A DNA stretch of 64,000 nucleotides from NCBI RefSeq assembly GCF_029227855.1, contig NZ_CP074356.1. One strand, 5' to 3'. This stretch comes from Escherichia coli (lineage in GTDB: Bacteria > Pseudomonadota > Gammaproteobacteria > Enterobacterales > Enterobacteriaceae). This document shows, in pieces, positions 1 through 64,000 of this stretch (within the stretch, counting starts at the first letter, position 1; each line of letters starts with the position of its first letter). Both the position numbers and the translations under genes were made by a program. The notes beneath the pieces are model-generated. The model had not been told where the DNA came from. It saw nothing but the letters and a program-made list of their open reading frames with translations, and searched no databases.

Positions 1-243
1 CAGCTGGTGGTGTTGCAGATGTTCGTCGGGGTGTTTATTCCGTGGGGACAAATGGAAACCTTCACCGTCGGTGGGCTGCTGCTGGCGCTGGTGATTGCCA
101 TCGTCAAACTGGTGGTTGGCGTCCTGGTTATCGCGCTGTTCGAAAACAGCATGGCCCGTCTGCGTCTTGATATTACTCCGCGCATTACCTGGGCTGGGTT
201 TGGCTTTGCATTTTTAGCGTTCGTCTCCTTGCTGGCGGCGTGA
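1..243 (+). CDS. hycD: Formate hydrogenlyase membrane subunit HycD, C-terminal fragment (5' end cut by window)
   Basis: ORF 7..243 is in frame from position 1; hydrophobic C-terminus; immediately followed by hycE as in the hyc operon. Confidence 0.8.
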   Translation, partial: QLVVLQMFVGVFIPWGQMETFTVGGLLLALVIAIVKLVVGVLVIALFENSMARLRLDITPRITWAGFGFAFLAFVSLLAA

Positions 244-260
244 TTAAAGAGAGTTTGAGC

Positions 261-1970
261 ATGTCTGAAGAAAAATTAGGTCAACATTATCTCGCTGCGC
301 TGAATGAGGCATTTCCGGGCGTCGTGCTGGACCACGCCTGGCAGACCAAAGATCAGCTGACCGTGACCGTGAAGGTGAACTACCTGCCGGAAGTGGTGGA
401 GTTTCTCTACTACAAGCAGGGGGGCTGGCTGTCGGTGCTGTTTGGTAACGACGAACGCAAACTTAATGGTCATTACGCCGTTTACTACGTGCTGTCGATG
501 GAGAAGGGCACCAAATGCTGGATAACCGTGCGCGTTGAAGTTGACGCCAACAAACCGGAATATCCGTCCGTAACGCCGCGCGTTCCGGCGGCGGTATGGG
601 GCGAGCGTGAAGTGCGCGATATGTACGGTTTGATTCCGGTAGGGCTGCCGGATGAACGTCGTCTGGTGCTGCCGGATGACTGGCCGGATGAACTTTATCC
701 GCTGCGTAAAGACAGCATGGATTATCGTCAACGTCCGGCACCGACTACCGATGCTGAAACCTACGAGTTCATCAACGAACTGGGCGACAAGAAAAACAAC
801 GTCGTGCCGATTGGTCCGCTGCACGTCACTTCCGACGAACCGGGTCACTTCCGTCTGTTCGTCGATGGCGAAAACATTATCGACGCCGACTACCGCCTGT
901 TCTATGTCCATCGCGGCATGGAAAAACTGGCGGAAACCCGCATGGGTTACAACGAAGTGACCTTCCTCTCTGACCGTGTGTGCGGGATCTGCGGCTTTGC
1001 TCACAGCACCGCCTACACCACGTCGGTGGAAAACGCGATGGGTATTCAGGTGCCAGAACGTGCGCAGATGATCCGCGCCATTCTGCTGGAGGTAGAACGC
1101 CTGCACTCGCATCTGCTCAACCTCGGCCTCGCCTGTCACTTTACCGGCTTCGACTCCGGCTTTATGCAGTTCTTCCGCGTGCGTGAAACCTCCATGAAAA
1201 TGGCAGAGATCCTTACCGGTGCGCGTAAAACCTACGGCCTGAACCTGATCGGCGGAATTCGTCGCGATCTGCTGAAAGATGACATGATCCAGACCCGCCA
1301 GTTGGCGCAACAGATGCGTCGTGAAGTGCAGGAGCTGGTGGATGTGCTGCTGAGCACACCGAACATGGAACAGCGTACTGTCGGCATTGGTCGTCTGGAC
1401 CCGGAAATCGCCCGCGATTTCAGTAACGTTGGCCCGATGGTCCGCGCCAGCGGTCACGCCCGCGATACCCGTGCCGATCACCCGTTTGTTGGTTATGGCC
1501 TGCTGCCAATGGAAGTCCACAGCGAGCAGGGCTGCGACGTTATTTCCCGTCTGAAAGTGCGTATCAACGAGGTCTATACCGCGCTGAACATGATCGACTA
1601 CGGTCTGGATAACCTGCCGGGCGGTCCGCTGATGGTGGAAGGCTTTACCTATATTCCGCACCGTTTTGCGCTGGGCTTTGCCGAAGCGCCGCGCGGCGAC
1701 GATATCCACTGGAGCATGACCGGCGACAACCAGAAGCTGTACCGCTGGCGCTGCCGTGCCGCGACCTACGCGAACTGGCCGACCCTGCGCTACATGCTGC
1801 GCGGCAACACCGTTTCCGATGCGCCGCTGATTATCGGTAGCCTGGACCCTTGCTACTCCTGTACCGACCGCATGGCCGTGGTCGATGTGCGTAAGAAGAA
1901 GAGCAAAGTGGTGCCGTACAAAGAACTCGAGCGTTACAGCATTGAGCGTAAAAACTCGCCGCTGAAATAA
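261..1970 (+). CDS. hycE: Formate hydrogenlyase large subunit (NiFe hydrogenase 3 large subunit)
   Basis: Translation recognised as HycE (MSEEKLGQHYLAALNEAF...; NuoCD-like, C-terminal DPCxSCxxR motif); start placed at internal ATG 261, ORF track begins at 240. Confidence 0.95.
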   Translation: MSEEKLGQHYLAALNEAFPGVVLDHAWQTKDQLTVTVKVNYLPEVVEFLYYKQGGWLSVLFGNDERKLNGHYAVYYVLSMEKGTKCWITVRVEVDANKPEYPSVTPRVPAAVWGEREVRDMYGLIPVGLPDERRLVLPDDWPDELYPLRKDSMDYRQRPAPTTDAETYEFINELGDKKNNVVPIGPLHVTSDEPGHFRLFVDGENIIDADYRLFYVHRGMEKLAETRMGYNEVTFLSDRVCGICGFAHSTAYTTSVENAMGIQVPERAQMIRAILLEVERLHSHLLNLGLACHFTGFDSGFMQFFRVRETSMKMAEILTGARKTYGLNLIGGIRRDLLKDDMIQTRQLAQQMRREVQELVDVLLSTPNMEQRTVGIGRLDPEIARDFSNVGPMVRASGHARDTRADHPFVGYGLLPMEVHSEQGCDVISRLKVRINEVYTALNMIDYGLDNLPGGPLMVEGFTYIPHRFALGFAEAPRGDDIHWSMTGDNQKLYRWRCRAATYANWPTLRYMLRGNTVSDAPLIIGSLDPCYSCTDRMAVVDVRKKKSKVVPYKELERYSIERKNSPLK

Positions 1971-1979
1971 GGAATCGCC

Positions 1980-2522
1980 ATGTTTACCTTTATCAAAAAA
2001 GTTATCAAAACCGGCACGGCGACCTCGTCTTATCCGCTGGAGCCGATTGCGGTTGATAAAAACTTCCGTGGTAAGCCAGAGCAGAACCCGCAGCAGTGCA
2101 TCGGCTGCGCGGCCTGCGTCAATGCCTGCCCGTCAAACGCCTTAACGGTTGAAACTGACCTCGCCACAGGAGAGCTTGCCTGGGAGTTTAATCTCGGGCG
2201 CTGCATCTTCTGTGGACGCTGCGAAGAAGTTTGCCCGACGGCGGCGATTAAGCTGTCGCAAGAGTACGAACTGGCGGTGTGGAAGAAAGAAGACTTCCTG
2301 CAACAGTCCCGCTTCGCGCTGTGCAACTGTCGCGTCTGCAATCGTCCTTTCGCCGTCCAGAAAGAGATCGACTACGCCATTGCGCTGCTCAAGCACAACG
2401 GCGACAGCCGCGCGGAAAACCACCGCGAAAGCTTTGAGACTTGCCCGGAATGTAAGCGCCAGAAATGCCTGGTGCCGTCCGACCGTATTGAACTGACTCG
2501 CCATATGAAAGAGGCCATCTGA
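1980..2522 (+). CDS. hycF: Formate hydrogenlyase 4Fe-4S ferredoxin-type subunit
   Basis: 180 aa, two CxxCxxCxxxCP ferredoxin motifs; operon position. Confidence 0.93.
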
Positions 2523-3289
2523 TGAGCAATTTATTAGGCCCCCGTGACGCCAACGGCATTCCGGTCCCGATGACGGTGGATGAATCCATCGCCAGCATGA
2601 AGGCGTCGTTACTGAAAAAAATCAAACGTTCTGCCTACGTTTACCGCGTGGACTGCGGCGGCTGCAACGGCTGCGAAATCGAAATTTTCGCCACGCTTTC
2701 GCCGCTGTTTGATGCAGAACGCTTCGGCATTAAAGTCGTTCCTTCACCGCGTCATGCGGATATTTTACTGTTTACCGGCGCGGTCACCCGTGCAATGCGA
2801 TCCCCTGCGCTGCGTGCGTGGCAGTCCGCGCCGGACCCGAAAATTTGTATCTCCTACGGTGCCTGCGGTAACAGCGGCGGGATCTTCCACGATCTCTACT
2901 GCGTGTGGGGGGGTACGGATAAAATCGTCCCGGTGGATGTTTATATCCCTGGCTGCCCGCCAACGCCTGCCGCCACGCTGTACGGCTTTGCAATGGCGCT
3001 CGGCCTGCTGGAGCAGAAAATTCACGCCCGTGGGCCGGGTGAGCAGGATGAACAACCGGCGGAGATCCTGCATGGCGATATGGTGCAGCCGCTGCGCGTG
3101 AAAGTGGATCGCGAAGCTCGCCGCCTGGCGGGTTACCGTTACGGTCGCCAGATTGCCGATGACTTCCTGACACAGTTAGGGCAGGGCGAAGAGCAGGTTG
3201 CACGCTGGCTGGAAGCGGAAAACGATCCGCGTCTGAACGAGATTGTCAGCCATCTGAATCATGTTGTTGAAGAGGCGCGTATCCGATGA
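2522..3289 (+). CDS. hycG: Hydrogenase 3 small subunit
   Basis: 255 aa, NuoB-like small subunit with GCPP motif; ATGA overlap with hycF stop. Confidence 0.93.
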
Positions 3290-3696
3290 GTGAAAAGGTG
3301 GTGTTCAGTCAACTGAGCCGTAAATTTATTGATGAGAACGATGCCACGCCCGCCGAGGCGCAGCAGGTGGTCTATTACAGCCTGGCGATTGGTCACCACC
3401 TTGGGGTTATCGATTGCCTGGAAGCGGCGCTCACCTGTCCGTGGGATGAATATCTGGCATGGATTGCCACTCTGGAGGCGGGCAGCGAAGCCCGCCGCAA
3501 AATGGAAGGCGTGCCGAAATATGGTGAGATCGTCATCGACATTAACCATGTGCCGATGCTGGCCAACGCATTCGATAAAGCCCGGGCTGCGCAAACTTCG
3601 CAGCAGAAAGAATGGAGTACAATGCTGTTAAGTATGCTGCATGATATTCATCAGGAAAACGCCATCTATTTGATGGTGAGGAGATTGCGTGACTGA
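3286..3696 (+). CDS. hycH: Formate hydrogenlyase maturation protein HycH
   Basis: 136 aa, recognised sequence, operon position. Confidence 0.9.
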
Positions 3697-4159
3697 CGTT
3701 TTACTCTGTGTTGGCAATAGCATGATGGGCGATGATGGCGCAGGTCCGCTGCTGGCGGAAAAGTGTGCCGCCGCGCCGAAAGGTAACTGGGTGGTGATTG
3801 ACGGCGGTAGCGCACCGGAAAACGACATCGTCGCTATTCGCGAACTGCGCCCGACACGACTGTTGATTGTCGACGCCACGGATATGGGGCTAAACCCCGG
3901 CGAGATCCGCATCATCGATCCGGATGATATCGCCGAGATGTTTATGATGACTACCCATAACATGCCGTTGAACTACCTTATCGACCAGTTGAAAGAAGAC
4001 ATTGGCGAAGTGATTTTCCTCGGCATCCAGCCGGATATCGTCGGCTTTTACTACCCGATGACCCAGCCGATTAAAGACGCCGTAGAAACCGTTTATCAAC
4101 GACTGGAAGGCTGGGAAGGGAATGGCGGATTCGCGCAGTTAGCGGTGGAAGAAGAGTAG
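3689..4159 (+). CDS. hycI: Hydrogenase 3 maturation endopeptidase
   Basis: 156 aa, recognised sequence; last gene of hyc operon. Confidence 0.9.
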   Translation: MTDVLLCVGNSMMGDDGAGPLLAEKCAAAPKGNWVVIDGGSAPENDIVAIRELRPTRLLIVDATDMGLNPGEIRIIDPDDIAEMFMMTTHNMPLNYLIDQLKEDIGEVIFLGIQPDIVGFYYPMTQPIKDAVETVYQRLEGWEGNGGFAQLAVEEE

Positions 4160-4215
4160 TTCGTAGACAAACATGTTCACGTTTTGGAATTTGGACGTGC
4201 AATTGTGACGTGTAG

Positions 4216-4244
4216 ACGGGTGTTTACATATTGTGAACACCCGT
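4216..4244. promoter_or_regulatory. Near-perfect 29-bp palindrome (acgggtgtt-N11-aacacccgt) upstream of the toxin gene; candidate TA operator
   Basis: 9-bp perfect inverted arms read directly from sequence, about 80 bp upstream of the 4326 start codon. Confidence 0.4.
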
Positions 4245-4325
4245 GTGATCAACTACTATAGAAAAATAAATCCGAAGGAATGGTAGTCCAGGTTTAGTCA
4301 TTCAGGCGCTAATAAGGAAGTTAAA

Positions 4326-4637
4326 ATGCACATCATTTCGAAAGCGCCATTTGAAGAGTGTGCGCGCAAATATCCTAACGACGCTCTGGCTCTACACTCA
4401 TTGTATCGGGTTATTAAGGAAACGGATTTTTCTACACCAGAAGAAATGCGAACGGCGTTTCCTAACCTCGACAATTTTAAATATCGCAACAAATGGTACG
4501 TTCTGGATGTCGGCGGGAACAATCTTAGGGTTATTGCCTACATAAACTTTGTTAATAAGCGGTTCTTTGTGAAGCACATAACGAATCACGCAGAGTATGA
4601 CAAACTGACACGTTACTACAGAGAGAACAAAGAATGA
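4326..4637 (+). CDS. HigB-family type II toxin (RelE/ParE superfamily mRNA interferase), paralog of E. coli HigB/YgjN
   Basis: 103 aa; shares with HigB the MH(L/I)I start, FP.LDNFKY...VGGN.LRV and H.EYD blocks; toxin precedes antitoxin as in higBA. Confidence 0.8.
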   Translation: MHIISKAPFEECARKYPNDALALHSLYRVIKETDFSTPEEMRTAFPNLDNFKYRNKWYVLDVGGNNLRVIAYINFVNKRFFVKHITNHAEYDKLTRYYRENKE

Positions 4638-5053
4638 CTGCTAATGCTGCACGCGCTGTTAAAGCAACAAGAGAACTGGTCAATGCAGTCCCCTTTCTGG
4701 GAGGCAGTGACTCAGAAGATGATTATCGTGAAGCACTGGAACTGGTCGAATATTTGATTGAAGAAGATGACACCAATCCACTTATCGACTTTCTGGCGAG
4801 CCGCATTGCAGAATATGAAAACAACAACGAAAAGTTTGCAGAGTTCGACAAAGCCGTTGCAGCAATGCCGGTTGGCGTGGCGTTACTTCGTACGCTGATT
4901 GATCAACATAATTTGACCTATGCGGATTTGAAGAACGAAATCGGCTCTAAATCTCTGGTCAGTCAGATTTTGTCTGGGCAACGATCCCTGACGATATCCC
5001 ATATTAAGGCACTTTCAGCCCGATTTGGCGTTAAGCCGGAATGGTTTCTTTGA
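4634..5053 (+). CDS. HigA-family antitoxin with C-terminal XRE-type HTH
   Basis: 139 aa; ATGA start/stop overlap with toxin; AVPFLGG...ALELVEYL...NPLIDFL...IGSKSLVSQILSGQRSLT blocks match HigA/YgjM. Confidence 0.8.
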   Translation: MTANAARAVKATRELVNAVPFLGGSDSEDDYREALELVEYLIEEDDTNPLIDFLASRIAEYENNNEKFAEFDKAVAAMPVGVALLRTLIDQHNLTYADLKNEIGSKSLVSQILSGQRSLTISHIKALSARFGVKPEWFL

Positions 5054-5079
5054 TTTTGACTGATGCCAAACCCAAGATT

Positions 5080-5104
5080 GCCCGATGCGCAACGCTTATC
5101 GGGC
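5080..5104. repeat. REP-like palindromic unit (gcccgatgcgcaacgcttatcgggc)
   Basis: 7-bp inverted arms with REP-like core, between antitoxin and ascB 3' end. Confidence 0.45.
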
Positions 5105-5131
5105 TTTCCTGGTTCGTGCGACGGTAGTTAC

Positions 5132-8022
<2,891 letters not shown>

Positions 8023-8281
8023 CGGATTTTATCCTGTTATCAGTAGGGTAGATGTAGTTGTTATCAGTCGACGTGACGGAAAAATGCCGATGCTGAAACG
8101 GAATTAGGAAACCGGTTTCACAAAATCATGAATAGTTGTCACTAAATAAGCAAGAGAGTTAATTGTTCATTTTTTATATTTGTGAAACCGGTCACCTGAA
8201 TATTTTTCCCGCCGATTGCGCAAGGACAATCGGCAAACGGTGCAGTACACTGCGTTGATTGCGTGTAAAGGGATGAAAATG

Positions 8282-9292
8282 ATGACGACGATGCTGGAAG
8301 TGGCGAAGCGCGCCGGGGTTTCAAAAGCGACCGTTTCCCGCGTGCTTTCAGGTAATGGCTACGTCAGCCAGGAGACTAAAGATCGCGTGTTTCAGGCGGT
8401 AGAAGAGAGCGGTTACCGTCCAAACTTGCTGGCGCGCAATCTGTCGGCGAAGAGTACTCAGACGCTGGGGCTGGTCGTGACCAACACGCTTTACCACGGC
8501 ATTTATTTTAGTGAATTACTGTTTCATGCCGCGCGAATGGCGGAAGAGAAAGGGCGACAGTTGCTATTGGCAGATGGTAAACATAGCGCCGAAGAAGAGC
8601 GCCAGGCGATTCAGTATCTGCTGGATTTGCGCTGCGACGCCATTATGATTTACCCGCGTTTTTTAAGTGTGGATGAGATCGATGACATCATTGACGCGCA
8701 CAGTCAGCCGATAATGGTGCTTAATCGCCGCCTGCGCAAAAATAGCAGCCATAGCGTCTGGTGCGATCATAAACAGACCAGCTTTAACGCCGTGGCAGAG
8801 TTGATAAACGCCGGGCATCAGGAGATTGCTTTCCTTACCGGCTCGATGGATTCCCCCACCAGCGTTGAACGTCTTGCCGGGTATAAAGACGCGCTGGCGC
8901 AGCATGGTATTGCGCTCAATGAAAAACTTATCGCTAACGGTAAATGGACGCCTGCCAGCGGGGCCGAAGGGGTAGAAATGTTGCTCGAACGTGGGGCTAA
9001 ATTTAGCGCGTTAGTTGCCAGTAACGACGATATGGCGATAGGTGCGATGAAAGCGTTGCACGAGCGCGGCGTAGCGGTGCCAGAGCAGGTGTCAGTTATC
9101 GGATTCGATGATATCGCTATTGCCCCCTACACCGTTCCGGCGCTCTCCAGCGTAAAAATTCCGGTAACTGAGATGATTCAGGAAATTATTGGACGGCTGA
9201 TTTTTATGCTCGATGGTGGGGATTTCTCACCGCCGAAAACCTTCAGCGGAAAACTGATCCGCCGCGGCTCCCTCATTGCTCTTTCGCAATAA
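8282..9292 (+). CDS. ascG: LacI/GalR-family repressor of the asc operon
   Basis: N-terminal HTH (LEVAKRAGVSKATVSRVL); start placed at MTTMLEV, ORF track begins 22 codons upstream. Confidence 0.9.
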   Translation: MTTMLEVAKRAGVSKATVSRVLSGNGYVSQETKDRVFQAVEESGYRPNLLARNLSAKSTQTLGLVVTNTLYHGIYFSELLFHAARMAEEKGRQLLLADGKHSAEEERQAIQYLLDLRCDAIMIYPRFLSVDEIDDIIDAHSQPIMVLNRRLRKNSSHSVWCDHKQTSFNAVAELINAGHQEIAFLTGSMDSPTSVERLAGYKDALAQHGIALNEKLIANGKWTPASGAEGVEMLLERGAKFSALVASNDDMAIGAMKALHERGVAVPEQVSVIGFDDIAIAPYTVPALSSVKIPVTEMIQEIIGRLIFMLDGGDFSPPKTFSGKLIRRGSLIALSQ

Positions 9293-9440
9293 ACATTGTC
9301 ATCACATGTCATCGTCACTAGTGTCGATGACATCGTTTTTCCTGCATTACAGAATTTAATTTCCTTAAATAACAGTAAATTAAAAACTGGCATGATTTGT
9401 GAATGTATCGGCGCATTAACTGTCATTGCTGGAGAATTTG

Positions 9441-9968
9441 ATGAACCGTTTCATCATTGCTGACGCGAGTAAATGTATTGGTTGCCGTACCTGTGAAGTG
9501 GCGTGCGTGGTTTCTCATCAGGAAAATCAGGACTGTGCATCGCTGACCCCGGAAACATTTTTACCGCGTATCCATGTCATTAAAGGTGTGAACATTTCCA
9601 CGGCGACAGTTTGCCGTCAGTGTGAAGATGCACCGTGCGCTAACGTCTGCCCGAATGGTGCTATCAGTCGTGATAAAGGGTTTGTTCATGTGATGCAGGA
9701 GCGTTGCATTGGTTGCAAAACCTGCGTTGTGGCTTGCCCGTATGGCGCGATGGAAGTGGTGGTACGTCCGGTGATCCGCAACAGTGGCGCAGGGCTTAAC
9801 GTACGGGCTGACAAAGCCGAAGCCAATAAATGCGACCTGTGCAACCATCGTGAAGACGGCCCGGCGTGTATGGCGGCTTGCCCGACCCATGCGCTGATTT
9901 GTGTCGATCGTAATAAACTTGAACAACTGAGCGCAGAAAAACGTCGCCGTACGGCGCTGATGTTCTAA
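9441..9968 (+). CDS. hydN: Electron-transport ferredoxin-like protein HydN
   Basis: Multiple 4Fe-4S cysteine clusters; start at MNRFIIAD. Confidence 0.9.
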
Positions 9969-10120
9969 AAATCTTACAGAACTGTTCTGGTATCAAAGGA
10001 ATTCCCGGAAATATTCGTAGAATACGAAGCGGGCAGTATCGCCGACCTGTGACTGCCGGATGCGACGCGCTCGTGTCCGGCTGGGCGGGTTACGCAATTC
10101 ATGATGGCGGGAATAACTCA

Positions 10121-12361
10121 ATGGCAAAAAACACATCTTGCGGTGTCCAACTGCGTATTCGTGGCAAAGTGCAGGGCGTCGGTTTTCGTCCGTTTGTCTG
10201 GCAGCTGGCACAGCAATTAAATCTTCACGGCGATGTCTGTAATGACGGCGATGGCGTAGAAGTCCGGCTGCTGGAAGACCCGGAAACGTTTCTTGTGCAG
10301 TTGCATCAGCACTGCCCGCCGCTGGCGCGTATTGATAGCGTCGAGCGTGAGCCGTTTATCTGGTCACAGCCGCCCACCGAGTTCACCATCCGCCAGAGCA
10401 CAGGCGGCACCATGAATACGCAAATTGTTCCCGATGCCGCCACTTGCCCTGCCTGTCTTGCCGAAATGAATACCCCAGGCGAGCGGCGTTATCGTTATCC
10501 GTTTATCAACTGTACTCACTGTGGCCCGCGTTTCACCATTATTCGCGCCATGCCTTACGACCGCCCGTTTACCGTAATGGCGGCGTTTCCGCTGTGTCCA
10601 GCCTGTGATAAAGAGTACCGCGACCCGCTCGATCGTCGCTTCCACGCCCAGCCGGTGGCCTGCCCAGAGTGTGGCCCACATCTTGAATGGGTAAGTCATG
10701 GTGAACATGCGGAACAAGAGGCGGCATTACAGGCAGCTATCGCACAGTTAAAAATGGGCAACATTGTCGCCATCAAAGGGATTGGCGGATTTCATCTTGC
10801 CTGCGATGCACGTAACAGTAACGCGGTGGCGACACTGCGGGCGCGCAAACATCGCCCGGCGAAACCGCTGGCGGTTATGTTGCCAGTGGCAGAAGGTTTA
10901 CCAGACGCTGCCCGTCAGTTGCTTACCACACCCGCCGCGCCGATTGTGCTGGTGGATAAAAAATATGTACCTGAGCTTTGTGATGATATCGCCCCTGGCC
11001 TTAACGAAGTCGGGGTAATGTTGCCTGCGAACCCGCTCCAGCATTTGCTGTTACAGGAACTGCAATGCCCGCTGGTGATGACCTCCGGTAACCTGAGCGG
11101 TAAACCACCGGCTATCAGCAACGAACAGGCGCTGGCGGATTTGCAGGGCATTGCCGACGGATTCTTGATACATAACCGCGACATCGTGCAGCGGATGGAT
11201 GATTCGGTGGTGCGCGAAAGCGGCGAAATGCTGCGCCGTTCGCGGGGGTATGTGCCGGATGCGCTGGCTTTGCCTCCGGGTTTTAAAAATGTTCCGCCTG
11301 TGCTGTGTCTCGGCGCGGATCTGAAAAACACCTTCTGCCTGGTGCGCGGCGAACAAGCGGTGTTGAGTCAGCATCTGGGCGATTTAAGTGACGATGGCAT
11401 CCAGATGCAGTGGCGCGAAGCGTTACGCCTGATGCAAAACATCTACGATTTTACCCCGCAATACGTTGTGCATGACCTGCATCCGGGCTATGTCTCCAGC
11501 CAGTGGGCGCGCGAAATGAATCTGCCGACGCAAACGGTGCTGCATCATCATGCTCATGCGGCGGCGTGTCTGGCAGAACATCACTGGCCACTGGATGGCG
11601 GTGATGTCATTGCGTTGACGCTCGACGGTATCGGTATGGGGGAGAACGGCGCTTTATGGGGCGGCGAGTGCCTGCGGGTGAACTATCGCGAATGCCAGCA
11701 CCTGGGCGGCTTGCCTGCAGTGGCGCTTGCTGGGGGCGATTTGGCGGCGAAGCAGCCGTGGCGTAACCTGCTGGCGCAGTGCCTGCGCTTTGTGCCGGAG
11801 TGGCAGAATTACCCTGAAACGGCAAGTGTGCAACAGCAAAACTGGAGCGTGCTGGCGCGGGCCATTGAGCGTGGAATTAACGCGCCGCTGGCGTCATCGT
11901 GTGGGCGTTTGTTCGATGCTGTGGCGGCGGCACTGGGCTGTGCGCCAGCCACGTTAAGCTATGAAGGTGAAGCGGCTTGTGCTCTGGAGGCGCTAGCAGC
12001 TTCATGCGACGGAGTGACGCATCCGGTGACGATACCGCTGGTGGACAATCAACTGGATCTCGCCACTTTCTGGCAGCAGTGGCTGAACTGGCAGGCACCG
12101 GTTAATCAACGCGCGTGGGCGTTTCATGATGCGCTGGCGCAGGGTTTTGCCGCGTTGATGCGTGAGCAGGCCACGATGCGTGGTATCACTACGCTGGTAT
12201 TTAGCGGCGGGGTTATTCATAACCGTTTGCTGCGTGCACGTCTGGCGCATTATCTCGCTGATTTCACATTGCTCTTTCCACAGAGTTTACCGGCGGGTGA
12301 TGGCGGCTTGTCTCTGGGGCAGGGGGTTATTGCTGCGGCGCGCATCCTGCATGCTGCATAG
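10121..12361 (+). CDS. hypF: Carbamoyltransferase HypF (NiFe hydrogenase maturation)
   Basis: Acylphosphatase-like N-terminus, zinc-finger CxxC pairs, YrdC and Kae1-like regions; start chosen at MAKNTSCG (ORF track starts at 10049). Confidence 0.88.
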
Positions 12362-12404
12362 TGGTGGATGTGGCGTAACTAAGCGTAAAAAGAGCGCGGA
12401 CAGT

Positions 12405-12427
12405 CCCCTCGCCCTTTGGGCGAGGGA
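12405..12427. terminator. Hairpin (cccctcgccc-ttt-gggcgaggg) between convergent hypF and norW; candidate bidirectional terminator
   Basis: 9-bp GC-rich stem read from sequence; A-run follows. Confidence 0.45.
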
Positions 12428-12438
12428 GAAAACCATGC

Positions 12439-13572
12439 CTACACCGGCAACGTTTTCAACAATCCAAACGCCTCTTTCATCCGATCCTCACTGACCACAA
12501 AGGCGCGAAGCTGGTCTGTATCGTCAACGCCGCGTGCCACCATTCCCTGATGTTCGGTACAAATCTGCCAGCGCAAATCCCGACGCTGGGTTTCGCCTGC
12601 CAGATGCAGCGGTAATTCCGGCGTTTTGATTTTCACCAGCATCGCAGGGAGTTTCAGCGGCGTGTTATTGCCGAGAAGATTTTTTGCCAGCACCATCGCG
12701 CTAAGTTGAATCGGCTGGAGGAACGGCAATACCTGACCGTTAATTTCCGCGCAATCGCCCAGCGCATAAATATCGGCATTACTGGTTTGCAGATAACTAT
12801 CGACGCAAACGCCGCGATTAATCGTCAGCCCGGCGCGTCGTGCCAGGGCGGTTTCCGGGCGCAGCCCGGTGGCGGCAATTACCGCATCCACTTCGATGCT
12901 GCGCTGGCGGTCCAGCGTTGCCAGAATGCCAGAATCCGTTTTTTCCAGCCCCTGCAACTGAGATTTCAACAGCAGATGAACGCCCATCTCCGTCAACCGA
13001 TGCTGCAAGCGGCTGCTTACTTCCGGTGGCATTAACGACGCCAGAATACTGGCAGCGTTGTCGATTAGCGTGACCGCTTTGCCTGCACGACAAAAATCCA
13101 TCGCCAGTTCGCTACCAATCAAGCCACCGCCAACAATCAACACGCGTCGGGCATCCCGCAGTTGCGTTTCACAGGCGCGATACTCTTGCTGACTATTTAA
13201 CGTCAGCATTAACTCACGCCCAGGCACTGGCGGGACAAAGGCACTGGCACCAGTTGCCAGCACCAGCTTGTCGTATTGCCACTGATTATTCTGGCTTTTC
13301 ACCACATGGGCTTCGGCATCGATATCCGTTACCCAGGTGTGCGGAAACAGGCGCAGATTAAACTTCTCGGCAAATTCACCTGCCGTCTGGCGGGTAAGGT
13401 CATCGGCACGTTGCCCCTGGCTGATAACATGGCTGAGGTCAGGTTTGTTGTACTCATCCATGCTGTCGGCGGCAATCAGGGTTAATGGAATACTGGCGTC
13501 CTGTTTGCGAATATTTTTCACCAGTTGGCGGGCGGCGAAGCCCGAACCAATGATCACAATGCCGTTGCTCAT
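12439..13572 (-). CDS. norW: NADH:flavorubredoxin reductase
   Basis: 377 aa, FAD/NAD-binding GxGxxG motifs; overlaps norV stop. Confidence 0.92.
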
Positions 13573-15008
13573 TTTGCCTCCGATGCCAGTTCGTCAAAGA
13601 CGTCTTTGCCGAGAGAGCATTCCGGGCACAGGAAGTTATCCGGGACTTCACTCCACGGCGTTCCTGGCGCAACGTCCTGCATTGGCTCGCCTTTTGCCGG
13701 ATCGTAAATCCACTGGCAGACGCTGCACTGCATCCGTGGGCCGAGGTCAGCCGTCGTGGTGGCAGAGGTTTCTTCTTTAACCACCGTATTCACCGTGCTC
13801 TGCGGCAGCGGCGCGAGCGCCCACTGACGGGCGATTTCGCGACCGTGTTCACGACATAGCTCCAGAGCGTCCTGGTCCGGTCGCCATTTGGCTTTCAGGC
13901 TAAGCGACATTTCGAAACCTGCATCCTGCAGGCGTGTGGAAAGACGATCCACCGCACCGCCGCTCCAGCCGTGAGATCCGAAAGCACTGGCGCGTTTGTT
14001 ACGGAAGCGTAAACCAGTCATCTCCTCCACCAGCCCGGCGATTTTCGGCATCATCACGTTATTCATCGTCGAAGTGCCGACCAGCACGCCTTTTGAGCGG
14101 AATACATTGGTCAGGATTTCGTTTTTATCGCTTCGGGCGACGTTGAAAATTTTCACCGCCACGCGTGGGTCGGTTTCCGCAATCCCCTGGGCAATAGCGT
14201 CAGCCATCATGCGGGTGTTATTCGACATGGTGTCGTAGAAAATGGTGATTCTGTCTTCCTGATAATCCGCCGCCCATTTCAGGTACAGCTCGACAATTTG
14301 CGTCGGGTTATCGCGCCATACCACGCCGTGAGAGGTCGCTATCATATCGACTGGTAAGTTAAAGCCCAGGATCTCGGTAATTTTCGGCGTTACCAGGCGG
14401 CTGAACGGCGTCAGGATATTGGCGTAGTAACGCTGGCACTGCTCGAAAAGCTCCGTCTGATCCACTTCATCGTTGAACAGATGCTCGTCGCAGTAGTGCT
14501 GACCGAAAGCATCGTTACTGAATAGCACCGCGTCGCCTGTCAGGTAAGTCATCATGCTGTCCGGCCAGTGCAGCATTGGCGTTTCGACAAAAATGAGCTG
14601 TTTGCCGTTGCCGATATCCAGCGTGTCGCCAGTTTTCACCACATTAAAATTCCACTCCGGATGATGGTGATGACCATTTATCGAGTCGATAGCGTTGGCA
14701 GTACAGTAAATCGGCGTATCGGGAATTTGCGCCATCAGTTCGGTCAGCGCCCCGGCGTGGTCCTCTTCTGCATGGTTAATCACGATGTAATCGATATCCG
14801 CCAGATCGATTTCATTACGCAGGTTCTGCACAAATTCGCGGCTGAATTTATGGTCAACGGTGTCGATCAGCACGTTTTTTTCTTCGCGGATGAGGTAGCT
14901 GTTGTAGCTGCTGCCGCGCAGCGTTTTATATTCTGTGCCGTGAAAATCACGCACTTCCCAGTCACGTTGACCAACCCAATGAATGTTATTTTTCACCACA
15001 ATAGACAT
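13569..15008 (-). CDS. norV: Anaerobic nitric oxide reductase flavorubredoxin
   Basis: 479 aa; metallo-beta-lactamase and flavodoxin domains plus C-terminal rubredoxin CxxC...CPxC. Confidence 0.95.
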
Positions 15009-15053
15009 AGCAACCTCAATTTATTCAGCGTGTTCTAAAAAGATGTCTTGCTA

Positions 15054-15072
15054 ATTGCAGATTGCGTGCCAG
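15054..15072 (-). promoter_or_regulatory. Sigma-54 promoter of norVW (TGGCAC-N5-CTGCA on minus strand)
   Basis: Reverse complement of ctaattgcagattgcgtgccag gives a consensus -24/-12 element upstream of norV. Confidence 0.7.
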
Positions 15073-15126
15073 TTTTTTATCTAATTGATTTTTATGTATA
15101 AATTAATTCATGCTCATTAATGAGTA

Positions 15127-15182
15127 GTCAAAATGACTATCAATCAAATGGTCGATATGACAATATCTATAGTCAAATTGAC
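15127..15182. promoter_or_regulatory. Three NorR enhancer sites (GT-N7-AC) in the norR-norV intergenic region
   Basis: gtcaaaatgac (15127-15137), gtcgatatgac (15151-15161), gtcaaattgac (15172-15182). Confidence 0.7.
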
Positions 15183-15194
15183 AGTGAGGCAAAG

Positions 15195-16709
15195 ATGAGT
15201 TTTTCCGTTGATGTGCTGGCGAATATCGCCATCGAATTGCAGCGTGGGATTGGTCATCAGGATCGTTTTCAGCGCCTGATCACCACGCTGCGTCAGGTGC
15301 TGGAGTGCGATGCGTCTGCGTTGCTACGTTACGACTCGCGGCAGTTTATTCCGCTTGCCATCGACGGGCTGGCGAAGGATGTACTTGGTAGACGCTTTGC
15401 GCTGGAAGGTCATCCACGGCTGGAAGCGATTGCCCGCGCGGGTGATGTGGTGCGCTTTCCCGCAGACAGCGAATTGCCCGATCCCTATGACGGTTTGATT
15501 CCCGGGCAGGAGAGTCTGAAGGTTCACGCCTGCGTTGGTCTGCCATTGTTTGCCGGACAAAACCTGATCGGCGCATTGACGCTCGACGGGATGCAGCCCG
15601 ATCAGTTCGATGTTTTCAGTGACGAAGAGTTACGGCTGATTGCTGCCCTGGCGGCGGGAGCGTTAAGCAATGCGTTGCTGATTGAACAACTGGAAAGTCA
15701 GAATATGCTGCCAGGCGATGCCGCGCCGTTTGAAGCGGTGAAACAGACGCAGATGATTGGCTTGTCGCCAGGCATGACGCAATTGAAAAAAGAGATTGAG
15801 ATTGTGGCGGCGTCCGATCTCAACGTCCTGATCAGCGGTGAGACGGGAACCGGTAAGGAGCTGGTGGCGAAAGCGATTCATGAAGCCTCGCCACGGGCGG
15901 TGAATCCGCTGGTCTATCTCAACTGTGCCGCACTGCCGGAAAGTGTGGCGGAAAGTGAACTGTTCGGGCATGTGAAAGGGGCGTTTACTGGCGCTATCAG
16001 TAACCGCAGCGGGAAGTTTGAAATGGCGGATAACGGCACACTGTTTCTCGATGAGATCGGCGAGTTGTCGTTGGCATTGCAGGCCAAGTTGCTGCGAGTG
16101 TTGCAGTATGGCGATATTCAGCGTGTTGGCGATGACCGCAGTTTGCGGGTCGATGTGCGCGTGCTGGCGGCGACTAACCGCGACTTACGCGAAGAGGTAC
16201 TGGCAGGGCGATTCCGCGCCGATTTGTTTCATCGCCTGAGCGTGTTCCCACTTTCGGTGCCGCCGCTGCGTGAGCGGGGCGATGATGTCATTCTGCTGGC
16301 GGGGTATTTCTGCGAGCAGTGTCGTTTGCGGCTGGGGCTCTCCCGCGTGGTATTAAGCGCCGGAGCGCGAAATTTACTGCAACACTACAGTTTTCCGGGA
16401 AACGTGCGCGAACTGGAACATGCTATTCATCGGGCGGTAGTACTGTCGAGAGCCACCCGCAGCGGCGATGAAGTGATTCTTGAGGCGCAACATTTTGCTT
16501 TTCCTGAGGTGACGTTGCCGCCGCCAGAAGCAGCGGCGGTGCCCGTTGTTAAGCAAAATCTGCGTGAAGCGACAGAAGCGTTCCAGCGTGAAACCATTCG
16601 CCAGGCACTGGCACAAAATCATCACAACTGGGCTGCCTGCGCGCGAATGCTGGAAACTGACGTCGCCAACCTGCATCGGCTGGCGAAACGTCTGGGATTG
16701 AAGGATTAA
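15195..16709 (+). CDS. norR: Sigma-54-dependent NO-responsive transcriptional activator
   Basis: GAF, AAA+ sigma54-activator ([14 protein letters not shown]) and C-terminal HTH; start placed downstream of the NorR sites. Confidence 0.92.
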
Positions 16710-17671
16710 ATAATCCCGGCCTGATAGAAATCCTGCAGGTTAATTGCGCCGGTGAGTTTGCCGTTTTCATCCACTACCGGTGCGGCGGTGATTTTGCGTT
16801 TCATCAGGATCTCTTTGGCGTCGATGGCGCGACTTTGTGCCTGTAATGTGGTGCCGCCTGTCGTCATCGCTTCATTAACTGGCGTGGTGAGTGCGCCGCC
16901 GCCAACCAGCCAGCGACGTAAATCACCGTCGGTAAAGACGCCTTGTACCTGTTGTTGAGCGTCACATACCGCCACCAGCCCCAGACCAGTGCGGCTAAGT
17001 TCCAGCATCGCGTCCATCACGCTGGCGGTTAACGCCACCTGCGGGATGGCATCGTCACGACGCATAAGATGATGCACTTTGTTCAGCAAGCGAGCGCCCA
17101 GCGCACCGGCTGGATGTGAACGGGCAAAATCTTCTTCATTAAAACCGCGCGCCTGCATGACTGCCATCGCCAGCGCGTCGCCCATCATCAGGGTATTTAC
17201 AGTGCTGGAAGTCGGCGCAAGGTGCATCGGGCAGGCTTCGCGTTCTACGGAGATATCCAGCACCGCTTTCGCCGCCAGGCCCAGCGGTGACGTCGGTTTG
17301 CCGGTCATCGCCAGCAGCGCGATAGATTTATCTTCCAGACGCGGAATAATCAGATCCAGTTCCTTCGCGCCACCGGAGTAAGAGATAAACAGCATCACAT
17401 CGCGGCTTTCGATCATCCCCAGATCGCCGTGCAATGCCTCTGCCGGATGGACAAAAAAGGCAGGAGTGCCGGTGCTGGCAAGCGTTGCGGCGATTTTCTT
17501 ACCAATGTGGCCCGATTTGCCAATTCCCGAAACCACCACTTTGCCTTCGCAGTGCAGGATGATATTGGCGGCGCGAACAAAATCATCGCCCAGACGTTCC
17601 GGTAAACGGCTTGCTTCCTGTAACTCCAGCATTAACGTCTGACGTCCCGCGTTCAGTAGTGCTTCACTCAT
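16706..17671 (-). CDS. gutQ: D-arabinose 5-phosphate isomerase
   Basis: 321 aa, SIS domain plus tandem CBS domains; 4-nt convergent overlap with norR. Confidence 0.9.
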
Positions 17672-18437
17672 TGCTCTCTCCGGTTATGATCACATCGATC
17701 CCTTTCTTTTCCAGCGCCTGACGAAACGCCGGATCGATACCTGCGTCGGTAATTAGCTTATCGACGCTTTCAAGACTGCAAACTACGTTGGGGCTTTTAC
17801 GGCCAAACTTTGATGAGTCTGCCATCAAAATCACTTCGCGCGCGGCATTGCACATTGCCTTACTGACGGTATAAACCTCGTTGAACGTGGTTACGCCCGC
17901 ATTGAGATCGATGCCGTCGGTGCCCATAAACAATTTATCGAAGGTGAAATGCTCGAAGGCATTCTCTGCCAGTTGCCCGTGAAATGAGGCCGATTTTTTA
18001 CGAAATGTTCCGCCTGGCATCAGGATAGTTTGTTCGTTATCCAGTTCGGATAGCGCATTGACGATATGCAGGCTGTTGGTCATCACTGTGATGTTATTAA
18101 AGCGCGAGAGCAGGGGAACCATCTGCAAAACGGTACTGCCAGCATCAAGAATGATCGAATCGCCATCATGGATAAAACTAACGGCAGCTTCTGCAATCAG
18201 CTCTTTCTTGTGGGTGTTGATGAGTGTTTTATGATCGATAGGCGGATCGGATTCCTCTTTATTCAACACCACTCCGCCATAAGTACGAATGACGGTTCCG
18301 GCATGTTCCAGAATGACCAGATCTTTGCGGATGGTTGTGCCTGTGGTGTCAAAGTATTGCGCCAATTCTTCAACCGAGCATTTACCCTGCTTTTGCAGAT
18401 ACTCCAGAATGGCGGCCTGACGCTGACGAGGTTTCAT
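17664..18437 (-). CDS. srlR: DeoR-family repressor of the sorbitol operon
   Basis: 257 aa, N-terminal HTH and DeoR C-terminal sugar-binding domain. Confidence 0.9.
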
Positions 18438-18503
18438 GGGCGTGATTACCTGATTTAGGTTTCAAAATGATAACTTCGCAAGCAAGTAACATTCACAACG
18501 AAA

Positions 18504-18863
18504 TTATCCACGTTTCAGTTTAAGCGCCAATGATAGAGCATTCTGTGATAGTGGATCATGGGGAAAGATCACATCGGGCTGTAAATCACCCGCATACATA
18601 CCGGTAATTGCGGGAATTTTTTGCGGTCGGGCGAAGACGGTCAGTCCTTTCATAAACAAGGTGCCGACGATGCGTTGCTGATCGTCCAGGGCGATGGCGA
18701 CCACGACCCGCGGTTTAAAGCGCCCGCTGGAACGGCCCACGCCAACCCGCCCTTGCTGGCATAGTGTGTAGAAGGCACGGTTAAAACGAGAAATTTGCCA
18801 ACCGCCTAAGGCCAGTTGCGCACACCAGGCGATAACGGCGACGGTGATGAGTGCGGATACCAT
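18504..18863 (-). CDS. gutM: Glucitol operon activator
   Basis: 119 aa, recognised sequence and operon position. Confidence 0.88.
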   Translation of the reverse strand: MVSALITVAVIAWCAQLALGGWQISRFNRAFYTLCQQGRVGVGRSSGRFKPRVVVAIALDDQQRIVGTLFMKGLTVFARPQKIPAITGMYAGDLQPDVIFPHDPLSQNALSLALKLKRG

Positions 18864-18896
18864 AACTTTTCCTTAATGTAGTGGCGGAAGTCCTGT

Positions 18897-18925
18897 ATGC
18901 CTGATGAGCGTAGCGCATCAGGCAT
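18897..18925. repeat. REP element (gcctgatgagcgtagcgcatcaggc) followed by a second hairpin at 18938-18962
   Basis: Canonical REP-type palindrome between srlD and gutM. Confidence 0.5.
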
Positions 18926-18968
18926 TTTATTAGTCTCGCGGAGATCCTTAACGGATCTCCGCTGTTGA

Positions 18969-20123
<1,155 letters not shown>

Positions 20124-20133
20124 GTTTCAGCCT

Positions 20134-21671
<1,538 letters not shown>

Positions 21672-21908
21672 TTATTGTTTTATTACCAAACGGCAACCTA
21701 ATCTAATCAGATTGAAAGATTTAAAAGTGTTATTTTGATCGCAAAATGAAAGATAAATATTTTAACTTGAAAGTTTAAATAAAAGGATAGCGAGGAGAAT
21801 GAGTTGAGTTATGTAAAGTCCGTATCGGGCAGTGACTACCGCTTCCTTGTGCGGGGCGTGATGCTTTACCATACTTGCCCCTGGTTGAATCTGTTAAATG
21901 GACCCCTC

Positions 21909-22994
21909 ATGTTCAAGCGTCGTTATGTAACATTGCTTCCCCTTTTTGTATTGCTTGCCGCCTGTAGCAGCAAGCCAAAACCTACTGAGACTGAAACGAC
22001 CACCGGAACGCCGTCTGGCGGCTTCCTGCTTGAGCCGCAGCACAATGTGATGCAGATGGGCGGCGATTTCGCTAATAACCCGAATACCCAGCAGTTCATC
22101 GACAAAATGGTGAACAAACACGGTTTCGATCGTCAGCAGTTGCAGGAAATTCTCTCCCAGGCGAAACGTCTGGATTCGGTACTGCGGCTGATGGATAACC
22201 AGGCACCAACCACATCGGTGAAACCGCCATCAGGTCCGAACGGCGCATGGCTGCGTTATCGCAAAAAATTTATTACGCCGGACAACGTGCAGAACGGTGT
22301 GGTTTTCTGGAATCAGTATGAAGATGCGCTGAATCGCGCGTGGCAGGTGTATGGCGTACCGCCGGAAATTATCGTCGGGATTATCGGCGTTGAAACGCGC
22401 TGGGGGCGCGTGATGGGGAAAACTCGCATCCTCGATGCGCTGGCAACGCTGTCATTTAACTACCCACGCCGCGCGGAGTATTTCTCTGGCGAGCTGGAAA
22501 CTTTCCTGCTGATGGCGCGCGACGAGCAGGACGATCCGCTCAATCTGAAAGGTTCCTTTGCCGGGGCGATGGGCTACGGACAGTTTATGCCGTCGTCTTA
22601 CAAACAATACGCGGTAGATTTCAGCGGCGACGGGCATATCAACCTGTGGGATCCGGTTGATGCCATTGGTAGTGTGGCGAACTATTTCAAAGCGCACGGC
22701 TGGGTGAAAGGTGATCAGGTTGCGGTGATGGCAAACGGTCAGGCTCCAGGCTTGCCAAATGGCTTCAAAACCAAGTACAGCATTTCGCAGCTTGCCGCGG
22801 CAGGTTTAACGCCACAGCAGCCGCTGGGCAACCATCAACAAGCCAGCCTGCTGCGTCTGGATGTCGGTACCGGTTACCAGTACTGGTACGGTCTGCCGAA
22901 CTTCTACACCATCACCCGTTACAACCACAGTACCCATTACGCAATGGCGGTCTGGCAGTTAGGACAAGCCGTGGCGCTGGCGCGCGTGCAGTAA
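21909..22994 (+). CDS. mltB: Membrane-bound lytic murein transglycosylase B
   Basis: Lipoprotein signal (LLAACSS); start at MFKRRYV, ORF track begins 35 codons upstream. Confidence 0.9.
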   Translation: MFKRRYVTLLPLFVLLAACSSKPKPTETETTTGTPSGGFLLEPQHNVMQMGGDFANNPNTQQFIDKMVNKHGFDRQQLQEILSQAKRLDSVLRLMDNQAPTTSVKPPSGPNGAWLRYRKKFITPDNVQNGVVFWNQYEDALNRAWQVYGVPPEIIVGIIGVETRWGRVMGKTRILDALATLSFNYPRRAEYFSGELETFLLMARDEQDDPLNLKGSFAGAMGYGQFMPSSYKQYAVDFSGDGHINLWDPVDAIGSVANYFKAHGWVKGDQVAVMANGQAPGLPNGFKTKYSISQLAAAGLTPQQPLGNHQQASLLRLDVGTGYQYWYGLPNFYTITRYNHSTHYAMAVWQLGQAVALARVQ

Positions 22995-23138
22995 CTATTT
23001 GCAAGAGGGGAGCGTGAGCTTCCCTCTGGCTAATCAGTTTTTTTCTGAATCCTCCTCGTAAAATTGCAACGCCAACACCATCTTCCTGACGAAAGTGCTA
23101 TCTTGTCCGGCATAAATTTTTGACTGACAGAGGTTGTG

Positions 23139-23636
23139 ATGACTGACAGTGAACTGATGCAGTTAAGCGAACAGGTTGGGCAGGCGCTGAAAGCCCGTGG
23201 CGCAACCGTAACAACTGCTGAGTCTTGTACCGGTGGTTGGGTAGCGAAAGTGATTACCGATATTGCCGGCAGTTCCGCCTGGTTTGAACGCGGATTTGTC
23301 ACCTACAGTAACGAAGCGAAAGCGCAAATGATCGGTGTACGCGAAGAGACGCTGGCGCAGCATGGCGCGGTGAGCGAACCTGTCGTGGTGGAAATGGCGA
23401 TAGGCGCACTGAAAGCGGCTCGTGCTGATTATGCTGTGTCTATTAGTGGTATCGCCGGGCCGGATGGCGGCAGTGAAGAGAAGCCTGTTGGCACCGTCTG
23501 GTTTGCTTTTGCCACCGCCCGCGGCGAAGGTATTACCCGGCGGGAATGCTTCAGCGGTGACCGTGATGCGGTGCGTCGTCAGGCTACTGCGTATGCATTG
23601 CAGACCTTGTGGCAACAATTTCTACAAAATACTTGA
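23139..23636 (+). CDS. pncC: NMN amidohydrolase (CinA-like)
   Basis: 165 aa, recognised sequence; directly upstream of recA. Confidence 0.9.
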   Translation: MTDSELMQLSEQVGQALKARGATVTTAESCTGGWVAKVITDIAGSSAWFERGFVTYSNEAKAQMIGVREETLAQHGAVSEPVVVEMAIGALKAARADYAVSISGIAGPDGGSEEKPVGTVWFAFATARGEGITRRECFSGDRDAVRRQATAYALQTLWQQFLQNT

Positions 23637-24777
<1,141 letters not shown>

Positions 24778-24845
24778 TCGTCTTGTTTGATACACAAGGG
24801 TCGCATCTGCGGCCCTTTTGCTTTTTTAAGTTGTAAGGATATGCC

Positions 24846-25346
24846 ATGACAGAATCAACGTCCCGTCGCCCGGCATATGCTCGCCTGTTGGATCGTGCGG
24901 TACGCATTCTGGCGGTGCGCGATCACAGTGAGCAAGAACTGCGACGTAAACTCGCGGCACCGATTATGGGCAAAAATGGCCCGGAAGAGATTGATGCCAC
25001 GGCAGAAGATTACGAGCGCGTTATCGCCTGGTGCCATGAACATGGCTATCTCGATGACAGCCGATTTGTTGCGCGCTTTATCGCCAGCCGTAGCCGCAAA
25101 GGTTATGGACCTGCGCGTATTCGTCAGGAACTGAATCAGAAAGGTATTTCCCGCGAAGCGACAGAAAAAGCGATGCGTGAATGTGACATCGACTGGTGCG
25201 CACTGGCGCGCGATCAGGCGACGCGAAAATATGGCGAACCTTTGCCAACTGTCTTTTCAGAAAAAGTTAAGATCCAGCGTTTTCTGCTCTATCGTGGCTA
25301 TCTGATGGAAGATATCCAGGATATTTGGCGAAATTTTGCCGACTGA
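24846..25346 (+). CDS. recX: RecA regulator RecX
   Basis: 166 aa, recognised; hairpin with T-run in the recA-recX spacer. Confidence 0.92.
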
Positions 25347-25473
25347 ACGCATACGGTATTTTACTTCCCAGTCAAGAAAACTTATCTTATTCCCACTTTT
25401 CAGTTACCAGCCCGGCGGTTAAGACACGCTGGAGCTGGTGGCGATATTTCGTTAGCTTGATTTCAGGATAATT

Positions 25474-28104
25474 ATGAGCAAGAGCACCGCTGAGATCCGT
25501 CAGGCGTTTCTCGACTTTTTCCATAGTAAGGGACATCAGGTAGTTGCCAGCAGCTCCCTGGTACCCCATAACGACCCAACTTTGTTGTTTACCAACGCCG
25601 GGATGAACCAGTTCAAGGATGTGTTCCTTGGGCTCGACAAGCGTAATTATTCCCGCGCTACCACTTCCCAACGCTGCGTGCGTGCGGGTGGTAAACACAA
25701 CGACCTGGAAAACGTCGGTTACACCGCGCGTCATCATACCTTCTTCGAAATGCTGGGCAACTTCAGCTTCGGCGACTATTTCAAACACGATGCCATTCAG
25801 TTTGCATGGGAACTGCTGACCAGTGAAAAATGGTTTGCCCTGCCGAAAGAGCGTCTGTGGGTTACCGTCTATGAAAGCGACGACGAAGCCTACGAAATCT
25901 GGGAAAAAGAAGTAGGGATCCCGCGCGAACGTATTATTCGCATCGGCGATAACAAAGGTGCGCCATACGCATCTGACAACTTCTGGCAGATGGGTGACAC
26001 TGGTCCGTGCGGCCCGTGCACCGAAATCTTCTACGATCACGGCGACCACATTTGGGGTGGCCCTCCGGGAAGTCCGGAAGAAGACGGCGATCGCTACATT
26101 GAGATCTGGAACATCGTCTTCATGCAGTTCAACCGCCAGGCAGATGGCACGATGGAACCGCTGCCGAAGCCGTCTGTAGATACCGGTATGGGTCTGGAGC
26201 GTATTGCTGCGGTGCTGCAACACGTTAACTCTAACTATGACATCGACCTGTTCCGCACGCTGATCCAGGCGGTAGCGAAAGTCACTGGCGCGACCGATCT
26301 GAGCAATAAATCGCTGCGCGTAATCGCTGACCACATTCGTTCTTGTGCGTTCCTGATCGCGGATGGCGTAATGCCGTCCAATGAAAACCGTGGTTATGTA
26401 CTGCGTCGTATCATTCGTCGCGCAGTGCGTCACGGCAATATGCTGGGCGCGAAAGAAACCTTCTTCTACAAACTGGTTGGTCCGCTGATCGACGTAATGG
26501 GCTCTGCGGGTGAAGACCTGAAACGCCAGCAGGCGCAGGTTGAGCAGGTGCTGAAGACTGAAGAAGAGCAGTTTGCCCGTACTCTGGAGCGCGGTCTGGC
26601 GCTGCTGGATGAAGAGCTGGCAAAACTTTCTGGTGATACGCTGGATGGCGAAACGGCTTTCCGTCTGTACGACACCTATGGCTTCCCGGTTGACCTGACG
26701 GCTGATGTTTGTCGTGAGCGCAACATCAAAGTTGACGAAGCTGGTTTCGAAGCAGCAATGGAAGAGCAGCGTCGTCGCGCGCGCGAAGCCAGCGGCTTTG
26801 GTGCCGATTACAACGCAATGATCCGTGTTGACAGCGCATCTGAATTTAAAGGCTATGACCATCTGGAACTGAACGGCAAAGTGACCGCGCTGTTTGTTGA
26901 TGGTAAAGCGGTTGATGCCATCAATGCAGGCCAGGAAGCTGTGGTCGTGCTGGATCAAACGCCATTCTATGCGGAATCCGGCGGTCAGGTTGGTGATAAA
27001 GGCGAACTGAAAGGCGCTAACTTCTCCTTTGCGGTGGAAGATACGCAGAAATACGGCCAGGCGATTGGTCACATCGGTAAACTTGCTGCGGGTTCTCTGA
27101 AAGTGGGCGACGCGGTGCAGGCTGATGTTGATGAGGCTCGTCGCGCCCGTATTCGTCTGAATCACTCCGCAACGCACCTGATGCACGCTGCGCTGCGCCA
27201 GGTTCTGGGTACTCATGTATCGCAGAAAGGTTCACTGGTTAACGACAAAGTGCTGCGCTTCGACTTCTCACACAACGAAGCGATGAAACCAGAAGAGATT
27301 CGTGCGGTCGAAGACCTGGTGAACGCACAGATTCGCCGTAACTTGCCGATCGAAACCAACATCATGGATCTCGAAGCGGCGAAAGCGAAAGGTGCGATGG
27401 CGCTGTTCGGCGAGAAGTATGATGAGCGCGTACGCGTGCTGAGCATGGGCGATTTCTCCACCGAGCTGTGTGGCGGTACTCACGCCAGCCGCACTGGTGA
27501 TATTGGTCTGTTCCGCATCATCTCTGAATCGGGTACTGCTGCAGGCGTTCGTCGTATCGAAGCGGTAACCGGAGAAGGCGCTATCGCCACCGTTCATGCA
27601 GACAGCGATCGCTTAAACGAAGTCGCGCATCTGCTGAAAGGCGATAGCAATAATCTGGCTGATAAAGTGCGCTCAGTACTGGAACGTACGCGTCAGCTGG
27701 AAAAAGAGTTACAACAGCTTAAAGAACAAGCTGCCGCACAGGAGAGCGCAAATCTTTCCAGTAAGGCAATTGATGTTAATGGTGTTAAGCTGTTGGTTAG
27801 CGAGCTTAGCGGTGTTGAGCCGAAAATGTTGCGTACCATGGTTGACGATTTAAAAAATCAGCTGGGGTCGACAATTATCGTGCTGGCAACGGTAGCCGAA
27901 GGTAAGGTTTCTCTGATTGCAGGCGTATCTAAGGACGTCACAGATCGTGTGAAAGCAGGGGAACTGATTGGTATGGTCGCTCAGCAGGTGGGCGGCAAGG
28001 GTGGTGGACGTCCTGACATGGCGCAAGCCGGTGGTACGGATGCTGCGGCCTTACCTGCAGCGTTAGCCAGTGTGAAAGGCTGGGTCAGCGCGAAATTGCA
28101 ATAA
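25474..28104 (+). CDS. alaS: Alanine--tRNA ligase
   Basis: 876 aa, recognised AlaRS sequence. Confidence 0.97.
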
Positions 28105-28338
28105 TATAAGCGTCAGGCAATGCCGTGGACTCGCTTCACGGCATTCGCATTAACGCTATCGACAACGATAAAGTCAGGTTGAAGTTGTGTATATCGGCTA
28201 AACTTAGGTTTAACAGAATGTAATGCCATGACTGCTTACATGTAATGTGTTTGTCATTGCTTACTTTTTGGCGTTATATGATGGATAATGCCGGGATACA
28301 GAGAGACCCGACTCTTTTAATCTTTCAAGGAGCAAAGA

Positions 28339-28524
28339 ATGCTGATTCTGACTCGTCGAGTTGGTGAGACCCTCATGATTGGGGATGAGGTCACCGTGAC
28401 AGTTTTAGGGGTAAAGGGCAACCAGGTACGTATTGGCGTAAATGCCCCGAAGGAAGTTTCTGTTCACCGTGAAGAGATCTACCAGCGTATCCAGGCTGAA
28501 AAATCCCAGCAGTCCAGTTACTAA
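28339..28524 (+). CDS. csrA: Carbon storage regulator (RNA-binding global regulator)
   Basis: 61 aa [18 protein letters not shown]... Confidence 0.97.
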
Positions 28525-28840
28525 TCTTTCCGCGTCTCATCTTTATCGGTGAGACGCACCCCTCAAAATATCTCCTTCACTCCATTGTCTTTTCGCTTTA
28601 CTCCCGTTCATTCAACTTAAGTCTCCATTTTTTTGCATTACTGCTATCTGACAGACCTCCGTTTTTCTGTTGATAAAACACTCTTTTTGACGTTTTTACA
28701 GACTAATTGAGCGTGAAGTGTGCAAACGATAAAAGTGTGGGAAAAATTGTTTGACTTATAAGTCTCAGAAAGTAATATGTGCGCCACGCAGCGACGATGA
28801 GCGATAAACAAGTTCTTCGAAGCACTCGTAAGAGGCGTGT

Positions 28841-28933
28841 GGTGAGGTGGCCGAGAGGCTGAAGGCGCTCCCCTGCTAAGGGAGTATGCGGTCAAAAGCT
28901 GCATCCGGGGTTCGAATCCCCGCCTCACCGCCA
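28841..28933 (+). tRNA. serV: tRNA-Ser (anticodon GCT)
   Basis: 93-nt cloverleaf with long variable arm, anticodon loop ctGCTaa, 3' CCA. Confidence 0.9.
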
Positions 28934-28936
28934 TTT

Positions 28937-29013
28937 GCATCCGTAGCTCAGCTGGATAGAGTACTCGGCTACGAACCGAGCGGTCGGAGGTTCGAATCCT
29001 CCCGGATGCACCA
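28937..29013 (+). tRNA. argV: tRNA-Arg (anticodon ACG), copy 1
   Basis: gcatccgtagctcagctggatag...ggttcgaatcctcccggatgcacca; anticodon loop ctACGaa; symbol by position. Confidence 0.9.
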
Positions 29014-29127
29014 TATTCTACGTACTTTCAGCGATGAAGGTATGGAAGAGGTGGCGGTAATAACCGCAGGCACCAGGGAGGATAACGTTGCTTTAGCAAC
29101 GGCCCGAAGGGCGAGCCGCAAGGCGAG

Positions 29128-29147
29128 TAATCCTCCCGGATGCACCA
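29128..29147 (+). other. Orphan tRNA-Arg 3'-end fragment (taatcctcccggatgcacca)
   Basis: Matches the last ~17 nt plus CCA of the adjacent Arg tRNAs without the upstream tRNA body. Confidence 0.5.
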
Positions 29148-29211
29148 TCTCTTACTTGATACGGCTTTAGTAGCGGTATCAAAAAATCTGAAGTAAAGTA
29201 AGTTTCCCGAT

Positions 29212-29288
29212 GCATCCGTAGCTCAGCTGGATAGAGTACTCGGCTACGAACCGAGCGGTCGGAGGTTCGAATCCTCCCGGATGCACCA
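29212..29288 (+). tRNA. argY: tRNA-Arg (ACG), copy 2
   Basis: Same sequence as copy 1. Confidence 0.9.
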
Positions 29289-29350
29289 TCTCTTACTTGA
29301 TATGGCTTTAGCAGCGGTATCAATATCAGCAGTAAAATAAATTTCCCGAT

Positions 29351-29427
29351 GCATCCGTAGCTCAGCTGGATAGAGTACTCGGCTACGAACCGAGCGGTCG
29401 GAGGTTCGAATCCTCCCGGATGCACCA
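29351..29427 (+). tRNA. argZ: tRNA-Arg (ACG), copy 3
   Basis: Same sequence as copy 1. Confidence 0.9.
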
Positions 29428-29529
29428 TATTCTCCGTAATCATCAGTGATGATGGTTAAGATGGATTTTCTTATTTGATATGGCTTTAGTAGCGGTATCA
29501 ATATCAGCAGTAAAATAAGTTTTCCCGAT

Positions 29530-29606
29530 GCATCCGTAGCTCAGCTGGATAGAGTACTCGGCTACGAACCGAGCGGTCGGAGGTTCGAATCCTCCCGGAT
29601 GCACCA
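29530..29606 (+). tRNA. argQ: tRNA-Arg (ACG), copy 4
   Basis: Same sequence as copy 1. Confidence 0.9.
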
Positions 29607-29753
29607 TCTTCTCCAAAAAATTTCCTTCAAAAATATCTCATTTCTAAATAACTACTTTATCCATTTCCTGAATTTTCTTCTCCTTCGCCATCAGCGACAA
29701 AATCAAGCAATTACGCTAAAGTAGCGTCATATTTTTCGACTTGCGAGAAGACC

Positions 29754-30320
29754 ATGTACGAGCGTTATGCAGGTTTAATTTTTGATATGGATGGCACCAT
29801 CCTGGATACCGAGCCTACGCACCGTAAAGCGTGGCGCGAAGTATTAGGGCACTACGGTCTTCAGTACGATGTTCAGGCGATGATTGCGCTTAATGGCTCG
29901 CCCACCTGGCGTATTGCTCAGGCGATTATTGAGCTGAATCAGGCCGATCTCGACCCGCATGCGTTAGCGCGTGAAAAAACAGAAGCAGTAAGAAGTATGC
30001 TGCTGGATAGTGTCGAGCCGCTTCCTCTTGTTGAAGTGGTGAAAAGCTGGCATGGTCGTCGCCCAATGGCTGTAGGAACGGGGAGTGAAAGCGCCATCGC
30101 TGAGGCATTGCTGGCGCACCTGGGATTACGCCGTTATTTTGACGCCGTCGTCGCTGCTGATCACGTCAAACACCATAAACCCGCGCCAGACACATTTTTG
30201 TTGTGCGCGCAGCGTATGGGCGTGCAACCGACACAGTGTGTGGTCTTTGAAGATGCCGATTTCGGTATTCAGGCGGCCCGTGCAGCAGGCATGGACGCTG
30301 TGGATGTTCGCTTGCTGTGA
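29754..30320 (+). CDS. yqaB: HAD-family sugar phosphatase
   Basis: 188 aa, DxDG HAD motif (FDMDGTILDT). Confidence 0.88.
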   Translation: MYERYAGLIFDMDGTILDTEPTHRKAWREVLGHYGLQYDVQAMIALNGSPTWRIAQAIIELNQADLDPHALAREKTEAVRSMLLDSVEPLPLVEVVKSWHGRRPMAVGTGSESAIAEALLAHLGLRRYFDAVVAADHVKHHKPAPDTFLLCAQRMGVQPTQCVVFEDADFGIQAARAAGMDAVDVRLL

Positions 30321-30745
30321 GTGAAGCATTATCGCTTTTCTCGTTGTTTGCCAGTAGTTTTCTCAGCGCTACACTATTACCCGGCAACTCCGAAGTCGTG
30401 CTGGTGGCAATGTTGCTTTCCGGGATCAGTCATCCCTGGGTTTTAGTTTTAACAGCAACAATGGGTAATAGCCTTGGAGGGTTAACTAACGTTATCCTTG
30501 GGCGTTTCTTTCCATTGCGTAAAACATCGCGCTGGCAAGAGAAAGCTACCGGCTGGCTGAAACGCTATGGTGCAGTCACGCTATTATTAAGCTGGATGCC
30601 CGTGGTTGGCGATTTACTGTGTCTGTTAGCGGGATGGATGCGCATCTCCTGGGGGCCGGTAATCTTTTTTTTGTGCCTTGGTAAAGCGTTACGCTATGTT
30701 GCAGTTGCAGCAGCGACCGTTCAGGGCATGATGTGGTGGCACTAA
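30317..30745 (+). CDS. yqaA: DedA/SNARE-associated family inner membrane protein
   Basis: 142 aa hydrophobic protein; overlaps yqaB stop. Confidence 0.85.
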   Translation: MSEALSLFSLFASSFLSATLLPGNSEVVLVAMLLSGISHPWVLVLTATMGNSLGGLTNVILGRFFPLRKTSRWQEKATGWLKRYGAVTLLLSWMPVVGDLLCLLAGWMRISWGPVIFFLCLGKALRYVAVAAATVQGMMWWH

Positions 30746-30790
30746 TTGTAGGCCTGCACATATGGTCACCATTACAGTTATGCTAATTAA

Positions 30791-32374
<1,584 letters not shown>

Positions 32375-32382
32375 CAGAAAAG

Positions 32383-32455
32383 AAAAAGGCCACTCGTGAG
32401 TGGCCAAAATTTCATCTCTGAATTCAGGGATGATGATAACAAATGCGCGTCTTTC
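32383..32455 (-). ncRNA. micA: MicA (SraD) Hfq-dependent sRNA
   Basis: Reverse complement reads gaaagacgcgcatttgttatcatcatccctgaattcagagatgaaattttggccactcacgagtggccttttt, ending in an intrinsic terminator. Confidence 0.85.
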
Positions 32456-32523
32456 ATATACTCAGACTCGCCTGGGAAGAAAGAGTTCAGAAAATTTTTA
32501 AAAAAATTACCGGAGGTGGCTAA

Positions 32524-33039
32524 ATGCCGTTGTTAGATAGCTTCACAGTCGATCATACCCGGATGGAAGCGCCTGCAGTTCGGGTGGCGAAAACAATGAA
32601 CACCCCGCATGGCGACGCAATCACCGTGTTCGATCTGCGCTTCTGCGTGCCGAACAAAGAAGTGATGCCAGAAAGAGGGATCCATACCCTGGAGCACCTG
32701 TTTGCTGGTTTTATGCGTAACCATCTTAACGGTAATGGTGTAGAGATTATCGATATCTCGCCAATGGGCTGCCGCACCGGTTTTTATATGAGTCTGATTG
32801 GTACGCCAGATGAGCAGCGTGTCGCTGATGCCTGGAAAGCGGCAATGGAAGACGTGCTGAAAGTGCAGGATCAGAATCAGATCCCGGAACTGAACGTCTA
32901 CCAGTGTGGCACTTACCAGATGCACTCGTTGCAGGAAGCGCAGGATATTGCGCGTAGCATTCTGGAACGTGACGTACGCATCAACAGCAACGAAGAACTG
33001 GCGCTGCCGAAAGAGAAGTTGCAGGAACTGCACATCTAG
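32524..33039 (+). CDS. luxS: S-ribosylhomocysteine lyase (AI-2 synthase)
   Basis: 171 aa, HxxEH metal motif (HTLEHLFAG). Confidence 0.96.
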
Positions 33040-33071
33040 TCAGTAAACTATCTTCACAATTAATTGAAAAA

Positions 33072-33093
33072 AGCCAGTTCAAATGAACTGGCT
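33072..33093. terminator. Hairpin (agccagttc-aaatg-aactggct) between convergent luxS and emrB; bidirectional terminator candidate
   Basis: 9-bp stem with flanking A/T runs. Confidence 0.55.
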
Positions 33094-33102
33094 TAGTTGT
33101 AC

Positions 33103-34641
33103 TTAGTGCGCACCGCCTCCGCCGCCACCTGCGCCAAATGGCGGTTTAGCAAACCACACCAGCCCCAGCAAGACGAGGAATATCCCGGCTGACATCCAGA
33201 AGATCTCATTGGCGGAAATAATCAGCCCCTGATTGGTGATCTGCTGGGCAATCCAGCCTGATGCCTGCTGTTGCGTCATCCCAAGCCCTTCCAGTTGACT
33301 ATACATCGCCTGGGCATTCGGGTTGAACGGGTTTACCGACTCAGTCAACTGCGCATGGTGCATCGACTCGCGGTTGGTCCACATGGTGGTGGTGATGGAT
33401 GTGCCGATAGACCCCGCCAGCGTTCGCGTAAAGTTAGAGAGGCTCGATGCCGCCGCCAGTCGTTCCGGTGGCAAACCAGACAGCGTAATGGTGGTCAGCG
33501 GCATAAAGAAGCAGGCCACCGCAAAACCCTGGATAAACTGCGGCCAGGCCGACGCGCCAAAATCCATACCTGGTTCAAAGGTATAGGCACGCCAGTAGAA
33601 GCAGACGGCATACATAATAAAGCTGAAGGTTACCAGCCGCCGCATATCCAGTTTGTGCGCGAAGCGGCCGATAATCGGCGACAGGATCACCGGAATAATC
33701 CCTACCGGCGCAGAGGCCAAACCTGCCCAGGTCGCCGTGTAACCGTAGACCTCCTGCAACAACTGCGGCAGCAGAACAATCGCGCCGAAGTAGAGCATAT
33801 ACGCGAGGCTGATACACAAGCAGCCGATGGTGAAGTTGCGCGACTTAAACAACGACAGATCGACTATCGGGTTATCGTCGGTCAGCTCCCAGACAATCAG
33901 GAAGCAGATAGCCACCACCGCCACCACGGTAAGGATGATAATTTCCTGTGATGAAAACCAGTCCAGCTCTTTACCGCGGTCGAGCATAATCTGCAGGCTG
34001 CCTATACCAATAACCAGCAGTGCCAGCCCCACGGCATCAATCCGCCGCCGTTCGGTGCGGGTTTCGCGTCCGCGCAGGGTTTGCAGTGTCATCAACACCA
34101 CCGCCACGCCAATTGGCACGTTGATGAAGAATATCCAGCCCCAGTGGTAATTATCGCTGATATAACCGCCGAGGATCGGGCCGCAAATTGGCGCGACAAT
34201 CACCGTCATCGACCACAACGCCAGCGCGATCGAGCGTTTGGCTGGCGGGTAGTTATTCAGCAATAGACTTTGCGAAAGCGGGATCAACGGTCCGGCGACA
34301 ATCCCCTGAATCACGCGGAAGAAGATCAGCATATTCAGGCTGCTGGAGACACCACACGCCCACGACGCAATAGCAAAGGCGATGGTTGACCAGAGGAACA
34401 GTTTCACTTCCCCGACGCGCTTTGCCAGCCAGCCGGTAAGCGGGATCGAGATGGCATTCGCTACCCCGAAGGAAGTGATTACCCACGTTCCCTGGCTGAG
34501 CGATGAGCCCAGATTCCCGGCGATAGTGGGGATCGCCACGTTAGCAATGGTGGAGTCCAGCACCTGCATGAATGTCGCCAGTGACAGCGCAATCGTCATA
34601 ATGACCAGTTGCGCGCCTTCCAGCGGTTTTTGCTGTTGCAT
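33103..34641 (-). CDS. emrB: Multidrug efflux MFS transporter permease EmrB
   Basis: 14-TMS MFS; start chosen at MQQQKPLEGA. Confidence 0.93.
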   Translation of the reverse strand: MQQQKPLEGAQLVIMTIALSLATFMQVLDSTIANVAIPTIAGNLGSSLSQGTWVITSFGVANAISIPLTGWLAKRVGEVKLFLWSTIAFAIASWACGVSSSLNMLIFFRVIQGIVAGPLIPLSQSLLLNNYPPAKRSIALALWSMTVIVAPICGPILGGYISDNYHWGWIFFINVPIGVAVVLMTLQTLRGRETRTERRRIDAVGLALLVIGIGSLQIMLDRGKELDWFSSQEIIILTVVAVVAICFLIVWELTDDNPIVDLSLFKSRNFTIGCLCISLAYMLYFGAIVLLPQLLQEVYGYTATWAGLASAPVGIIPVILSPIIGRFAHKLDMRRLVTFSFIMYAVCFYWRAYTFEPGMDFGASAWPQFIQGFAVACFFMPLTTITLSGLPPERLAAASSLSNFTRTLAGSIGTSITTTMWTNRESMHHAQLTESVNPFNPNAQAMYSQLEGLGMTQQQASGWIAQQITNQGLIISANEIFWMSAGIFLVLLGLVWFAKPPFGAGGGGGGAH

Positions 34642-34657
34642 CACACGCACCTCTGGA

Positions 34658-35830
34658 TTAGCCAGCGTTAGCTTTTACGATATCGTCGATCAGTTTATTG
34701 ACAGGTGCCAGGCTGATTTCACGCGCGGTGCTTACCGCTACCGGTGTGGAACGTACTTTATTTGCCAGTACCTGACCGTCACGGTTAGTGGTATTGACGC
34801 TCACCAGCGTGGACAAACCGATACGCAGCGGGTATTGCTCGAGCTGTTTCTGGTCCAGTTCAATACGAACAGGCAGACGCTGAACGACTTTGATCCAGTT
34901 ACCGGTAGCATTTTGCGCCGGAAGCAGTGAGAACGCGCTACCTGTGCCCATATCCAGACCAACCACTTTACCGGTGTATTTCACATCATCGCCGTAAATA
35001 TCGGTGGTGATAGTGACCGGCTGACCGATACGCATATTGGCAATCTGCGTCTCTTTAAAGTTGGCATCCACCCACATATTGGTGGCTGGAACGACCGCCA
35101 TCAGCGGCGTCGTTGGGCTAATTTGTGCCCCAGGCTGTACCGCGCGGCGGGAGACATAACCGGTCATCGGACTGACAATACGAGTACGCTCCAGCGCCAG
35201 CCAGGCGTTACGTACTTCGGTGGCAGCCTGTTGCACGGCAGGCTGATCTTCCAGTTTAGTCCCCAGAATCATCGCCTGATTGGCATTGTATTGTTGAATA
35301 GCGACGTCCAGTTGTGCCTGGGCACTGGTGACGGCGTCGCGGGCGTGTTGCAGCTCTTCGCGACCAATCAGGTTGGCATTGCCCAGCGGCACACGGCGGT
35401 TGTAGTCGCTTTGTGCTTTCGCGAGGGCGATTTTTTGCACCTCAATATTCGCCTGCAACTGTTTGCTGTTAATCATCAGCTGGTGGGTTTGGCGAACGCT
35501 TGAAGCCAGTGCAGTTTTGGCTTTTTCAAACGCCTGGCGAGCATCTGTCGGGTCGAGAGTGACCAGCACGTCGCCTTCTTTTACAAAATCGGTGTTATCG
35601 GCCCAGACTTTCGTCACGCTGCCAGACACCTGAGACATAATTTGAATCTGATTCCCTGCCACGTATGCGTCATCGGTTTCTTCGAAATGACGCAGTACTA
35701 AAAACCAATAAATCCCTATCGCTACGGCAATAATTATAAAGAGCAAGGTGAGAAGGAGGAGCAGACGCTTACGTTTGCCGCTCTTCTTTACCGGTTGCTG
35801 CGGGGTTTGAGTCTCCGCATTTGCGCTCAT
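34658..35830 (-). CDS. emrA: Multidrug efflux membrane fusion protein EmrA
   Basis: HlyD-family adaptor; start chosen at MSANAETQ. Confidence 0.93.
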   Translation of the reverse strand: MSANAETQTPQQPVKKSGKRKRLLLLLTLLFIIIAVAIGIYWFLVLRHFEETDDAYVAGNQIQIMSQVSGSVTKVWADNTDFVKEGDVLVTLDPTDARQAFEKAKTALASSVRQTHQLMINSKQLQANIEVQKIALAKAQSDYNRRVPLGNANLIGREELQHARDAVTSAQAQLDVAIQQYNANQAMILGTKLEDQPAVQQAATEVRNAWLALERTRIVSPMTGYVSRRAVQPGAQISPTTPLMAVVPATNMWVDANFKETQIANMRIGQPVTITTDIYGDDVKYTGKVVGLDMGTGSAFSLLPAQNATGNWIKVVQRLPVRIELDQKQLEQYPLRIGLSTLVSVNTTNRDGQVLANKVRSTPVAVSTAREISLAPVNKLIDDIVKANAG

Positions 35831-35956
35831 ATTGTTCTCCACGATCTTCTTAACTCATCGGCTGAGCCGACCTGCTTGCCAAAAAGGCCAGCATGTTGCG
35901 ATGCTGGCCAGTCATTTTTTCTTTTATAAATCTGGATTTTTGAGCGAGATGACGCG

Positions 35957-36487
35957 TTAGCTCATCGCTTCGAGAACCACACCGTCTTGTTCCATCTGGT
36001 CGAGACGGGAGAGCAATTTGCGGGTGATTTGCTCGAGCTGATCTTTTTCTGTTGTGCTGAGCGCGGACCAGAGTTGATGCAGGCAGTTATGCTGCGGTGG
36101 TAAAACCTCGCGCAAAAACTCGTGACCTTTTTCCGTTAATTGCAGATGCAGGCAGCGGCGATCGTTATCGCTTTCACGACGTTCGATCCAACCGCGTTTT
36201 TCCAGTTCATCGGCAATACGCGTCGCGTTGGTACGGGATGATCCAAGAGCACAACTCAATTCAGAAGGCTGAATACTGTGGTTTTCCTGAGACTCCAGCG
36301 TAATCAACGCCATAAACAACGTCTCGTTAATCCCCTGAGCCTTCAGCATTTTATTGCGGTTCTCCAGCAGCTTGCTTTGCATGTGCATGCAAAGACGAGT
36401 CAGAAGGATCTCCTGATAAGGAAAATCTTCGTGGCGGCTGGCGCGAAATTTTAGCATTTGTTCAATGGGCGTAAACGAACTATCCAT
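35957..36487 (-). CDS. mprA: MarR-family repressor of emrAB
   Basis: 176 aa winged-helix MarR protein upstream of emrA. Confidence 0.92.
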
Positions 36488-36577
36488 TTGGGTATGACCT
36501 CATTAATTTCAGCCGATATAGTAACGACAGTGACAAATAAAGTAAATGTATTGTTTTAGAAAAATGATTCTTGTGGG

Positions 36578-36913
36578 TTATATAATCGCCATCACTTTCC
36601 AGGCGAGCCCATAGGCCAGCGCACTAAGCAGTGTTGGGATGATAATGCTGCGTGTTTTATAGAAACTGGCACCCAGTACCGCGAAGCCGACCAGTGTGGG
36701 CACGAAACGGCGTGTATCGTGCATCACTTCTGGTGCGGTAGAAACAACCAGCAGAGCGCATATCGAGGCGATGCCAATGGTGTCGAGCAAAATACCTACC
36801 GCGCCACGTTTGGTTGGGCGGGCATTACCCACACGCAGGCGCAGCGGCAAATAGCGGAAGCAATAATTCGCCGCGCCAACCAGTAACCCAAGCAGCAGAA
36901 CCTCATAGCTCAT
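36578..36913 (-). CDS. ygaH: L-valine exporter small subunit
   Basis: 111 aa AzlD-like membrane protein. Confidence 0.88.
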
Positions 36914-37640
36914 CGGGCGCTCCTTGCCAGAATGCCTGGATTAACGCAGTGAGGCAGCCACAGACAATGCCTGCCAGAATGGCGACGGGAATAGAAAATA
37001 GCGTTACGCCTGCAAGGGCACCAACTAACGCTGCGGTAACGCAAAGAGATTGTTTGCGCTGGAAAGAGGCGAGCAGGAAACTCATAAAGAGTGCCGGAAG
37101 CATAAAACCTAATGCTGCTTCAACGGCGGGATATCCTTGCAGCAAGCCGCTGCCGGAGAATGCCCCTATTACCGTACCAAATACCCACGATGACCATGAA
37201 CTGAAGGCAATGCCGATCATCCAGTTCTCGCTCCAGCGGCGATTATTGTGTACCAGTTTTGCGGTTGCGGCGGCAAAAACCTCATCCGTCAGGCCAAATG
37301 CCCACAGGGCGGTTTTCGATTTTTGCAGACGCTGAATAATACGGCTACGCAGTGACGGGCCATACAAAACATGGCGAACATCCATTGCCATGACGGTCAG
37401 TGCAGCAACCCACAAACTACTCCCGGCTGCCAGCATCGCGGTAATGACGAACTGGCTCGCGCCTGCATAAATGATGCAGGAGAAAAAAACGCTTTCGAGA
37501 GGAGAGAATCCCAGACGGGTCGCATTCAGACCGAACGCAAAGGCCACCGGAATATAACTAATAACAATCGGTAAACTGTCTTTGCATCCTTCCATGAAGG
37601 TCGCCGAACCAGGAGCAGGCTGTGGAGTAGGGCTTTCCAT
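36903..37640 (-). CDS. ygaZ: L-valine exporter large subunit
   Basis: 245 aa AzlC-like membrane protein; overlaps ygaH start. Confidence 0.88.
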
Positions 37641-37763
37641 AGAGTGTACGCTTAACGATTGTTAATATTATAAATAGACTGAATGAATATCTTAACCTTA
37701 TCAGACTGATGGGCTTCTTAACACCCTTATAAGTGTAAAGCCACGAAAACGGTTGCTGATTGC

Positions 37764-38948
37764 TTAATTTGCGGCTTCCTGACGATGAAAACCTCGCCAC
37801 CAGACCAGTAAGTTAACCAGGGCAATCGTCGCGCCAGCCAGACAAACGCCAGCCCAACCGCCATGTTGCCAGGCTGAGGCTGAAATTAGCGAACCGGCGG
37901 CACCGCCAATAAAGTAGCTGGTCATGTAACCTGCGGTCAGGCGATTACGCGCATCAGGGTGTATTCGATAAATTACCGTCTGGTTAGTGATATGCACGCC
38001 CTGCACGGTGAGATCCAGCACCAGGATGCCGATAATCAAGGCCAGTACGGAAGTGTGGCCAAACCAGATCGCCAGCCATGAAAGTAATAGCAGCAGCAGA
38101 CCGAAAGTAGTGGTGTGGTGCGATTTACCCTTATCGGCAAAACCGCCCGCCGGACGAGCACCCAACGCTCCGGCAGCTCCCGCAAGTCCAAACAGACCAA
38201 TTACACCATCGCTGTAGTTAAAAGGTGGAGCGGCAAGCAAAAAGGCCATTGAGGTCCAGAGAATGCTGAAGTTGGCAAAGGTCAGGCAGCCCAGCAACGC
38301 GCGGGTGCGCAGAATTTTATCGCTGATAAACATGCTGAAAACGGAACCAAGCAACTGTGGGTAGTTGAGGTGGGTTTCTGATTTCATTTGTGGCAGACCA
38401 CGCCATAATGCCAGCGCCATCAGTGCCATTAACACCGAGGCAACCCAAAAGACGGTGCGCCAGCCGCCGAGGTTTGCCAGCAACCCGGCAACGGTTCGTG
38501 CCAGCAAGATCCCCAACAGCAGCCCGCTCATAATGGTGCCGACCACTTTGCCGCGTTTATCCGGTGAAGCCAGCGTCGCTGCCAGCGGAACCAGAATTTG
38601 TGCCACGACTGAGAATAAACCGGTTAATGCCGTACCGAGGATCATCATCGCCAGTGACTGACTGCTGGCAGTGATTAACATACCGCCCGCTGCCAGTAAG
38701 GTCATCGAGACAATCAGGCGGCGGCGTTCAAACATATCACCGAGGGGAACAAGAAACAGCAGACCTGCGGCATAGCCCAACTGCGCGGCGGTAACAATAA
38801 AGCCCGCCGAACTGGCGGAAAGGGAAAAGTTACGCGCAATGGTGTCGAGCAATGGCTGGGCGTAATAGTTGCTGGCGACCGCCAGACCGGTGGCGATAGA
38901 CATCAGTACGATCAGTGCCGGGCTAAGCTCATGATTAGGTTTAGTCAT
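37764..38948 (-). CDS. ygaY: MFS transporter (ygaY ortholog, apparently intact)
   Basis: 394 aa uninterrupted 12-TMS-like ORF at the ygaY position between ygaZ and proX. Confidence 0.8.
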   Translation of the reverse strand: MTKPNHELSPALIVLMSIATGLAVASNYYAQPLLDTIARNFSLSASSAGFIVTAAQLGYAAGLLFLVPLGDMFERRRLIVSMTLLAAGGMLITASSQSLAMMILGTALTGLFSVVAQILVPLAATLASPDKRGKVVGTIMSGLLLGILLARTVAGLLANLGGWRTVFWVASVLMALMALALWRGLPQMKSETHLNYPQLLGSVFSMFISDKILRTRALLGCLTFANFSILWTSMAFLLAAPPFNYSDGVIGLFGLAGAAGALGARPAGGFADKGKSHHTTTFGLLLLLLSWLAIWFGHTSVLALIIGILVLDLTVQGVHITNQTVIYRIHPDARNRLTAGYMTSYFIGGAAGSLISASAWQHGGWAGVCLAGATIALVNLLVWWRGFHRQEAAN

Positions 38949-39048
38949 TATTTTTGTTCATCAGGTGATGATTAAGCTGGAAATCAATAATAGCGGATGT
39001 TGATGAATATGGGATGAAAGATAGCTTGTTGAAATGTGCGGTGTGGTT

Positions 39049-39129
39049 TGTAGGCATGATAAGACGCGCCAGCGTCGCATCAGGCATTGTATACAGAGTG
39101 GCGGATGCGGCGAAAACACCTTATCCGCC
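39049..39129. repeat. BIME: two REP elements in inverted orientation
   Basis: First REP is the reverse complement of the canonical gcctgatgcgacgctggcgcgtcttatcatgcctac; second is gcggatgcggcgaaaacaccttatccgc. Confidence 0.7.
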
Positions 39130-39139
39130 CGAATAAAAA

Positions 39140-40132
39140 TTACTTCTGTGCTGCCAGCGCCTCATTCACCCAGCCATCGAACTGCTGCTGGTGGGCTTTG
39201 ATCCAGCCATCAACGTGGCCCTGAATATCGCCTTCTGAGGCTTTGCCGTCATGCATAATGGCGTTCTGGGCGTTAATATCTGCCACTGGTAACTGCATAA
39301 TGGCGAACAGTTTGGCTGCTGCCGGGTTTTTCTCGGCCCAGGCTTTGTTAGCAACGATATGCATGGTGCTGACCGGGAAGCCGTAATTCGCGCCATTCGG
39401 TAGTTTGGTATCGGCATTTTTATCGCCCGGCAGTGCAGAGAACGGCACCTGCAACCAGACGACATCTTTGCCCGGCTTCAGTTCGTTACTCACCCAGTAC
39501 GGCGTCCAGGTGTAGTAAAACACCGGCTTACCCTCTTTGTAACGACTGATGGTGTCAGCCATCATCGCTGCGTAGTTCCCCTGATTATGCGTCACGGTAT
39601 TGGTCAGTTCATACGCAGCAAGCTGGTGGTTGATCGCACCTTCGCAGCCCCAGCCTGGGTTACAGCCGGTTAAATCCGCTTTACCGTCGCCGTTGGTATC
39701 GAACAGTTTGGCGATCTTCGGATCTTTAAGTTGCGCGATGTTGGTAATTTTGTACTGGTCGGCAGTTTTCTTATCGATCAGGTAACCTTGTGCCGCGCCG
39801 TTAACAAATACTCCTTCACGATAAAATTTCTTATCGCCACCGGCAGCTTCGTACATGTTGTCATGCAGCGGCGTCCAGTTCACGGCGGTGAAGGTTGCAT
39901 CGCCGGAAGCAAGCGAGGTGTAGCCAACGTTGTAATCCACTTCGCTGGGTTTATTGACGGTATAACCTAATTTCTCCAGTGCACGACTGACCAGCAGCGT
40001 CTGGAAGGTTTCTTCAGTGATGGTGCTCTGAACTGGATTAACAGTAATGCCTTTGCCCGGCAGATCGGCAGCAAAAGTTTGTGTAGAGATAAGCGTGGCA
40101 AACGCTGTCGCAAAAAGTACGCTATGTCGCAT
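39140..40132 (-). CDS. proX: Glycine betaine/proline ABC transporter periplasmic binding protein
   Basis: Recognised ProX; start chosen at [11 protein letters not shown] (signal peptide). Confidence 0.93.
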
Positions 40133-40189
40133 TGTTATTCCTTTTTTTGGCAGGGTGATAATGCCCGGCGTCACCGGGCAAGTGCAGAG

Positions 40190-41254
40190 TTACTTAATGA
40201 ATGGGCGGGTCAGCAAACCAACAGGGCCAGTGGTGTACCAGCGACGGTTGCCGCGACTGCGTGAGTCGCGCCCAACGGCCTGCGTCAGGCGGTCGAGGAT
40301 AATGGCGAGGATCACAATCCCGACGCCGCCAACGGTGGCAAGCCCCATATCCAGACGACCGATACCGCGAAGTACCATCTGACCCAGCCCGCCGACTGCA
40401 ATCATCGAGGCGATGACCACCATAGAAAGGGCCAGCATCAGCGTCTGGTTAACGCCCGCCATAATGGTCGGCATCGCCAGCGGTAACTGAACTTTGAACA
40501 GCATCTGGCGCGGGCTGGCACCGAATGAGCGCGAGGCTTCAATCAGATCCGCCGGAACCTGGTTAATCCCCAGAATTGTCAGACGGATAATCGGCGGCAG
40601 AGCAAAGATGATCGTCACCACTACGCCCGGCACGTTACCGATACCAAACAGCATGACGATTGGTACCAGATAAACAAACGCTGGCGTGGTCTGCATGGCA
40701 TCAAGCAGTGGACGAATAATTTTCGCCGCTCGTGGACTTCTCGCCAGCCAGATCCCCAACGGCAAACCGATGACGATACAGAACAGCAGGGCGGTTAGCA
40801 CCAGCGCCAGAGTAACCATTGCCTGTGACCAGGCACCGATTGCGCCGATGGCAATCAGCGAAACCAGCGTCGCCACGCCCATTCCGACACCGGAAATTTG
40901 CCAGGCGATGAGAGCGAAAACGATAATCGCCACCGGAGCGGGCATACCCAGCAGCAATTGCTGGAAACCGTTGAGGATGTAATCAACCGGAACGCGCACG
41001 CCCTGGAAGACGGGACGGAAATGGGTAACGACCCAGTCGATCCCTTCAGTGACCCAACTGTCGAGCGGGATCAGCGTTTTATGGAACGGATCGAGAATAT
41101 TAAAATGCTCGACGTTTGGCGCTGGCGTACTGGTCAGCCAGTCAGCACCACCGCCGTCAGTCGGTGCAGTCGCCGGTGTACCCCAGGCGTCTGCGGACTG
41201 TGCGGCACTGTCCGCCGCTGGCGTGGTATCCCACGGATTATTTTGATCAGCCAT
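40190..41254 (-). CDS. proW: Glycine betaine/proline ABC transporter permease
   Basis: 354 aa, recognised. Confidence 0.93.
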
Positions 41255-42449
41255 TATTTACCCCCTCACGATCTAAAGCGCGCAGCAGCATTCCTTTCGA
41301 AATGATGCCGACATACTGTTGGTCCTCGTCGACCACGGGCACCGCACAGGGGGCCTGTCCGACATGAGAGAGCAACTCGCTAAGAGGCGTTTGTGCATCG
41401 ACCGCTAACGGCGCATCAATCAGCGCCGCATCAAGACCTTGCTGCTGCGTTAACGCGGCTTTAAGCGAATCGATAGACACAGCGCCGACAAACTTATTAC
41501 CGCGTTCGATGACGTAGCCATATTCGCGATCTTCATCCTGCAATAATTTCAGTGCCGAACGCGGGCCGAAGCCGGGGGTTTTACGAATTAAGCCGTTCGG
41601 TGTACGACGGGCAATATCTTTCGCACTGAACACCTGGCTAATATCGACGCCACGGAAGAAGGTACGGACATAATCATTCGCCGGATTATTAAGAATTTCA
41701 TCCGGTGTACCAACCTGCACCACTTCACCATTTTGCATAATGGCAATTCGGTCGCCAATACGCATGGCTTCATCGAGATCGTGGGAAATAAAGACAATGG
41801 TGCGCTGATGTTTCGCCTGTAATTTTACCAGCTCATCCTGCATCTCGGTGCGAATTAATGGATCGAGCGCCGAGAAGGCTTCGTCCATTAATAATATATC
41901 CGGATTAATCGCTAACGCGCGGGCTAATCCCACACGTTGACGCATCCCGCCAGAGAGTTCATCCGGGTAGCTGTGGGCATAATTTTCCAGCCCGACCTGA
42001 CGCAGTGCATCAAGGGCTTTTTCCCGGCGTTCTTCGGCATTAATTCCGGCCAATTCCATACCGAACGCAGTATTGTCCAGCACGGTCATATGCGGCATTA
42101 AGGCAAAGGACTGGAAGACCATCGCAATCTTTTTTCTGCGCACCTCACGGAGTTCGGCGTCGGATATTTTGGCAATATCCACACCATCAATCAGCACTTG
42201 CCCGCGGGTGGGTTCAATCAGGCGATTGAGAAGGCGTACCATTGTGGATTTACCCGAACCGGATAATCCCATGATGACAAATATCTCGCCTTCTTCAATG
42301 GCCAGACTGGCGTCTTTTACGCCAAGCGATAGCCCAGTTTTTTCCAGAATTTGTTCTTTTGAAAGTCCTTGTTCGATATATTTGAAAGCTCGCTGTGGAT
42401 GCTCACCAAATATTTTATAAAGATTTTTAATTTCTAATTTAATTGCCAT
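41247..42449 (-). CDS. proV: Glycine betaine/proline ABC transporter ATPase
   Basis: 400 aa, Walker [11 protein letters not shown]-terminal CBS domains. Confidence 0.95.
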
Positions 42450-42805
42450 GCAATAGAAAGATTCCTGTTATTTGTTTATGTCGATACATTACCCAATGGA
42501 AATAGTCACTTTTTTCTACCCTAACATACTGAGAATCTGTGGCAACCCCTGATGGCAAATGTGGCATGAATATTGATGTGAGCAAATCGCCGGAATTTCC
42601 CATGATATAAGGGCTGAGAGCAAATCGAGAAAAGTTGATATTTTTTGTCAAAGATAGCGAAAAAACGCCTGAATATTGTGGTTTCAGGCGAATAATGCAA
42701 CAGAGTGTCAGTGTAGATCACCACAAAATATTTGCGTGATAAAAAGCTATTTGGCGGAAATTATTTCCCTGCTGCGGGTAGTGATATTTTTGAAAAATAA
42801 CACCC

Positions 42806-43774
<969 letters not shown>

Positions 43775-45919
43775 TTAAAGTGCACAGGAGACGCAGCCTT
43801 CAATTTCAGTGCCTTCCAGCGCCATCTGACGCAGGCGGATGTAATAGAGCGTTTTGATACCTTTGCGCCAGGCGTAAATCTGCGCTTTGTTGATATCGCG
43901 AGTGGTGGCGGTATCGGGGAAAAACAGCGTCAGCGACAGCCCCTGATCGACATGGCGAGTCGCTTCCGCGTAGGTGTCGATGATCTTTTCTGCGCCAATT
44001 TCGTAAGCGTCCTGATACAGCGCCAGATTCTCGTTAGTCATAAACGGGGCAGGGTAGTAAACGCGTCCTGTTTTGCCCTCTTTGCGTATCTCTACTTTCG
44101 CCACAATCGGATGAATACTCGACGTAGCATGGTTGATATAAGAGATGGAACCGGTTGGCGGCACCGCCTGGAGATTCTGGTTGTAAATGCCGTAGCGCAT
44201 CACGTCGTCGCGCAGCTGCGCCCACATCTCACGGGTAGGTAACGTAATACCGCTACGGGTAAACAGTTCGCCAACTTTCGCCGTTTTCGGCTGCCAGTTC
44301 CCTTGCAGATATTGGCTAAAATATTCACCACTGGCATAGCGTGACTGTTTGAACCCGGCGAAGGTTTCACCGCGTTCGCGCGCCAGCAACATCGAGGTAC
44401 GCAGTGCGTGCCAGGTGATGGTATAGAAATAGAGATTGGTGAAATCCAGTGCTTCCGGCGAACCATAAGCGATGCCTTCTCGCGCCAGATAGCCGTGTAA
44501 ATTCATCTGCCCCAGTCCGATGGCGTGTGAGGCGGCATTTCCGGCTTCGATGGACGGCACGCTGCGGATATGACTCATATCTGACACCGCCGTTAAACCG
44601 CGCACGGCAGTCTCTACCGTGCGGGCAAAGTCGGGGGAATCCATGGTGTGGGCAATATTCAACGAACCTAAATTGCAGGAAATATCATGGCCTGTGCGGG
44701 CATAGTCGAGATTCTCGTCATACTCTGAGGCGCTGTTAACCTGCAAAATTTCTGAGCAGAGATTGCTCATATTTATGCGCCCGGCGATAGGGTTAGCACG
44801 GTTAACCGTGTCTTCATACATGATGTAGGGATAGCCGGACTCAAACTGGATTTCTGCCAGTCGCTGGAAGAAATCACGGGCGTTGATGTATTTTTTGCGG
44901 ATGCGTTCATTGGCAACCAGTTCGGCATAGTGTTCACTGATGGCGATATCAGCAAACGGCTTGCCATAAACCCGCTCAACGTCATAAGGCGAAAACAGTG
45001 CCATCTGCGCATTCTCTTTTGCCAGATGGAAAGTAATATCCGGGATCACCACGCCCAGCGACAGTGTTTTAATGCGGATTTTCTCGTCGGCATTTTCCCG
45101 TTTCGTATCGAGATAACGCAGAATATCGGGATGATGGGCATGTAAATAGACTGCGCCAGCACCCTGACGCGCGCCGAGCTGGTTGGCATAGGAAAATGCG
45201 TCTTCCAGCATTTTCATCACCGGAATCACGCCAGAGGATTGATTTTCAATACGTTTAATTGGCGCCCCCGCTTCCCGCAGATTCGACAGCAAAAATGCCA
45301 CGCCGCCGCCGCGTTTCGACAGTTGCAGTGCGGAATTTACCGCCCGGCCAATCGACTCCATATTGTCTTCAATACGCAGCAAAAAACAGGAAACCAGTTC
45401 GCCGCGCTGCTGCTTACCACAGTTGAGGAATGTCGGTGTTGCAGGCTGAAAGCGTCCTGACAGCATCTCATCAGTGAGCTGCGCCGCCAGTGTTTCATCG
45501 CCTTGTGCCAGCGTCAGCGCCACCATCGTGACGCGATCGGCAAAATCTTCCAGATAACGCTTACCGTCGAATGTCTTCAACGTATAGCTGGTGTAAAACT
45601 TCCATGCTCCGAGGAATGTCTGGAAACGAAACCCGCTGGCGTGCGCGTGGGCAAACAGCGTAATGACAAAATCGCGAGAGTAGCGATTAAGGACACTTTC
45701 ATCATAGTAACCTTCGTTAACCAGCCAGTTCAGGCGCTGCTGCTGGCTACTGAAGGCCACACTGTTCGGACGCACATGCGTCGCAATAAAGGCGTCAACG
45801 GCCTGGCGGTCTTTATCGAACTGAATGCGACCTGCGCTATCGTAAAGGTTAAGCATCGCATTCAGAGCGTGATAATCCATCGTTTCCTGCGTCAGGCGTT
45901 CTACGGTTGTCGTTGCCAA
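43775..45919 (-). CDS. nrdE: Class Ib ribonucleotide reductase alpha subunit
   Basis: 714 aa, recognised. Confidence 0.95.
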
Positions 45920-46302
45920 AATTCGGTTACTCCTTTACGAACGTTTTCGATATCGCTTTGCGTACCCATGAGTTCAAAGCGGTACAGCCACGGCACGCCG
46001 CATTTCCGGGCTATCACATCTCCGGCGCGGCCATACGCCTCACCAAAGTTGCGATTACCCGAAGCAATAACGCCGCGCAGCAACACCCGGTTGTGCTCGT
46101 CGTTTAAAAAGTGAATGACCTGTCGTGGCACTGCGCCAGCCGTACCGCCGCCGCCGTAAGAGGGCACGATCAGGATGTAAGGCTCGTCTACCTGAATCCG
46201 TTCCCGCTCATTGAGCGGGATGCGCACCGCGGGCAGTCCTAAACGTTCGATAAAACGCTGCGTATTTTCGGAGCTACTGGAGAAGTAGACGAGCTGGCTC
46301 AT
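45901..46302 (-). CDS. nrdI: Flavodoxin-like RNR activator NrdI
   Basis: 133 aa, recognised. Confidence 0.9.
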
Positions 46303-46544
46303 GCACTGGCCGCGTGTGGTGCTGGATGCAGACGGTTGATCATGTCCGGGCGGAAGCCAGACCAGCTAAGATCGCCAGCAATCACTACCGGCAACTGACG
46401 AAAGCCCTGAGCACGCAGCGCTTCTGCCGCTTCAGGAACGCGATCGACATTAATCATTTCAAAATCAAAGCCCCGGTTTTCCATCGCCCGTTTGGTGGCG
46501 TGGCACTGAACGCAATCGTTACGAGTGTAAATAGTAATGCGCAT
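46299..46544 (-). CDS. nrdH: Glutaredoxin-like protein NrdH
   Basis: 81 aa, CVQC redox motif. Confidence 0.93.
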
Positions 46545-46738
46545 GATTCGTATTTCCGTTTAAAATGAAGATACGGCGCGATGATACGCGTCGGGTTGTC
46601 TCTCTGTTGATACAGAGATACTAGATGTAGTTGAAAAAAGATTCAACCATACAATATATAGCAAATAGTGGTCGAAATTACCCTGGGTATGAGCGTGACG
46701 GGGTAGGGGGATTTTTGTGATTCACCAGGCAAAAAGAA

Positions 46739-46761
46739 ACCCCGAAGCCAGGCTTCGGGGT
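46739..46761 (-). terminator. Intrinsic terminator downstream of ygaM (accccgaagcc-a-ggcttcggggt followed by T-run on minus strand)
   Basis: 11-bp perfect stem; aaaaa at 46731-46735 on plus strand. Confidence 0.7.
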
Positions 46762-46791
46762 CAAAGACGCGTATTTATTATCATTATTGCA

Positions 46792-47121
46792 CTACGATTT
46801 GCGCATGCTTAACAGTGCGCCGATAAAAATACCTACCGCAGCTGCTGTACCCACGCTACACCAGGGTCTTTCACGAACAAAAGAATCCGCGCAGCCAACG
46901 GCATCACGCGCGGCTTGCTGGACGCGAGTACGACCATGCATTCGCGCCCTGGTTTCTTTCAGTAGAGCCTGCGCTTTACTGCGTGCGGCTTTAGCTTCCC
47001 CTTTAGCGTCGCTGCCCCAGGACTTCAACACAGATTCGAGGCTGTCAGCTAATTGATTGACATCATTCTGGATATCCTGCACGCCATCATCAACGTCGTT
47101 GCGGTTCGGTCGGTTAAACAT
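46792..47121 (-). CDS. ygaM: ElaB/YqjD-family membrane-anchored ribosome-binding protein
   Basis: Recognised; start chosen at MFNRPNRND. Confidence 0.85.
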   Translation of the reverse strand: MFNRPNRNDVDDGVQDIQNDVNQLADSLESVLKSWGSDAKGEAKAARSKAQALLKETRARMHGRTRVQQAARDAVGCADSFVRERPWCSVGTAAAVGIFIGALLSMRKS

Positions 47122-47272
47122 ATGATCCCCCATTAGAATTCGATGTAATTTTCAGTGTAGACCATAATTTTCTTAACTGAGGTTCATCGCGGCTTTATGG
47201 ACTTTTCTGAAAGCGTTGTGAATGCGCAATCAGGTAAGGTAGGCCCGCGGTTGATAATAACGAGGATCAAAT

Positions 47273-47617
47273 ATGTATTTACGACCAGACGAGGTGGCGC
47301 GCGTACTTGAAAAAGTCGGTTTTACTGTCGATGTGGTAACCCAGAAAGCGTATGGTTACCGCCGTGGGGAAAATTATGTCTATGTTAATCGTGAAGCACG
47401 AATGGGACGTACCGCCCTGGTAATTCATCCAACATTAAAAGAACGTAGTTCGACACTGGCTGAACCCGCTTCCGATATTAAAACTTGCGATCATTACCAG
47501 CAATTTCCGCTCTATTTAGCGGGTGAACGTCATGAGCATTACGGTATCCCCCATGGCTTTAGTTCGCGTGTTGCGCTTGAACGTTATTTGAATGGTTTAT
47601 TTGGCGAAGCCAGTTAA
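47273..47617 (+). CDS. ygaC: Uncharacterised protein YgaC
   Basis: 114 aa, recognised; divergent from ygaM. Confidence 0.85.
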
Positions 47618-47653
47618 AGACGCGACTGGCGATGCCAGTCGCGAAAAGAAGGC

Positions 47654-48103
47654 TCAGGCTTTTACCTGCTGGTAACGGCTGACTTTAAACAGTCGGCGGC
47701 AATAATCGAGGAAGTAGCCATAAACCGCCCCCATCAACATCGAAACAACGATGTTTGAACTGACCGCCGCCATAATCTGATGCCAGTCTGCGCCCACCAC
47801 TAACAAGATCGCCACATACACCGGTGACTGGAACGTCACATAAGCCATGATATCCGCCAGATTTTTTATCCAGCCCGACGGGCTAACTTTGCGTGCTGCG
47901 CGCATAAACAGATCGCGGTACATACCGTATGGCCATGCAATTAAGATGTTCACCGGAATCGCTACCAATCTGGAATAAAAAGATTGTTCGAAGCTCATTC
48001 CGGAGAGGAAAACTTCAATACACATGTTCACGACAGAACAGTAAACAACCATCGCGAACGTATCTGCAACTGCATGACGCAAGCGTGACTGCGGTGAGAA
48101 CAT
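47654..48103 (-). CDS. alaE: L-alanine exporter
   Basis: 149 aa membrane protein, recognised (ygaW). Confidence 0.88.
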
Positions 48104-48770
48104 GCTAATGCTCCTTAATAAAGGCGTAATGGGATGTTAATGGAGATGAAAGCAGTGGATCTCATTGCCATCTGCATTTTCGCATAGCGTATATCGCTGG
48201 CCATGACTAATCAATTAGTGAAAAATTTTTATTTAGTCAGTTTTTGTAGATAAAATATTCCGTAACGGCGCGTTTTTTGTACATTGTGGATTTTTACATG
48301 CCGATATGATTTATTTTTAATTAAATCAATTAGATATGGGCTTACCTTTAATTTCACTAATGAAAGTTTGGGGGTGAGGTAACGCTATAAGCGTAGAGAA
48401 TTCGGTGTATGTCGTGACCGGGTCATTTTCAGCATTTTTTATGCCAGACAATGTACATTAACAGCAGAAAGCACCAGTGAGGGACGTTTTCTTTTATTCA
48501 GTTTAATTGCATTTTTATTCTCTTTGGTTTTGTCGGGCTTGCGGAATTAGCGAGCAGAGAGCGCCGCTCTGCTCACCAATAACCTAAATTACTCATCAAA
48601 ATGGCTAATATATAATCTTGAAATTATTCTGAGAGTTTCAGAAAATAACAGCTGAAATAATCTCGCGCAGGACTGTAAATAGATTAAATTTTGTGGAAAT
48701 ATAATAAGTGATCGCTTACACTACGCGACGAAATACTTTTTTGTTTTGGCGTTAAAAGGTTTTCTTTATT

Positions 48771-49175
48771 ATGTCCGTAATGTTACAAAGTTTAAATAAC
48801 ATTCGCACCCTGCGTGCGATGGCTCGCGAATTCTCCATTGACGTTCTTGAAGAAATGCTCGAAAAATTCAGGGTTGTCACTAAAGAAAGACGTGAAGAAG
48901 AAGAACAGCAGCAGCGTGAACTGGCTGAGCGTCAGGAAAAAATTAGCACCTGGCTGGAGCTGATGAAAGCTGACGGAATTAACCCGGAAGAGTTATTGGG
49001 TAATAGCTCTGCTGCTGCACCACGCGCTGGTAAAAAACGCCAGCCGCGTCCGGCGAAATATAAATTCACCGATGTTAACGGTGAAACTAAAACCTGGACC
49101 GGTCAGGGCCGTACACCGAAGCCAATCGCTCAGGCGCTGGCAGAAGGTAAATCTCTCGACGATTTCCTGATCTAA
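48771..49175 (+). CDS. stpA: H-NS paralog DNA-binding protein StpA
   Basis: 134 aa, recognised. Confidence 0.95.
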
Positions 49176-49221
49176 TTACTGAGGCCGGATGCCGCCGCTA
49201 TGGCGCGTCCGGCGTCGCTTC

Positions 49222-49746
49222 TCAAGCTCGTTGGTTCCACGGCATCTTACCTAACAACCTTGCCATCCCACAAAAACCGCTAATTCCTGCAAACAGTAAC
49301 CCGGCACCAACAAAGCCGCTTAATAAGAAGAAACCGCTATTTACGGTATAACCTAGTATAACTCCGATTAATATTAAACCACCCGCAGCGATCTGCACCT
49401 GGCGCATTAACGGCAAGGGTTGAGATTTATTTACCGCTACTGGTAATCCTGCTTTTTTCCAGCCATCAATCCCATCTTCGAGTAAAAAGATTTCTGCGGG
49501 GGCGGCAATCGCTGCTAATTTATCGGCGTTATTACTGGTGCGTTTACCTGCCTGGCAGTGGAATATAATTTGCTCGTGACGTAATTTAGCCGGAAGACCT
49601 GACTGTTCCAGCACGGATAATGGAGCCAGATCTGCTTCAGGAATATGCTCACGAAGATATTCATCAGCGTCACGAATATCGATTAACTTTGCGCCGCGTG
49701 CGATTAATTCTTGTGCATCATGCGGCGAAATGGTTGTCAAAGCCAT
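49222..49746 (-). CDS. ygaP: Membrane-anchored rhodanese (thiosulfate sulfurtransferase)
   Basis: 174 aa, rhodanese domain with active-site Cys (FHCQAGKR) and C-terminal TM helices. Confidence 0.88.
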
Positions 49747-49755
49747 AGTGACTCC

Positions 49756-50055
49756 TTACGGACAATAGACATTTTTCAGGGTGGCGATAATGGCATTTAC
49801 CGCCTCATTTTTAATGGAATATAGAATGCGTTGGGCATCCCGTTGGCTGTCGATAAGCCCTTCGTCCCGCATACGAGCGAGATGCTGTGATGTCGCAGAG
49901 GCACTCAGTCCGGTAATGCGCGTCAGCTCTCCCGCGCTGGTGCCGGGGGAACCGCTAAGCATGCACAGAATCAGCAACCGTTTAGGGTGGCTCATTGCTT
50001 TCAATAAGGCCGCTGCCTGTTCGGCACTGGCCTGCAATTGCGCGAGTTCAGTCAT
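49756..50055 (-). CDS. ygaV: ArsR/SmtB-family transcriptional regulator
   Basis: 99 aa HTH regulator co-oriented with ygaP. Confidence 0.88.
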   Translation of the reverse strand: MTELAQLQASAEQAAALLKAMSHPKRLLILCMLSGSPGTSAGELTRITGLSASATSQHLARMRDEGLIDSQRDAQRILYSIKNEAVNAIIATLKNVYCP

Positions 50056-50237
50056 AGTTATTTAAGCATTTTCTAAATTAAGAAAACTCTAAACTAAGAA
50101 TGCAACATATACCAGCCTCAGCAGCGTAAATGAGAGTAAAAGCGTAGGCTGAAACTGGCAGGCTCCGCTAAAATTACTACGCTTAAGAGATAAAATCTCT
50201 TTTTAAACAATGAGTAATTTTCTTATAGGGAGTACAT

Positions 50238-50396
50238 ATGGGTTTCTGGAGAATCGTCATCACCATCATTCTGCCGCCGCTCGGCGTGCTGCTCGGTAAA
50301 GGGTTCGGTTGGGCGTTCATTATTAATATTCTGCTGACACTGCTTGGGTATATCCCCGGTTTGATTCACGCTTTCTGGGTGCAAACCCGCGATTAA
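50238..50396 (+). CDS. yqaE: UPF0057/Pmp3-family small membrane protein
   Basis: 52-aa ORF MGFWRIVITIILPPLGVLLGKGF... read directly from sequence; below the ORF-track length cutoff. Confidence 0.85.
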   Translation: MGFWRIVITIILPPLGVLLGKGFGWAFIINILLTLLGYIPGLIHAFWVQTRD

Positions 50397-50479
50397 ACCT
50401 GTCCTCACCCCCGCGGCGTTAACGCGCCGCGTTCCTCTGCTACACTTTCTGAGTGTTTCCGTTAACGAATGAGGTAGCT

Positions 50480-50929
50480 ATGGGTCTGTTCAATTTTGTG
50501 AAAGATGCCGGAGAAAAACTCTGGGACGCGGTTACAGGTCAGCACGATAAAGACGATCAGGCGAAGAAGGTGCAGGAGCATCTGAACAAAACCGGTATAC
50601 CTGATGCCGATAAAGTGAACATTCAAATCGCCGACGGCAAAGCGACGGTCACGGGTGATGGCCTGAGTCAGGAGGCAAAGGAGAAAATCCTTGTTGCGGT
50701 GGGAAATATTTCCGGTATTGCCAGTGTCGATGATCAGGTGAAAACGGTGACACCAGCCACTGCCAGCCAGTTTTATACCGTTAAGTCTGGCGACACTTTG
50801 AGTGCCATTTCCAAACAGGTCTACGGTAACGCCAATCTGTACAATAAAATCTTCGAAGCGAATAAACCGATGCTCAAAAGCCCGGATAAAATTTACCCGG
50901 GGCAAGTGTTGCGTATTCCTGAAGAGTAG
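50480..50929 (+). CDS. kbp: Potassium-binding protein (BON plus LysM domains)
   Basis: Recognised (ygaU); start chosen at MGLFNFVKD. Confidence 0.9.
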
Positions 50930-51592
50930 TTAATTGCCAGCCATTGCCTGCTGGATAATGGGAATTGGCGTCAGTAAATGCTGGCGCATTAACTCACTGG
51001 CGCGCGCGGTATCTCGCGCCAGTACCGCCGCAGTCAGGGTCTGGTGCTGATCGCGTTTATCTTCCAGCATTTCCACCGAAAGCACTGTTCGCCGCAGCCA
51101 GATAAATCGATAGCGCGCCGCCAGATCAAACAACCGTTCACGCATTTGCAGCAAATAGTGAGAACCACAGCCCGCCACAATTGCCGTATGAAACGCCTGA
51201 TGACGCAGATCCCACTCATCAAGCATTTTCTCACTGGCGTCACAGGCCTCCAGCTTACTGAGCAGATGCGCTTTTGCGAGAACGTCTGCCTCCCATTCAT
51301 CGCCACCGCGGGCAATCGCCAGACTGACCAGCATCGCTTCCATATTGGCGCGGGCGTCGAAAATATCGAGCAGCTCCTGCTCTGACATAGACGCCACCCG
51401 ATACCCTTTTTGATTCACCACCGTGACCAGTCGTTCTGCTACCAGTTGCGAAAGCGCTTCCCGCAACGGCCCAACGCCAAGTGCATAACGCGATGTCAGC
51501 AAACTCATCCGTAATTTTTCATCCGGTTGAAAGTTTCCGCGAATAATATCGTTCTTCAGCCAGCGATAGCCATCCAGAGACGTAATGGTCAT
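50930..51592 (-). CDS. csiR: GntR-family repressor CsiR
   Basis: Recognised; start chosen at MTITSLDGY. Confidence 0.88.
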   Translation of the reverse strand: MTITSLDGYRWLKNDIIRGNFQPDEKLRMSLLTSRYALGVGPLREALSQLVAERLVTVVNQKGYRVASMSEQELLDIFDARANMEAMLVSLAIARGGDEWEADVLAKAHLLSKLEACDASEKMLDEWDLRHQAFHTAIVAGCGSHYLLQMRERLFDLAARYRFIWLRRTVLSVEMLEDKRDQHQTLTAAVLARDTARASELMRQHLLTPIPIIQQAMAGN

Positions 51593-51612
51593 GGTGTGAC
51601 TCCTGATCATTA

Positions 51613-53013
51613 TTAGCGCGTATTATGAACGGGTGTTTTTTGCCACAATACCAGCTTTTTCCAGCGAGCCATAATTGGCACGGTACAGATTATCCCTATC
51701 GCTAATAAACCGGTGGAGATCACTTCTAACTGTTGCGCCGGGCGGAATAGCATCACTACCAACACAAAGGTTATAAAACCGATGACCAGCCAGGTGAGCC
51801 ACGGATAAAGCCACATCCGCAGGCGAATTTCGCTTCCTTCTGCTCGCAGAATTTTGCGCATCCGCAATTGTGAAACGGCGATGACTAAATAAACCAGCAG
51901 GGCGATAGCGCCGGAGCTATCGATCAGAAATTTAAACACTTTCGCAGGTGCGTAATAATTCACCACCACCGTTAAAAATGCCGCACCGGTCGAGAGTAAT
52001 ACCGCCACATACGGGGTTTTACTGCGGTTGATTTTACCCATTACCGCGGGAGCATCACCGCGACGGCTTAAGGAGTAGAGCATTCTGGAAGCGGTATACA
52101 GCGCCGAGTTCAGGCAACTGGTTACGGAAAGTAATATCACGCAGTCCATGATTAATTTCGCATGGGGAATATTGAGCAACTCCAGAACCGAGCGATAAGA
52201 TCCAACGGCTTTCAGCCCCGGCATATTCCACGGTATTAATGCCACCACGACAAAAATAGAGCATAAATAGAAGATAGAAATACGCCAGATAACCGAGTTG
52301 GTGGCGCGGACAATATGTTTTTCCGGCGTGTCAGATTCCGCGGCGGCAATGGTGACAATTTCTGCGCCCATAAACGAGAACATAGTGATCAACATCGCGC
52401 TTAATACCGCACCGAAGCCGTTGGGCATAAAGCCGCCGCTATCCCACAATCTTGAGATCCCGCTCACTTCGGCATAAGGGTAAAAACCGCTAATTGCGAC
52501 TGCACCAAGGAAAATAAAGGCCAGGATAGCGATGACTTTGCACAGCGCCAGCCAGAATTCAAATTCGCCGTAGTTTTTAACGCTTAATAAATTACTGCCA
52601 GTTAAGGCGAGGGTAATGACGAGGGAAAATAACCAGATGGGAATGCCTGGAACCCACGAGTGCAGGATCATGGCGGCGATGTTGGCTTCCAGCGGGATAA
52701 CCAGTACCCAAAACCACCAGTACAGCCAGCCGATGGTATAACCCGCCCAGCGGCCAATTGCCTTGTCGGCATAGGTGGAAAACGAACCCGTGTCGGGCGT
52801 GGCAACCGCCATTTCCGCCAACATCCGCATAATCATAACCACCAGTAATCCGGCGAACAGATAGGCCAGTAATACCGCCGGGCCCGCTTCGGCGATGGCG
52901 ACGCTGGAACCGACAAACAGACTTGCGCCGATAACACCGGCAATAGACAACATGGTGACGTGGCGTGACTTCAGCCCGCCGCCTAACTCATGTGGTTGCG
53001 ATGATTGCCCCAT
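51613..53013 (-). CDS. gabP: GABA permease (APC family)
   Basis: Recognised; start chosen at MGQSSQPHEL (ORF track extends 29 codons upstream). Confidence 0.92.
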   Translation of the reverse strand: MGQSSQPHELGGGLKSRHVTMLSIAGVIGASLFVGSSVAIAEAGPAVLLAYLFAGLLVVMIMRMLAEMAVATPDTGSFSTYADKAIGRWAGYTIGWLYWWFWVLVIPLEANIAAMILHSWVPGIPIWLFSLVITLALTGSNLLSVKNYGEFEFWLALCKVIAILAFIFLGAVAISGFYPYAEVSGISRLWDSGGFMPNGFGAVLSAMLITMFSFMGAEIVTIAAAESDTPEKHIVRATNSVIWRISIFYLCSIFVVVALIPWNMPGLKAVGSYRSVLELLNIPHAKLIMDCVILLSVTSCLNSALYTASRMLYSLSRRGDAPAVMGKINRSKTPYVAVLLSTGAAFLTVVVNYYAPAKVFKFLIDSSGAIALLVYLVIAVSQLRMRKILRAEGSEIRLRMWLYPWLTWLVIGFITFVLVVMLFRPAQQLEVISTGLLAIGIICTVPIMARWKKLVLWQKTPVHNTR

Positions 53014-53150
53014 CCTGAATCCTCTCGAAAGTGTGTCACTTGGGAGAGCGCCCCGACATTTCCCGCGTCGGGTCACGCGTGTAATTGAGACGGTCAACAA
53101 AATCTTAAAAACGAAAGCGGGATGGTTTTCTCCTTCTCCCTCAGGGATAG

Positions 53151-53230
53151 GGCCGGGGGAGGGGTTAGTCGCGTTTTTTACCCCTCACCCTAACCCTCTC
53201 CCCAGAGGGGCGAGGGGACTGTCCGCAGTC
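53151..53230. repeat. GC-rich intergenic repeat with nested palindromes between gabP and gabT
   Basis: ggccgggggaggggttag...cccctcaccctaaccctctcccc agaggggcgaggggactgtccgc; shares a 19-20 nt core with the hairpin at 12396-12414. Confidence 0.5.
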
Positions 53231-53323
53231 GTTTTTAACTTTGTCGTTCGCCTCATCGTTATTATTTTTTACTGCATCGTTATCATTCCCTTAGCAACGG
53301 TTAACTCTTACGAACGGACATGA

Positions 53324-54604
53324 CTACTGCTTCGCCTCAGCAAAACACTGGCTGATGATCTCCAGACCCTGACGGATCTGAGCGTCTTCAATGGTGAGCG
53401 GTACAAGGATGCGCAGCACGTTGTAATACGGGCCGCAGGAGAGAAGAATCAGGCCCTTATCGCGGGCGCGCGCCACGATCTCGGCGGTGAGTTTTGCGTC
53501 CGGTTTGCTGTGATCGCCATCTTCAAACAGCTCGATGGCGATCATCGCTCCCAGCCCGCGTACGTCGCCGATCTCAGTATGTTTTTCGGCTATCGCCAGC
53601 AATCCGTCTTTCAGTTTCTGCCCCAGATCGTTGGCTTTTTGTAGCAGATTTTCCTGCTCAAACACCTTCAACACTTCCAGCGCAGCCACGCAGGCAATCG
53701 GGTTACCCGCATAGGTGCCGCCCAGACCGCCTGGAGCGACGGCATCCATCACTTCCGCGCGCCCGGTGACGCCCGCCAGCGGGAAGCCGCCCGCGATCGA
53801 TTTCGCAAAGGTGGTAAGATCCGGCGCAACGCCCATCTGCTCCATCGCAAACAGCGTGCCGGTACGCCCCGCGCCGCTCTGCACTTCATCGGCAATCAGC
53901 ATGATCCCGTGCTCGTCACACAGCGCGCGTAAACGCTGCATAAAGGCTGGCGTCGCGGCGTAGAAACCGCCTTCGCCCTGAACCGGCTCAATCACGATGG
54001 CGGCGATATCTTCCGGCGCAGCGTCATTTTTAAAGATCCGGTGGATGCTGGCGATAGCGTCATCTTCACTGATGCCGTGCAGCGGGCAAGGATAAAGCGC
54101 GCGATAAACGTGCCCAGGCATCAGTCCCATGCCCGCAGAGTACGGATTCACCTTGCCGGTCAGCGCCAACGTGTAGTGCGTACGCCCGTGATACGCGCCG
54201 CTAAAGGCGATGGTCCCGTTGCGTTTGGTGGCGGCGCGGGCGATTTTCACCGCGTTTTCCACCGCTTCGGAACCTGTGGTGACCAGCAGCGTTTTCTTGG
54301 CAAAATCGCCTGGCACCTTCTGATTCATAATCTCGCACAGCTCCAGATACGGCTCGTAGGCCAGCACCTGGAAGCAGGTGTGCGACAGCTTTTTCAACTG
54401 CGCTTCCACCGCCGCAACCACTTTCGGATGCAGGTGCCCGGTATTGAGCACCGCAATGCCGCCCGCGAAATCAAGATACTCACGGCCTTCAACGTCCCAC
54501 ACCCGGCAGTTTTCCGCGCGGTCAGCGAAAATGGGGTGAATTTGCCCAACGCCACGGGGAATCGCCTGACTGCGGCGCTGCATTAACTCTTTATTGCTGC
54601 TCAT
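53324..54604 (-). CDS. gabT: 4-aminobutyrate aminotransferase
   Basis: 426 aa, recognised PLP enzyme. Confidence 0.95.
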   Translation of the reverse strand: MSSNKELMQRRSQAIPRGVGQIHPIFADRAENCRVWDVEGREYLDFAGGIAVLNTGHLHPKVVAAVEAQLKKLSHTCFQVLAYEPYLELCEIMNQKVPGDFAKKTLLVTTGSEAVENAVKIARAATKRNGTIAFSGAYHGRTHYTLALTGKVNPYSAGMGLMPGHVYRALYPCPLHGISEDDAIASIHRIFKNDAAPEDIAAIVIEPVQGEGGFYAATPAFMQRLRALCDEHGIMLIADEVQSGAGRTGTLFAMEQMGVAPDLTTFAKSIAGGFPLAGVTGRAEVMDAVAPGGLGGTYAGNPIACVAALEVLKVFEQENLLQKANDLGQKLKDGLLAIAEKHTEIGDVRGLGAMIAIELFEDGDHSKPDAKLTAEIVARARDKGLILLSCGPYYNVLRILVPLTIEDAQIRQGLEIISQCFAEAKQ

Positions 54605-54617
54605 TCGCGTTCTCCAG

Positions 54618-64000: not shown

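What the first reader, a model, noticed from the sequence alone, without database searches (positions are those of the whole stretch)
4160..5131. HigB/HigA-family toxin-antitoxin module inserted between the convergent hyc and asc operon ends
The roughly 970 bp between the hycI stop and the ascB stop holds a two-gene cassette that is not part of either operon: a 103-aa HigB-like toxin (4326-4637) then a 139-aa HigA-like HTH antitoxin (4634-5053), overlapping by ATGA. Both are clearly related to, but diverged from, the E. coli higB/higA (ygjN/ygjM) pair as I recall it, so this is a second paralogous copy. From memory of the E. coli K-12 layout, hycI and ascB are near-adjacent, which makes this a strain-variable accessory insertion. 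The REP-like palindrome at 5080-5104 suggests the cassette sits beside the native intergenic REP.
Basis: partly seen in the sequence, partly recalled or inferred. Interest (0 to 1): 0.55.

Follow-up and report, generated by a model that had tools for sequence, protein, structure and literature searches.

The report
Strain-variable HigBA-family toxin-antitoxin cassette
An intact two-gene toxin-antitoxin module of the well-known HigB/HigA family lies between the hyc and asc operons of this E. coli strain; it is an ordinary accessory element that databases already annotate, but its closest studied relative is Salmonella SehAB, not the E. coli K-12 HigBA pair.

Summary
A 103-aa toxin gene (4326-4637) and a 139-aa HTH antitoxin gene (4634-5053) overlap by ATGA. 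They lie in an 898-bp segment (4162-5059) where K-12 and O157 have only 46 bp. The toxin matches Pfam HigB_toxin PF09907 and models onto K-12 HigB (TM 0.91-0.94).

1. This is not a second copy. The source genome (JNEC-KY178, 100% identical over 25 kb) has no higBA at the K-12 site.
2. The closest studied relative is Salmonella SehA (57% identity, against 39% for K-12 HigB). All eight residues needed for SehA toxicity are kept. SehA is reported to inhibit RNase III rather than cut mRNA. The closest mobile relatives (78%) include a P1-like phage-plasmid.
3. "Insertion" is too simple. The locus has at least seven states. Of 5,426 complete genomes, 1,091 have toxin plus antitoxin and 1,417 have antitoxin only (including ST131). 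K-12's short spacer is itself the deletion scar of a neighbouring gene.

A 17-bp palindrome at the -35 (4222-4238), conserved across genera, is the likely antitoxin operator.

Verdict: an ordinary, probably functional type II toxin-antitoxin module and a new member of a known kind. The toxin's target is unresolved.

The parts
4162..5059 (.). Strain-variable segment of 898 bp holding the whole cassette. K-12 and O157 have 46 bp here instead.
   Evidence: Alignments with K-12 MG1655 and O157. Identity stops two bases after the hycI stop codon and resumes at CTGATGCCAAA (5060).
4163..4219 (+). Left spacer specific to the window-type allele (state B). Its origin is unknown.
   Evidence: The 160 bp upstream of the toxin occur in only 343 of 5,426 genomes. 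They do not match the 251-aa gene that occupies this place in other strains, nor loci from other genera.
4216..4244 (+). Palindrome with 13-nt arms (ACGGGTGTTTACA / TGTGAACACCCGT). Its core, 4222-4238 GTTTACATATTGTGAAC, is the predicted antitoxin operator (Op1).
   Evidence: Inverted repeat I2, 92% complementary. The core is unchanged in all E. coli alleles despite diverged surroundings. It is conserved upstream of the toxin in most of the other-genus loci compared, where it usually occurs twice. It occurs once in the 64-kb window, against 0.07 expected.
4231..4259 (+). Putative sigma-70 promoter: -35 TTGTGA (4231-4236), 17-nt spacer, -10 TACTAT (4254-4259). The -35 lies inside the operator.
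   Evidence: Read from the sequence and from homology to TTGTrA-17-TATAGT/TATCAT in related loci. It matches 8 of 12 consensus positions, so it fell below the threshold of the promoter scan. This is inferred, not shown.
4314..4318 (+). Shine-Dalgarno AAGGA, 7 nt before the toxin start codon.
   Evidence: Sequence. Conserved in all E. coli alleles.
4326..4637 (+). Toxin gene, 103 aa, HigB family (PF09907), SehA-like subclade.
   Evidence: Pfam E=4.6e-23. PDB 5IFG_A E=7e-22. AF2 model pLDDT 91 with TM 0.91-0.94 to 5IFG_A. 57% identity to SehA and 39% to K-12 HigB, with 8 of 8 SehA toxicity residues kept. All 13 family-invariant residues are kept. pN/pS is about 0.07.
4634..5053 (+). Antitoxin gene, 139 aa, HigA/SehB-like: an N-terminal domain plus a C-terminal XRE helix-turn-helix.
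   Evidence: PDB 5IFG_B E=2.5e-35. HTH_3 at residues 85-138. 46% identity to K-12 HigA and 45% to SehB. All eight residues needed for SehB repression and dimerisation are kept. There are 0 nonsynonymous against 15 synonymous differences from the ST131 copy.
5059..5063 (+). Right junction ACTGA. In states C and D the same 5 bases also flank the cassette on the left; empty sites have a single CTGA.
   Evidence: Alignment of states B, C, E, G and A.
5080..5104 (.). Native REP-type palindrome shared with K-12 and O157. It is not part of the cassette. It is the likely transcript-end hairpin for both convergent units.

Best explanation
This is an intact and probably functional chromosomal type II toxin-antitoxin operon of the HigB (PF09907) / HigA family, with the toxin gene first.

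Expression (inferred): transcription starts at a weak sigma-70 promoter whose -35 lies inside a 17-bp palindrome, GTTTACATATTGTGAAC. No terminator-like site was found on this strand between hycI and the toxin, so read-through from the hyc operon may also contribute. The two genes are probably translationally coupled through the ATGA overlap.

Control (inferred by homology to HigA and SehB): a dimer of the antitoxin binds the palindrome through its C-terminal XRE helix-turn-helix and represses the operon. It also binds and neutralises the toxin. If the antitoxin is depleted, free toxin arrests growth by shutting down translation.

Toxin target (the uncertain step): the toxin belongs to the SehA-like branch of the family, not the K-12 HigB branch. 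I rate a SehA-type action at about 0.5. [quoted passage not shown] I rate K-12-HigB-type cutting of mRNA on the ribosome at about 0.4.

Evolution: the cassette is one allele of an old, highly polymorphic hycI-ascB spacer. It is not a recent clean insertion, and it is not a duplicate of K-12 higBA.
For: Shown directly:
- Both ORFs are intact, overlap by ATGA and have a Shine-Dalgarno sequence.
- The toxin matches PF09907 and the antitoxin matches HTH_3. Both are homologous to the solved HigBA complex.
- The AF2 model has pLDDT 91, TM 0.91-0.94 and rmsd 1.1 A to 5IFG_A, with the helix-helix-helix, three-strand, C-terminal-helix layout.
- All 13 residues invariant across 24 diverse family members are kept.
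- Selection is purifying. Toxin: 12 synonymous and 3 nonsynonymous differences from MS1737. Antitoxin: 15 synonymous and 0 nonsynonymous from ST131.
- The toxin protein is identical to WP_000547555.1, which is found in other strains.

Operator: the palindrome core is the only conserved block in otherwise diverged upstream regions of E. coli alleles. In most of the other-genus loci compared it recurs at the -35 and again at the -10, and the Enterobacter phage-plasmid copy has both. It is unique in the window. SehB is reported to bind two palindromes at the -35 and -10 (PMC7160566). K-12 HigA represses its own promoter (PMC2814082).

SehA-like branch: 57.3% identity against 38.8% for K-12 HigB. 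Y53, D61, H88, Y91, K93, T95, Y97 and Y98 are all identical to SehA, while K-12 HigB keeps only four of them. The toxicity residues, the RNase III dependence and the dsRBD binding come from PMC12817084.

Old polymorphism: single copy, always chromosomal, and at this locus in every genome inspected. Cassette pS is 0.08-0.15, against flank pS of 0.06-0.25. The K-12 spacer is a deletion scar.
Against: - No experiment exists for this E. coli locus. Literature searches by protein accession and by flanking-gene names found nothing.
- The promoter matches only 8 of 12 consensus positions and was not called by the scan.
- E. coli alleles have lost the second operator that relatives keep at the -10, so repression may be weak or different.
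- More genomes carry the antitoxin alone (1,417) than the pair (1,091). The toxin is therefore often dispensable or costly.
- The SehA mechanism rests on one laboratory. SehA was tested for RNase activity only on naked total RNA, not on ribosomes, so a ribosome-dependent nuclease activity in this branch is not excluded.
- The residues shared by both branches (R68, H88, Y91, D92) fit either mechanism.
Confidence: 0.8

Rival explanations
1. Same operon and same regulation, but the toxin works like E. coli K-12 HigB: it enters the ribosomal A site and cuts translated mRNA.
For: Same Pfam family and the same fold as K-12 HigB. K-12 HigB cleaves only translated mRNA in vivo (PMC2814082). The family table lists PF09907 toxins as ribosome-dependent mRNA degraders (PMC11980606). 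Residues invariant across the whole family, including K-12 HigB (K56, R68, H88, Y91, D92), are kept. The SehA study did not test ribosome-dependent cleavage.
Against: The toxin is only 39% identical to K-12 HigB, against 57% to SehA. At D61, K93, Y97 and Y98, which are needed for SehA toxicity, it matches SehA and K-12 HigB differs. SehA toxicity is genetically RNase III-dependent.
Confidence: 0.4
2. The cassette's main role is defence against phages or competing mobile elements. Either the pair acts by abortive infection, or the chromosomal antitoxin neutralises the closely related toxin of incoming phage-plasmids (anti-addiction).
For: PADLOC matches to PD-Lambda-2_A (1.2e-15) and PD-Lambda-2_B (2.4e-14). 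PD-lambda-2 is an E. coli defence system with a HigB-like first gene (PMC9519451). Copies 78% identical occur in many plasmid records; the one inspected is a P1-like phage-plasmid, and a Cronobacter phage carries a 77% copy. In that phage-plasmid copy the antitoxin's HTH half is nearly identical and the operator is the same motif. 1,417 genomes keep an intact antitoxin after losing the toxin.
Against: This is not a PD-lambda-2 system. Its B protein is a 402-aa HTH-peptidase fusion and a third gene is required for defence; here the antitoxin is 139 aa and the next gene is ascB. The cassette is not in a defence island but between two metabolic operons. No cross-neutralisation data exist. Selection on the orphan after toxin loss was not separated from selection before it.
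Confidence: 0.15
3. The cassette is a selfish or decaying remnant with no current activity in this strain. The ORFs are intact only because decay has not yet reached them.
For: The locus decays often: at least two independent toxin deletions, a frameshifted antitoxin in GPEC102, loss of operator 2, and absence from about half of genomes.
Against: There is strong purifying selection on both genes across alleles that differ at 8-18% of synonymous sites. All invariant and experimentally required residues are kept. The toxin protein is identical in unrelated strains.
Confidence: 0.07

Closest known systems
Salmonella Typhimurium SehA/SehB (STM4031/STM4030)
   Same: PF09907 toxin first, then an XRE-HTH antitoxin. 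Toxin identity is 57%, the highest to any studied protein. All 8 residues needed for SehA toxicity and all 8 needed for SehB function are identical. The promoter is controlled through palindromes.
   Different: Different chromosomal site: sehAB lies near fdhE and yiiD. The antitoxin is only 45% identical. The operator sequence differs (GTTTTCAACTTGAAAAC against GTTTACATATTGTGAAC). The E. coli copy has one operator, not two. RNase III inhibition is untested here.
E. coli K-12 HigB/HigA (YgjN/YgjM; PDB 5IFG, 6KML)
   Same: Same Pfam family, same fold (TM 0.91-0.94), same gene order and overlap, and the same antitoxin architecture. It is Lon-dependent and autoregulated (PMC2814082).
   Different: Identity is only 39% and 46%. 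It lies at a different locus (rlmG-fadH), which is empty in this genome. Its operator differs (CCGTTGCCA-ATC-TGGCAACGG). Four of the eight SehA-critical residues differ.
HigBA copies in plasmid records of Enterobacter, Leclercia, Citrobacter and Klebsiella, and in Cronobacter phage JK004
   Same: 78% identity for both proteins, the same lengths (103 and 139 aa) and overlap, and the same operator motif.
   Different: These copies are on mobile replicons. The one record inspected (Enterobacter pJBIWA008_2) is a P1-like phage-plasmid, with the cassette among tail and baseplate genes. That copy has two operators flanking the -10 and a short leader. The E. coli copy is chromosomal, keeps only operator 1 and has a leader about 45 nt longer.
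PD-lambda-2 anti-phage system (Vassallo et al. 2022)
   Same: The first gene is HigB-like and the second begins with a HigA-like HTH.
   Different: PD-lambda-2B is a 402-aa fusion with a peptidase and is itself the toxic part. A third gene is required for defence. Neither feature is present here.
Proteus vulgaris / Vibrio HigB (Pfam PF05015, 'HigB-like')
   Same: RelE-superfamily toxin encoded before its HTH antitoxin.
   Different: A different Pfam family. It lacks the C-terminal helix. The fold search gives only weak matches to those structures (TM 0.34-0.37).

Membership tests
HigB/HigA type II toxin-antitoxin (toxin family Pfam PF09907) | Toxin matches the PF09907 profile | tested here: met
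   E=4.6e-23, model positions 4-73 of 74.
HigB/HigA type II toxin-antitoxin (toxin family Pfam PF09907) | Fold of K-12 HigB: three helices, a three-stranded sheet and an extra C-terminal helix | tested here: met
   AF2 pLDDT 91.1 with elements H7-15, H17-32, H38-44, E57-62, E67-74, E79-87, H88-101. TM 0.91/0.94 and rmsd 1.1 A to 5IFG_A.
HigB/HigA type II toxin-antitoxin (toxin family Pfam PF09907) | Toxin gene precedes the antitoxin gene in one operon | tested here: met
   4326-4637 then 4634-5053, same strand, ATGA overlap. The same layout is seen in 18 loci of other genera.
HigB/HigA type II toxin-antitoxin (toxin family Pfam PF09907) | Antitoxin homologous to HigA, with a C-terminal XRE helix-turn-helix | tested here: met
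   5IFG_B E=2.5e-35 over residues 9-138. HTH_3 at residues 85-138.
HigB/HigA type II toxin-antitoxin (toxin family Pfam PF09907) | Residues invariant in the family are kept | tested here: met
   M1, F35, P38, D49, N50, F51, K56, G64, L67, R68, H88, Y91 and D92 are all present.
HigB/HigA type II toxin-antitoxin (toxin family Pfam PF09907) | Palindromic operator in the promoter for autoregulation | tested here: inconclusive
   A conserved palindrome overlaps the predicted -35. Binding and repression cannot be tested here, and the second operator seen in relatives is missing.
HigB/HigA type II toxin-antitoxin (toxin family Pfam PF09907) | Toxin arrests growth and the antitoxin neutralises it | not testable with these tools
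   Needs expression experiments.
HigB/HigA type II toxin-antitoxin (toxin family Pfam PF09907) | Ribosome-dependent mRNA cleavage | not testable with these tools
   Shown for K-12 HigB. Reported absent for SehA, though tested only on naked RNA.
SehAB-like subclade | Closer to SehA than to K-12 HigB | tested here: met
   57.3% against 38.8% identity.
SehAB-like subclade | Residues required for SehA toxicity (Y53, D61, H88, Y91, K93, T95, Y97, Y98) | tested here: met
   8 of 8 identical. K-12 HigB has 4 of 8. The residue list is from PMC12817084.
SehAB-like subclade | Positional orthology with sehAB | tested here: not met
   sehAB lies between an esterase gene and yiiD, near fdhE. This cassette lies between hycI and ascB.
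SehAB-like subclade | [quoted passage not shown] | not testable with these tools
   Needs pull-down and genetics.
Second copy of K-12 higBA (ygjNM) in the same genome | Canonical higBA present at rlmG-fadH in the source genome | tested here: not met
   In JNEC-KY178, rlmG and fadH are 117 bp apart and only REP sequence lies between them. The rest of that genome was not searched.
PD-lambda-2 defence system | Three genes: a HigB-like A, an HTH-peptidase fusion B of about 400 aa, and a C component | tested here: not met
   A-like and B-N-terminal-like matches exist. However, the antitoxin is 139 aa with no peptidase, and the next gene is ascB.
REP (repetitive extragenic palindrome), for 5080-5104 | Imperfect GC-rich palindrome with a GATGCG...CTTATC core, extragenic, repeated in the genome | tested here: met
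   Fold. Three copies of the core in the window against 0.13 expected. Same position in K-12 and O157.

The most novel reading that the evidence does not exclude
E. coli carries, at one chromosomal hot spot, a SehA-type toxin that stops growth by inhibiting RNase III rather than by cutting mRNA. In about a quarter of sequenced genomes, including pandemic ST131, the toxin has been deleted at least twice independently. In those genomes the antitoxin is kept intact as a stand-alone factor that binds the same operator and neutralises the 78%-identical toxin of P1-like phage-plasmids. It would then be a chromosomal anti-addiction or immunity gene.
Probability: 0.15. Interest if true: 0.6.

Novelty: new member of a known kind. 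Interest (0 to 1): 0.3.

Why it matters
As a toxin-antitoxin module it is routine. RefSeq already labels it a HigB-family toxin in more than a thousand genomes.

Three things make it mildly useful:
1. It shows that "HigB family" in E. coli covers two branches with possibly different targets. The nearest studied relative of this branch (SehA) is reported to inhibit RNase III, so annotating it as an mRNA interferase may be wrong.
2. The locus is a clean natural series: pair, two independent toxin deletions, and empty. Such a series can be used to study how toxin-antitoxin modules decay and why orphan antitoxins persist, ST131 included.
3. The near-identical DNA-binding half and operator shared with the inspected phage-plasmid copy make cross-talk directly testable.

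Tried and rejected
- NCBIfam gave no family for the toxin and only a chance hit for the antitoxin.
- Rfam found nothing in 4160-5131.
- The consensus promoter scan found no plus-strand promoter upstream of the toxin, and no terminator-like site on that strand between hycI and the toxin. The promoter is therefore inferred by homology only.
- Literature searches by RefSeq protein accession, and by hycI+ascB+toxin-antitoxin, found nothing.
- A junction query to count state E failed, because the tool joins separated pieces and so counts state C as well. State E is bounded only as no more than 1,417 minus 835 genomes.
- I looked for hycI, ascB, the 251-aa gene and DUF4259 next to the homologues in 19 loci of other genera. 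None was found, so other genera give no hint about the ancestral context.
- The 57-bp left spacer (4163-4219) matched nothing.
- I considered that the cassette is a PD-lambda-2 system and rejected it on architecture.
- I considered that K-12's short spacer is the pristine ancestral state and rejected it. The spacer keeps the first and last bases of the 251-aa gene, joined at a GGGATGT repeat.
- The minus-strand ORFs inside the cassette (43-74 aa) have no support and were set aside.
Full report
OBSERVATION. hycI ends at 4159. An ATG at 4326, preceded by AAGGA at 4314-4318, opens a 103-codon frame that ends with TGA at 4635-4637. A 139-codon frame starts at the ATG at 4634-4636 and ends at 5053, so the two genes share ATGA. 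ascB ends on the opposite strand at 5132. The toxin matches Pfam HigB_toxin PF09907 (E=4.6e-23). The antitoxin matches HTH_3 in its last 55 residues. Both match the chains of the solved E. coli K-12 HigB-HigA complex, 5IFG_A at E=7e-22 and 5IFG_B at 2.5e-35. An AlphaFold2 model of the toxin (pLDDT 91) superposes on 5IFG_A with TM 0.91-0.94 and rmsd 1.1 A. In K-12 MG1655, hycI and ascB are 158 bp apart with no gene between them. The palindrome at 5080-5104 folds as a bulged 10-bp stem and carries the REP core GATGCG..CTTATC (3 copies in the window, 0.13 expected). K-12 and O157 have it at the same place. It is therefore native and outside the cassette.

BOUNDARIES. Against K-12 and O157, identity stops two bases after the hycI stop codon (4161/4162) and resumes at CTGATGCCAAA (5060). 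The strain-specific segment is 898 bp, where K-12 has 46 bp.

SOURCE GENOME AND THE 'SECOND COPY' CLAIM. The first 25 kb of the window are 100.0% identical to E. coli JNEC-KY178 (NZ_AP045174.1). This is the only one of 5,426 genomes above 99% identity. In that genome rlmG and fadH, which flank higBA in K-12, are 117 bp apart. Only REP sequence lies between them, and K-12 higA, higB and their promoter are missing. The same is true of TUM1886, which carries an identical cassette. So in this genome the cassette is not a second copy next to ygjNM, at least at the canonical site. The canonical locus is itself variable: 4,377 genomes have some of it and 2,825 have most of it.

WHERE IT BELONGS IN THE FAMILY. 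Identity to K-12 HigB is 39% and to HigA 46%. Much closer copies exist elsewhere.
- About 78% identity for both proteins in many plasmid records of Enterobacter, Leclercia, Citrobacter and Klebsiella (1,041 plasmid records match at some level).
- The one record I inspected is a P1-like phage-plasmid, with the pair lying among tail and baseplate genes.
- A Cronobacter phage carries a 77% copy.
- In one representative genome per species, 19 loci in other genera encode 55-80% relatives. None is next to hycI, ascB or the other genes of this locus, and no other Escherichia species appeared.

The closest experimentally studied relative is Salmonella SehA/SehB (STM4031/4030). The toxin is 57.3% identical and the antitoxin 45%. 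The residues whose alanine substitution abolishes SehA toxicity (Y53, D61, H88, Y91, K93, T95, Y97, Y98; PMC12817084) are all identical in the window toxin. K-12 HigB keeps only four of them. All eight residues needed for SehB repression and dimerisation are also kept, but K-12 HigA keeps them too (PMC7160566). All 13 residues invariant in a 24-member alignment are present.

REGULATORY ANATOMY. The upstream regions of the E. coli alleles are strongly diverged, yet they share an unchanged block, GTGTTTACATATTGTGAAC. In the window it forms part of a palindrome with 13-nt arms (4216-4244). The 17-bp core GTTTACATATTGTGAAC (4222-4238) occurs once in 64 kb, against 0.07 expected. In most of the Leclercia, Mangrovibacter, Pluralibacter, Kluyvera, Citrobacter, Photorhabdus and Rahnella loci, and in the phage-plasmid, the motif GTTyACA-N3-TGTrAAC occurs twice: once over the -35 (TTGTrA) and once directly after the -10 (TATAGT or TATCAT). 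The Pantoea, Mixta and soil-MAG loci show it clearly only once. SehB is reported to bind a promoter with two palindromes at the -35 and -10 boxes, of a different sequence. K-12 HigA represses its own promoter, which carries yet another palindrome.

I therefore infer that the antitoxin dimer binds 4222-4238 and represses a promoter made of TTGTGA (4231-4236), a 17-nt spacer and TACTAT (4254-4259). This promoter is weak (8 of 12 consensus positions) and was not called by the scan. The E. coli alleles have lost the second operator and gained a leader about 45 nt longer. The scan found no terminator-like site on this strand between hycI and the toxin, so read-through from the hyc operon is possible. 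That is inference only.

MECHANISM OF THE TOXIN. Two models exist within this Pfam family. K-12 HigB cleaves translated mRNA and is induced through Lon-dependent loss of HigA (PMC2814082). SehA is reported not to cleave RNA. [quoted passage not shown] The window toxin is clearly on the SehA side by identity and by the residues of the C-terminal helix. I therefore put the SehA-type action slightly ahead, at about 0.5 against 0.4. Two cautions apply. The SehA work comes from one laboratory, and it tested nuclease activity only on naked RNA. An earlier sehAB paper is marked retracted, and I did not rely on it.

THE LOCUS IS AN OLD POLYMORPHISM. I found seven states among the genomes inspected.
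- A: empty (K-12, O157).
- B: the window type.
- C: a 253-aa signal-peptide gene, then higB, higA and ascB.
- D: the same, but with a DUF4259 gene and no asc operon.
- E: toxin deleted, antitoxin kept, asc present.
- F: a different toxin deletion that also removes most of the 251-aa gene. This is the ST131 EC958 type.
- G: the 251-aa gene alone.

Counts in 5,426 complete genomes are as follows.
- Toxin: 1,091.
- Antitoxin: 2,508, hence 1,417 genomes with the antitoxin alone.
- The state F junction: 835.
- The window-type upstream 160 bp: 343.
- The K-12-type spacer: 2,767.
- Some part of the 251-aa gene: 2,300.

Toxin and antitoxin are single-copy and on the chromosome in every genome that has them. 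These are fractions of a clinically biased collection, not of natural populations.

The two toxin deletions are independent. They have different left ends, and one carries about 22 nt of filler. Yet they end within 3 nt of each other, about 35 nt before the antitoxin start codon.

K-12's 46 bp are the first and last bases of the 251-aa gene joined at a GGGATGT repeat. The 'empty' site is therefore a deletion scar. In states C and D the cassette is flanked by ACTGA on both sides, and empty sites have one CTGA. That fits either a target-site duplication or a microhomology deletion, so polarity is open.

Synonymous divergence of the cassette between alleles (pS 0.08-0.15 for the antitoxin, 0.06-0.19 for the toxin) equals that of hycH, hycI and ascB in the same strain pairs (0.06-0.25), with very few amino-acid changes. 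The cassette has therefore diverged in step with its flanks and is under purifying selection. The antitoxin protein is identical in states B, C, E and F despite 8-15 synonymous differences. I could not separate selection before toxin loss from selection after it.

OTHER READINGS. PADLOC matches the pair to components A and B of PD-lambda-2. That system has an HTH-peptidase fusion of about 400 aa and a required third gene. Neither is present here, so membership fails and only a lead towards a defence role remains. The 78%-identical phage-plasmid copy has a nearly identical DNA-binding half and the same operator motif. This makes cross-regulation or anti-addiction by the chromosomal antitoxin plausible but untested. 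Large surveys have already noted abundant orphan antitoxins in ST131 and other B2 lineages in general terms (PMC10790755), and an orphan higA at the canonical site in B2 strains (PMC7232551).

NOVELTY AND VERDICT. RefSeq annotates the toxin as 'type II toxin-antitoxin system HigB family toxin' in every genome inspected. I found no paper on this locus. It is a new, uncharacterised member of a well-known kind. The corrections are that it is not a second copy in this genome, that it belongs to the SehA and phage-plasmid branch, and that it is one allele of an old multi-state locus. Interest is modest at 0.3. It comes mainly from the open question of the toxin's target and from the natural decay series with a widely retained orphan antitoxin.

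Noticed in passing
L014 2500-3130 (ST131 EC958), L004, L003 2035-2454; not in the window: 1,417 of 5,426 complete E. coli genomes keep an intact copy of this antitoxin without the toxin. At least two independent deletions (835 genomes have the ST131-type junction) end within 3 nt of each other, about 35 nt upstream of the antitoxin start, and both remove the operator and promoter.
   Followed up: partly
L006 1569-2330 and window 4160-4161 / K-12 L001 6528-6573: In other strains a 251-253-aa protein with a signal peptide and no Pfam match sits between hycI and the cassette; some part of the gene is found in 2,300 genomes. The 46-bp K-12 hycI-ascB spacer is the deletion scar of this gene, joined at a GGGATGT repeat.
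   Followed up: partly
L038 25516-25632 (JNEC-KY178), L036 (TUM1886): The canonical K-12 higBA site between rlmG and fadH is empty in the window's source genome and in TUM1886. Across the collection that locus is also polymorphic: 2,825 genomes have it nearly complete, about 1,550 have part of it (the rows shown lack the first 237 nt of the toxin gene or retain only about 100 nt), and about 1,050 have none of it. Whether the two HigBA loci exclude each other was not tested.
   Followed up: partly
window 4162-4325 versus L006 2331-2503: The window-type upstream region shares only the operator core, the -10 area and the Shine-Dalgarno sequence with the commoner allele, while the coding sequence that follows directly is 95-98% identical. 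This looks like a recombination mosaic or fast decay after loss of the second operator. It is unexplained.
   Followed up: partly
L007, L012, L014 (about 3220-3750 in each): In B2-type strains the whole asc operon (ascG, ascF, ascB) is absent. A 142-145-aa DUF4259 gene lies between the antitoxin and hydN instead.
   Followed up: no
window 3689-4159 (hycI) versus 3286-3696 (hycH): Synonymous divergence of hycI between strains (0.11-0.25) is about twice that of the adjacent hycH (0.06-0.10), as if the polymorphic spacer drags diverged haplotypes into the last hyc gene.
   Followed up: no
L040 (Enterobacter plasmid pJBIWA008_2) 3001-3728: One of the roughly 90-kb 'plasmids' carrying the 78% homologue, when inspected, is a P1-like phage-plasmid: the pair lies among baseplate, tail and maturation-control genes. 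A Cronobacter phage of 93.8 kb carries a 77% copy.
   Followed up: partly
window 32384-32455, 39053-39130, 28841-29603, 61503-61575: Rfam gathering-level matches elsewhere in the window: MicA sRNA, naRNA4 (a REP pair), a cluster of five tRNAs and one further tRNA. All are ordinary for this chromosomal region.
   Followed up: no
PLSDB record NZ_CP134663.1; paper PMC3868539: A 4.9-Mb E. coli chromosome is filed as a plasmid in PLSDB and gave the only 100% 'plasmid' hit. The 2013 PLoS Pathogens paper on sehAB is marked retracted.
   Followed up: no

Follow-up and report, generated by a model that had tools for sequence, protein, structure and literature searches.

Described HigBA systems and their operators

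The K-12 higBA operon (ygjN-ygjM) is a toxin-first operon for which structures have been solved (5IFG, 6JQ4 and others). Its antitoxin, annotated as both antitoxin and transcriptional repressor, represents a type of 138-139 aa in which an N-terminal dimerisation and toxin-binding domain precedes a C-terminal helix-turn-helix (HTH). According to the review PMC10135005, which cites Jadhav 2020, the operator of higBA is recognised by a dimer of HigA in this K-12-type subfamily, and its affinity for HigA is similar to that for the HigBA complex. Upstream of the K-12 genes we find a first dyad (O1 of that operon), CATCCGTTGCCA-atc-TGGCAACGGATG, with 12-nt perfect arms around a 3-nt centre, lying over the -35. 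It is followed by TATCAT and then by an imperfect second copy, ATTGCCA-att-TGTCAAC, which abuts this -10.

The SehAB pair of Salmonella Typhimurium (STM4031-STM4030.S) is a module of the same K-12 type, SehB being 46% identical to K-12 HigA. SehB is a dimeric autorepressor of sehAB and binds its own promoter (PMC7160566). The same paper describes this promoter as carrying two palindromes, which cover the -35 and the -10; the original report (PMC3868539) has been retracted and therefore serves as context only. We liken SehAB to the module described below by protein family and by this promoter description, and the Salmonella orthologue that enters our comparisons (L025, HigA 79% identical) lies in a mobile-element context and not at the seh locus.

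The HigA/GraA antitoxins of Pseudomonas and HigA of Proteus vulgaris are HTH proteins that bind inverted repeats in the higBA promoter (PMC6987408, PMC6393540, PMC12266136). With the module studied here they share only this general logic of an HTH antitoxin acting on promoter inverted repeats: their HTH is N-terminal, their fold order is different and so are their operators, the P. aeruginosa operator TTAAC-GTTAA being without sequence relationship to the dyad that we describe. In P. aeruginosa, and for GraA by the comparison made in the same paper, two dimers encircle one operator of ~28 bp (PMC6987408).

The higBA module between hycI and ascB

The window, by which we mean the whole 64-kb stretch of E. 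coli DNA that was analysed, carries a pair of genes in the toxin-first order typical of higBA. The first (4326..4637, + strand) encodes a 103-aa toxin of the HigB family (Pfam HigB_toxin, E = 3.8e-23; 39% identical to K-12 HigB). The second (4634..5053, + strand), whose start overlaps the higB stop by 4 bp (ATGA), encodes a 139-aa antitoxin/repressor of the HigA family with a C-terminal HTH (Pfam HTH_3; 46% identical to K-12 HigA). The nearest solved structures to this antitoxin are those of the K-12 and Shigella HigA proteins (PDB 5IFG, 5YCL), and the toxin-first operon and the domain order of the antitoxin are those of K-12. The chromosomal site is another one, as the K-12 operon lies between fadH and rlmG whereas the order in the window is hycH, hycI (3689-4159, Pfam HycI), higB, higA and then ascB on the other strand. 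Our literature search found no paper on the higBA module of the hycI-ascB site.

The promoter allele of the window is present in 343 of 5426 complete E. coli genomes. A second allele, in which a hypothetical gene of ~250 aa stands between hycI and higBA, is found in 748 genomes, including Nissle 1917. About 20% of complete E. coli genomes, that of Nissle 1917 again among them, have the whole module, genes and promoter, in intact form, and the module is widespread in the Enterobacteriaceae. We compared the two E. coli alleles over window 4160-4325 and L001:1331-1503. HigA is 100% identical between them and the coding DNA about 97% identical, whereas the promoter and leader show about 27-50% identity outside two stretches that are both 100% identical, namely the operator core O1 discussed below and the block around the ribosome binding site (RBS), ATAAGGAAGTTAAAA. 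Upstream of the RBS block, the full identity takes the form of one 18-bp island, GTGTTTACATATTGTGAA. The step from ~97% identity in the coding DNA to ~27-50% in the promoter and leader suggests a recombination breakpoint at ATAAGGAAGTTAAAA.

The spot itself (window 4160-5130; loci L001-L004 and L022-L024) is hypervariable in E. coli, where four states are found: higBA alone, the ~250-aa gene together with higBA, an orphan higA (strain S88), and an empty site. In S88 the deletion begins within the hypothetical gene and reaches the 3′ end of higB, and the empty state retains short scraps of the longer allele at its junctions. Just past higA (window 5080-5104) we noticed a REP-like hairpin, GCCCGAT...ATCGGGC followed by TTTCC. 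The empty-site allele (L004) has this hairpin too, and it probably represents the terminator common to hyc and ascB, pushed downstream by the higBA module.

Between hycI and higB, 57 nt past the hycI stop, lies the 29-mer ACGGGTGTTTACATATTGTGAACACCCGT (4216-4244, no strand), which ends 82 nt before the higB ATG (4326), so that the dyad occupies the region 82-110 nt upstream of higB. Our repeat search finds in it two inverted 13-nt arms, 4216-4228 and 4232-4244, which are 92% complementary and stand 3 nt apart. Read from the outside in, it consists of perfect 9-bp arms, one T:G mismatch, ACA/TGT and a TAT centre. Sequence and repeat search thus agree with the sequence-only reading, which had reported at this place a 29-bp palindrome with perfect 9-bp arms and a partly symmetric centre. 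Palindromes of such quality (13-nt arms, at most one mismatch, loop of at most 5) are expected 0.23 times per 64 kb, from an analytical estimate and 60 first-order Markov simulations, and four distinct ones are observed in the window, 4216-4244 among them.

Another long palindrome, of 28 bp (ATGTCATCGTCACTAGTGTCGATGACAT, at 9306-9333, followed by CGTTTTTCC), lies 14 nt past the stop of the ORF 8216-9292 and looks like the intrinsic terminator of ascG, a gene that we name by its position; judging from this resemblance, long palindromes in the window tend to be functional elements. Long near-perfect palindromes are also found at 18897-18925 (ATGCCTGATGAGCGTAGCGCATCAGGCAT, REP-like) and 58653-58680 (TATCTGCCCCGTTTTAGCGGGGCAGATA, a terminator-like stem). 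For the 29-mer itself a REP/BIME or other dispersed repeat was rejected, since it is single-copy in the window and each of 342 E. coli genomes has it at a single place.

The 17-bp dyad and the putative higB promoter

The palindrome is identical in 333 of the 342 E. coli genomes carrying the window allele. The one divergent allele, that of strain WL297, has 2 substitutions in the 29 bp against 12 in 187 columns, which is about the background rate. As the site is nearly invariant and its single divergent allele changes at background rate, variation within E. coli is uninformative on purifying selection. We rely here on comparison with other genera. About 15 orthologous loci from other Enterobacteriaceae were compared, with HigA proteins 71-82% identical to that of the window, covering Leclercia, Mangrovibacter, Kluyvera, Yokenella, Phytobacter, Pluralibacter, Citrobacter, Salmonella and Morganella. 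These loci sit in unrelated contexts (transposases, prophage genes, various housekeeping genes).

In 14 of them the same dyad is found at the O1 position, between flanks whose identity is at random level. Upstream of higB these 14 loci share one layout, in which GTT(T/C)ACA-N3-TGTnAAC (O1) comes first. A stretch of 15 bp without conservation separates it from a -10 hexamer, which reads TATAGT, TATCAT, TATAAT or TAGAGT; a second operator copy, O2 (GTT(T/C)ACA-TAA-TGTAAAC), follows immediately, and the ATG stands ~18 nt further on. Over 11 genus-level loci, mean pairwise identity is 0.25-0.28 in the 60 bp upstream of O1, rises to 0.94 in O1, falls to 0.32 in the spacer between O1 and the -10, and reaches 0.77 in the -10 hexamer and 0.91 in O2, the leader standing at 0.46. 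O1, the -10 hexamer and O2 are the only conserved blocks upstream of the orthologous higBA genes. Moreover, in all fetched loci the dyad motif is found upstream of higB only: it travels with the toxin-antitoxin genes across hosts and genomic contexts.

Since only the inner dyad is kept across the orthologous loci, the conserved element is the inner 17 bp of the palindrome, GTTTACA-TAT-TGTGAAC (4222..4238, no strand), which we call O1. It agrees with the family consensus GTTYACA-N3-TGTRAAC at every position, and 4222-4238 is the only zero-mismatch match to that consensus in the 64-kb window. The single T:G mismatch of the palindrome falls at an operator position that is naturally T or C. O1 consists of two 7-bp half-sites around a 3-bp centre. 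Its half-site centres lie 10 bp apart, an inverted-repeat spacing that suits an HTH dimer, and the geometry of the K-12 O1 is alike. The dyad matches neither of two well-known regulator sites on direct reading: CRP recognises TGTGA-N6-TCACA, LexA CTGT-N8-ACAG.

The sequence-only reading had proposed that the palindrome is the autoregulatory operator of the pair, stressing its perfect outer arms. Our comparison redistributes this proposal. It is supported for the inner 17 bp, which are conserved across genera, overlap the predicted -35 and have their parallel in K-12, and not for the outer arms, which are allele-specific; the conserved part is precisely what had been passed over as the partly symmetric centre. 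On this comparative evidence, O1 is very probably the HigA operator of higBA. Autoregulation by the antitoxin would here be ordinary, textbook control, and the operator would be newly identified, for a HigBA module that is so far uncharacterised and for which we can now offer a promoter map and, in GTTYACA-N3-TGTRAAC, a testable operator consensus.

The HigA of the window and nearly all full-length orthologues have one and the same HTH segment, EIGSKSLVSQILSGQRSLTI, in keeping with a DNA target common to them. In K-12 HigA this segment reads differently (SKSMVSRVLSGKRKLTL), and the half-site is a different one, GTTGCCA as against GTTYACA, the two being partly shared as GTTnnCA; the difference between half-sites is paralleled by differences in the recognition helix. 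Antitoxin helix and operator thus appear to change together between the paralogues, in a two-point comparison that goes in the expected direction. As in the window, where the -35 is a predicted one, the K-12 palindrome is long, has a 3-nt centre and lies over the -35, with the differences that the -35 falls in the left half of O1 in K-12 and in the right half in the orthologues of the window module, and that the start-to-start distance of the two operators is 29 bp in K-12 and 38 bp in these orthologues.

The putative promoter can be read around O1. By eye, a predicted -35 hexamer, TTGTGA (4231..4236, + strand; TTGTAA in the orthologues), lies inside the right half of O1, 17 bp before a predicted -10 hexamer, TACTAT (4254..4259, + strand; TATAGT, TATCAT or TATAAT in relatives). 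The same 17-bp spacer is found in the other E. coli allele (TTGTGA, TATAGT) and in every two-operator orthologue. Transcription is predicted to start at ~4265-4267, and a Shine-Dalgarno sequence, AAGGA (4315..4319, + strand), lies within the block common to both E. coli promoter alleles. On this predicted start, O1 would be centred near -36 and O2, where present, would cover about -6 to +11. A consensus promoter and terminator scan of 4050-5200 called neither a promoter nor a terminator at the palindrome. It missed the putative window promoter because the two hexamers together agree with the consensus at no more than 8 of 12 positions, the -35 hexamer falling below the threshold of the scan, and the promoter assignment therefore rests on the orthologue comparison, in which the layout is kept.

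As the conserved block includes the predicted -35, its conservation could partly reflect promoter function, and one may ask whether it is nothing but promoter sequence, or else is bound by a different regulator of the host and not by HigA. We consider this very improbable. A -35 element does not require 17 conserved bp with dyad symmetry, and the dyad is repeated just past the -10, where no -35 lies. Furthermore, the motif moves with the higBA genes through unrelated contexts and hosts, and in the K-12 paralogue it changes along with the recognition helix of the antitoxin, which argues against both a promoter-only block and the site of another regulator.

With O1 as the operator, the following mechanism can be proposed. 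A HigA dimer would place one C-terminal HTH on each 7-bp half-site of O1, which it could occupy alone or as a HigB-HigA2-HigB complex, a stoichiometry that we infer. Since O1 contains the predicted -35 hexamer, bound HigA would occlude this element and block RNA polymerase, so that the operon would repress itself. Upon depletion of HigA the promoter would fire and replenish both proteins.

Outer arms and operator number

What makes the palindrome 29 bp long are its outer arms, ACGGGT (4216..4221) and ACCCGT (4239..4244), neither assigned to a strand. Both are allele-specific, the left one being kept in neither the other alleles nor the orthologues and the right one carrying one C>T change in WL297. 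They are peculiar to the window allele and probably needless for the operator. Beyond the core, the dyad of the window goes on for 6 bp; in 11 orthologues this extension measures 0-3 bp, and the other E. coli allele has none (0 bp). Six flanking pairs arise by chance about once in 4096, so that the 6-bp extension needs an explanation of its own, and the operator model does not account for it. The K-12 O1 likewise extends, by 5 bp, with flank sequences unrelated to those of the window.

One explanation of the whole palindrome would be that it forms a hairpin where the hyc (formate hydrogenlyase) mRNA ends; this hairpin would terminate or stabilise the transcript and insulate the toxin gene from read-through. 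The higBA genes indeed begin close behind hycI in the window allele, with the palindrome just 57 nt past the stop, and the + strand folds into a 13-bp stem with one G.U pair and a UAU loop, at -21.5 kcal/mol and with z = -3.95 relative to shuffled sequences. Such a hairpin would also give a role to the allele-specific outer arms, which lengthen the stem and which the operator model leaves unexplained. The two changes of WL297 that fall in the right arm are each a C>T and would still pair, as G.U, but two such transitions are weak evidence. At most, a hairpin would be a secondary role of the outer arms. The stem is not followed by a U tract (3′ flank GUGUGAUCAACUACUAUAG) and the terminator scan made no call there. 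A Rho-independent terminator at 4216-4244 was accordingly rejected, and a search of 3900-5300 with the curated Rfam covariance models gave no match with E <= 1. Moreover, the conserved 17-bp core is also found at loci that have nothing to do with hyc, and a second copy of it stands past the -10, which fits a DNA-binding site and not an mRNA 3′ end. We thus regard the hyc hairpin as very improbable as the reason for the palindrome and retain O1 as the probable operator within it.

The two-operator layout, with O1 at the -35 and O2 abutting the -10, is absent from the window allele. O2 is missing there, and the other E. coli allele has a degenerate remnant of it. A search of the window for a second operator with up to 3 mismatches gave none near higB, the matches elsewhere being at chance level. 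At 4175-4191, 47 bp upstream of O1, GTTCACGTTTTGGAATT resembles the operator at 10 of 14 specified positions (4 mismatches). It is probably a chance match, and the divergent WL297 allele gives no better one. The two-operator orthologues (for example the Salmonella locus L025, L007 from Leclercia, L009 and L013) agree with the window in their HTH sequence, in the O1 dyad and in the distance from O1 to the -10, but they carry O2 (GTTYACA-TAA-TGTAAAC) and have a leader of about 18 nt, whereas the window has a leader of about 60 nt and an O1 that has become 29 bp long. K-12 and the wider family have a second dyad next to the -10, and the window allele has none. As O2 is missing, repression in the window allele would rest on O1 alone, and it might be weak or differently organised.

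The loss of O2 and the allele-specific outer arms could also be taken to mean that the 29-bp palindrome as a whole is functionless, a neutral extension produced, for instance, by template switching at a quasi-palindrome, in an allele that has lost its autoregulation. The locus is indeed decaying in many E. coli strains, with toxin deletions and empty sites. In the window, however, the toxin and antitoxin ORFs are both intact, the O1 core matches the consensus perfectly, with 100% identity between two promoter alleles that have diverged elsewhere, and the arrangement of -35, spacer length and -10 is retained. We give this view hardly any credence for the palindrome as a whole; a neutral template-switch extension may nevertheless be the account of the outer arms alone.

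It is also conceivable, if unlikely, that the promoter has been rewired, O2 having been lost while O1 lengthened from the 17-bp dyad to a near-perfect palindrome of 29 bp with an extra role. By analogy with the ~28-bp operators of Pseudomonas HigA/GraA, the longer palindrome might accommodate a second HigA dimer. It might also bring a gain in affinity that compensates for the missing O2, or, as a hairpin in RNA or a cruciform, shield the toxin gene against read-through from the hyc operon, which is strongly inducible. Against affinity compensation and a second dimer stands the other E. coli allele, which is without a functional O2 and yet shows no extension of O1.

Variants with a single operator are not confined to E. 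coli. In Cronobacter (L028, 400-492) and Pantoea (L029, 400-492), the O2 abutting the -10 is kept and O1 is absent; in Cronobacter an unrelated palindrome, TTGTCGACAA, stands at the O1 position. The two-operator layout is therefore typical of this higBA family and not obligatory, and operator number is evidently evolvable. Loci with both operators, with O1 only (E. coli) and with O2 only (Cronobacter and Pantoea) form a natural series in which operator number could be related to repression strength.

The module erodes in other genera too, as seen from several decayed orthologues. Three loci (L011, L012, L020) have a missing or partial higB, and the consensus operator is absent from them. A fourth, L019 from Kluyvera genomosp. 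3, has a frameshifted higA and retains both O1 and O2.

Follow-up and report, generated by a model that had tools for sequence, protein, structure and literature searches.

Two intergenic repeats at hypF/norW and gabT/gabP of Escherichia coli assigned to collapsed and composite forms of BoxC

Two GC-rich intergenic sites in a 64,000-nt window of Escherichia coli DNA (the whole stretch analysed here), one between hypF and norW and the other between gabT and gabP, share an exact 19-nt core and, by alignment, are copies of BoxC (also PIT, TMECO or HPG1/HPG2), a published E. coli intergenic repeat; the gabT/gabP copy is composite and the hypF/norW copy is collapsed. The overall explanation, which joins BoxC identity in composite and collapsed forms with neutral or selfish turnover and an effect at the RNA level, is probably right. 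BoxC would then count as neutral or selfish DNA, tolerated in intergenic positions at the 3′ ends of genes and turning over fast. The finding is correct but ordinary, because the core marks two copies of a repeat family described since the 1990s, and both the family and its collapsed form are already published.

Results

The preliminary description had reported that one core recurs in inverted orientation at two intergenic sites, and this holds exactly, with a + strand copy of the 19-mer GCGGACAGTCCCCTCGCCC at 12396-12414 and a − strand copy at 53208-53226. Its gene calls were right, with hypF and norW convergent and gabT and gabP both on the − strand; the second core interval, given as 53207-53226, was one base too long (53207 has no pairing to 12415), and the larger gab element, placed at 53151-53230, proves wider, at ~53124-53246. 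With up to three mismatches allowed, the 19-mer matches the 64-kb window twice, compared with 0.06 matches expected, and two matches were reached in 1/100 shuffles. Positions 12378-12424 align with 53198-53244 (47 nt, 77%) and 12406-12439 with 53119-53152 (34 nt, 79%), so the 12.4-kb copy resembles both ends of the 53.1-kb element. A coincidental match between two GC-rich hairpins would sit easily with the presence of only two copies within the window, but the low expectation, the extension of similarity to these lengths on either side and the reappearance of the same junction in K-12 copies make coincidence a practically negligible explanation. Judged from the alignments, the 19-mer is the junction of the type-A flank (its last 10 nt) with the C-arm, not the centre of the element. 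It differs from K-12 copies by one mismatch at adk/hemH and fimH/gntP and by two at ygfF/gcvP and yihR/yihS.

The name BoxC is reportedly owed to Bachellier, Clement and Hofnung. TMECO is equated with the BoxC repeat of the 1990s and with the PIT element of Hoyne and Maher (2000) by Holder et al. (2015, NAR, PMC4666352), whose Table 1 lists 23 MG1655 copies at 18 sites, and GGGAGAGGGTTAGGGTGAGGG is described as a G-quadruplex/hairpin motif, HPG1/HPG2, by Kaplan et al. (2016, NAR, PMC5100583). Petrillo et al. (2008) count BoxC as one of the stem-loop families known in E. coli, with 22 copies found versus 32 copies of 56 bp in the literature. All 18 K-12 sites (23 copies) were extracted with flanks and aligned here. 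Type-A units read CCCTCGCCCC-loop-GGGGAGAGGG-TTA-GGGTGAGGGG, and CCG or TCG replaces TTA in type-B units. Type-A copies in K-12 carry a left flank of approximately GATGACAAAGT.TAAAAA.G.GC.CGGACAGTC (consensus ..gacaA...AAAAa.G.gc.CGgaCgGTC), strongly conserved over ~12 nt and recognisable over ~40 nt, and type-B units share the flank GGTTTTCT. Composites run in the order A flank, C-arm, loop, G-arm, TTA, third G-block, inside spacer of ~27 nt, inverted B unit and AGAAAACC. On these alignments, BoxC is a mosaic family of two unit types, each with its own flanks, joined either in inverted orientation via the inside spacer or by an outside linker. As the flanks belong to the repeat unit, the triplex/G4 motif alone under-describes BoxC. 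The idea that the mismatch of 'A mm' units is compensated by the G-arm of the partner B unit was rejected, being true for only 1/4 K-12 composites (ygfF/gcvP).

Arms of the form CCCTC(G/T)CCC, a short loop and GGG(A/C)GAGGG are present at 12406-12426 and 53181-53217. An A flank (..AAAAA.G.GC.CGGACAGTC) and a reverse-complemented B flank occur in both window copies, the flank consensus being derived in this analysis from the K-12 copies and not from the literature. The third G-rich block (TTA or CCG, then GGGTGAGGG) is found in the gab type-A unit and is missing from the hypF/norW copy. The repeat is dispersed, multi-copy and intergenic: across 5425 E. coli genomes, the 111-nt gab element matches at 17 places in the median genome, and a related flank/arm junction is present in 16/16 type-A K-12 copies, which upholds the proposal of a dispersed repeat family distinct from REP. 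The preliminary description had suggested a genome-wide count and RNA folding of both copies as checks, and both bear it out, with many copies (known K-12 set, n=23 at 18 intergenic sites) and stable folds at hypF/norW and gab. K-12 has no BoxC at either window site, and the list of 23 MG1655 copies accordingly includes neither. Rfam, which has no BoxC family, gave no match to either window copy at gathering or permissive thresholds; the only matches, to microRNA hairpins and an antizyme frameshift element, fell far below the cut-offs and were dismissed as chance. Gathering-level Rfam matches elsewhere in the window were naRNA4 (39053-39130, −), the MicA sRNA (32384-32455, −), a cluster of five tRNA genes (28841-29603, +) and one more tRNA (61503-61575, +).

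gabT (53324-54604, −) and gabP (51613-53013, −) are separated by an intercistronic spacer of 310 nt. The element at ~53124-53246 is, from its aligned parts, a composite inverted pair in which the A unit is intact and the B unit has decayed. It begins with the type-B flank and a degenerate type-B unit, CCTTCTCCC tca GGGATAGGG cc GGGGGAGGGG (53124-53164, +), which can be aligned to B units from K-12 composites and compared with TMECO type B in Table 1 of PMC4666352. Composite alignment places an inside spacer of 16 nt, shorter than the ~27 nt of most K-12 composites, at 53165-53180 between the inverted units. The intact type-A BoxC/TMECO unit, CCCTCGCCCCTCTGGGGAGAGGGTTAGGGTGAGGGG (53181-53217, −), is letter-identical to K-12 TMECO nos. 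9, 16, 19 and 22, which the same table types as 'A mm'. The type-A flank CGACAAAGTTAAAAACGACTGCGGACAGTC (53218-53246, −), recognised by alignment to K-12 type-A flanks, gives the second core copy together with the adjacent arm. The gab element folds as one long imperfect hairpin, with −61.4 kcal/mol on the mRNA-sense strand and −67.5 kcal/mol on the other (z ~−4.2). From the gabT stop to the A flank (53247-53323), ~77 nt of AT-rich sequence with repeated AACGATG lacks a counterpart in the K-12 spacer.

hypF (+, stop 12359-12361) and norW (−, stop 12439-12441) converge on a spacer of 77 nt, and the hairpin that the preliminary description placed between them folds as claimed, as a 9-bp stem at 12406-12426 that lies 44 nt past the hypF stop and 12 nt past the norW stop. 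This single BoxC hairpin, CCCTCGCCC / TTT / GGGCGAGGG, has a perfect stem of Watson-Crick pairs, and its arms are the sole BoxC arm 9-mers in that part of the window; the spacer has MFE values of −28.3 / −26.4 kcal/mol (z −2.4 / −3.1). A type-A flank (12379-12405, +), which is half of the outside linker, ends in GCGGACAGTC, contains the first 10 nt of the 19-mer and aligns with K-12 type-A flanks. On the other side, AGAAAACC (12427-12434, +) is the reverse complement of the type-B flank, and the same end occurs in K-12 composites and in the short form of Escherichia sp. E1V33. Positions 12379-12434 thus comprise the two outer ends of a composite (A flank, C-arm, 3-nt loop, G-arm, B flank) with the internal parts gone. 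Read in this way, the hypF/norW copy is a collapsed BoxC derivative and not TMECO proper; its third G-block is absent, so it is not on its own a triplex or G4 motif. The degenerate REP left half TGGTGGATGTGGCGTAA (12362-12378, +) is broken at the REP loop and aligns to K-12 GCCGGATGCGGCGTAA|ACGCC..., and by this alignment it is a remnant of the REP that fills the hypF/norW spacer in K-12. This left arm ends in the REP loop and directly abuts the BoxC flank, forming a hairpin-loop junction; as a single case, the junction says little about targeting.

A comparison at an orthologous locus shows how such a short form arises. The hrpB/mrcB spacer holds a full composite in K-12 and a short form in Escherichia sp. 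E1V33, with flanks matching K-12. The two differ by a 64-nt deletion that reaches exactly from one C-arm to its direct repeat in the inverted unit, with the B-type ACA loop kept, and at this locus the alignment documents collapse from composite to short form. The same collapse is reported as the 'palindrome effect', with replication slippage proposed, by Holder et al. (2015, PMC4666352). Deletion between directly repeated arms by replication slippage is thus the most likely route from composite to collapsed form, and we infer it for hypF/norW. No composite allele was seen at hypF/norW among the sampled genomes (~4 of 684 short-form genomes), so collapse in place there is itself inferred, and the short unit could have arrived already collapsed.

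A scan for the short architecture, with one genome per species, returned 22 stretches, almost all from Enterobacteriaceae. In other genomes, the short unit and outside linker have been amplified into plain tandem arrays, as in Pseudenterobacter timonensis (8.5 units of 46 nt, running from B unit to A unit, positions 5453-5843 of the extracted locus), E. coli E69 (at least six units of 70 nt, starting with a B unit beside a canonical REP, positions 1-421 of the extracted locus) and Pseudocitrobacter faecalis (62-nt period, positions 7950-8133 of the extracted locus). A CRISPR reading of these arrays was rejected, since the linkers repeat too: whole 46- and 70-nt units recur at 94-98% identity, with no unique spacers. 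Exact short-form BoxC, including a three-unit array, was also found in records titled Phycisphaerales MAG and Chryseobacterium sp. 18061; such non-enterobacterial matches are probably contamination or mis-binning.

Both spacers vary among strains. The hypF/norW BoxC allele aligns across the spacer in 684/5426 genomes, the rest reaching only 68% of the 301-nt query, and the gab BoxC allele is found in 1304/5426 genomes, the sampled rest being ~73 nt shorter, which is the length of the K-12 REP-type spacer. Strains with both BoxC alleles include JNEC-KY178, ST2747, KE55 and GMF054. Five alternative hypF/norW spacers (from K-12 and four other genomes) are REP arrays of 127 nt (K-12), ~224 nt or 419 nt with no BoxC arms, and the K-12 gab spacer also carries REPs. 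The alternative spacers of K-12 and E6 match the REP-derived Rfam family naRNA4 with E values down to 4.6e-07 (that of the K-12 hypF/norW spacer), below the gathering score, whereas the window BoxC sites have no naRNA4 match. The REP consensus hairpin (GCCGGATG..N..CATCCGGC plus a CTAC tail) is likewise absent from both elements, except for the 17-nt remnant at 12362-12378. Coding flanks are 98.6-100% identical between alleles. At hypF/norW the replacement begins within hypF: a 26-nt K-12 hypF 3′ segment is missing (window 12336-12361), the frame enters sequence that is post-stop in K-12, and the C-terminus reads ...AAAR-ILHAA-stop in the window versus ...AAAR-WLAGEVQNG-stop in K-12. At gab, ~235 nt of spacer is wholly different between alleles and holds no REP remnant. 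Because the whole spacer differs rather than the element alone, the history of the gab site involves more than simple insertion.

Curated Term-seq 3′ ends (Adams et al. 2021, PMC7815308, supplementary file 1) were checked at the 18 K-12 BoxC sites. Ends lie past BoxC stems at 4/18 sites, namely 3781065+ (the primary lldD end, 4 nt past the stem), 3959467− (4 nt), 164636+ (5 nt) and 624567− (12 nt); in three of the four, the element is read in the same direction as norW transcription reads the short copy of the window. At the remaining 14/18 sites, the curated set contains no 3′ end at the element. Ends of the former kind, a few nt past a stable stem that lacks a U-tract, are compatible with an exonuclease barrier or with a weak stop that needs no added factor. 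Within the divergent region between fepB and entC, a very abundant end at 624680 (−), in the fepB 5′ leader, lies directly upstream of a type-B BoxC and so precedes the hairpin rather than trailing it. At 3959499 (−), the ppiC terminator hairpin takes its U-tract from the type-B flank GTTTTCT, so a BoxC flank can be recruited into a canonical terminator.

Discussion

REP elements have an established role at RNA 3′ ends as exonuclease barriers or weak factor-independent stops. A GC hairpin of the BoxC kind would similarly hold transcript 3′ ends a few nt past its stem, either as a barrier to 3′-5′ exonucleases or as a weak stop independent of a U-tract. Such a REP-like effect at RNA 3′ ends is the most likely effect of the BoxC copies, with a probability that we place just short of even. 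It would be predicted to shape the 3′ ends of norW and hypF mRNAs and to alter the relative stability of gabDT and gabP mRNA.

A rival reading, in which the hairpin between hypF and norW is an intrinsic (Rho-independent) terminator working in both directions and the gab element an attenuator within its operon, draws on the position of the short copy between convergent genes, its strong GC stem, the Term-seq 3′ ends that fall at family members (the primary lldD end among them) and the minimum-free-energy fold of the gab − strand, in which the closing stem is followed by the U-rich UUUAAGAUUUUG; a terminator role is also speculated on by Kaplan et al. (2016, PMC5100583). We regard this as unlikely, as a GC stem with a U-tract within 0-2 nt is absent on the main stems (tails AGAAAACC and GACTGTCC), and at hypF/norW the main stem is followed by AGAAAACC on the + strand and GACUGUCCGCGC on the − strand, with no abutting U-tract on either. 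A consensus scan called no terminator at the main hairpin and picked up just one weak alternative stem of 5 bp; K-12 gcvP and ppiC have a separate canonical terminator just upstream of BoxC; and PIT elements showed no promoter or terminator activity in earlier reporter work, as summarised by Holder et al. (2015, PMC4666352). A different possibility concerns DNA-level structure, with BoxC as a triplex or G-quadruplex/hairpin switch that regulates neighbouring genes or replication. Three blocks that form an intrastrand triplex or G4 in vitro (PMC4666352 and PMC5100583) are present in the intact type-A unit at 53181-53217, but the third of them is missing from the hypF/norW copy and the B unit at gab has degenerated. 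Holder et al. (2015, PMC4666352) also report that DMS probing in vivo gave no support for a stable triplex and that TMECO was not linked to the function of flanking genes. A switch of this type is accordingly judged very improbable.

REPs are mobilised by RAYT, a transposase that recognises hairpins, and BoxC could by analogy be an actively mobile, non-autonomous element (MITE-like or transposase-mobilised) that targets REP hairpin loops and was inserted into REPs at both window sites. Dispersed copies with conserved flanks, presence that differs between strains, the loop-broken REP left arm joined directly to the BoxC flank at hypF/norW, and the adjoining of BoxC and REPs in K-12 (pstB/pstA, fimH/gntP, frlR/yhfS) and in E. 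coli E69 all point this way. Against it, BoxC has no terminal inverted repeats, the A flank being unrelated to the B flank; the junctions with K-12-type sequence show no target-site duplication, a weak comparison in that K-12 spacers are not true empty sites; the REP-loop junction is a single case; and ~235 nt were replaced at gab with no REP remnant. To our knowledge, BoxC has no associated gene. In a comparison of 56 genomes, Holder et al. (2015, PMC4666352) found the majority of TMECO copies to keep their locus. Taken together, we consider targeted insertion improbable and retain fast turnover of neutral or selfish DNA, with a REP-like RNA 3′-end effect, as the preferred reading.

REP-type and BoxC alleles at both spacers offer a natural experiment on the effects of hairpins at mRNA 3′ ends. 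Alternation of REP and BoxC at the same sites is not mentioned in the accessible text of the BoxC/TMECO papers (PMC4666352, PMC5100583). REP and BoxC might act as interchangeable 3′-hairpin cassettes, either through selection for a hairpin at the RNA 3′ end or through entry of BoxC at REP-loop breaks; this is a speculative idea, and we give it a low probability. For annotation, the two copies should be labelled BoxC (composite and collapsed) and not a new family, and the finding has little importance beyond that.

The two copies can be set beside three known systems. They share with Rho-independent terminators a GC-rich stem-loop just past stop codons, and some family members lie at mapped RNA 3′ ends; the BoxC stem differs in having no adjacent U-tract in either direction. 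Among known BoxC/TMECO copies, the gab copy matches in being an exact type-A TMECO with an inverted B unit, as at five tandem-inverted K-12 sites, and in its intergenic position near gene 3′ ends, and it differs in its degenerate B unit and an inside spacer ~11 nt under the usual length; the hypF/norW copy has both flanks and the hairpin arms and corresponds to the 'palindrome effect' form. Compared with REP/BIME elements, the sequences are unrelated and BoxC has no GCCGGATG...CCGGCCTAC motif, and we know of no RAYT-like partner for it. The likenesses to REP/BIME are in organisation and location: both are short GC-rich extragenic hairpins arranged as mosaics in which linkers join two types of unit, both occur as tandem arrays and at the 3′ ends of genes, with copy numbers that differ among strains, and REPs fill these same two spacers in K-12, as they do hypF/norW in four other genomes.

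What the first reader, a model, noticed from the sequence alone, without database searches (positions are those of the whole stretch)
15054..15190. Complete norR-norVW control region: sigma-54 promoter plus three NorR enhancer sites
The intergenic region shows a textbook -24/-12 element on the norV strand and three evenly spaced GT-N7-AC NorR sites. This confirms that the upstream ATG used by the ORF track for norR (15120) overlaps the enhancer and that the true norR start is at 15195.
Basis: partly seen in the sequence, partly recalled or inferred. Interest (0 to 1): 0.2.

Follow-up and report, generated by a model that had tools for sequence, protein, structure and literature searches.

The report
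Known E. coli norR–norVW control region

Summary
The window is E. coli, 100% identical here to strain O139:H1 W13-16.

**What is there**
- The 186-bp gap between norV (- strand, ATG at 15008) and norR (+ strand) carries a sigma-54 promoter, TGGCACGCAATCTGCA (15071->15056, - strand).
- It also carries three NorR boxes, GTC-N5-GAC, at 15127-37, 15151-61 and 15172-82.
- The boxes are identical to the K-12 sites that Tucker et al. (NAR 2010) mutated and showed to be individually essential.

**Conservation**
- Across 79 orthologous Enterobacterales loci, 77 keep exactly three boxes.
- Box spacing is invariant at 24 and 21 bp, so it is regular but not strictly "even".
- The -24 box lies 54-57 bp from site 1 in 78 of 79 loci.

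**The norR start is 15195**
- RefSeq starts norR at this base.
- The NorR family profile begins at this methionine.
- A conserved GAGG lies 5 nt upstream.
- The stretch from 15120 shows no codon periodicity.
- About 11% of complete E. coli genomes carry an in-frame TAA inside that stretch.

- The AT-rich spacer that binds IHF.
- All nine differences from K-12 fall in that spacer. This strain carries a minority allele (about 3.6% of genomes) with a better IHF-type core.

**Verdict:** already known, low interest.

The parts
12439..13572 (-). norW, NADH:flavorubredoxin reductase; second gene of the regulated operon
   Evidence: NCBIfam equivalog NF003437, 681.7 bits; RefSeq annotation of the identical strain
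13569..15008 (-). norV, flavorubredoxin NO reductase (479 aa, intact); first gene of the regulated operon
   Evidence: NCBIfam equivalog NF003954, 1047 bits, full length; RefSeq annotation
15043..15045 (-). Inferred norV transcription start (5'UTR about 35-37 nt)
   Evidence: Back-calculated from published DMS protection of G residues at -137 to -84 (PMC2831303), mapped onto the C/G positions of sites 1 and 3. Inference, not measured here.
15056..15071 (-). Sigma-54 (-24/-12) promoter of norVW: TGGCACGCAATCTGCA
   Evidence: TGGCAC/TGGCAT is found in all 79 orthologous loci at 54-57 bp from site 1. The orthologous Salmonella site is bound by sigma-54 in ChIP-chip. RpoN gSELEX peak in the norR/norV spacer.
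15072..15126 (.). AT-rich (82% A+T) looping spacer between promoter and enhancer. All 9 differences from K-12 lie here (15083-15114).
   Evidence: Length is conserved (54-57 bp) but sequence is variable across genera. IHF is reported to bind between the transcription start and the enhancers.
15078..15090 (-). IHF-type core AATCAATTAGATA (1 mismatch to WATCAANNNNTTR); predicted promoter-proximal IHF site
   Evidence: A core at the same offset and strand is present in 64 of 80 loci, but not in K-12-type Escherichia alleles. Binding is not tested here.
15120..15122 (+). Spurious in-frame upstream ATG that gives the 529-aa 'longest ORF'; not the norR start
   Evidence: There is no Shine-Dalgarno upstream. 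It reads GTG or ATT in close Escherichia relatives, and in-frame stops lie downstream of it in relatives and in 615 E. coli records.
15127..15137 (.). NorR enhancer site 1, GTCAAAATGAC (centre about -87)
   Evidence: Identical to the site mutated by primer Site1 in PMC2831303. Conserved at -68 from the norR ATG in 77 of 79 loci.
15151..15161 (.). NorR enhancer site 2, GTCGATATGAC (centre about -111)
   Evidence: It lies 24 bp from site 1 in 77 of 77 loci.
15172..15182 (.). NorR enhancer site 3, GTCAAATTGAC (centre about -132); ends 12 bp before the norR ATG
   Evidence: It lies 21 bp from site 2 in 76 of 77 loci.
15186..15189 (+). norR Shine-Dalgarno GAGG, 5 nt before the ATG
   Evidence: TGAGG is near-invariant in 73 aligned loci.
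15195..16709 (+). norR, NO-sensing sigma-54 enhancer-binding protein, 504 aa
   Evidence: NCBIfam equivalog NF003451, 825 bits, residues 2-503 on profile 3-511/512. RefSeq start at this base. R75, D96, D99, C113, D131, GAFTGA at 262 and Walker B are present.

Best explanation
This is the divergent norR-norVW control region of E. coli.

Proposed mechanism:
1. NorR is made from the ATG at 15195.
2. NorR dimers bind the three inverted repeats at 15127-15182 and assemble there into an inactive hexamer.
3. IHF bends the AT-rich 55-bp spacer. This brings the complex next to sigma-54 RNA polymerase, which sits as a closed complex on TGGCAC-N5-CTGCA (15071-15056).
4. Nitric oxide binds the non-haem iron in the NorR GAF domain and releases the AAA+ domain.
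5. ATP hydrolysis then opens the promoter, and norVW is transcribed from about 15045 leftwards.
6. Site 3 ends 12 bp before the norR start codon, so the same bound complex is positioned to modulate norR expression.

Shown here: the sequence elements, their identity to the experimentally defined K-12 sites, their strict positional conservation, the regulator's defining residues, and the norR start.

Taken from the literature: binding, the requirement for all three sites, the IHF role and the NO sensing.

Inferred: the exact transcription start, the exact IHF core, and autoregulation through site overlap.
For: - Sequence elements are at the stated coordinates.
- The genes are NorR/NorV/NorW equivalogs.
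- The window is E. coli, and RefSeq annotates norR from the base equal to 15195.
- The three boxes and their flanks equal the wild-type sequence behind the mutagenic primers of Tucker et al. 2010. That work showed each site is essential in vivo and needed for ATPase and open-complex formation.
- 77 of 79 orthologous loci have three boxes, with 24/21-bp spacing and a -24 box 54-57 bp away.
- The box cluster is far beyond chance.
- Sigma-54 ChIP in Salmonella and RpoN gSELEX in K-12 both hit this promoter.
- NorR gSELEX finds only this spacer in K-12.
- NorR has the published iron ligands and GAFTGA.
- For the start codon: profile alignment, conserved GAGG and no 3-periodicity, variable in-frame stops, and TAA at -51 in 615 E. 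coli records with norR still annotated normally.
Against: - Nothing contradicts it.
- No experiment exists on this strain's allele.
- The -24/-12 pattern alone is not statistically distinctive in 64 kb.
- The primary mapping papers (Tucker 2004, Hutchings 2002, Gardner 2003) were not available. The transcription start is therefore back-calculated to within 2 nt, and the IHF site positions are predicted, not read from the source.
- No sigma-70 promoter for norR was found by consensus scan on the + strand.
Confidence: 0.96

Rival explanations
1. norR really starts at the upstream ATG (15120) and encodes a 529-aa protein, so the three boxes lie inside coding sequence.
For: In this strain and in K-12 the frame from 15120 is open, and the ORF listing reports it as the longest ORF.
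Against: - No Shine-Dalgarno lies before 15120, but a conserved GAGG lies before 15195.
- The NorR profile starts at the 15195 methionine.
- The ATG reads GTG or ATT in Escherichia sp. E1V33, E. coli SCPM and E. albertii.
- In-frame stops occur at varied positions in most of the 80 loci.
- 615 E. coli records have TAA at -51 with a normal norR annotation.
- There is no codon periodicity in conservation.
Confidence: 0.02
2. The three boxes serve mainly as an operator for repression of norR, not as an enhancer for norVW.
For: Site 3 ends 12 bp before the norR ATG, so bound NorR must overlap the norR promoter or leader. Papers state that NorR regulates norR as well.
Against: Mutating any single box abolishes norV-lacZ induction, ATPase stimulation and open-complex formation. 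The fixed 54-57-bp distance to the -24 box across genera points to a promoter-directed geometry. The two roles are compatible, so this is an addition rather than an alternative.
Confidence: 0.02

Closest known systems
E. coli K-12 norR-norVW intergenic region (Tucker et al. 2004 J Bacteriol; Tucker et al. 2010 NAR, PMC2831303)
   Same: The same locus in another strain. The promoter, all three NorR boxes with their flanks, the Shine-Dalgarno, both start codons and the 186-bp length are identical.
   Different: There are nine substitutions, all in 15083-15114 within the AT-rich spacer. The window's allele is a minority one: at least 95% identical in about 195 of 5,426 genomes. It has an IHF-type core with 1 mismatch where K-12 has 2 or more.
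Salmonella enterica norV promoter (sigma-54 ChIP-chip, Samuels et al. 2013, PMC3844500)
   Same: Orthologous arrangement with the same box offsets and spacing. The promoter is TGGCACACTAGCTGCAAT in LT2 versus TGGCACGCAATCTGCAAT here.
   Different: The spacer sequence is unrelated apart from the IHF-type core. An in-frame ATG at -30 is present in Salmonella and many other genera but absent in Escherichia.
Other IHF-assisted sigma-54 enhancer systems (the bEBP class: e.g. NifA-nifH, NtrC-glnHp2, XylR-Pu; from established knowledge)
   Same: An upstream activator sequence about 80-140 bp from the start, an IHF bend between it and a -24/-12 promoter, and an AAA+ activator with a GAFTGA loop.
   Different: NorR needs three sites, each essential, as a scaffold for a pre-assembled hexamer. 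It is controlled by NO binding to a GAF-domain iron rather than by phosphorylation.

Membership tests
Sigma-54 (RpoN) dependent promoter | GG and GC dinucleotides 10 bp apart within TGGCAC-N5-TTGCW, oriented toward the gene | tested here: met
   TGGCACGCAATCTGCA at 15071-15056 on the norV strand, with one mismatch
Sigma-54 (RpoN) dependent promoter | Conservation of the element in orthologous loci | tested here: met
   TGGCAC or TGGCAT is present in all 79 loci. The -12 element is CTGCA or TTGAT; the G is kept and the C is variable.
Sigma-54 (RpoN) dependent promoter | Transcription starts about 12 nt downstream of the GC and depends on rpoN | not testable with these tools
   Indirect only. 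Published footprint numbering implies a start at 15043-15045. There is sigma-54 ChIP in Salmonella and RpoN gSELEX in K-12.
NorR enhancer (upstream activator sequence) | Three inverted repeats with core GT-N7-AC upstream of the promoter | tested here: met
   Three GTC-N5-GAC boxes at 15127-15182, identical to the K-12 sites. The cluster is beyond chance.
NorR enhancer (upstream activator sequence) | Adjacent, divergently transcribed norR and a NO-detoxification target operon | tested here: met
   norR on +, norVW on -
NorR enhancer (upstream activator sequence) | NorR binding, and a requirement for each site | not testable with these tools
   Shown for the identical K-12 sequence in PMC2831303
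NorR (NO-sensing bacterial enhancer-binding protein) | Full-length match to the NorR equivalog model above its cut-off | tested here: met
   NF003451, 825 bits versus a cut-off of 476
NorR (NO-sensing bacterial enhancer-binding protein) | GAF-domain iron ligands R75, D96, D99, C113, D131, plus the GAFTGA sigma-54 contact loop | tested here: met
   All are present; GAFTGA is at residue 262. The ligand list is from PMC4601167.
IHF binding site | WATCAANNNNTTR core with an AT-rich 5' flank, between enhancer and promoter | tested here: inconclusive
   AATCAATTAGATA at 15090-15078 has 1 mismatch, and its flank is AT-rich. The same offset is occupied in 64 of 80 loci. The K-12 allele, in which IHF binding was shown experimentally, lacks this core at 1 mismatch or fewer. 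The published site positions could not be retrieved.

The most novel reading that the evidence does not exclude
The only polymorphic part of this control region in E. coli is the IHF-bending spacer. This strain carries a minority haplotype (about 3.6% of complete genomes). Its A at 15088 restores the IHF-type core that is positionally conserved in 64 of 80 Enterobacterales loci but degraded in K-12-type alleles. If IHF occupancy differs between the haplotypes, natural E. coli lineages would differ in the gain or threshold of their NO response.
Probability: 0.2. Interest if true: 0.3.

Novelty: already known. Interest (0 to 1): 0.08.

Why it matters
The finding adds little scientifically. It re-finds a textbook NO-responsive sigma-54 switch that has been dissected biochemically and is already used as a biosensor part.

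Its practical value is for annotation. The longest-ORF call for norR (15120, 529 aa) is wrong and the 504-aa call from 15195 is right. The comparative data here give a clean, reusable argument for that.

The spacer polymorphism may interest people who tune pNorV-based NO sensors.

Tried and rejected
- **Primary papers.** The mapping papers (PMC516610, PMC135257), the Bush and Dixon review (PMC3429621) and Chen et al. 2021 are not held. Transcription-start and IHF positions come from secondary statements and back-calculation.
- **norR sigma-70 promoter.** The consensus scan found none on the + strand. It found one chance-level match on the - strand inside the boxes (15163->15136; 1 found, 1.0 expected). 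norR's own promoter stays unlocated.
- **Rfam.** The scan of 14500-15700 found nothing.
- **Second sigma-54-like match.** The match at 44951-44966 lies inside nrdE, so it is a chance hit.
- **Fourth box.** A fourth GTC-N5-GAC at 14961-14971 lies in norV codons encoding conserved GQRD, downstream of the transcription start. It is judged a coding coincidence.
- **Imported spacer.** I considered whether the spacer divergence marks an imported recombinant segment. Flanking divergence from K-12 is ordinary (about 1-14 differences per 200 bp, 9 in the intergenic bin). Alleles are mosaic among Escherichia species. The pattern therefore reads as relaxed constraint on spacer sequence, with length conserved, plus old polymorphism.

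Full report
**What is in the sequence**

The stretch 15009-15194 is the 186-bp gap between two divergent genes. On the - strand, norV (13569-15008, 479 aa) is followed by norW (12439-13572). On the + strand lies norR. All three score far above the curated cut-offs of NCBI's equivalog models: NorR 825 bits against 476, NorV 1047 against 711, NorW 682 against 392.

The window is E. coli. The 311 bp around the finding are 100% identical to strain O139:H1 W13-16 and 97.1% identical to K-12, and the region is present in 5,425 of 5,426 complete genomes.

**The claimed elements**

- On the norV strand, 15071->15056 reads TGGCACGCAATCTGCA. This is one mismatch from TGGCAC-N5-TTGCW, with GG at 15070/15069 and GC at 15058/15057.
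- Three 11-bp inverted repeats follow: GTCAAAATGAC (15127-37), GTCGATATGAC (15151-61) and GTCAAATTGAC (15172-82).
- Their start-to-start spacing is 24 and 21 bp. It is regular but not strictly even.
- ATG 15120 and ATG 15195 are in frame. The mechanical ORF list does start norR at 15120.

**Chance**

- The promoter pattern alone is not distinctive in 64 kb (2 found, 3.4 expected). The other match lies inside nrdE.
- The loose GT-N7-AC motif occurs 214 times.
- Three strict boxes within 56 bp occurred in 1 of 1000 simulated 64-kb sequences. They occurred in 0 of 200,000 shuffles of the intergenic region.

**Agreement with experiment**

- Tucker et al. 2010 (PMC2831303) changed each K-12 site from GT-N7-AC to GG-N7-CC. 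Their primers, read back to wild type, match the window base for base, flanks included.
- Each mutation abolished norV-lacZ induction, and all three sites were needed for full ATPase activity and open-complex formation.
[quoted passage not shown] Mapped onto the G/C positions of sites 1 and 3, this puts +1 at 15045 (or 15043 if the other strand was labelled). That is 12-14 nt downstream of the -12 C, as expected for this promoter class.
- Sigma-54 ChIP-chip in Salmonella LT2 assigns the norV promoter to the orthologous TGGCACACTAGCTGCAAT.
- RpoN gSELEX gives a peak in the K-12 norR/norV spacer.
- NorR gSELEX finds that spacer as its single target.

**Comparative test**

A scan of one genome per species returned 80 orthologous loci, from Escherichia to Klebsiella, Xenorhabdus and Leminorella.

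- 77 of 79 usable loci have exactly three strict boxes, at -68, -44 and -23 from the norR ATG in 73 of them.
- The 24-bp spacing holds in 77 of 77 loci and the 21-bp spacing in 76 of 77.
- A TGGCAC or TGGCAT box is present in all loci, 54-57 bp from site 1 in 78 of 79.
- The spacer between them is AT-rich (median 80%) and otherwise unconserved.
- This pattern of fixed geometry with free sequence is what a protein-bent loop predicts.

**The norR start**

- RefSeq starts norR at the base equal to 15195 in W13-16, K-12 and five other strains.
- The NorR profile aligns from residue 2 to profile position 3.
- GAGG lies 5 nt upstream and is near-invariant across genera. Nothing similar precedes 15120.
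- Conservation upstream of 15195 shows no three-base periodicity (0.90, 0.84 and 0.95 bits by codon position).
- In-frame stops interrupt the upstream frame at varied positions in most loci.
- In close relatives the 15120 ATG reads GTG or ATT.
- 615 E. coli records carry TAA at 15144-15146 with all boxes intact and a normally annotated norR.

**The regulator**

The 504-aa product has the published iron ligands R75, D96, D99, C113 and D131. It also has GAFTGA at residue 262 and a Walker B motif.

**Mechanism**

The mechanism is taken from the literature and fitted to these coordinates.

1. NorR dimers on the three boxes pre-assemble an inactive hexamer.
2. IHF bends the spacer toward the closed sigma-54 complex.
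3. NO binds the GAF-domain iron and releases the AAA+ domain.
4. ATP hydrolysis then opens the promoter.
5. Site 3 ends 12 bp before the norR ATG, which fits statements that NorR also regulates norR. I could not locate norR's own promoter.

The IHF component was omitted. All nine differences from K-12 lie in 15083-15114, inside the spacer. The other roughly 150 bp of the intergenic region are identical.

Across E. coli the spacer is at least 95% identical to the window in only about 195 genomes, and 80-90% identical in 5,212. Alleles are mosaic among Escherichia species and never change length.

The window's allele contains AATCAATTAGATA (15090->15078), one mismatch from the IHF core consensus. 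K-12 has two or more mismatches there. A core at the same offset and strand is present in 64 of 80 loci.

Whether this changes IHF occupancy or NO-response gain is untested. It is the only mildly novel angle.

**Verdict**

The feature is already known and of low interest.

Noticed in passing
window 15083-15114: All nine substitutions relative to K-12 in the norR-norV gap cluster in 32 bp of the AT-rich spacer. This haplotype is a minority one (at least 95% identical in about 195 of 5,426 complete E. coli genomes). It is mosaic with alleles of E. albertii, E. whittamii and cryptic-clade strains, and its length is always preserved.
   Followed up: partly
window 15144-15146 (codon at -51 from the norR ATG): TCA here and in K-12, but TAA in 615 E. 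coli records and in Escherichia sp. E1V33, and TAG in E. albertii. This natural polymorphism kills the spurious upstream reading frame without touching the NorR boxes.
   Followed up: yes
L019-L082 (e.g. L037 Enterobacter, L075 Klebsiella), about 130-140 bp upstream of norR: In Enterobacter, Klebsiella, Kosakonia and related genera the -12 element of the norV promoter reads TTGAT instead of CTGCA. The canonical GC becomes GA, while TGGCAC at -24 is kept.
   Followed up: partly
most non-Escherichia loci of L008-L080, position -30 from the norR ATG: An in-frame ATG 30 nt upstream of the norR start, between sites 2 and 3, is widespread outside Escherichia; the window has ATC there. It could mislead gene callers in those genera, or it could be part of the norR promoter.
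   Followed up: no
window 14961-14971: A fourth GTCACGTTGAC box lies inside norV, in codons for the conserved GQRD, downstream of the inferred transcription start. It recurs in about a third of the orthologous loci, probably because of the protein constraint.
   Followed up: partly
window 12344-12440: The last codons of hypF and the hypF/norW convergent gap are replaced relative to K-12. The HypF C-terminal tail differs, the K-12 REP-like element is absent, and a different GC-rich hairpin (CCCCTCGCCCTTTGGGCGAGGG) is present.
   Followed up: partly
window 44951-44966 (- strand): The only other match in the window within one mismatch of the sigma-54 consensus (TGGCAAGCCGTTTGCT) lies inside the nrdE coding sequence. 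It is probably chance.
   Followed up: yes
window 34595-34605: A lone, well-formed NorR-like box GTCATAATGAC lies about 19 kb from norR. It is a single copy and its context was not examined.
   Followed up: no
window about 19000-20500 (srlD upstream): A published RpoN gSELEX table lists a sigma-54 holoenzyme peak between srlB and srlD in K-12 (PMC8743547). The corresponding window region was not inspected.
   Followed up: no

Follow-up and report, generated by a model that had tools for sequence, protein, structure and literature searches.

Introduction

tRNA-linked repeats (TLRs) are defined by a 3′ end of which 18–19 bp are identical to the upstream tRNA or rRNA gene, and 22 of them are known at 10 loci of Escherichia coli K-12 (PMC8144298). 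PMC8144298 credits the first TLRs, found beside tyrT (the RtT repeat), to a 1978 report by Egan & Landy, and the K-12 catalogue to Rudd (1999). No function is known for TLRs (PMC8144298). A K-12 strain deleted for all 22 copies has been built, and its description names the TLRs of the serV-argVYZQ operon raV, raZ and raQ, with argY, argZ and argQ (PMC8144298 supplement).

Three described systems share one or more properties with these elements. RtT (rttR, Rfam RF00391), located at tyrT-tyrV, is a released RNA whose annotated 3′ end is an orphan CCA. In the RrA, RrB and RrF repeats, which lie behind the 5S gene in rrnA, rrnB and rrnD, a core precedes the duplicated 3′ end of the stable RNA encoded upstream; these repeats are cut from the operon transcript, and the repeat has been proposed to direct RNase E cleavage (PMC8144298). 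Unlike raV they are linked to 5S rather than to tRNA genes, contain GGA motifs and bind Hfq and CsrA in vitro, whereas tRNA-linked TLRs fall below 0.01 in the prediction of CsrA binders (PMC8144298). Finally, 3′ETS-leuZ is a spacer of a polycistronic tRNA transcript that is freed by the tRNA-processing machinery and acts as a sponge for small RNAs, with a demonstrated base-pairing function (cited in PMC8144298); it includes neither a copy of a tRNA end nor a TLR core.

Here we analyze a 64,000-nucleotide stretch of E. coli DNA (hereafter the window), in which an earlier note, made from the letters alone, had pointed to an isolated copy of a tRNA-Arg 3′ end within a tRNA cluster. Two origins had been put forward for this copy, either a decayed tandem tRNA gene or a duplicated end of the kind left by an integrase. 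Duplicated tRNA 3′ ends are found at att sites of prophages and islands, as exemplified in K-12 by the pseudogenes at argW and thrW.

Organization of the serV-argVYZQ locus

The window contains the E. coli locus csrA / serV-argV-argY-argZ-argQ / yqaB (Table 1), and a 941-nt query spanning it is 100% identical to E. coli strain JNEC-KY178. The serV-argVYZQ locus was found in 5425 of 5426 complete E. coli genomes, and its neighbours alaS, csrA, yqaB, yqaA and gshA are core genes in conserved order. The four tRNA-Arg(ACG) genes detected by ARAGORN are identical to each other. A consensus scan revealed a promoter-like site only upstream of serV, none inside the cluster, and a terminator-like site only after argQ, which would place the segment between argV and argY within the operon transcript. 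The promoter-like site is, judging from its sequence, the likely start of this transcript.

Table 1. Features of the serV-argVYZQ cluster and of the module between argV and argY (window coordinates).
Feature	Coordinates	Strand	Basis and remarks
Promoter-like site TTGACT-16-TAATAT	28751..28778	+	Upstream of serV; consensus scan only
serV, tRNA-Ser(GCU)	28841..28933	+	ARAGORN; Rfam tRNA 56.8 bits; RefSeq annotation of the identical strain
argV, tRNA-Arg(ACG)	28937..29013	+	ARAGORN, Rfam; its 3′-terminal 19 nt (28995-29013) recur at the TLR end
Whole TLR module, raV orthologue, 134 nt	29014..29147	+	Begins right behind the argV CCA, ends with the orphan CCA; K-12 comparison
TLR 5′ leader, two predicted hairpins (29017-29049, 29054-29067)	29014..29069	+	Fold; raV/raZ/raQ alignment
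Closing helix, 5′ strand GCACCAGGGAGGAT	29070..29083	+	Folds; covariation
Core hairpin 1, CGTTGC-TTTA-GCAACG	29086..29101	+	Fold; common to Lys, Pro and Tyr TLRs and the RtT consensus
Core hairpin 2, GCCC-GAA-GGGC	29102..29112	+	Fold; RtT consensus
Core hairpin 3, GCC-GCAA-GGC	29115..29124	+	Fold; covariation
Orphan copy of the last 19 nt of tRNA-Arg	29129..29147	+	Repeat match; fold
Closing helix, 3′ strand ATCCTCCCGGATGC	29130..29143	+	Fold
Free ACCA tail	29144..29147	+	Fold
Ordinary inter-tRNA spacer, 62-64 nt	29148..29211	+	Same as 29289-29350 and the 3′ part of 29428-29529
argY, tRNA-Arg(ACG)	29212..29288	+	ARAGORN
argZ, tRNA-Arg(ACG)	29351..29427	+	ARAGORN
Truncated second TLR	29428..29467	+	Pairwise alignment to raV/raZ/raQ leaders, 0/1000 shuffles as good
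argQ, tRNA-Arg(ACG)	29530..29606	+	ARAGORN; distal flank directly after, no raQ in the window strain
Terminator-like hairpin and T run	29713..29737	+	After the cluster; consensus scan only

The descriptive part of the earlier note was correct: a tRNA-derived 3′ end without a body lies inside a modular, repeated cluster, at the position and with the sequence reported, and ARAGORN finds no tRNA body directly in front of it. Only its length needed adjustment, since the exact repeat is real but consists of the 19-mer AATCCTCCCGGATGCACCA and not of a 20-mer; the T at 29128 lies outside the repeat, the tRNA-Arg having a G at this position. All 19 nt of 29129-29147 match 28995-29013. Counting the four tRNA ends and the orphan, the window holds five copies of the 19-mer, whereas 100 shuffles gave an expectation of 0.00, which contradicts a chance match. 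The orphan begins 115 nt after argV, in agreement with the distance of about 115 bp initially given. No tRNA or pseudo-tRNA was detected in 29014-29211 by ARAGORN with pseudogene detection, so that the copy is not part of a complete functional tRNA either. As had also been noticed, the spacer that follows the orphan recurs after the next tRNA, and alignment of the spacers of the cluster showed that the ordinary spacer is shared between them.

Identification of a raV orthologue

The orphan fragment is the 3′ end of a complete 134-nt TLR located between argV and argY and orthologous to raV of K-12. Both elements occupy the same locus, start directly after the tRNA gene, contain the family core and end with the same 19 nt. 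A single base distinguishes the argV-argY spacer of the window from that of K-12, and because it falls after the orphan CCA, the 134-nt modules are identical. The difference between the two strains resides in the rest of the locus, with one complete and one truncated TLR in the window against three TLRs in K-12. The truncated copy has kept the first 38–40 nt of the leader and lost the core and the orphan 3′ end at a position where K-12 has a complete raZ, and in K-12 raQ is inserted exactly after argQ.

Position, 3′ end, homology and catalogue all point to the same element. The module starts directly after argV inside serV-argVYZQ, its end is identical to the upstream tRNA over 19 of 19 nt, its sequence is that of K-12, for which the names raQ, raZ and raV are listed at this locus, and outside of the tRNA-derived end it shows homology to TLRs of the Lys, Pro and Tyr types. 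With the 19-mer removed, its interior is identical to Lys TLRs at 46 of 50 positions (z ~14), to the Pro TLR at 46 of 57 (z 10) and to Tyr TLRs at 41 of 53 (z 6–8). A model built from the arg-type copies likewise retrieves the Lys, Pro and Tyr copies. Scanning K-12 for orphan 3′ ends of local tRNAs returned three for Arg, four for Tyr, five for Lys plus one after lysV, three for serX and one for proK.

The relationship with RtT is more distant. RF00391 matched 29037-29147 with 29.2 bits (E 0.0034) in a 1.5-kb search and with 33.5 bits (E 3.9e-5) in a 206-nt search, both below the curated gathering cut-off of 45 bits. With the same model, K-12 raV, raZ and raQ score 29.2, 31 and 22.8 bits and arg-type copies in general 23–33 bits, all below the cut-off, compared with 133–137 bits for Tyr, 101 for Pro, 46–60 for Lys and 36–46 for Ser copies. 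Despite falling short of the cut-off, the E-values (3.9e-5 to 0.003) and the aligned core (AACGUUGC...GCAACGGCCCGAAGGGCGAG...GAGUAAUCC) indicate, at the level of sequence, that the elements are homologous. They share the core hairpins and the junction GAGTAATCC, a terminal copy of the 3′ end of the local tRNA, and a closing helix formed by this copy and an upstream strand. RtT differs by its 178-nt units, which include two extra hairpins and a second tRNA-derived piece (the 5′ strand of the T stem plus TTCGA), against 134 nt for the arg-type. The arg-type is thus a divergent short form of the TLR/RtT family, and curated pipelines miss its copies.

Predicted structure of the module

The module comprises a variable leader, a three-hairpin core, the 19-nt copy of the end of the upstream tRNA and a strand complementary to this copy. 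The leader (29014-29069) is the most variable part in the alignment of raV, raZ and raQ. The orphan copy holds part of the T loop, the 3′ strands of the T stem and of the acceptor, and ACCA. It is predicted to pair with the upstream strand into a 13-bp helix resembling an acceptor/T stem, which encloses the three hairpins. All five T-stem pairs and most acceptor pairs of tRNA-Arg are present in this predicted helix, in continuous order. The predicted closing helix is therefore a mimic of the acceptor/T-arm stack of a tRNA with an ACCA end.

Folding energies were well below those of shuffled sequences. The 78-nt 3′ domain (29070-29147) reaches −39.2 kcal/mol (z −5.2), a value equalled by none of 200 shuffles, and the minimum free energy of the whole 134-nt module is −60.3 kcal/mol (z −5.4). 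We considered the likeness of the 5′ strand to the acceptor and T-stem 5′ strands of tRNA-Arg as evidence of descent from a tRNA and rejected it, as this likeness is implied by complementarity to the 3′ end.

Covariation across genera and tRNA types

One genome per species was scanned with the core pattern CGTTGC-N3-6-GCAACGRCCCGNAGGG, which detected at least 120 loci. Among the matches listed, most belong to Enterobacterales, including Escherichia, Citrobacter, Enterobacter, Klebsiella, Pantoea, Erwinia and Serratia as well as Hafnia, Rahnella, Brenneria, Edwardsiella and Gilliamella; Marinobacterium, Amphritea, Pseudomonas, Alcanivorax and Stenotrophomonas are also represented. Still among the matches listed, 94 of 176 cores precede a stretch of at least 15 nt that reproduces the end of an upstream tRNA without mismatch, the block of identity being 16–19 nt long in these 94 copies from other genomes, which are linked to tRNAs for Lys (27), Pro (25), Tyr (22), Arg-ACG (19) and Arg-CCG (1). 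Some of the other cores listed end with the 3′ end of 5S rRNA and some have no tRNA linkage; an Rfam scan of five core loci of the latter kind found no family.

An initial covariation test, ungapped and anchored on GGAT, returned weak numbers because bulges shift the register, and was replaced by a comparison of duplex energies. When the 3′ strand of each copy was swapped for that of other tRNA types, the mean duplex energy changed from −15.0 kcal/mol with its own strand to −11.2 kcal/mol, the own strand being the better partner in 82 of 92 copies. This preference was found for 18/18 Arg, 21/22 Tyr, 26/27 Lys and 14/14 Pro-UGG copies; the copies linked to Pro(CGG) failed the test, with 1/9. 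In Hafnia, the end of the arg-type TLR differs together with the local tRNA and the 5′ strand compensates (GGGAAGAT / ATCTTCCT), and the same is observed in Pseudescherichia (AAGGAGGAT / ATCCTCCTG). From one genus or tRNA type to another, the TLR end follows the local tRNA and the 5′ strand compensates.

For the arg-type, represented by 26 copies from more than 10 genera, pairing extends to 96.3% of the cells, against 28–52% with the partner strand slid, and compensatory changes are seen in both the closing helix and hairpin 3. Extending the analysis to about 114 distinct copies of all types, in an alignment made with a covariance model and fitted to the model structure, so that pairing is inflated, we observed changes on both sides in 12 of 13 closing-helix pairs. 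In these 114 copies, double-changed cells number 274 (113 ± 8 in shuffles), and sliding the partner lowers the covariation score from 0.218 to 0.03–0.05. In hairpin 3, each of the three pairs shows two-sided changes within the family, and 99% of the cells are paired. Hairpins 1 and 2 are invariant largely because the scan required their pattern, only five distinct copies lacking the exact pattern; one compensatory variant of hairpin 2, GGCC/GGCC, was found in a Pantoea copy. Read on the + strand, 16 cells hold G-U and 4 hold A-C pairs, an excess of G-U that speaks for a + strand RNA. Drawn from sequence comparison, this compensatory evolution argues that at least the structure of the TLR is under selection.

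Modular variation within E. coli

Of 5426 complete E. coli genomes, 5159 (~95%) contain the 134-nt element, at one to six places each, and no copy is detectable in the other 267. The element was never found annotated by RefSeq in E. coli genomes, whereas rttR is. We compared tRNA copy number and relic content at the locus in nine strains and found three to five tRNA-Arg genes and zero to four TLRs. K-12 has four tRNA-Arg genes and three TLRs; the window strain, four with one complete TLR and one truncated (29428-29467); CFT073, five with a single terminal TLR; O157:H7 Wll001, four with one terminal TLR and one truncated; and MEI005, four with four TLRs. Neither CFT073 nor O157:H7 has a TLR at the position of raV.

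Distances between successive CCA ends in the nine strains fall into three classes, 133–135 nt for a TLR, 139–141 nt for a spacer and its tRNA, and 179 nt for the truncated form. The last CCA is located 147 nt from the ATG of yqaB in seven of the nine strains, those in which it was measurable. TLR modules and spacer-tRNA modules are thus gained and lost precisely between CCA ends. We infer that this modular exchange reflects gene conversion, or unequal recombination, at the terminal repeat that the modules have in common, a process that would also hold the 19 nt identical to the tRNA.

Discussion

The orphan end is real, not a product of chance, and belongs to an element already known. Overall, the best explanation, which we consider probable, is a TLR orthologous to raV, with a covarying helix that would mimic a tRNA, that may be processed from the transcript and that is exchanged between CCA ends. 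Neither of the origins proposed in the earlier note, decay of a local tRNA or an integrase scar, is supported, and the module was found to have none of the attributes tested for a tRNA or tRNA pseudogene, an att-site scar or a Tpr-like gene.

The alternative that fares best accepts the identity of the element and disputes its function. According to this view, TLRs are neutral or selfish repeats that do nothing for the cell, the 19-nt identity simply results from unequal crossing-over and gene conversion involving the neighbouring tRNA genes, and the 5′ strand persists only for the spread of the element itself or because unpaired orphan ends are mildly harmful. We regard it as possible, if on the unlikely side. 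TLRs come and go slot by slot at no visible cost, from zero to four copies in the nine strains and none in 267 genomes, the strain deleted for all 22 TLRs exists (PMC8144298 supplement), no function has been assigned to TLRs (PMC8144298), and many decayed copies with mismatched ends are found in other genera. On the contrary, compensatory changes keep the closing helix and hairpin 3 paired across genera and tRNA types, which points to purifying selection on the RNA structure. The family is moreover old and widespread in Gammaproteobacteria, and its 5S-linked members bind Hfq and CsrA in vitro (PMC8144298).

It is very unlikely that the element is a pseudogene of a tandem tRNA-Arg whose body has drifted past recognition while its 3′ end stayed intact. 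Some measurements do recall a tRNA: the 78-nt 3′ domain (29070-29147) is tRNA-sized, starts with GCACCAG (GCATCCG in the tRNA) and has a tRNA-like end, and the 134-nt TLR module is close in size to the 139–141 nt of a spacer-tRNA module. However, the resemblance of the 5′ strand merely restates its complementarity to the 3′ end, and the 59 nt preceding the 19-mer align with the body of tRNA-Arg at chance level, 1050 of 2000 shuffles being as good. ARAGORN returned nothing in 29014-29211 at default and relaxed settings (-ps, -ps80, -ps60), and the Rfam tRNA model gave no match at E up to 10. Alignment of the TLR leader with the ordinary spacer was marginal, with 30 of 2000 shuffles as good for one spacer and 399 of 2000 for the other. 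Since the interior is homologous to elements located beside Lys, Pro and Tyr tRNAs, it was not born from the local tRNA.

An att-site duplication, produced by an integrase-mediated insertion into argV or by such an insertion followed by decay, is extremely unlikely. The block extending from the T loop to the 3′ end is of the type duplicated by tyrosine integrases that target tRNA genes. The repeat seen here covers this block and, as in att sites, duplicates the 3′ part of a tRNA gene in direct orientation beyond the intact copy, and five IMG/VR contigs contain TLR cores. Nevertheless, most of these viral matches lack a tRNA in the stretch examined and look like host flank. Att-site duplications flank kilobases of foreign DNA and an integrase, whereas the two copies at raV are separated by only 115 bp of structured core, without integrase or cargo, and the module recurs in tandem within operons. 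No integrase or island was found in the flanks of the cluster, which consist of core genes in conserved order. The module also sits in mid-operon with tRNA genes downstream, and the same core accompanied by a different, locally matched end is found at many tRNA and 5S loci and in tandem arrays.

We consider negligible the likelihood that raV encodes a small basic protein like Tpr. K-12 does annotate tpr inside rttR (within the tyrT repeat) and an ATG at 29043 opens a 42-codon frame with a basic stretch through the core (within a 94-aa ORF as listed), but this frame, the only one that crosses the core, is not conserved and differs from that of Tpr over the homologous core, the ATG is missing from raZ and raQ (which read gtatcgaag), and substitutions follow base pairing rather than codons.

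Returning to raV as a transcribed TLR, we propose that it is cotranscribed with the tRNAs, that the tRNA 3′-maturation machinery handles its end and that a discrete spacer RNA is excised, a scheme built on analogy to which we give about equal weight for and against. Having no promoter of its own, raV would be transcribed inside the polycistronic tRNA precursor. In E. coli, maturation of such precursors begins with RNase E-type cuts just 3′ of the CCA. The tRNA-like end of raV could likewise be subject to an endonucleolytic cut just past the CCA followed by exonucleolytic trimming, freeing the spacer as a separate structured RNA that would end at 29147. Pairing of the orphan 3′ end within the element would keep it off the 5′ halves of the neighbouring tRNA-Arg. 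Two precedents lend support to this proposal: the ncRNA annotated as rttR in K-12 begins 8 nt beyond the 3′ end of tyrV and stops exactly at the orphan CCA, and the 3′ end of RrB maps 3 nt past its repeat, with RNase E as the proposed enzyme (PMC8144298). By analogy, the release of raV may resemble that of 3′ETS-leuZ; no base-pairing function is known for raV, and we found no account of its expression in the literature on rtT/rttR and argV/Y/Z/Q. Cleavage by RNase P at 29070 was examined as the main processing step and is not supported, the annotated rttR spanning the whole unit. Acceptor/T minihelices can be RNase P substrates.

More tentatively, TLRs including raV might have been selected for mimicking the acceptor/T-arm minihelix and its free ACCA, acting in cis or in trans, an idea that we find rather improbable and that the family-wide compensatory evolution of the closing helix keeps alive. 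In cis, such a mimic could help to process identical tRNA genes arranged in tandem and to insulate them from each other. In trans, it could compete for, or act as a decoy of, factors recognizing the 3′ ends of tRNAs, candidate targets being RNase P or E, RNase T or PH, the CCA-adding enzyme and poly(A) polymerase, or else toxins or integrases directed at tRNA ends. If this reading were true, the output of the tRNA operon would be coupled to another process.

For the interpretation of E. coli genomes, the orphan tRNA end marks no pseudogene and no horizontal transfer, and it is therefore not usable as evidence of an integration site. Arg-type TLRs also represent an annotation gap: they occur in ~95% of complete E. 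coli genomes, and being left unannotated by RefSeq and lying below the Rfam RtT cut-off, they will keep being "rediscovered" by readers of sequences. Without an assigned function since 1978, TLRs have a 3′ end that tracks the local tRNA and a partner strand that compensates, which argues for a selected RNA structure. What retains interest is the function of the TLR family, together with the clear structural covariation found in the present analysis.

Truncated and missing TLRs in the window strain

Comparison with the serV-argV-argY-argZ-argQ cluster of E. coli K-12 revealed two differences in its tRNA-linked repeats (TLRs). The argZ-argQ spacer, which holds the complete TLR raZ in K-12, contains a truncated TLR in the window strain. 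Alignment limits this remnant to the initial 38-40 nt of the TLR leader (none of 1000 shuffles aligned as well), without core or orphan 3′ end. A 179-nt CCA-to-CCA step, the distance between successive tRNA or TLR ends, is common to O157:H7 Wll001 and the window strain. In addition, the terminal K-12 TLR, raQ, is precisely absent from the window strain (at 29606/29607), where tcttctccaaaaaat lies directly 3′ of the argQ CCA. The distance from the final CCA to the yqaB ATG is 147 nt in the seven strains where it was measurable.

Another arrangement was observed in E. coli IH5 (NZ_CP168269.1, 3217181-3220033), in which yqaB adjoins yjdM and crfC, the tRNA-Arg is reduced to a 3′ piece and zero tRNAs are annotated. 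The breakpoint, which reflects either a rearrangement of the chromosome or a misassembly, falls within the arg tRNA/TLR cluster.

ARAGORN also called an antisense tRNA-Arg(tcg) at 28957-29028 (minus strand), mirroring argV and reaching 15 nt into the adjacent TLR. It made no such call on the other three identical tRNA-Arg copies, and the call over argV is probably a false positive to which the flank contributes. The MicA and naRNA4/CssrE matches found elsewhere in the window are ordinary content of this E. coli region.

Locations of RNA features and TLR-related elements
Feature	Location	Strand	Organism or group	Evidence
MicA sRNA	window 32384-32455	-		Rfam at gathering score, 83.9 bits
naRNA4/CssrE, REP-derived RNA	window 39053-39130	-		Rfam at gathering score, 71 bits
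Truncated second TLR, argZ-argQ spacer	window 29428-29467			leader alignment
tRNA-independent core hairpins	L134 3220-3476		Pectobacterium betavasculorum	
tRNA-independent core hairpins	L051, L052, L054, L072		Pseudomonas	
tRNA-independent core hairpins	L098, L106-L109		Alcanivorax group	
tRNA-independent core hairpins	L015, L068		Stenotrophomonas	

Short and long TLR forms

The long-form K-12 TLRs after tyrT/tyrV, serX and proK carry, upstream of the core, a second tRNA-type-specific piece consisting of the T-stem 5′ strand and TTCGA (AAGGTTCGA, GGGGTTCGA and GGAGGTTCGA), so that they resemble a T arm interrupted by the core. The pairing partner of this piece in minimum free energy folds is an inverted copy farther upstream. 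The arg-type short form lacks the piece. Arg-type TLRs also score under the cut-off of RtT, the Rfam family of the tyrT-tyrV long form, unlike the short Lys-linked TLRs of the K-12 lysT-valT-lysW-valZ-lysYZQ locus (L005), which exceed it because the 5′ half of the RtT model aligns to the preceding tRNA-Lys gene; for example, the match at 562-730 of L005 covers both lysT and its TLR.

TLR cores in other contexts

Five IMG/VR contigs with a viral label carry Pro-, Tyr- and Lys-type TLR cores, some of them arranged in tandem at the ends of contigs. A tRNA is present in just one of the retrieved stretches, and these contigs probably represent host flank taken into prophage calls.

Core hairpins 1 and 2 were also observed apart from tRNA ends, with another type of hairpin following them. 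They are arranged as tandem arrays with a unit of ~74 nt in Pectobacterium and Pseudomonas xionganensis, the P. betavasculorum array comprising 3.5 copies of 74 nt at 99% identity. Five of these loci were scanned against Rfam, and none matched a family at gathering score. These tRNA-independent hairpins may constitute a related intergenic repeat family.

Follow-up and report, generated by a model that had tools for sequence, protein, structure and literature searches.

MicA in its usual setting between gshA and luxS of Escherichia coli, and a shared hairpin with the features of an intrinsic terminator on one strand

Introduction

The small RNA MicA of Escherichia coli K-12 (SraD, psrA10; b4442; Rfam RF00078) has been studied for more than 20 years, and its position between gshA and luxS, its promoter, its targets and its overlap with luxS transcripts are all published. 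Its induction by sigma-E, its dependence on Hfq, the repression of OmpA and its action on phoP and other targets have been reviewed (PMC4618604), and the dependence on sigma-E was demonstrated experimentally for the K-12 promoter (Udekwu and Wagner 2007, PMC1851643; review PMC4618604), which is active at a low level in the absence of envelope stress (PMC4618604, PMC1851643). The opposite strand is also transcribed. Transcripts of luxS that start at the sigma-S-dependent site P1 exceed 800 nt and must cross the hairpin at the end of micA (Udekwu 2010, PMC2956633), and long luxS transcripts are converted to the shortest species, R3, in a process that depends on MicA and RNase III (PMC2956633). 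The overlap of R3 with the 5' end of MicA amounts to 14 nt (Udekwu 2010) or 15 nt (De Lay and Gottesman 2009), both as given in PMC2956633. According to Udekwu 2010 (PMC2956633), no polycistronic gshA-luxS mRNA is known. By our reading, gshA transcripts must thus stop or be cut in the vicinity of micA.

A second group of described systems that bears on this arrangement comprises the collision-dependent bidirectional terminators found at convergent gene pairs of E. coli, which do not resemble intrinsic terminators (bioRxiv 10.1101/2022.10.23.513370). As in the case of micA and gshA, these elements consist of a hairpin between convergent units that falls short of a strong intrinsic terminator in one direction or both (Ju et al. 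2019; ynaJ-uspE in bioRxiv 10.1101/2022.10.23.513370).

Here we have analysed a stretch of 64,000 nucleotides of E. coli DNA (the window), in which an initial annotation, prepared from the sequence alone, had recognised MicA and had proposed that its terminator hairpin would be shared with gshA and could act in both directions. Since MicA and its features have long been published, the locus holds little discovery value in itself. It illustrates that a hairpin located between convergent genes need not be a two-way terminator.

Results and discussion

The window contains a micA gene identical to that of K-12

The sequence originates from an E. coli chromosome. A segment of 401 bp (32250-32650) has matches of 100% identity in many complete E. 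coli genomes and was found in 5423 of 5426 of them, and the 121 bp comprising the micA gene and its promoter are likewise carried by 5423 of the 5426. When the full window was scanned against Rfam 15 at gathering thresholds, the MicA model RF00078 matched positions 32384-32455 on the minus strand with 83.9 bits (E 1.4e-11, model positions 1-75 of 75, not truncated), compared to a gathering score of 41 bits. The minus-strand sequence of 32383-32455, GAAAGACGCGCAUUUGUUAUCAUCAUCCCUGAAUUCAGAGAUGAAAUUUUGGCCACUCACGAGUGGCCUUUUU, is base-for-base identical to K-12 micA (b4442, NC_000913.3 2814802..2814874), which aligns exactly to window positions 32455..32383. In the region encompassing gshA and luxS (30700-33150), 26 differences separate the window strain from K-12, none of which is located within 32256-32822. 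The correspondence to the K-12 gene thus includes the sequence of 32383-32455 and its flanks, the strand, the neighbours gshA and luxS, the sigma-E promoter sequence, the ompA-pairing seed and the terminator, without a single difference within the sRNA.

Based on these results, we assign 32383-32455 (minus strand) with high confidence to micA, the gene of the sigma-E-dependent, Hfq-binding E. coli sRNA MicA (SraD). The covariance match and the identity to b4442 bear out its placement on the minus strand between gshA and luxS by the initial annotation, which had named the alignment to the Rfam model as the appropriate check and whose coordinates reproduce the K-12 annotation to the base; a 73-nt sRNA was in this way recognised exactly from raw sequence alone. 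The identification is correct, ordinary and already known, and concerns a familiar sRNA in its usual gshA/luxS setting. That the match arose by chance or marks a degenerate copy of MicA without function, in favour of which we found no point, is ruled out for practical purposes by the full-length covariance match at twice the gathering score, by the identity of gene and promoter to the experimentally studied K-12 locus, and by its near-universal presence in E. coli and conservation across Enterobacterales. The curated K-12 record lists the gene, and the corresponding region (32375-32495) carries no annotation of micA ('none') in the pipeline-annotated RefSeq E. coli genomes that were sampled, so that scans of the sequence add annotation value.

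The MicA RNA starts with the G at 32455 and ends at 32383 according to the K-12 annotation (73 nt). In Term-seq experiments on strain MG1655, its 3' end was found at K-12 2814877(+), equivalent to window position 32380, in all three of the conditions investigated (Adams et al. 2021, PMC7815308, supplementary file 1). This end is located three bases past the annotated one and defines a gene of 76 nt (32380..32455, minus strand), a length that was also obtained in a separate RNA-seq study (Romero et al. 2014, PMC4681348 supplement).

Structure, promoter and target pairing of MicA

The predicted fold of MicA consists of two hairpins preceded by an open 5' region and has an energy of -20.5 kcal/mol (z -2.98), a stability that was reached by none of 200 shuffled sequences. 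Stem-loop 1 (nt 23-44, 32412..32433, minus strand) is found in the minimum free energy (MFE) fold, in the Rfam consensus structure and in an RNAalifold consensus of related sequences described below. It is followed by the A/U-rich linker AAUUUU (nt 45-50, 32406..32411, minus strand), which is unpaired in both the MFE fold and the RNAalifold consensus, and by the terminator hairpin GGCCACU-CACG-AGUGGCC (nt 51-68, 32388..32405), which contains a 7-bp stem and the 4-nt loop CACG. The sequence following the stem on the minus strand reads TTTTTCTTTT in the DNA and gives rise to the U-run UUUUUCUUUU (32378..32387), within which the MicA RNA ends. The locus thus displays a complete terminator module, with a GC-rich stem of 7 bp, a loop of 4 nt, the tail UUUUUCUUUU and the AAUUUU linker upstream, and the assertion that MicA has its own terminator, consisting of a hairpin and a T-run on the minus strand, was confirmed by a consensus terminator scan. 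The AAUUUU linker together with the U-tail presumably constitutes the Hfq-binding module of MicA.

Upstream of the gene, a promoter of the sigma-E type is found at 32462..32488 on the minus strand, with a -35 element GAACTC (32483-32488), a spacer of 16 nt and a -10 element TCTGA (32462-32466) that is separated by 6 nt from the G at +1. The -35 element is preceded by an A/T-rich stretch. At the 5' end of the RNA, a single-stranded seed (nt 8-24, 32432..32448, minus strand) pairs with the translation-initiation region of ompA. RNAduplex calculations of MicA nt 1-28 against K-12 ompA from -45 to +20 yield an interaction of -23.1 kcal/mol, in which nt 8-24 pair with about -21 to -6 of the mRNA, including the GAGG Shine-Dalgarno sequence, and equally strong pairing was obtained for 3 of 1000 shuffled seeds. 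This calculation of the seed against the initiation region replaces an initial one that used the whole molecule against the ompA leader, which had returned an unrealistic interaction of 65 nt that was barely above shuffled controls.

Our computations cover those parts of the MicA mechanism that are visible in the sequence; the mechanism itself has been established for the identical K-12 gene. Upon envelope stress, active sigma-E would initiate transcription of the minus strand at the G at 32455, and the resulting RNA would end in the U-run past the GGCCACU/AGUGGCC hairpin at 32380-32383. Nucleotides 8-24 would then pair with the ribosome-binding region of the ompA mRNA and, according to the literature, also with phoP, thereby blocking translation and promoting decay of the target.

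Conservation of the locus across Enterobacterales

To place the locus in a wider context, species-representative genomes were scanned with the seed ACGCGCATTTNTTATCATCATC, which returned at least 120 loci. Those listed originate from Escherichia, Citrobacter, Enterobacter, Klebsiella, Yersinia, Serratia, Pantoea, Erwinia, Dickeya, Pectobacterium, Edwardsiella, Hafnia and other genera, and the same MicA RNA was seen at all of them. The organization of the locus recurs among the matches listed: a convergent GshA homologue is present at 113 of 115 evaluable loci, with the window included (for the two others there was no gshA match in the DNA searched), and a LuxS homologue is located upstream of micA at 114 of 115, at a distance of 67-179 nt from the MicA +1 (68 in the window). 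The terminator stem is separated from the gshA stop codon by 8-27 nt at 112 of 113 loci among the matches listed, with a median of 13 nt, which is the value found in the window. Upstream of the gene, the promoter motif tgAACT ... GTCTgA.TATaTG is kept at fixed spacing in 108 distinct sequences among these matches.

An RNAalifold analysis of 32 diverse Enterobacterales sequences among the matches listed resulted in a consensus of two hairpins with 14 pairs, most of which are invariant. Compensatory changes were observed at two pairs, the innermost of each hairpin. In stem-loop 1 this is a change from GC to AU, and in the terminator, whose stem GGCCAC/GUGGCC is invariant in the same 32 sequences, the seventh pair covaries between AU, UA and GC. 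The first 27 columns of this alignment are essentially invariant, 21 of them being fixed by the search pattern. Because the loci were chosen by an exact match to the seed, its conservation is partly circular and offers no independent evidence; promoter, hairpins and synteny had no part in the selection.

The hairpin shared with gshA lacks a U-tract in the gshA direction

On the plus strand, micA is approached by gshA (glutamate-cysteine ligase, 30818..32374), which is convergent with the sRNA gene. The reading frame identified in the ORF list, and annotated by RefSeq in identical DNA, starts with a TTG codon at 30818 and ends with the stop codon TGA at 32372-32374, and its 518 aa match the length of gshA in K-12 and RefSeq. 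The hairpin (32388-32405, ggccactcgtgagtggcc in the DNA) is the sole one in the very short region following this stop codon, and for this reason it is physically shared by the two genes, in line with what had been proposed from sequence: it forms in MicA as well as in RNA transcribed in the gshA direction. Its distance from gshA, previously given as 9 bp after the stop, has to be corrected, since the stem starts at 32388, 13 nt past the stop codon (32375-32387). The smaller number probably stems from the annotated end of the sRNA gene at 32383, which is the ninth base past the stop codon and leaves 8 nt in between, with 5 nt remaining before the stop in case of the Term-seq end.

A stable, GC-rich hairpin thus resides between the convergent gshA and micA, with calculated energies of -12.2 and -12.8 kcal/mol on the two strands (z about -4), the latter value referring to the plus strand. 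The consensus terminator scan called this hairpin on the minus strand only. In the gshA direction the stem is not followed by a U-tract: it is succeeded by AAAAUUUCAU, and the corresponding tail, AAAATTTCAT, contains 3 T in 8 positions. At least 5 T in 8 positions past the stem were found in this direction at 1 of 114 related loci among the matches listed. The tail in the gshA direction begins with AAAAUUU, the reverse complement of the AAUUUU linker; being complementary to the linker and to stem-loop 1 of MicA, its sequence is constrained by the sRNA. This clear asymmetry between the strands is kept at nearly all of the Enterobacterales loci sampled among the matches listed.

Published 3' ends agree with this asymmetry. 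In the Term-seq tables covering three growth conditions (PMC7815308), MicA ends 8 nt past its stem, and there is no gshA-strand 3' end a few nucleotides past the stem. The gshA-strand ends that are listed are instead located at 32396 (K-12 2814861(-); LB, OD 0.4, 34,625 reads; supplementary file 1) and at 32343 (K-12 2814914(-); LB, OD 2.0, 305,886 reads; supplementary files 1 and 3), and none is listed here for the M63 condition (PMC7815308). The first of these, classified by the authors as 'primary' 3' end of gshA (Adams 2021, PMC7815308), coincides with the centre of the hairpin loop, and the second resides in the gshA coding region, 45 nt before the stem. The format of the tables, with the 3' end as base 51 of 61, was checked with the entry for the luxS terminator, which maps to window position 33098, 4 nt past its stem. 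A further Term-seq resource makes no reference to micA or gshA.

Lacking a U-tract in gshA RNA, the hairpin does not qualify as a canonical intrinsic terminator of this gene. The suggestion of a bidirectional terminator therefore holds for the MicA strand, and fails in the gshA direction as far as a canonical intrinsic terminator is concerned, with neither U-tract nor 3' end past the stem and with luxS P1 transcripts that read through; a canonical bidirectional intrinsic terminator is not supported. In the gshA direction, we infer that the hairpin does no more than make the polymerase pause, stabilise the RNA or bring about a weak and leaky stop, and that most plus-strand 3' ends in its vicinity are products of processing.

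Transcripts of luxS that cross or overlap micA

The gene luxS (S-ribosylhomocysteine lyase, 171 aa; 32524..33039, plus strand; ORF list and RefSeq), whose 5' leader is antisense to MicA, starts 68 nt beyond the MicA +1. Its P1 start site, the sigma-S-dependent G at -332 from the AUG, is located inside gshA at 32192 (plus strand; PMC2956633). This coordinate was transferred from K-12, to which the window is identical at 32192. P1 is the sole luxS promoter with reporter support and is found 263 bp to the other side of the MicA +1, and the RNA that it produces is antisense to the whole of MicA. In contrast to this distal site, the proximal 5' end of luxS transcripts, that of R3, maps to 32441..32442 (plus strand) inside micA, as calculated from the overlap stated in PMC2956633. 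The initial annotation had described the 5' end of MicA as divergent from and close to the luxS promoter, which is near the truth in so far as the proximal 5' end is close, but R3 overlaps with MicA by its 14-15 nt and P1 is found 263 bp away in gshA. With the nearest mapped luxS 5' end inside micA, the two genes are in a head-to-head overlap and do not simply diverge from a common spacer. Moreover, since micA is located between two plus-strand genes, any plus-strand RNA that crosses it is a perfect antisense partner. The 3' tail of gshA and the luxS P1 leader (from 32192) would both be such partners of MicA.

A sigma-70-like sequence ATGATA-18-TATACT at 32433-32462 (plus strand) was considered as luxS promoter and set aside. 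It is a single match compared to 1.3 expected from shuffled sequences, and it predicts a start near 32469 that fits no published luxS 5' end. A luxS fragment from -84 to +6 that contains this match showed no promoter activity (Udekwu 2010, PMC2956633). By our own reading, the fragment begins at about the 5' end of R3, so that a promoter further upstream inside micA could still exist.

Origin of the 3' ends on the gshA strand

We consider it quite possible, although somewhat short of probable, that both gshA-strand ends are products of processing, in which MicA would pair with the gshA tail or the P1 leader, RNase III would cut the duplex and 3' exonucleases would trim the upstream product to the next stable helix. 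A published precedent exists in the shortening of long luxS transcripts, which depends on MicA and RNase III (PMC2956633), and the positions of the ends are consistent with such a process: 32396 is located 17 bp into the 76-bp duplex between MicA and its antisense RNA (32380-32455), and 32343 is found 5 nt past a helix of 11 bp (-19.0 kcal/mol) that is formed with the P1 5' end. The end at 32343 is observed at OD 2.0, when the activity of P1 and the amount of the MicA-dependent product both rise (Udekwu 2010, PMC2956633). However, the link of the two ends to MicA or RNase III is drawn from our own distance and overhang arguments, which are loose, and 32396 could equally mark a polymerase that has paused or become arrested, or an artefact of the library at the centre of a palindrome. 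This end is found at the exact centre of dyad symmetry and in exponential phase only, as could result from a cut of the MicA:antisense duplex by RNase III, from a paused polymerase or from an artefact of library preparation on a palindrome.

Less likely, in our estimate, is a reading where the hairpin is a working bidirectional terminator, which would stop MicA by hairpin and U-run and gshA by a non-canonical route. The latter would involve pausing induced by the hairpin, extended by pairing of the upstream A-tract with the downstream UUUC, head-on collision with polymerases transcribing micA, or both. The geometry of the locus is suitable, with convergent gshA and micA flanking the hairpin across the short gap of 8-27 nt that is kept at 112 of 113 loci among the matches listed. 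The hairpin has the same stability on either strand, and on the plus strand GAAA/UUUC pairing can lengthen it (-12.8 kcal/mol). The 'primary' gshA-strand 3' end maps inside this hairpin, and a polycistronic gshA-luxS message is unreported (PMC2956633). Finally, bidirectional terminators of E. coli that are driven by collision are devoid of intrinsic features (bioRxiv 10.1101/2022.10.23.513370), and the missing U-tract is thus compatible with a collision mechanism.

Several observations stand against this second reading. A U-tract on the plus strand is absent here and at 113 of 114 related loci among the matches listed, and the plus-strand end resides in the loop instead of 5-9 nt past the stem, where it would be expected. 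The end at 32396 appears in one of three growth conditions only, and luxS P1 RNAs traverse the hairpin to give mRNAs of more than 800 nt (PMC2956633). Since transcription of micA is low without envelope stress, collisions between polymerases would be rare in unstressed cells. The comparison with described collision-type terminators also reveals differences, as the micA hairpin is in one direction the textbook intrinsic terminator of a 76-nt sRNA and, unlike in those systems, the plus-strand 3' ends at micA are not located just past the hairpin and the luxS P1 RNA reads through.

Published data indicate that the hairpin is leaky on both strands, as seen in the luxS P1 transcripts on the plus strand and suggested by a Rho region located downstream on the minus strand. 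This region of Rho-dependent termination on the MicA strand was assigned to K-12 2815245(+) (Adams 2021, PMC7815308, supplementary file 2), which corresponds to window position ~32012 (minus strand), about 370 nt past the MicA terminator. It could reflect a degree of read-through past the MicA terminator or, alternatively, an antisense promoter inside gshA.

A candidate RNA of about 152 nt in the gshA 3' coding region

The P1 start at 32192 and the 3' end found at OD 2.0 at 32343 flank a helix of 11 bp, formed by GGUAUUGGCGG and CCGCUGAUACC (32192-32202 with 32328-32338; -19.0 kcal/mol), past which a 3' tail of 5 nt remains. Among 1404 positions in gshA, no second helix of the same geometry reaches -19.0 kcal/mol, and none does so among 18,244 positions sampled in the window on both strands. 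Both arms are identical to K-12.

These features might reflect a discrete and abundant stationary-phase RNA of ~152 nt (32192-32343, plus strand), which would start at the sigma-S-dependent P1 site and result from cleavage of the long P1 leader, perhaps at its duplex with MicA, followed by trimming, although we regard its existence as doubtful. This RNA would perhaps represent the upstream fragment that remains, after trimming, from the processing of the P1 leader. In the main text of Adams et al. (PMC7815308) we came across no such RNA, and the observation may be new. If true, a second stable RNA, perhaps with a role in regulation or as a sponge, would arise from the micA locus, and the 'gshA 3' ends' would originate as side products of processing guided by MicA and not of termination. 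Covariation in the 11-bp helix was not found across genera, with 6-8 of the 11 pairs being kept outside Escherichia, and as the helix decays there, conservation gives the candidate no backing. The fold of the entire segment 32192-32343 is not unusually stable (z -1.61), the end-to-end helix alone standing out. The loss of the helix outside Escherichia and the ordinary stability of the fold argue against a conserved function of the ~152-nt RNA.

Other features of the window

About 700 bp from the micA hairpin, a second one is found between the convergent luxS and emrB (33071-33094; 10 bp, about -15 kcal/mol), which is called as terminator-like on both strands in the consensus scan. As for its counterpart at micA, this hairpin is GC-rich and common to two convergent genes, but unlike the former it is followed by a T-run on the emrB strand and by AGTTGTACTT on the luxS strand. 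A luxS-strand 3' end was mapped 4 nt past the stem, at window position 33098 (PMC7815308). The luxS/emrB hairpin is the better candidate for a bidirectional terminator and displays what is missing from the micA hairpin on the plus strand.

The Rfam scan also identified naRNA4 (nucleoid-associated ncRNA 4, a REP-type repeat) at 39053-39130 on the minus strand, with 71 bits compared to a threshold of 59.5. Upstream of yqaA and gshA, a cluster of tRNA genes on the plus strand (28841-29606) contains tRNA-Ser(GCU) followed by four copies of tRNA-Arg(ACG). An additional tRNA-Arg(TCG) proposed by ARAGORN at 28957-29028 (minus strand) is probably a false antisense call, because it overlaps with the first of the plus-strand tRNA-Arg(ACG) genes and has no counterpart in Rfam. 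A lone tRNA with the anticodon CAT at 61503-61578 (plus strand) was classified as tRNA-Met by ARAGORN; judging from the K-12 map, it may instead be a tRNA-Ile2 of the ileY type, which is read as Ile after lysidine modification.

Follow-up and report, generated by a model that had tools for sequence, protein, structure and literature searches.

Intact ygaY, a predicted 12-TM MFS transporter gene of Escherichia coli that is frameshifted in the K-12 lineage

YnfM of Escherichia coli exports glutarate in a CCCP-sensitive manner, and extracellular glutarate was not detectable for a delta-ynfM derivative of BL21(DE3) (PMC12622518); TCDB additionally lists arabinose as a YnfM substrate (PMC10971958). 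In PMC5417439, the entry P76628, ‘YgaY of Escherichia coli’, is classified as TCDB 2.A.1.36.3 within the Acriflavin-sensitivity (YnfM) family, with its substrate given as ‘Unknown’. The searchable literature on ygaY yielded no experimental work on the intact protein; the gene figures there solely as a pseudogene of K-12, as a neutral place for integration or as an anchor for H-NS. In K-12 it routinely serves as a ‘neutral’ site for chromosomal integration and as a control deletion of a pseudogene.

The window analysed here, a 64,000-nt stretch of the E. coli contig NZ_CP074356.1, carries an intact ygaY coding sequence at 37764..38948 on the minus strand, annotated by us as a 12-TM MFS transporter of the TCDB 2.A.1.36 YnfM family. 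In the ORF listing of the window it is one ATG-initiated ORF of 394 aa plus stop; the chance of 394 stop-free codons is ~(61/64)^394, roughly 6e-9. The translation matches Pfam PF07690 (MFS_1) with 142.2 bits against a cut-off of 33.4 (E 2.6e-41), over residues 17–289 and a second stretch. Upstream of ygaY lie proX (39140..40132, minus strand; the glycine betaine/proline ABC transporter binding protein), proW (40190–41254), proV and nrdF; downstream lie ygaZ (36903..37640, minus strand; a subunit of the L-valine exporter), ygaH (36578–36913), mprA/emrR, emrA and emrB, all of these neighbours being on the strand of ygaY. The single uninterrupted MFS-type ORF between ygaZ and proX that an earlier note on this DNA had described, without giving its strand, is confirmed by the ORF listing and the Pfam match.

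The earlier note had also described ygaY as a disrupted pseudogene in K-12, and annotation and alignment bear this out. The MG1655 annotation (NC_000913.3) gives ygaY (b2681), which there too is flanked by proX and ygaZ, as a 1,178-nt pseudogene, and PGAP labels the ygaY locus of the K-12 derivative ER2683 ‘frameshifted’. The possibility, raised in the note, that the K-12 copy might itself be intact did not materialize: pairwise alignment with b2681 revealed a 7-nt deletion in K-12 opposite ORF nt 255–261 (GGCAGCG on the coding strand, codons 85–87; 38688..38694, minus strand), a placement that is ambiguous by a few bases, and a shifted K-12 frame that terminates after codon 88. The remainder of the K-12 gene, preceded by an 88-aa N-terminal stub, is open in another frame; this arrangement explains the old two-ORF names ygaX (b2680) and ygaY (b2681), as they appear in PMC3946193. 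Apart from the deletion, the window and K-12 differ at 37 nucleotides, 30 of them past the frameshift, and all 37 differences are synonymous, the window YgaY translation equalling that of K-12 on both sides of the frameshift. The gene was assigned to the E. coli ygaY ortholog group by its location between proX and ygaZ and by its identity to the K-12 frames. As no amino acid change is found downstream of the K-12 frameshift, the event is recent.

The origin of the lesion is suggested by E. coli C, the ygaY of which has one other nucleotide difference from K-12 in the first 953 nt. At the deletion site (ygaY nt 250–263), E. coli C possesses a perfect tandem repeat, GCGGCAT GCGGCAT, and K-12 possesses one copy. 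The K-12 inactivation thus bears the signature of replication slippage, by which one GCGGCAT copy was lost; the allele with two copies is the substrate of the slippage deletion. The window allele reads GCA GCG GGC GGT at this site and has no perfect tandem repeat. In the E. coli C-type repeat allele (phylogroup-A-type), codon 87 encodes Cys instead of Gly.

The distribution of the lesion was surveyed in 5,417 complete E. coli genomes using a 100-nt probe placed across the K-12 deletion junction; the probe also aligns, with a gap, to intact genomes, and alleles were separated by identity bands. The junction was present at 99% identity or higher in 353 of the 5,417 genomes, and a 40-nt junction probe returned the same 353 full-length matches. 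The remaining 5,064 genomes, ~93.5% of the total, are without the K-12 junction; their identity to the probe was below 95%, with a 107-nt span in all genomes among the matches listed. Every sampled junction carrier (19 of 19) was a K-12-type record of 4.58–4.70 Mb, the sample including MG1655, MFDpir, O16:H48 and laboratory transconjugant recipients. Conversely, an intact 1,185-nt CDS is annotated in all nine non-K-12 genomes that were inspected (JNEC-KY178, BL21, E. coli C, HB6, AUSMDU00014361, Ec1120, AH01, ECOD1 and SCU-313), and BL21 and the chicken isolate AH01 encode WP_000165699.1, which is identical to the window protein. A further 789 genomes have in common with the K-12 junction probe its initial 29 nt, which is consistent with the tandem-repeat allele type.

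Intact ygaY is the norm of the species and the K-12 lineage is the exception. The suggestion in the earlier note that this strain may keep a functional transporter thus stands in that the gene is intact and maintained by selection (see below), but not in singling out the strain. Nor is intactness itself new, as the intact gene is annotated in thousands of genomes, including BL21.

Conservation extends beyond the species. The protein is found at 100% identity on at least 1000 contigs. E. fergusonii, E. albertii and Citrobacter have orthologs that are 98%, 96% and 93% identical, respectively, and that bear no more specific name than ‘MFS transporter’. The Citrobacter gene order, nrdEF-proVWX-ygaY-ygaZH-mprA-emrAB, is the same. 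By the Nei–Gojobori method, comparison with Citrobacter yielded a dN/dS of 0.042 (dS 1.07, dN 0.045), and comparison with K-12 yielded effectively zero non-synonymous change. The Nd of 1.0 returned against K-12 was discarded; it is an artefact of path averaging at one Leu codon (CTT/TTG), and the proteins are identical. These values place ygaY under strong purifying selection, from which it follows that its product is useful outside the laboratory. The 37 of 37 synonymous differences from K-12, together with the dN/dS of 0.04 against Citrobacter, indicate at the level of sequence that the window copy is functional.

Divergence from K-12 is uneven around the locus. Over 35750–37749 (mprA-ygaH-ygaZ and the spacer) it amounts to 0–1.2%, and over 38000–39999 (ygaY and proX) to 2.8–5.2%. 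The 123-nt ygaY-ygaZ spacer (37641..37763, minus strand) has 0 differences from K-12 and the 191-nt proX-ygaY spacer (38949..39139, minus strand) has 8; proX has 32, all synonymous. This mosaic over 35750–40000 suggests a recombination boundary near the ygaY 3′ end. Amino acid differences from K-12 were noted in the flanking proteins, namely V78I and H131R in YgaZ, A14V in YgaH and A28T in ProW; in the genome that matches the locus at 100%, the YgaZ accession is the high-numbered WP_275877534.1, not that of K-12 or BL21.

An AlphaFold2 model of YgaY, computed with 82 diverse homologs, reached a mean pLDDT of 95.3 and a pTM of 0.93. Two six-helix bundles are connected by a short loop helix (residues 196–209); the helices of the N-terminal half span residues 10–40, 45–71, 75–94, 99–126, 132–161 and 163–184, and those of the C-terminal half span 211–239, 247–272, 276–298, 301–329 and 331–393, the last of these being TM11 and TM12 fused by DSSP. 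The twelve transmembrane segments expected from the outset are thus present in the model, which superposes on the 12-TM transporters SotB and MdfA with a TM-score of 0.84. A crude hydropathy scan had retrieved 10 strong segments of 12, the two missed being glycine-rich, and is superseded by the model. Among solved structures, the closest folds are those of the DHA1 exporters SotB, MdfA and NorA, with TM-scores of 0.80–0.85 at 15–18% identity. A sequence search of the PDB returned marginal matches only, to GlcP (N-terminal half) and to SotB (E 5e-4).

At the level of named families the assignment is less specific. All 25 NCBIfam matches were weak and none attained its cut-off, the best scoring 78 bits against 418, which makes an equivalog assignment impossible. 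The shortfall extends to the DHA1-type models, namely Bcr/CflA (50.4 vs 200.9), Cmx/CmrA (52.5 vs 400), EmrD (38.1 vs 479) and the sugar transporter model NF002921 (63.8 vs 401). BLASTP aligned YgaY with K-12 YnfM end to end, at 26% identity over 409 columns (E 2e-20), and YgaY is accordingly classed, on this comparison, as a distant paralog of YnfM and not its ortholog. At E <= 1e-30, the YgaY family comprises 1,144 clusters at 50% identity.

In MFS proteins, motif A, G-x-x-x-D-R/K-x-G-R-R/K, occupies the TM2-TM3 loop, and motif C, G-x-x-x-G-P-x-x-G-G in TM5, is typical of drug:H+ antiporters. Strict motif A is missing in YgaY, which presents instead a relaxed version, P-L-G-D71-M-F-E-R-R75-R76, at this place; of the 82 family members, 80 have D71, 66 have R75 and 60 have R76. 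Motif C was found in none of the 82 members, and YgaY itself has neither the G...GP..GG pattern nor any GP dipeptide. Near-invariant residues include Tyr28 and Gln31 (TM1), Gln56 and Tyr59 (TM2), Asp71, Arg75 and Arg76, Arg151 (TM5) and Arg336, as well as a polar face of TM10 composed of Asp312, Gln316, Asn322 and Gln323. NorA depends on an essential residue, Asp307, which may be the counterpart of YgaY Asp312. YgaY would operate by the alternating-access (rocker-switch) cycle of MFS proteins, driven by the proton gradient, with the four TM10 residues, Arg151 and Arg336 as candidate proton- or substrate-binding residues.

Given this fold and family placement, YgaY most likely, by analogy, couples the export of a small organic metabolite, possibly an anion, to the movement of protons. 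As to the direction of transport, we lean slightly towards export on fold and family resemblance at 15–26% identity. Two lines of reasoning support this preference: i) the full-length sequence and structure neighbours of YgaY are exporters, and ii) efflux is the activity of the only TCDB 2.A.1.36 members that have been characterised. The alternative, that YgaY is an intact and working MFS protein that imports a nutrient by H+ symport, is a possible reading to which we give appreciably less credence. It draws on the absence of motif C, on the NCBIfam model with the highest score, that of the aromatic acid/H+ symporter subfamily, and on the glucose symporter GlcP as the top sequence match in the PDB, each of which covers the N-terminal half only, and on the occurrence of symporters such as DgoT among the fold matches. 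The matches that extend over the full length of the sequence, and the top structure matches, are to exporters (SotB, MdfA, NorA, Cmx/CmrA and Bcr), however; the efflux record of TCDB 2.A.1.36 speaks against import as well, and no catabolic genes are linked to the gene in any context examined.

Homologs at 46–57% identity reside in four neighbourhoods that have nothing in common and in which neither a regulator nor an enzyme is linked to the gene; genomic context thus offers no hint of the substrate. Because delta-ynfM BL21(DE3) exports no detectable glutarate while the ygaY of BL21 is intact, YgaY is probably not a redundant glutarate exporter under those conditions.

An intact reading frame may nevertheless be silent. 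According to this explanation, which we consider improbable, ygaY is a cryptic gene, repressed by H-NS and devoid of its own promoter, that confers no benefit under normal conditions. A scan of the coding strand of the proX-ygaY spacer found no consensus sigma-70 promoter and no terminator; the scan is crude and misses non-canonical promoters, and it predicted no more sites here than in shuffled sequence. No clear Shine-Dalgarno sequence precedes the ygaY ATG. Both observations are in keeping with silence. Just downstream of proX, a REP-derived element (Rfam naRNA4, RF02564; 39053..39130, minus strand) was recognised by cmscan with 71 bits against a gathering threshold of 59.5 (E 4.6e-12), and in the proVWX paper a terminator is inferred at the operon end; these two points are likewise in keeping with silence. 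An inverted-repeat search of the spacer returned nothing at the settings used, despite this element. The element also explains why, with a 1.5-kb BLAST query, the median number of matching places in a genome was 8.

A six-codon upstream mini-ORF, ATGAACAAAAATAATGACTAA, at ~38941–38961 on the minus strand, overlaps the ygaY start codon out of frame, and its start is also without a clear Shine-Dalgarno sequence; the mini-ORF may be a chance occurrence or be related to low translation. In the ygaY-ygaZ spacer, the scan identified a promoter-like site, TTAAGA-17-TATAAT, at 37695–37667 on the minus strand. PMC3946193 lists a constitutive RpoD promoter with these hexamers between the two genes, and the site therefore belongs to ygaZH.

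Published data on the K-12 locus bear on silence from both sides. In K-12, ChIP gave a signal for H-NS at ygaY, and H-NS joins the ygaY region to the proU regulatory element in a loop, a bridge that is compatible with repression; K-12 also tolerates loss of the gene, and the locus serves for neutral integration and control deletion. On the other hand, RT-qPCR detects ygaY transcripts even in K-12, with a moderate rise after salt shock; the proVWX paper attributes this rise to read-through from proVWX and finds that StpA insulates the operon from ygaY. The dN/dS of 0.04 across genera is not expected of a silent gene, and neither is the complete lack of amino acid changes within E. coli. We thus prefer an expressed gene to a silent one; expression of ygaY is probably low and may rise slightly through proVWX read-through after osmotic shock.

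The neighbours of ygaY invite a functional reading as well, in which YgaY would work alongside ProVWX on the transport of an osmoprotectant or a similar solute, or alongside YgaZH on that of a branched-chain amino acid. We regard such a link as quite unlikely. The order and orientation of proVWX-ygaY-ygaZH are conserved in Escherichia and Citrobacter, and the salt-induced read-through would bring ygaY transcripts up with those of proVWX. Set against this, ygaZH is served by a constitutive promoter of its own, located between ygaY and ygaZ, and the homologs at 46–57% identity occur in contexts unrelated to proU or ygaZH, which marks the adjacency as a feature of the Escherichia/Citrobacter lineage and not as evidence of shared function. 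Osmoprotection by ProU and valine export by YgaZH were both studied in K-12, which is without YgaY, and this too counts against the link. The operon-end terminator and the StpA insulation, the former inferred and the latter demonstrated in the proVWX paper, separate ygaY from proVWX, as does the REP element in the spacer.

In the more specific version, which we deem very unlikely, YgaY is an osmotically co-induced partner of ProU that, for example, releases or recaptures a compatible solute or by-product; it would be switched on by proVWX read-through once H-NS/StpA no longer insulate the proX-ygaY boundary. Its support consists of the conserved adjacency and the modest read-through after salt shock. 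Were that true, K-12, the reference strain of osmoregulation, would be without part of the natural system. Of the placement beside the valine exporter and the osmoprotectant uptake operon in the earlier note, the adjacency holds, but it is no evidence of a functional link.

That an assembly artefact or a hidden defect underlies the apparent intactness is close to inconceivable, and no observation in favour of it was found. The 1,541 nt of 37600–39140 are 100% identical in the independent complete genome JNEC-KY178 (where the identical DNA is annotated as ‘MFS transporter’ WP_000165699.1), which removes concern over a sequencing artefact. BL21 and AH01 carry the same protein accession, the window YgaY has every conserved residue of the family, and the structure model is confident over the full length.

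Taken together, the ORF is very probably an ordinary intact wild-type ygaY allele that encodes an orphan 12-TM MFS secondary transporter. As a discovery its value is small, as the pseudogene status of K-12 ygaY is already part of standard annotation and literature. Its significance lies in an orphan transporter carried by nearly all E. coli and retained in more than one genus: work in K-12, including Keio knock-outs, fitness screens and transporter-substrate screens, is blind to any role of YgaY, and the neutrality of the ygaY locus is limited to K-12, the gene elsewhere (BL21, wild strains) being intact and under selection.

In comparison to known systems, K-12 ygaY (UniProt P76628) is the same gene at the same locus, and its protein is identical to that of the window once the 7 nt are restored; the K-12 gene lacks one copy of the 7-nt repeat and is frameshifted, whereas the window copy is intact. 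WP_000165699.1 of BL21, AH01 and JNEC-KY178 is identical to the window YgaY, and its database entry carries no assigned substrate. SotB (6KKK), MdfA (4ZOW, 6EUQ) and NorA (8TTE) share the 12-TM MFS fold with YgaY over ~380–390 aligned columns; unlike typical DHA1 transporters, YgaY lacks motif C, and it scores far under the cut-offs of the DHA1-type NCBIfam models. YnfM (b1596, TCDB 2.A.1.36.1) shares with YgaY the TM5 arginine (Arg151), the relaxed motif A and the absence of motif C. The two differ in TM10, where the polar residues of the YgaY group (Asp312, Gln316, Asn322 and Gln323) are replaced in YnfM, and in their surroundings, as the divergent LysR regulator YnfL adjoins ynfM and ygaY has no such neighbour.

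Follow-up and report, generated by a model that had tools for sequence, protein, structure and literature searches.

The GC-rich stem between alaE and stpA of Escherichia coli: probably a neutral quasi-palindrome in a known divergent control region

The DNA between alaE and stpA is a described control region of E. coli K-12. Genomic SELEX placed binding sites for both RpoD holoenzyme and H-NS in the stpA–alaE spacer (PMC3946193). Transcription of stpA starts at MG1655 position 2,798,556, with a perfect TATAAT as −10 element, and is off in the wild type and on in a Δhns strain and in vitro (PMC10301672). SMRT-Cappable-seq reports an stpA unit from 2,798,537 to 2,798,047 and a transcription start site (TSS) of alaE (b2670) at 2,799,086 (PMC6131387). 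Lrp gives strong ChIP peaks in the spacer, regulates alaE and stpA with effects seen in reporters, and, together with a second peak in ygaP, bridges DNA, which AFM demonstrated on the very same fragment (PMC10127797). All H-NS and Lrp binding data used here come from the literature and were measured in K-12.

A GC-rich stem in the middle of this spacer can be compared with further known classes. It is like a Rho-independent terminator in its G+C-rich 8-bp stem and short loop, and, as a palindrome rich in G+C between genes, like a REP/BIME element. A further likeness may be offered by quasi-palindromes subject to template-switch mutation, reportedly described with lacZ and thyA reporters in E. 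coli: the stem could be read as an imperfect inverted repeat whose complementarity is perfected by a base change in one arm (T-to-C at 48571).

Layout and control of the alaE–stpA spacer

In the window, which is the whole 64-kb stretch of E. coli DNA that we analysed, alaE and stpA are divergent and separated by a gap of 667 bp (48104-48770). The locus is that of the H-NS/StpA-silenced, Lrp-activated stpA/alaE region of K-12, with the same −10 element and both coding sequences, and we found nothing materially different. Genes and promoter-proximal features are arranged as follows:

47654-48103, minus strand: alaE coding sequence, L-alanine exporter (ORF and RefSeq annotation of the identical record NZ_CP076709.1)
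48104-48181, minus strand: alaE 5′ leader, TSS at about 48181 (SMRT-Cappable-seq, PMC6131387, transferred by alignment)
48179-48340, no strand assigned: conserved block next to alaE, comprising the core promoter and regulatory DNA upstream of it (column identity 0.45-0.84 in 53 non-Escherichia spacers, 0.8-0.99 in Escherichia)
48689-48770, plus strand: stpA core promoter and 5′ leader, −10 element TATAAT at 48700-48705 (PMC10301672, PMC6131387)
48771-49175, plus strand: stpA coding sequence, H-NS paralogue (ORF and RefSeq annotation of the identical record NZ_CP076709.1)

Start sites were mapped only in K-12, and we transferred their coordinates through the alignment of the window with K-12, which has no indels in the alaE leader stretch; the sequences at the K-12 start positions and the stpA −10 element are unchanged in the source strain. 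By this transfer the stpA TSS lies at about 48711, with a second reported start at about 48730, and the two promoters are about 530 bp apart. RefSeq annotates no feature inside the gap, either in the source strain or in MG1655. The gap is 100% identical to that of the O158:H23 strain CFIAFB20140388 and 97% identical to that of K-12. Most of the 20 differences from K-12 lie in the spacer core, and one of the 20 perfects the stem.

The gap has a GC content of 0.355 (35.5%), compared with 0.511 (51.1%) for the window, and ranks second in length among all gaps between annotated features of the window and first among those with an intact protein gene on either side. For the remaining divergent pairs of the window the distance is 151-259 bp, or 559 bp beside a tRNA. 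AT-rich sequence, two divergent promoters and published occupancy with regulatory effect together fit an H-NS/Lrp-controlled divergent promoter region. An earlier reading from the sequence only had described an unusually long, AT-rich gap that holds two divergent promoters and is consistent with H-NS/StpA autoregulation of stpA. Length, composition and both promoters, the latter through the published stpA and alaE start sites, are borne out, and the regulatory part is correct and already in the literature, as the SELEX mark for H-NS and the derepression of stpA in Δhns. Scans for the high-affinity H-NS motif TCGATAAATT and the Lrp SELEX consensus, allowing up to two mismatches, returned matches at near-chance frequency across the window; one match for the H-NS motif and none for the Lrp consensus fell in the spacer, which at such a frequency is uninformative.

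The spacer has the same character in other species. A collection of loci anchored on AlaE comprised 80 from other species, 58 of which have stpA as the divergent neighbour. These 58 spacers measure 475-789 bp and contain 31-43% G+C. Because they share this range of length and composition, we regard the long AT-rich spacer as a conserved property of the locus.

Two side observations concern the annotation of the region. The alaE leader contains a putative short ORF (48115-48177, minus strand) that starts 4 nt past the mapped TSS and stops 11 nt short of the ATG of alaE; E. coli and E. albertii have it in full, and three other non-coli Escherichia genomes have only 5 codons of it. Elsewhere in the window, ascB and hycI are separated by a higB-like toxin gene and a helix-turn-helix antitoxin gene (4387-5114), a pair that K-12 presumably does not have at this position.

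A stem upstream of both start sites

The stem and the features next to it are the following:

48552-48574 (MG1655 equivalent 2,798,693-2,798,715): core hairpin or quasi-palindrome, GAGCAGAG-AGCGCCG-CTCTGCTC
48546-48580, minus strand: extended 14-bp stem with two G·U pairs, predicted by RNA folding and formed only if the minus strand is RNA (K-12, −13.5 kcal/mol)
48599-48616, plus strand: block conserved in Escherichia (identity 0.90), AAATGGCTAATATATAAT, with TATAAT at 48611-48616, about 95 bp upstream of the stpA −10 element

The GC-rich hairpin without a T-run that the sequence-only reading had placed at 48552-48574 is exact in sequence and coordinates, and the T-run is missing on both strands. 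Its arms, GAGCAGAG (48552-48559) and CTCTGCTC (48567-48574), form a perfect 8-bp stem with five G-C pairs around the 7-nt loop AGCGCCG. On the 3′ side of the stem, the plus strand runs on with ACCAATAACC and the minus strand with GCTAATTCCG, and neither contains a U/T-tract. As DNA, the extended stem is complementary at 12 of its 14 positions.

We determined how far such a stem exceeds chance expectation from shuffled sequences and from folding energies. Perfect stems of at least 8 bp with loops of 3-10 nt occur in 12.6% of dinucleotide shuffles of the gap, those of the same class with at least five G/C pairs in 0.4%. Perfect hairpins of this kind number about 20 in the 64-kb window. RNA folding of the 37-nt segment with the source-strain allele yields −13.6 kcal/mol on the plus strand (z −2.6) and −20.2 kcal/mol on the minus strand (z −4.3). 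The commoner alleles of K-12 (−11.2 and −13.5 kcal/mol on plus and minus strand) and O157 (−9.2 and −10.9 kcal/mol) adopt the same RNA fold in weaker form, with z of about −2.1 to −2.8. The best 36-nt hairpin of the whole gap, compared with shuffles, has a z of −6 in the source strain and stands out by 2.5 SD in K-12. When folded as single-stranded DNA, the alleles of K-12 and O157 do not exceed shuffled sequence in stability (z −1.0 to −0.1). Shuffle frequencies and fold z-scores thus show that the hairpin is real and unusual in the source strain; it is moderately unusual there and much less so in most E. coli.

A second fold was seen on the plus strand at 48535-48572, where GCTTGC/GCGAGC together with AGAGC/GCTCT pair in a way that is mutually exclusive with the main stem. 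Its energy of −14.9 kcal/mol is next to the −14.8 kcal/mol of the main stem, the two values being computed over segments of different length (36 nt versus 51 nt). This alternative is probably a coincidence of the G+C-rich patch.

The mapped start sites at about 48711 (stpA) and about 48181 (alaE) place the hairpin upstream of both, at −159 to −137 from the stpA TSS and at about −371 to −393 from the alaE TSS. On the published K-12 maps it therefore lies outside both the stpA and the alaE transcript and not within a 5′ leader. We set aside a 5′ UTR attenuator or riboswitch, which would have to lie in a transcribed leader; the hairpin precedes the stpA TSS by 137-159 bp and the alaE TSS by about 370 bp.

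Published transcript ends are equally distant. Term-seq in LB at OD 0.4, LB at OD 2.0 and M63 reports ends at 2,798,048 and 2,798,243, both of which belong to stpA, and the next end among the entries listed is 2,800,533 (PMC7815308). Across these three conditions in K-12 and four supplementary files, no 3′ end or Rho-termination region is given at MG1655 27986xx-27989xx (PMC7815308). The SMRT-Cappable-seq tables have no entry at 27986xx-27988xx, and the only start and termination sites in the spacer are those of stpA and alaE (PMC6131387). The end of a small transcript, which had been proposed at the hairpin, thus finds no listed RNA end within several hundred bp in the Term-seq data from K-12 under three conditions. 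These maps cover K-12 under few conditions, with H-NS silencing the region, so that an RNA made only in Δhns or under a specific condition would be missed.

Known RNA classes were examined in turn. An intrinsic terminator is not supported: the G+C-rich stem-loop is present, while a U-tract and a 3′ end mapped in K-12 are absent. Unlike a Rho-independent terminator, moreover, the hairpin lies upstream of two promoters and not at the end of a unit. A scan with promoter and terminator consensus sequences found no terminator-like site in the gap and nothing at the hairpin, with counts near shuffle expectation. A search of 47000-50000 against Rfam 15 with E up to 10 returned sub-threshold noise, the best being cow-rumen-1 with 21 bits against a gathering score of 53. 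A small RNA gene is not supported either, with no TSS or 3′ end of its own listed by SMRT-Cappable-seq or Term-seq, no conservation and no Rfam family. A small protein fared no better, since none of the six spacer ORFs of at least 20 codons is open across all seven Escherichia spacers; the sole ORF that covers the hairpin has 26 codons and a TTG start and is interrupted by a stop in K-12.

We consider it improbable that the hairpin belongs to a condition-specific or H-NS-silenced RNA absent from the maps, in which the stem would stabilise the 5′ end, serve as a processing site or form a non-canonical 3′ end. AT-rich DNA bound by H-NS harbours cryptic promoters, and such an RNA could start, for example, at the TATAAT-containing block at 48599-48616 read on the minus strand, or at a distal upstream promoter on the plus strand. 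The conserved block lies 25 bp from the hairpin and looks like a promoter −10 element, the RNA folds beat shuffles in all E. coli alleles, and the C/T variants of the stem retain G·U pairing on the plus strand. Against this stand the lack of any listed TSS or 3′ end in SMRT-Cappable-seq or Term-seq, including a TSS at 48599-48616 in the SMRT-Cappable-seq table (PMC6131387), the missing U-tract on both strands and the missing Rfam match. The stem is, in addition, unconserved beyond E. coli and has no compensatory double changes within it.

Variation of the stem within and beyond E. coli

We followed the hairpin segment through 5426 complete E. coli genomes, in 5418 of which it is present in a single copy, and never on plasmids (word size 11, E up to 10). 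Alleles were counted by exact matching of 28-mers, which leaves about 1360 genomes with other, untyped haplotypes. The 3′ arms counted are:

CTCTGCTC, perfect: source window and strain 7/2, 464 of 5426 genomes
CTCTGTTC: K-12 type, 1841 of 5426 genomes
CTCTGTTC with loop AGAGCCG: ST131 type, 578 of 5426 genomes
TTCTGTTC: O157:H7 and B type, 1172 of 5426 genomes

In K-12, ST131, O157 and B, one or two positions of the stem are G·T mismatches. By these counts, at least two-thirds of the genomes have one or two such mismatches, and a perfect stem was demonstrated for about 9%. Among 11 sequences, from 10 E. coli strains and the closest outgroup, the 5′ arm does not vary and the 3′ arm does. Both variable positions of the stem are C/T, so that G·U pairing would be retained if the plus strand were RNA, and we found no double (compensatory) change of the stem within E. 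coli. The closest outgroup, Escherichia sp. MOD1-EC7003, has the 3′ arm CTCAGTTC; T at the position equivalent to 48571 is thus ancestral and the perfect stem derived. In E. coli P276M (NZ_CP044293.1), stpA is annotated as a frameshifted pseudogene, and the spacer has several small indels near the hairpin, including a 14-bp deletion just downstream.

Between species, conservation is distributed unevenly over the spacer. Two features of its middle are needed here:

48341-48598, no strand assigned: fast-evolving core of the spacer, including the hairpin (51-52% identity to E. albertii and three further non-coli Escherichia)
48495-48520, no strand assigned: conserved 26-bp motif, TATTCAGTTTAATTGCATTTTTATTC, in which two TATTC repeats, 21 bp apart, flank (A)TGCAT

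The flanks of the spacer are 67-98% identical to E. albertii and the three other non-coli Escherichia genomes, and the stpA-proximal stretch (48689-48770) is 92-99% identical across Escherichia. Column identity of the core to other genera is 7-37%. Conservation peaks beside alaE (48179-48340) and beside stpA (48689-48770), and the hairpin lies in the least conserved stretch. The length of Escherichia spacers is almost constant at 661-669 bp. Judged from the alignments, the divergence of the core could reflect either very fast substitution or replacement of a regulatory core between species.

In E. albertii and the three other non-coli Escherichia, four of the eight stem pairs are possible, with at most two in succession, so that the stem is absent; the most stable local hairpins of these genomes are found at other places in the spacer. 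Pairs that could appear compensatory come from these non-coli genomes, which lack half the pairs, and we rejected them as evidence. Over 60 spacers (58 from other species), the best local hairpins are no more stable than shuffles (median z −0.26). We also set aside a structure conserved without its sequence: in many genera the best local hairpin falls 200-285 bp upstream of stpA, yet its stability does not exceed that of shuffles. Conservation of the stem across Enterobacteriaceae, which had been suggested as a check, does not extend outside E. coli, and the stem is imperfect in most E. coli. Upstream of both start sites, unconserved and usually imperfect, the hairpin does not support the further suggestion of a regulatory structure. 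As far as the K-12 maps and the sampled genomes reach, the two outcomes that the sequence-only reading had named as refuting its proposal, no transcript end near the hairpin and no conserved stem, were both observed.

The sole well-conserved island in mid-spacer is the motif TATTCAGTTTAATTGCATTTTTATTC. All seven Escherichia spacers and most long spacers (619-789 bp) contain it, 244-405 bp upstream of stpA, and its carriers include Klebsiella, Raoultella, Yokenella, Lelliottia, Pseudocitrobacter and some Enterobacter; it is missing from short spacers (475-557 bp). It is probably a protein-binding site, and possibly Lrp-like: we take it to resemble the old ilvIH Lrp consensus AGAATTTTATTCT. By length, the spacers form two classes, one of 475-557 bp (Citrobacter freundii group, many Enterobacter, Trabulsiella) and one of 619-789 bp; the difference looks like that of a module of 130-200 bp which only the longer ones contain.

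The same comparisons bear on DNA-level classes. A REP/BIME or ERIC-like repeat was rejected, the segment being single-copy per genome (5418 genomes) and without similarity to a repeated family. A palindromic operator for a dimeric transcription factor is not supported: the half-sites are not both conserved, at least three alleles of the 3′ arm exist in E. coli, and sister species lack the palindrome.

We hold it to be still less probable than an unmapped RNA that the palindrome acts at the level of DNA, either as a site for a dimeric regulator or as a GC-rich island or cruciform that would shape the spreading or bridging of H-NS/Lrp filaments. It is an 8-7-8 inverted repeat with an invariant 5′ arm and lies between the 26-bp motif and the stpA core promoter, where bridging by Lrp is documented; divergent transcription also makes the DNA between promoters negatively supercoiled. 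For cruciform extrusion, however, arms of 8 bp around a 7-nt spacer are short, and 23 bp is small compared with H-NS filaments. One half-site varies freely in E. coli, where a dimer site should keep both halves, the DNA hairpin energies of the common alleles are those of shuffled sequence, and sister species that retain the same genes and promoters lack the element.

Decay of an older element, for example a lost gene's terminator stem or one end of a small insert that the E. coli lineage acquired with the divergent core, is unlikely, although less so than a role in RNA or DNA. The identity of about 51% in the core (48341-48598) next to 67-98% in the flanks fits replacement of the core, and the quasi-palindrome extends to 12 of 14 complementary positions. 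The hairpin is nevertheless single-copy in every genome and never on plasmids, and it is flanked neither by direct repeats nor by ORF remnants. Nearly equal spacer lengths in Escherichia (661-669 bp) make no insertion evident, and the less palindromic form of the outgroup (8 of 14 positions by eye) suggests gain rather than decay.

Origin of the perfect stem and its meaning

We propose, with a probability of roughly 75%, that the gap is the known divergent control region and that the hairpin is a functionless quasi-palindrome in its non-transcribed middle, whose perfect stem is derived. In the gap, two sigma-70 promoters are separated by AT-rich DNA; coating of this DNA by H-NS/StpA silences stpA, and Lrp binds and bridges it. 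The hairpin would be a 23-bp quasi-palindrome in the untranscribed, rapidly diverging middle of the spacer, most likely without a function of its own. Its perfect stem would have arisen when a T-to-C change at 48571 converted the ancestral G·T to G-C, giving a minority allele. An ordinary transition or a template-switch 'correction' during replication would account for this change equally well; in this respect the hairpin differs from the established template-switching quasi-palindromes, the change at 48571 being indistinguishable from an ordinary transition. Position, the lack of listed RNA ends, the lack of conservation and the polymorphism of the stem are direct observations, from which we infer neutrality and a mutational origin.

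Several observations count against neutrality. Stability in the source strain goes beyond composition (z −6 for the whole spacer; −4.3 for the local 37-nt segment on the minus strand), the 5′ arm is invariant in 11 sequences, and the E. coli alleles share an RNA fold with z of about −2 to −3. The C/T variants that preserve G·U pairing could reflect a weakly selected RNA stem, and two transitions prove nothing. We regard it as very unlikely, more so than any other reading considered here, that the hairpin represents a cis element of recent origin, restricted to E. coli and in the course of being perfected in some lineages, either as the stem of a cryptic transcript derepressed from H-NS or as a DNA structure that tunes bridging by Lrp/H-NS. 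If it were, strains with the perfect stem would regulate stpA or alaE unlike K-12, and the alleles (perfect, one G·T, two G·T) would form a natural series for the study of promoters controlled by nucleoid proteins.

On the reading that we prefer, a neutral quasi-palindrome in a known control region, the biology of the region is that already published, namely silencing by H-NS/StpA, activation and bridging by Lrp and two divergent promoters, and the hairpin adds no evidence for a new element. A GC-rich stem that stands out from the AT-rich spacer around it can be a lineage-specific allele of a neutral quasi-palindrome, and a check of variation in the population and in sister species settles such stems quickly.
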